Shown here: piece by piece, positions 1 to 6,407 of the stretch
Position numbering within the stretch: position 1 is the stretch's first letter
How the letters are laid out: each line of letters opens with the position of its first letter
Origin: Enterobacteria phage f1
Length of the DNA: 6,407 bases
Sequence record: NC_075031.1
Reading direction: 5' to 3' (one strand)
Translations under genes and position numbers: made by a program
The notes under the pieces: generated by a model
Databases searched by the model: none
The model's input: the letters and a program-made list of their open reading frames with translations, nothing else
Told to the model about the DNA's origin: nothing

Positions 1-831
1 AACGCTACTACTATTAGTAGAATTGATGCCACCTTTTCAGCTCGCGCCCCAAATGAAGATATAGCTAAACAGGTTATTGACCATTTGCGAAATGTATCTA
101 ATGGTCAAACTAAATCTACTCGTTCGCAGAATTGGGAATCAACTGTTACATGGAATGAAACTTCCAGACACCGTACTTTAGTTGCATATTTAAAACATGT
201 TGAGCTACAGCACCAGATCCAGCAATTAAGCTCTAAGCCATCCGCAAAAATGACCTCTTATCAAAAGGAGCAATTAAAGATACTCTCTAATCCTGACCTG
301 TTGGAGTTTGCTTCCGGTCTGGTTCGCTTTGAAGCTCGAATTAAAACGCGATATTTGAAGTCTTTCGGGCTTCCTCTTAATCTTTTTGATGCAATCCGCT
401 TTGCTTCTGACTATAATAGTCAGGGTAAAGACCTGATTTTTGATTTATGGTCATTCTCGTTTTCTGAACTGTTTAAAGCATTTGAGGGGGATTCAATGAA
501 TATTTATGACGATTCCGCAGTATTGGACGCTATCCAGTCTAAACATTTTACTATTACCCCCTCTGGCAAAACTTCTTTTGCAAAAGCCTCTCGCTATTTT
601 GGTTTTTATCGTCGTCTGGTAAACGAGGGTTATGATAGTGTTGCTCTTACTATGCCTCGTAATTCCTTTTGGCGTTATGTATCTGCATTAGTTGAATGTG
701 GTATTCCTAAATCTCAACTGATGAATCTTTCTACCTGTAATAATGTTGTTCCGTTAGTTCGTTTTATTAACGTAGATTTTTCTTCCCAACGTCCTGACTG
801 GTATAATGAGCCAGTTCTTAAAATCGCATAA
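1..831 (+). CDS. II: Gene II replication initiator / nicking endonuclease pII, C-terminal 276 codons (continues from 6006..6407 across the circular junction)
   Basis: Frame 1 is open from position 1 to TAA at 829-831. Translation begins NATTISRIDATFSARAPNEDIAKQ and ends NEPVLKIA, matching the pII C-terminus. The ORF-track entry 85..831 is the same frame truncated to its first ATG. Confidence 0.9.
   Translation, partial: NATTISRIDATFSARAPNEDIAKQVIDHLRNVSNGQTKSTRSQNWESTVTWNETSRHRTLVAYLKHVELQHQIQQLSSKPSAKMTSYQKEQLKILSNPDLLEFASGLVRFEARIKTRYLKSFGLPLNLFDAIRFASDYNSQGKDLIFDLWSFSFSELFKAFEGDSMNIYDDSAVLDAIQSKHFTITPSGKTSFAKASRYFGFYRRLVNEGYDSVALTMPRNSFWRYVSALVECGIPKSQLMNLSTCNNVVPLVRFINVDFSSQRPDWYNEPVLKIA
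496..831 (+). CDS. X: Gene X protein (pX), in-frame internal translation start within gene II, 111 aa
   Basis: ATG at 496-498 is in the gene II frame, preceded by the purine-rich GAGGGGG at 484-490. Translation starts MNIYDDSAVLDAIQ and shares the gene II stop. That pX is a separately translated product is established Ff biology. Confidence 0.8.
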   Translation: MNIYDDSAVLDAIQSKHFTITPSGKTSFAKASRYFGFYRRLVNEGYDSVALTMPRNSFWRYVSALVECGIPKSQLMNLSTCNNVVPLVRFINVDFSSQRPDWYNEPVLKIA

Positions 832-842
832 GGTAATTCACA

Positions 843-1106
843 ATGATTAAAGTTGAAATTAAACCATCTCAAGCGCAATTCACTACCCGTTCTGGTGTTT
901 CTCGTCAGGGCAAGCCTTATTCACTGAATGAGCAGCTTTGTTACGTTGATTTGGGTAATGAATATCCGGTGCTTGTCAAGATTACTCTTGATGAAGGTCA
1001 GCCAGCCTATGCGCCTGGTCTGTACACCGTTCATCTATCCTCATTCAAAATTGGTCAGTTCGGTTCCCTTATGATTGACCGTCTGCGCCTCGTTCCGGCT
1101 AAGTAA
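843..1106 (+). CDS. V: Gene V single-stranded DNA-binding protein (pV), 87 aa
   Basis: ORF 843..1106, protein MIKVEIKPSQAQFTTRSGVSRQGKPYSLNEQLCYVDLGNEYPVLVKITLDEGQPAYAPG..., recognisable as Ff g5p. AAGG at 829-832 lies upstream of the ATG. Confidence 0.95.
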   Translation: MIKVEIKPSQAQFTTRSGVSRQGKPYSLNEQLCYVDLGNEYPVLVKITLDEGQPAYAPGLYTVHLSSFKIGQFGSLMIDRLRLVPAK

Positions 1107-1107
1107 C

Positions 1108-1209
1108 ATGGAGCAGGTCGCGGATTTCGACACAATTTATCAGGCGATGATACAAATCTCCGTTGTACTTTGTTTCGCGCTTGGTATAATCGCTGGGGGT
1201 CAAAGATGA
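1108..1209 (+). CDS. VII: Gene VII minor coat protein (pVII), 33 aa
   Basis: ATG at 1108-1110, one nucleotide after the gene V stop (TAA 1104-1106). Translates MEQVADFDTIYQAMIQISVVLCFALGIIAGGQR, stop TGA 1207-1209. Too short to appear in the ORF track; called on position and recognised sequence. Confidence 0.85.
   Translation: MEQVADFDTIYQAMIQISVVLCFALGIIAGGQR
1163..1190 (+). promoter_or_regulatory. Candidate sigma70 promoter upstream of genes IX/VIII (TTGTAC - 16 nt - TATAAT)
   Basis: -35-like TTGTAC at 1163-1168 and consensus -10 TATAAT at 1185-1190 with a 16-nt spacer, inside gene VII. Consistent with the known strong promoter feeding the gene VIII transcript. Exact transcription start not determinable from sequence. 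Confidence 0.45.
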
Positions 1210-1304
1210 GTGTTTTAGTGTATTCTTTCGCCTCTTTCGTTTTAGGTTGGTGCCTTCGTAGTGGCATTACGTATTTTACCCGTTTAATGGAAACTTCCTC
1301 ATGA
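1206..1304 (+). CDS. IX: Gene IX minor coat protein (pIX), 32 aa
   Basis: ATG at 1206-1208 overlaps the gene VII stop in an ATGA arrangement. Translates MSVLVYSFASFVLGWCLRSGITYFTRLMETSS, stop TGA 1302-1304. Absent from the ORF track because of its size. Confidence 0.85.
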   Translation: MSVLVYSFASFVLGWCLRSGITYFTRLMETSS

Positions 1305-1522
1305 AAAAGTCTTTAGTCCTCAAAGCCTCTGTAGCCGTTGCTACCCTCGTTCCGATGCTGTCTTTCGCTGCTGAGGGTGACGATCCCGCAAAAGCGGCCT
1401 TTGACTCCCTGCAAGCCTCAGCGACCGAATATATCGGTTATGCGTGGGCGATGGTTGTTGTCATTGTCGGCGCAACTATCGGTATCAAGCTGTTTAAGAA
1501 ATTTACCTCGAAAGCAAGCTGA
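1301..1522 (+). CDS. VIII: Gene VIII major coat protein (pVIII) precursor, 73 aa (23-aa signal peptide + 50-aa mature protein)
   Basis: ORF 1301..1522. MKKSLVLKASVAVATLVPMLSFA signal followed by mature AEGDDPAKAAFDSLQASATEYIGYAWAMVVVIVGATIGIKLFKKFTSKAS. Start overlaps the gene IX stop (ATGA). No insert between the signal peptide and the mature N-terminus. Confidence 0.95.
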   Translation: MKKSLVLKASVAVATLVPMLSFAAEGDDPAKAAFDSLQASATEYIGYAWAMVVVIVGATIGIKLFKKFTSKAS

Positions 1523-1537
1523 TAAACCGATACAATT

Positions 1538-1565
1538 AAAGGCTCCTTTTGGAGCCTTTTTTTTT
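1538..1565 (+). terminator. Rho-independent terminator after gene VIII (the central terminator)
   Basis: Inverted repeat AAAGGCTCC (1538-1546) / GGAGCCTTT (1551-1559) with a TTTT loop, followed by a run of nine T (1557-1565), 16 nt after the gene VIII stop. Confidence 0.8.
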
Positions 1566-1578
1566 GGAGATTTTCAAC

Positions 1579-2853
1579 GTGAAAAAATTATTATTCGCAA
1601 TTCCTTTAGTTGTTCCTTTCTATTCTCACTCCGCTGAAACTGTTGAAAGTTGTTTAGCAAAACCCCATACAGAAAATTCATTTACTAACGTCTGGAAAGA
1701 CGACAAAACTTTAGATCGTTACGCTAACTATGAGGGCTGTCTGTGGAATGCTACAGGCGTTGTAGTTTGTACTGGTGACGAAACTCAGTGTTACGGTACA
1801 TGGGTTCCTATTGGGCTTGCTATCCCTGAAAATGAGGGTGGTGGCTCTGAGGGTGGCGGTTCTGAGGGTGGCGGCTCTGAGGGTGGCGGTACTAAACCTC
1901 CTGAGTACGGTGATACACCTATTCCGGGCTATACTTGTATCAACCCTCTCGACGGCACTTATCCGCCTGGTACTGAGCAAAACCCCGCTAATCCTAATCC
2001 TTCTCTTGAGGAGTCTCAGCCTCTTAATACTTTCATGTTTCAGAATAATAGGTTCCGAAATAGGCAGGGGGCATTAACTGTTTATACGGGCACTGTTACT
2101 CAAGGCACTGACCCCGTTAAAACTTATTACCAGTACACTCCTGTATCATCAAAAGCCATGTATGACGCTTACTGGAACGGTAAATTCAGAGACTGCGCTT
2201 TCCATTCTGGCTTTAATGAGGATCCATTCGTTTGTGAATATCAAGGCCAATCGTCTGACCTGCCTCAACCTCCTGTTAATGCTGGCGGCGGCTCTGGTGG
2301 TGGTTCTGGTGGCGGCTCTGAGGGTGGTGGCTCTGAGGGTGGCGGTTCTGAGGGTGGCGGCTCTGAGGGTGGCGGTTCCGGTGGTGGCTCTGGTTCCGGT
2401 GATTTTGATTATGAAAAGATGGCAAACACTAATAAGGGGGCTATGACCGAAAATGCCGATGAAAATGTGCTACAGTCTGACGCTAAAGGCAAACTTGATT
2501 CTGTCGCTACTGATTACGGTGCTGCTATCGACGGTTTCATTGGTGACGTTTCCGGCCTTGCTAATGATAATGGTGCTACTGGTGATTTTGCTGACTCTAA
2601 TTCCCAAATGGCTCAAGTCGGTGACGGTGATAATTCACCTTTAATGAATAATTTCCGTCAATATTTACCTTCCCTCCCTCAATCGGTTGAATGTCGCCCT
2701 TTTGTCTTTGGCGCTGGTAAACCATATGAATTTTCTATTGATTGTGATAAAATAAACTTATTCCGTGGTGTCTTTGCGTTTCTTTTATATGTTGCCACCT
2801 TTATGTATGTACTTTCGACATTTGCTAACATACTACGTAATAAGGAGTCTTAA
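1579..2853 (+). CDS. III: Gene III minor coat / adsorption protein (pIII) precursor, 424 aa, GTG start
   Basis: The ORF-track entry 1549..2853 begins at an upstream ATG, but the recognised pIII N-terminus [33 protein letters not shown] starts at GTG 1579-1581, which has GGAG at 1566-1569 upstream. Domain layout signal-N1-Gly linker-N2-Gly linker-CT is evident, ending ...ANILRNKES at TAA 2851-2853. Confidence 0.93.
1834..1893 (+). repeat. Tandem 15-nt repeats (4 units) encoding the EGGGS-type glycine linker 1 of pIII
   Basis: Units gagggtggtggctct / gagggtggcggttct / gagggtggcggctct / gagggtggcggtact, read in the gene III frame as [20 protein letters not shown]. Confidence 0.9.
2284..2400 (+). 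repeat. Tandem GGGS/EGGGS-encoding repeats, glycine linker 2 of pIII (39 aa)
   Basis: Repeated ggtggtggctct / gagggtggcggttct units, read as [39 protein letters not shown] in the gene III frame. Confidence 0.9.
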
Positions 2854-2855
2854 TC

Positions 2856-3194
2856 ATGCCAATTCTTTTGGGTATTCCGTTATTATTGCGTTTCCTCGGT
2901 TTCCTTCTGGTAACTTTGTTCGGCTATCTGCTAACTTTTCTTAAAAAGGGCTTCGGTAAGATAGCTATTGCTATTTCATTGTTTCTTGCTCTTATTATTG
3001 GGCTTAACTCAATTCTTGTGGGTTATCTCTCTGATATTAGCGCTCAATTACCCTCTGACTTTGTTCAGGGCGTTCAGTTAATTCTCCCGTCTAATGCGCT
3101 TCCCTGTTTTTATGTTATTCTCTCTGTAAAGTCTGCTATTTTCATTTTTGACGTTAAACAAAAAATCGTTTCTTATTTGGATTGGGATAAATAA
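2856..3194 (+). CDS. VI: Gene VI minor coat protein (pVI), 112 aa
   Basis: ORF 2856..3194, hydrophobic protein MPILLGIPLLLRFLGFLLVTLFGYLLTFLKKGFGKIAIAIS... Strong AAGGAG at 2842-2847. ATG lies 2 nt after the gene III stop. Confidence 0.92.
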   Translation: MPILLGIPLLLRFLGFLLVTLFGYLLTFLKKGFGKIAIAISLFLALIIGLNSILVGYLSDISAQLPSDFVQGVQLILPSNALPCFYVILSVKSAIFIFDVKQKIVSYLDWDK

Positions 3195-3195
3195 T

Positions 3196-4242
3196 ATGGC
3201 TGTTTATTTTGTAACTGGCAAATTAGGCTCTGGAAAGACGCTCGTTAGCGTTGGTAAGATTCAGGATAAAATTGTAGCTGGGTGCAAAATAGCAACTAAT
3301 CTTGATTTAAGGCTTCAAAACCTCCCGCAAGTCGGGAGGTTCGCTAAGACGCCTCGCGTTCTTAGAATACCGGATAAGCCTTCTATATCTGATTTGCTTG
3401 CTATTGGGCGCGGTAATGATTCCTACGATGAAAATAAAAACGGCTTGCTTGTTCTCGATGAGTGCGGTACTTGGTTTAATACCCGTTCTTGGAATGATAA
3501 GGAAAGACAGCCGATTATTGACTGGTTTCTACATGCTCGTAAATTAGGATGGGATATTATTTTTCTTGTTCAGGACTTATCTATTGTTGATAAACAGGCG
3601 CGTTCTGCATTAGCTGAAAATGTTGTTTATTGTCGTCGTCTGGACAGAATTACTTTGCCTTTTGTCGGTACTTTATATTCTCTTATTACTGGCTCGAAAA
3701 TGCCTCTGCCTAAATTACATGTTGGCGTTGTTAAATATGGCGATTCTCAATTAAGCCCTACTGTTGAGCGTTGGCTTTATACTGGTAAGAATTTGTATAA
3801 CGCATATGATACTAAACAGGCTTTTTCCAGTAATTATGATTCCGGTGTTTATTCTTATTTAACGCCTTATTTATCACACGGTCGGTATTTCAAACCATTA
3901 AATTTAGGTCAGAAGATGAAATTAACTAAAATATATTTGAAAAAGTTTTCTCGCGTTCTTTGTCTTGCGATTGGATTTGCATCAGCATTTACATATAGTT
4001 ATATAACCCAACCTAAGCCGGAGGTTAAAAAGGTAGTCTCTCAAACCTATGATTTTGATAAATTCACTATTGACTCTTCTCAGCGTCTTAATCTAAGCTA
4101 TCGCTATGTTTTCAAGGATTCTAAGGGAAAATTAATTAATAGCGACGATTTACAGAAGCAAGGTTATTCACTCACATATATTGATTTATGTACTGTTTCC
4201 ATTAAAAAAGGTAATTCAAATGAAATTGTTAAATGTAATTAA
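3196..4242 (+). CDS. I: Gene I assembly protein (pI), inner-membrane ATPase, 348 aa
   Basis: The ORF-track entry 3148..4242 extends upstream into gene VI, but the recognised pI start is ATG 3196-3198 (MAVYFVTGKLGSGKT...), immediately after the gene VI stop (TAA 3192-3194). Walker A motif GKLGSGKT at residues 8-15 (about 3217-3240). Confidence 0.9.
   Translation: MAVYFVTGKLGSGKTLVSVGKIQDKIVAGCKIATNLDLRLQNLPQVGRFAKTPRVLRIPDKPSISDLLAIGRGNDSYDENKNGLLVLDECGTWFNTRSWNDKERQPIIDWFLHARKLGWDIIFLVQDLSIVDKQARSALAENVVYCRRLDRITLPFVGTLYSLITGSKMPLPKLHVGVVKYGDSQLSPTVERWLYTGKNLYNAYDTKQAFSSNYDSGVYSYLTPYLSHGRYFKPLNLGQKMKLTKIYLKKFSRVLCLAIGFASAFTYSYITQPKPEVKKVVSQTYDFDKFTIDSSQRLNLSYRYVFKDSKGKLINSDDLQKQGYSLTYIDLCTVSIKKGNSNEIVKCN
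3916..4242 (+). CDS. XI: Gene XI protein (pXI / pI*), in-frame internal start within gene I, 108 aa
   Basis: ATG at 3916-3918 is codon 241 of gene I. Translates MKLTKIYLKKFSRVLCLAIGFASAF... and shares the gene I stop. Independent translation is established Ff biology; from sequence alone only the in-frame ATG is visible. Confidence 0.7.
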   Translation: MKLTKIYLKKFSRVLCLAIGFASAFTYSYITQPKPEVKKVVSQTYDFDKFTIDSSQRLNLSYRYVFKDSKGKLINSDDLQKQGYSLTYIDLCTVSIKKGNSNEIVKCN

Positions 4243-5500
4243 TTTTGTTTTCTTGATGTTTGTTTCATCATCTTCTTTTGCTCAAGTAATTGAAATGAAT
4301 AATTCGCCTCTGCGCGATTTCGTTACTTGGTATTCAAAGCAAACAGGTGAATCTGTTATTGTCTCGTCTGATGTTAAGGGTACTGTGACTGTATATTCAT
4401 CTGACGTTAAACCTGAAAATCTACGCAATTTCTTTATTTCTGTTTTACGTGCAAATAATTTTGATATGGTAGGTTCTAACCCTTCCATTATTCAGAAGTA
4501 TGATCCAAACAATCAGGACTATATTGATGAATTGCCATCATCTAATAATCAGGAATATGATGATAATTCCGCTCCTTCTGGTGGTTTCTTTGTTCCGCAA
4601 AATGATAATGTTACTCAAACTTTTAAAATTAATAACGTTCGGGCAAAGGATTTAATACGAGTTGTAGAATTGTTTGTTAAATCTAATACTTCTAAATCCT
4701 CAAATGTATTATCTATTGACGGCTCTAATCTATTAGTTGTTAGTGCTCCTAAAGATATTTTAAATAACCTTCCTCAATTCCTTTCAACTGTTGATTTGCC
4801 AACTGACCAGATATTGATTGAGGGTTTGATATTTGAGGTTCAGCAAGGTGATACTTTAGATTTTTCATTTGCTGCTGGCTCTCAGCGTGGCACTGTTGCA
4901 GGCGGTGTTAATACTGACCGCCTCACCTCTGTTTTATCTTCTGCTGGTGGTTCGTTCGGTATTTTTAATGGCGATGTTTTAGGGCTATCAGTTCGCGCAT
5001 TAAAGACTAATAGCCATTCAAAAATATTGTCTGTGCCACGTATTCTTACGCTTTCAGGTCAGAAGGGTTCTATTTCTGTTGGTCAGAATGTCCCTTTTAT
5101 TACTGGTCGTGTGACTGGTGAATCTGCCAATGTAAATAATCCATTTCAGACGATTGAGCGTCAAAATGTAGGTATTTCCATGAGCGTTTTTCCTGTTGCA
5201 ATGGCTGGCGGTAATATTGTTCTGGATATTACCAGCAAGGCCGATAGTTTGAGTTCTTCTACTCAGGCAAGTGATGTTATTACTAATCAAAGAAGTATTG
5301 CGACAACGGTTAATTTGCGTGATGGACAGACTCTTTTACTCGGTGGCCTCACTGATTATAAAAACACTTCTCAGGATTCTGGCGTACCGTTCCTGTCTAA
5401 AATCCCTTTAATCGGCCTCCTGTTTAGCTCCCGCTCTGATTCTAACGAAGAAAGCACGTTATACGTGCTCGTCAAAGCAACCATAGTACGCGCCCTGTAG
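4220..5500 (+). CDS. IV: Gene IV outer-membrane secretin (pIV) precursor, 426 aa
   Basis: The ORF-track entry 4181..5500 starts at an upstream ATG, but the recognised pIV N-terminus MKLLNVINFVFLMFVSSSSFA (signal peptide) begins at ATG 4220-4222, with AAGG at 4208-4211 upstream. It overlaps the gene I 3' end by 23 nt. The C-terminal secretin region ends ...LYVLVKATIVRAL at TAG 5498-5500. Confidence 0.93.
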   Translation: MKLLNVINFVFLMFVSSSSFAQVIEMNNSPLRDFVTWYSKQTGESVIVSSDVKGTVTVYSSDVKPENLRNFFISVLRANNFDMVGSNPSIIQKYDPNNQDYIDELPSSNNQEYDDNSAPSGGFFVPQNDNVTQTFKINNVRAKDLIRVVELFVKSNTSKSSNVLSIDGSNLLVVSAPKDILNNLPQFLSTVDLPTDQILIEGLIFEVQQGDTLDFSFAAGSQRGTVAGGVNTDRLTSVLSSAGGSFGIFNGDVLGLSVRALKTNSHSKILSVPRILTLSGQKGSISVGQNVPFITGRVTGESANVNNPFQTIERQNVGISMSVFPVAMAGGNIVLDITSKADSLSSSTQASDVITNQRSIATTVNLRDGQTLLLGGLTDYKNTSQDSGVPFLSKIPLIGLLFSSRSDSNEESTLYVLVKATIVRAL

Positions 5501-5577
5501 CGGCGCATTAAGCGCGGCGGGTGTGGTGGTTACGCGCAGCGTGACCGCTACACTTGCCAGCGCCCTAGCGCCCGCTC
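5499..5577 (+). other. Packaging signal (morphogenetic signal) imperfect hairpin
   Basis: GC-rich imperfect inverted repeat directly after gene IV: 5' arm agcggcgcattaagcgcggcgggtgtggtgg pairs with 3' arm ...ccgctacacttgccagcgccctagcgcccgct. Position and sequence match the Ff packaging hairpin (established knowledge). The region also hosts the rho-dependent terminator after gene IV. Confidence 0.65.
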
Positions 5578-5579
5578 CT

Positions 5580-5720
5580 TTCGCTTTCTTCCCTTCCTTT
5601 CTCGCCACGTTCGCCGGCTTTCCCCGTCAAGCTCTAAATCGGGGGCTCCCTTTAGGGTTCCGATTTAGTGCTTTACGGCACCTCGACCCCAAAAAACTTG
5701 ATTAGGGTGATGGTTCACGT
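5580..5720 (+). promoter_or_regulatory. Minus-strand (complementary-strand) origin hairpins, priming site for host RNA polymerase
   Basis: Further hairpin-forming segments, e.g. tttccccg...cggggg near 5610-5645 and ccgatttagtgctttacggcacc near 5660-5685. Function assigned from the known Ff intergenic-region layout; boundaries approximate. Confidence 0.45.
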
Positions 5721-5765
5721 AGTGGGCCATCGCCCTGATAGACGGTTTTTCGCCCTTTGACGTTG

Positions 5766-5905
5766 GAGTCCACGTTCTTTAATAGTGGACTCTTGTTCCA
5801 AACTGGAACAACACTCAACCCTATCTCGGTCTGTTCTTTTGATTTATAAGGGATTTTGCCGATTTCGGCCTATTAGTTAAAAAATGAGCTGATTTAACAA
5901 AAATT
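5766..5905 (+). promoter_or_regulatory. Plus-strand origin of rolling-circle replication: pII nick-site hairpin, pII binding repeat and AT-rich enhancer
   Basis: Hairpin gagtccac (5766-5773) / gtggactc (5785-5792) carries CTTT/AATAGTGGAC in its loop; the known pII nick lies between T5780 and A5781. An adjacent inverted repeat ttgttcc (5793-5799) / ggaacaa (5805-5811) follows, then an AT-rich enhancer to about 5905. No cloning insert interrupts the region. Confidence 0.75.
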
Positions 5906-5933
5906 TAACGCGAATTTTAACAAAATATTAACG

Positions 5934-5962
5934 TTTACAATTTAAATATTTGCTTATACAAT
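5934..5962 (+). promoter_or_regulatory. Candidate gene II promoter (TTTACA - 17 nt - TACAAT)
   Basis: -35-like TTTACA at 5934-5939 and -10-like TACAAT at 5957-5962 with a 17-nt spacer, about 45 nt upstream of the gene II ATG. GGAG at 5997-6000 is the likely ribosome-binding site. Confidence 0.45.
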
Positions 5963-6005
5963 CTTCCTGTTTTTGGAACTTTTCTGATTATCAACCGGAG
6001 TACAT

Positions 6006-6368
6006 ATGATTGACATGCTAGTTTTACGATTACCGTTCATCGATTCTCTTGTTTGCTCCAGACTCTCAAGCAATGACCTGATAGCCTTTGTAGACCTCTC
6101 AAAAATAGCTACCCTCTCCGACATGAATTTATCAGCTAGAACGGTTGAATATCATATTAATGGTGATTTGACTGTCTCCGGCCTTTCTCACCCGTTTGAA
6201 TCTTTACCTACACATTACTCAGGCATTGCATTTAAAATATATGAGGGTTCTAAAAATTTTTATCCTTGCGTTGAAATAAAGGCTTCTCCCGCAAAAGTAT
6301 TACAGGGTCATAATGTTTTTGGTACAACCGATTTAGCTTTATGCTCTGAGGCTTTATTGCTTAATTTT
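6006..6368 (+). CDS. II: Gene II replication initiator pII, N-terminal 121 codons (runs into the N-masked region and continues at position 1)
   Basis: ATG 6006-6008 opens a frame reading MIDMLVLRLPFIDSLVCSRLSSNDLIAFVDLSKIATLS...GTTDLALCSEALLLNF with no stop before the N run. The frame and length connect exactly to the frame-1 ORF at position 1. It is absent from the ORF track because it has no stop inside the window. Confidence 0.9.
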
Positions 6369-6407
6369 NNNNNNNNNNNNNNNNNNNNNNNNNNNNNNNN
6401 NNNNNNN
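6369..6407. other. Run of 39 ambiguous bases (N), masked or unsequenced segment inside gene II
   Basis: Directly visible. 39 nt is exactly 13 codons, preserving the gene II frame and the canonical genome length. Confidence 0.95.

Follow-up and report, generated by a model that had tools for sequence, protein, structure and literature searches.

Gene III of the window and its product

The window, by which we mean the whole 6,407-base stretch of DNA that was analysed, is a complete filamentous phage f1 genome. Base-for-base alignment gives 99.0-99.8% identity to f1 records, 98.6-98.8% to M13 and 96.6% to fd. Gene III, which encodes the attachment protein pIII (G3P), lies at 1579-2853, the coordinates annotated in GQ153916, GQ153919 and J02448. 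Its product matches Pfam PF05357 (Phage_Coat_A; E=1.4e-64, 2 stretches), and mature residues 1-217 are identical to the crystal-structure chain 2G3P at 216 of 217 positions (E=2e-152), the sole mismatch being residue 102. Near-identity to f1 records (99.5% over the genome) at the same genome position, together with the PF05357 and 2G3P matches, places the protein among the pIII/G3P proteins of the Ff phages (f1/M13/fd). The record ends in 39 N (6369-6407), as sister records do in runs of N at about the same place, probably because the segments where primers bind went unsequenced.

N1 is taken to comprise mature residues 1-67, following established knowledge and 1FGP, which covers residues 2-68. 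The first arm of the N2 hinge is taken to be residues 87-101, following the definition in Schmid-lab papers. The features that concern us are listed below.

1579-2853, plus strand: gene III (attachment protein pIII/G3P), GTG start, 424 codons plus stop.
1579-1632, plus strand: signal peptide, 18 codons; the mature protein starts with AETVES at 1633, from the alignment to residue 1 of 2G3P.
1633-1833, plus strand: N1 (mature 1-67), with Cys7 at 1651-1653, Cys36 at 1738-1740, Cys46 at 1768-1770 and Cys53 at 1789-1791.
1727-1727, plus strand: reverted site, T in the mutant isolate F1_1, giving pIII N50I (mature N32I, an N1 residue), and A in the window as in the ancestor.
1891-1935, plus strand: first arm of the N2 hinge (mature 87-101), directly 5' of the mutated codon; boundary from N2 = 102-205 (PMC11852654).
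1936-1938, plus strand: TGT codon, Cys120 of the pIII precursor and Cys102 of the mature protein; TAT (Tyr) in the ancestor, with A>G at 1937.
1936-2247, plus strand: globular N2 (mature 102-205), with Cys188 at 2194-2196 and Cys201 at 2233-2235 forming disulfide 188-201 (PMC11852654, PMC10175506).
2428-2812, plus strand: other retained non-synonymous gene III substitutions, namely A284T at 2428, A297V at 2468, G330D at 2567, G339D at 2594 and F412L at 2812 (precursor numbering).
2692-2745, plus strand: β-hairpin of the C domain, intact, with Cys354 at 2692-2694 and Cys371 at 2743-2745 (PMC10175506).

A ninth cysteine at residue 102

Nine cysteines are present in the mature pIII of the window, at residues 7, 36, 46, 53, 102, 188, 201, 354 and 371, in line with the number given in a preliminary description of this DNA. 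The eight canonical cysteines (7, 36, 46, 53, 188, 201, 354 and 371) are all kept. In pIII they form four disulfides, 7-36 and 46-53 in N1, a domain that is wild type in the window, followed by 188-201 and 354-371 (PMC10175506), and the preliminary description had given this complement of eight cysteines and four disulfides correctly. The ninth cysteine is the product of the substitution at codon 1936-1938, which is Y120C in precursor numbering and Y102C in mature numbering. The variant has the canonical set in place plus one; the sequence gives the positions of these cysteines, not their pairing.

All substitutions relative to the ancestor were checked, and no second new cysteine is created, nor is one removed, anywhere in the window genome. 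Since a cysteine is gained at residue 102 and at none of the other 30 substituted sites, Cys102 has no designed partner, and its earlier designation as unpaired was sound. An overlapping-gene or non-coding explanation for position 1937 was considered and rejected: only short mechanical ORFs cross it on either strand, and the f1 records annotate no overlapping gene there.

Comparison with other Ff genomes

The window was compared with 16 Ff gene III sequences. Fifteen of the 16 have TAT (Tyr), the motif PGYTYINPLDG and eight cysteines. These are f1 J02448, two NBRC isolates, F1_ancestral, M13, fd, five recent natural isolates, F1_2, F1_3, f1_2_FR and f1_3_FR. Only GQ153916 (F1_1) has Cys at this position, as the window does. 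The comparison includes the alignment to M13, f1 and fd references called for in the preliminary description, and all of these references have Tyr; it bears out that TAT (Tyr) has become TGT (Cys) in a stretch that reads GYTYINPLDG in the reference.

TGT is absent from the independent natural Ff isolates fetched, and the allele does not behave as a natural polymorphism among them. When viral, genome and metagenome contigs were scanned for exact matches, the TGT allele had 0 hits in each set, an absence that is nearly uninformative since the TAT control had only 1, 1 and 0.

One contig with an M13-type gene III comes from a marine SAR11 single-cell assembly (JPUP01000080.1, 'SAR11 cluster bacterium PRT-SC02' contig_430, 3249 bp, match 2778-2809). 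It carries the wild-type TAT codon and, like M13, has T at the position equivalent to 1043. The M13-type sequence in this contig is almost certainly laboratory M13 or vector contamination.

A mutagenised lineage

Relative to F1_ancestral (GQ153919), the window is changed at 31 called sites. All 31 differences are transitions (22 G>A, 5 A>G, 2 C>T and 2 T>C), and 17 of them change amino acids, across pII, pIII, pIV, pV and pVI. Six residues of pIII are changed relative to the ancestor; those other than Y102C (A284T, A297V, G330D, G339D and F412L) all lie in the second linker or the C domain, and none makes a cysteine.

The record GQ153916, 'Mutant Enterobacteria phage f1 isolate F1_1', has 29 substitutions relative to the same ancestor, 19 of them G>A. 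The window contains 27 of these 29 substitutions, including A>G at 1937, and adds three new ones. Of these otherwise private F1_1 substitutions, only the one at 4544 has a counterpart in the other two lines. The two genomes agree in 1937 A>G (pIII Y120C), in length and in coordinates, and they differ at five called sites; F1_1 has N at 451. F1_1 has T at 1727 (pIII N50I) and C at 2478, whereas the window has the ancestral base at both. The window in turn has A at 1043, T at 4367 (pIV P50S) and A at 5977, all new and not found in F1_1.

Mutant lines 1, 2 and 3 have accumulated 29, 28 and 20 substitutions, and G>A dominates the spectrum of each. Twenty to thirty transitions per 6.4-kb genome in three parallel lines are what marks the outcome of mutation accumulation or of deliberate mutagenesis. 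Lines 2 and 3 have descendants deposited as f1_2_FR (JF719733) and f1_3_FR (JF719734), in which we take FR to stand for fitness recovery. The relation of the window to F1_1 is the same as that of f1_2_FR and f1_3_FR to their parents, that is, a few reversions and a few new changes. By its shared substitutions the window is a descendant of F1_1. The names of the sister records make it very probably the f1_1_FR endpoint, as does the single gap, at NC_075031, in the RefSeq series NC_075025-NC_075033 as covered here, which falls at the place expected for f1_1_FR (JF719732).

Two of the F1_1 substitutions, 1727 (N50I, an A>T transversion) and 2478 (a synonymous T>C), are back to the ancestral base in the window. 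A synonymous site is unlikely to have genuinely reverted; the founder may therefore have been a clone other than the F1_1 clone sequenced, or polymorphism in the stock may account for it.

Origin of the cysteine codon

The mutagenised laboratory lineage is the real explanation of the ninth cysteine; the nature of the mutagen, the meaning of FR and the fitness of the lines we infer from the record titles and the mutational spectrum. We consider it very likely that the A>G transition behind the TGT codon is genuine and inherited: it arose in the deliberate mutagenesis of f1 that made the low-fitness isolate F1_1, as a passenger among about 30 transitions, and was carried unchanged into the window. 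On this best explanation Y102C was neither engineered nor adaptive, and it is not a polymorphism of natural phages. With 29 substitutions drawn from the spectrum of the lineage, 0.30 new Cys codons would be expected per genome, and 0.07 in gene III. One new Cys codon among three lines is therefore unremarkable. The allele is not new, having been public in GQ153916.

Structural setting of residue 102

Cys102 is the first residue of globular N2 and sits at the junction with the hinge arm 87-101, so its earlier placement in the N2 domain holds. Globular N2, residues 102-205, is marginally stable, and I103A, L106A and Y110A strongly destabilise it (PMC11852654). Two engineered proteins cover the same stretch. 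An isolated N2 construct (P0002) starts exactly at Y102, and a heavily evolved, stabilised and disulfide-free G3P (P0001) carries T101I and keeps Tyr102. AlphaFold2 was run on N1-N2 without an alignment; the mean pLDDT of the model, 35.9, is too low for reading the burial of residue 102 or distances from it.

A word-indexed homologue search returned only two engineered fd constructs. An exhaustive HMMER search of 1.84 billion representative proteins returned four proteins, two of which cover site 102: one (P0003) has Tyr there, and the other (P0004) has Thr beside an alignment gap. As far as these searches reach, N2 is essentially Ff-specific, and for that reason conservation is a poor guide to the constraint at residue 102.

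P0004 is a distant pIII-like protein of 401 aa that is 43% identical. It is without the 87-101 hinge arm and has a different N2 cysteine pattern, and it retains the INP.D motif and the C domain. It is among the very few diverged relatives of the Ff N2.

Possible consequences of Cys102

Effects of Cys102 on folding, disulfide shuffling or infectivity are plausible, as the preliminary description had suggested. In wild-type pIII all four disulfides join consecutive cysteines, and Cys102 interrupts this order between Cys53 and Cys188. DsbA tends to bond cysteines that follow one another in the chain, and proteins with an aberrant cysteine, such as PhoA*, are mis-oxidised and come to depend on DsbC (PMC4624244). 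Fewer than five copies of N2 suffice for infection (PMC10175506).

From these features a course of events can be proposed. Y102C would replace the aromatic first residue of a marginally stable globular domain with a cysteine that has no partner. As pIII folds in the periplasm, where DsbA favours consecutive cysteines, Cys102 would lie between Cys53 and Cys188 and might occasionally mispair, and DsbC would then be needed for correction. In the remaining molecules Cys102 would persist as a free thiol or in a mixed disulfide. Any loss of functional pIII could be buffered by the five copies per virion, of which fewer than five would be enough for infection, and the net fitness cost would be small enough for Y102C to be tolerated and not reverted.

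No compensating change was found in N1-N2, which is otherwise identical to 2G3P. Because this region carries no other change, there is no local compensator. The phage is viable, and the substitution was kept through later passages while N50I was lost, which suggests that the cost of Cys102 is small or modest; retention is weak evidence that the cost is low, as a single specific G>A event would be required to go back. Peptides displayed on pIII are strongly censored when they carry an unpaired cysteine (PMC12174986). Censorship of this kind would predict a larger cost than is assumed here, and the two stand in mild tension.

Alternative explanations

An adaptive or compensatory origin would have Y102C selected because it improves pIII (stability of the hinge or of N2, or pilus-triggered opening) or because it offsets damage elsewhere. 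Residue 102 adjoins residue 101, the site of T101I in the stabilised variant P0001; the substitution was retained while the N1 change N50I disappeared; and Thr in the distant pIII-like homologue implies that Tyr is not absolutely required. On the other side, Y102C dates from the mutagenesis step, which brought 28 further substitutions with it, and did not originate in the FR passaging that followed. Lines 2 and 3 show no parallel, whereas 1043 G>A did recur (lines 1 and 2). The natural and reference Ff genomes fetched lack the change, and P0001, heavily evolved, stabilised and disulfide-free, still has Tyr102. We regard an adaptive origin as quite unlikely, and the suggestion in the preliminary description of a selected variant finds no support in the origin of the change at the mutagenesis step, in the parallel lines or in natural Ff phages.

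Cys102 might instead form a new functional disulfide, either between pIII copies (Cys102-Cys102 at the virion tip) or as a rearranged bond within N2, and so change the architecture of pIII. Flexible glycine linkers keep the five N1-N2 modules near one another (PMC10175506), and the periplasm is oxidising. Bonds between copies, however, would leave at least one of an odd number unpaired, and no phage protein has a second new cysteine to serve as partner. Mispairing with Cys188 or Cys201 would break the native bond of a marginally stable N2, yet the phage is viable. Such a disulfide is very unlikely.

The alternative of a sequencing or base-calling error, with TAT (Tyr) as the true codon, was also raised in the preliminary description and is extremely unlikely: although the call is a single base in a record whose N runs (6369-6407) point to a Sanger-style consensus of limited depth, the same G at 1937 stands in the separately deposited parent GQ153916, from an accession series earlier than JF7197xx, the two records differ at five other called sites so that neither copies the other, and an A>G transition fits the spectrum of the lineage.

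Other substitutions in the three lines

Gene III holds 29 of the 77 surviving substitutions in the three mutagenised lines and makes up 20% of the genome (binomial p = 2e-4). Only 4 of the 77 fall in gene I, and genes VII and IX have none. The higher G content of gene III accounts for this distribution only in part, which suggests that pIII in viable survivors tolerates mutations well. On the packaged (+) strand, 50 of the 77 substitutions are G>A and few are C>T, with no obvious preference for trinucleotide context among them. The strand asymmetry hints at the mutagen or at the replication stage that was affected.

The G>A at 1043 is a synonymous change in codon 67 of gene V (TCG>TCA). It occurs independently in line 2 as well (f1_2_FR, JF719733), and it arose after the mutant stage: neither the ancestor nor either of the two mutant parents has it. 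At this position M13 and FfLavender carry T. The change lies about 65 nt upstream of the gene VII start and is a candidate adaptive synonymous or regulatory change.

An adjacent pair of G>A substitutions is found at 5977-5978, in the intergenic region about 30 nt upstream of the gene II start (6006). The change at 5978 came from F1_1 and that at 5977 is new; the other Ff genomes examined all have G at both. The pair may have a regulatory effect in the gene II leader or promoter region.

Two substitutions fall in gene IV. P50S of the secretin pIV (4367) first appears in the window, and D109N (4544 G>A) is the only substitution common to two independent mutant lines, F1_1 and F1_2.

Significance

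The ninth cysteine is a by-product of laboratory mutagenesis. As such it has little biological weight, and the value of the result lies in its correct classification. The window genome, if used as an f1 reference, is not wild type, given its 31 substitutions. In view of the strong censorship in pIII display libraries, it is somewhat unexpected that a phage with an odd cysteine where N2 begins still propagates.

It is conceivable, though rather unlikely, that Cys102 is a solvent-accessible free thiol or takes part in an inter-subunit disulfide on infectious pIII. If so, the hinge-N2 junction would tolerate an odd cysteine without compensating changes in N1-N2. A handle for site-specific conjugation at the phage tip would then have its natural proof of principle in this variant, and Cys102 could serve as a probe of hinge opening in pilus-triggered infection.

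Comparison with known systems

The pIII of the window has the same domain layout and the same eight canonical cysteines as wild-type Ff pIII/G3P (f1 J02448, M13 V00604 and fd J02451; structures 1G3P, 2G3P and 8B3O). It differs from these proteins in having Cys instead of Tyr at residue 102 and in five further substitutions in the second linker and the C domain.

PhoA* and AppA, which have non-consecutive disulfides and require DsbC, resemble the variant in that an aberrant cysteine interrupts an all-consecutive pattern, as Cys102 does in pIII (PMC4624244). DsbC dependence is a property of PhoA* and AppA; for pIII with Cys102 it is a prediction.

Peptides with an unpaired cysteine displayed on pIII are a second likeness, in that an odd cysteine in periplasmically folded pIII can attack native disulfides (PMC12174986). 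The cysteines of display libraries lie in an unstructured N-terminal extension and are strongly selected against; Cys102, in contrast, takes the place of a residue where a folded domain begins, and the propagating phage has kept it.
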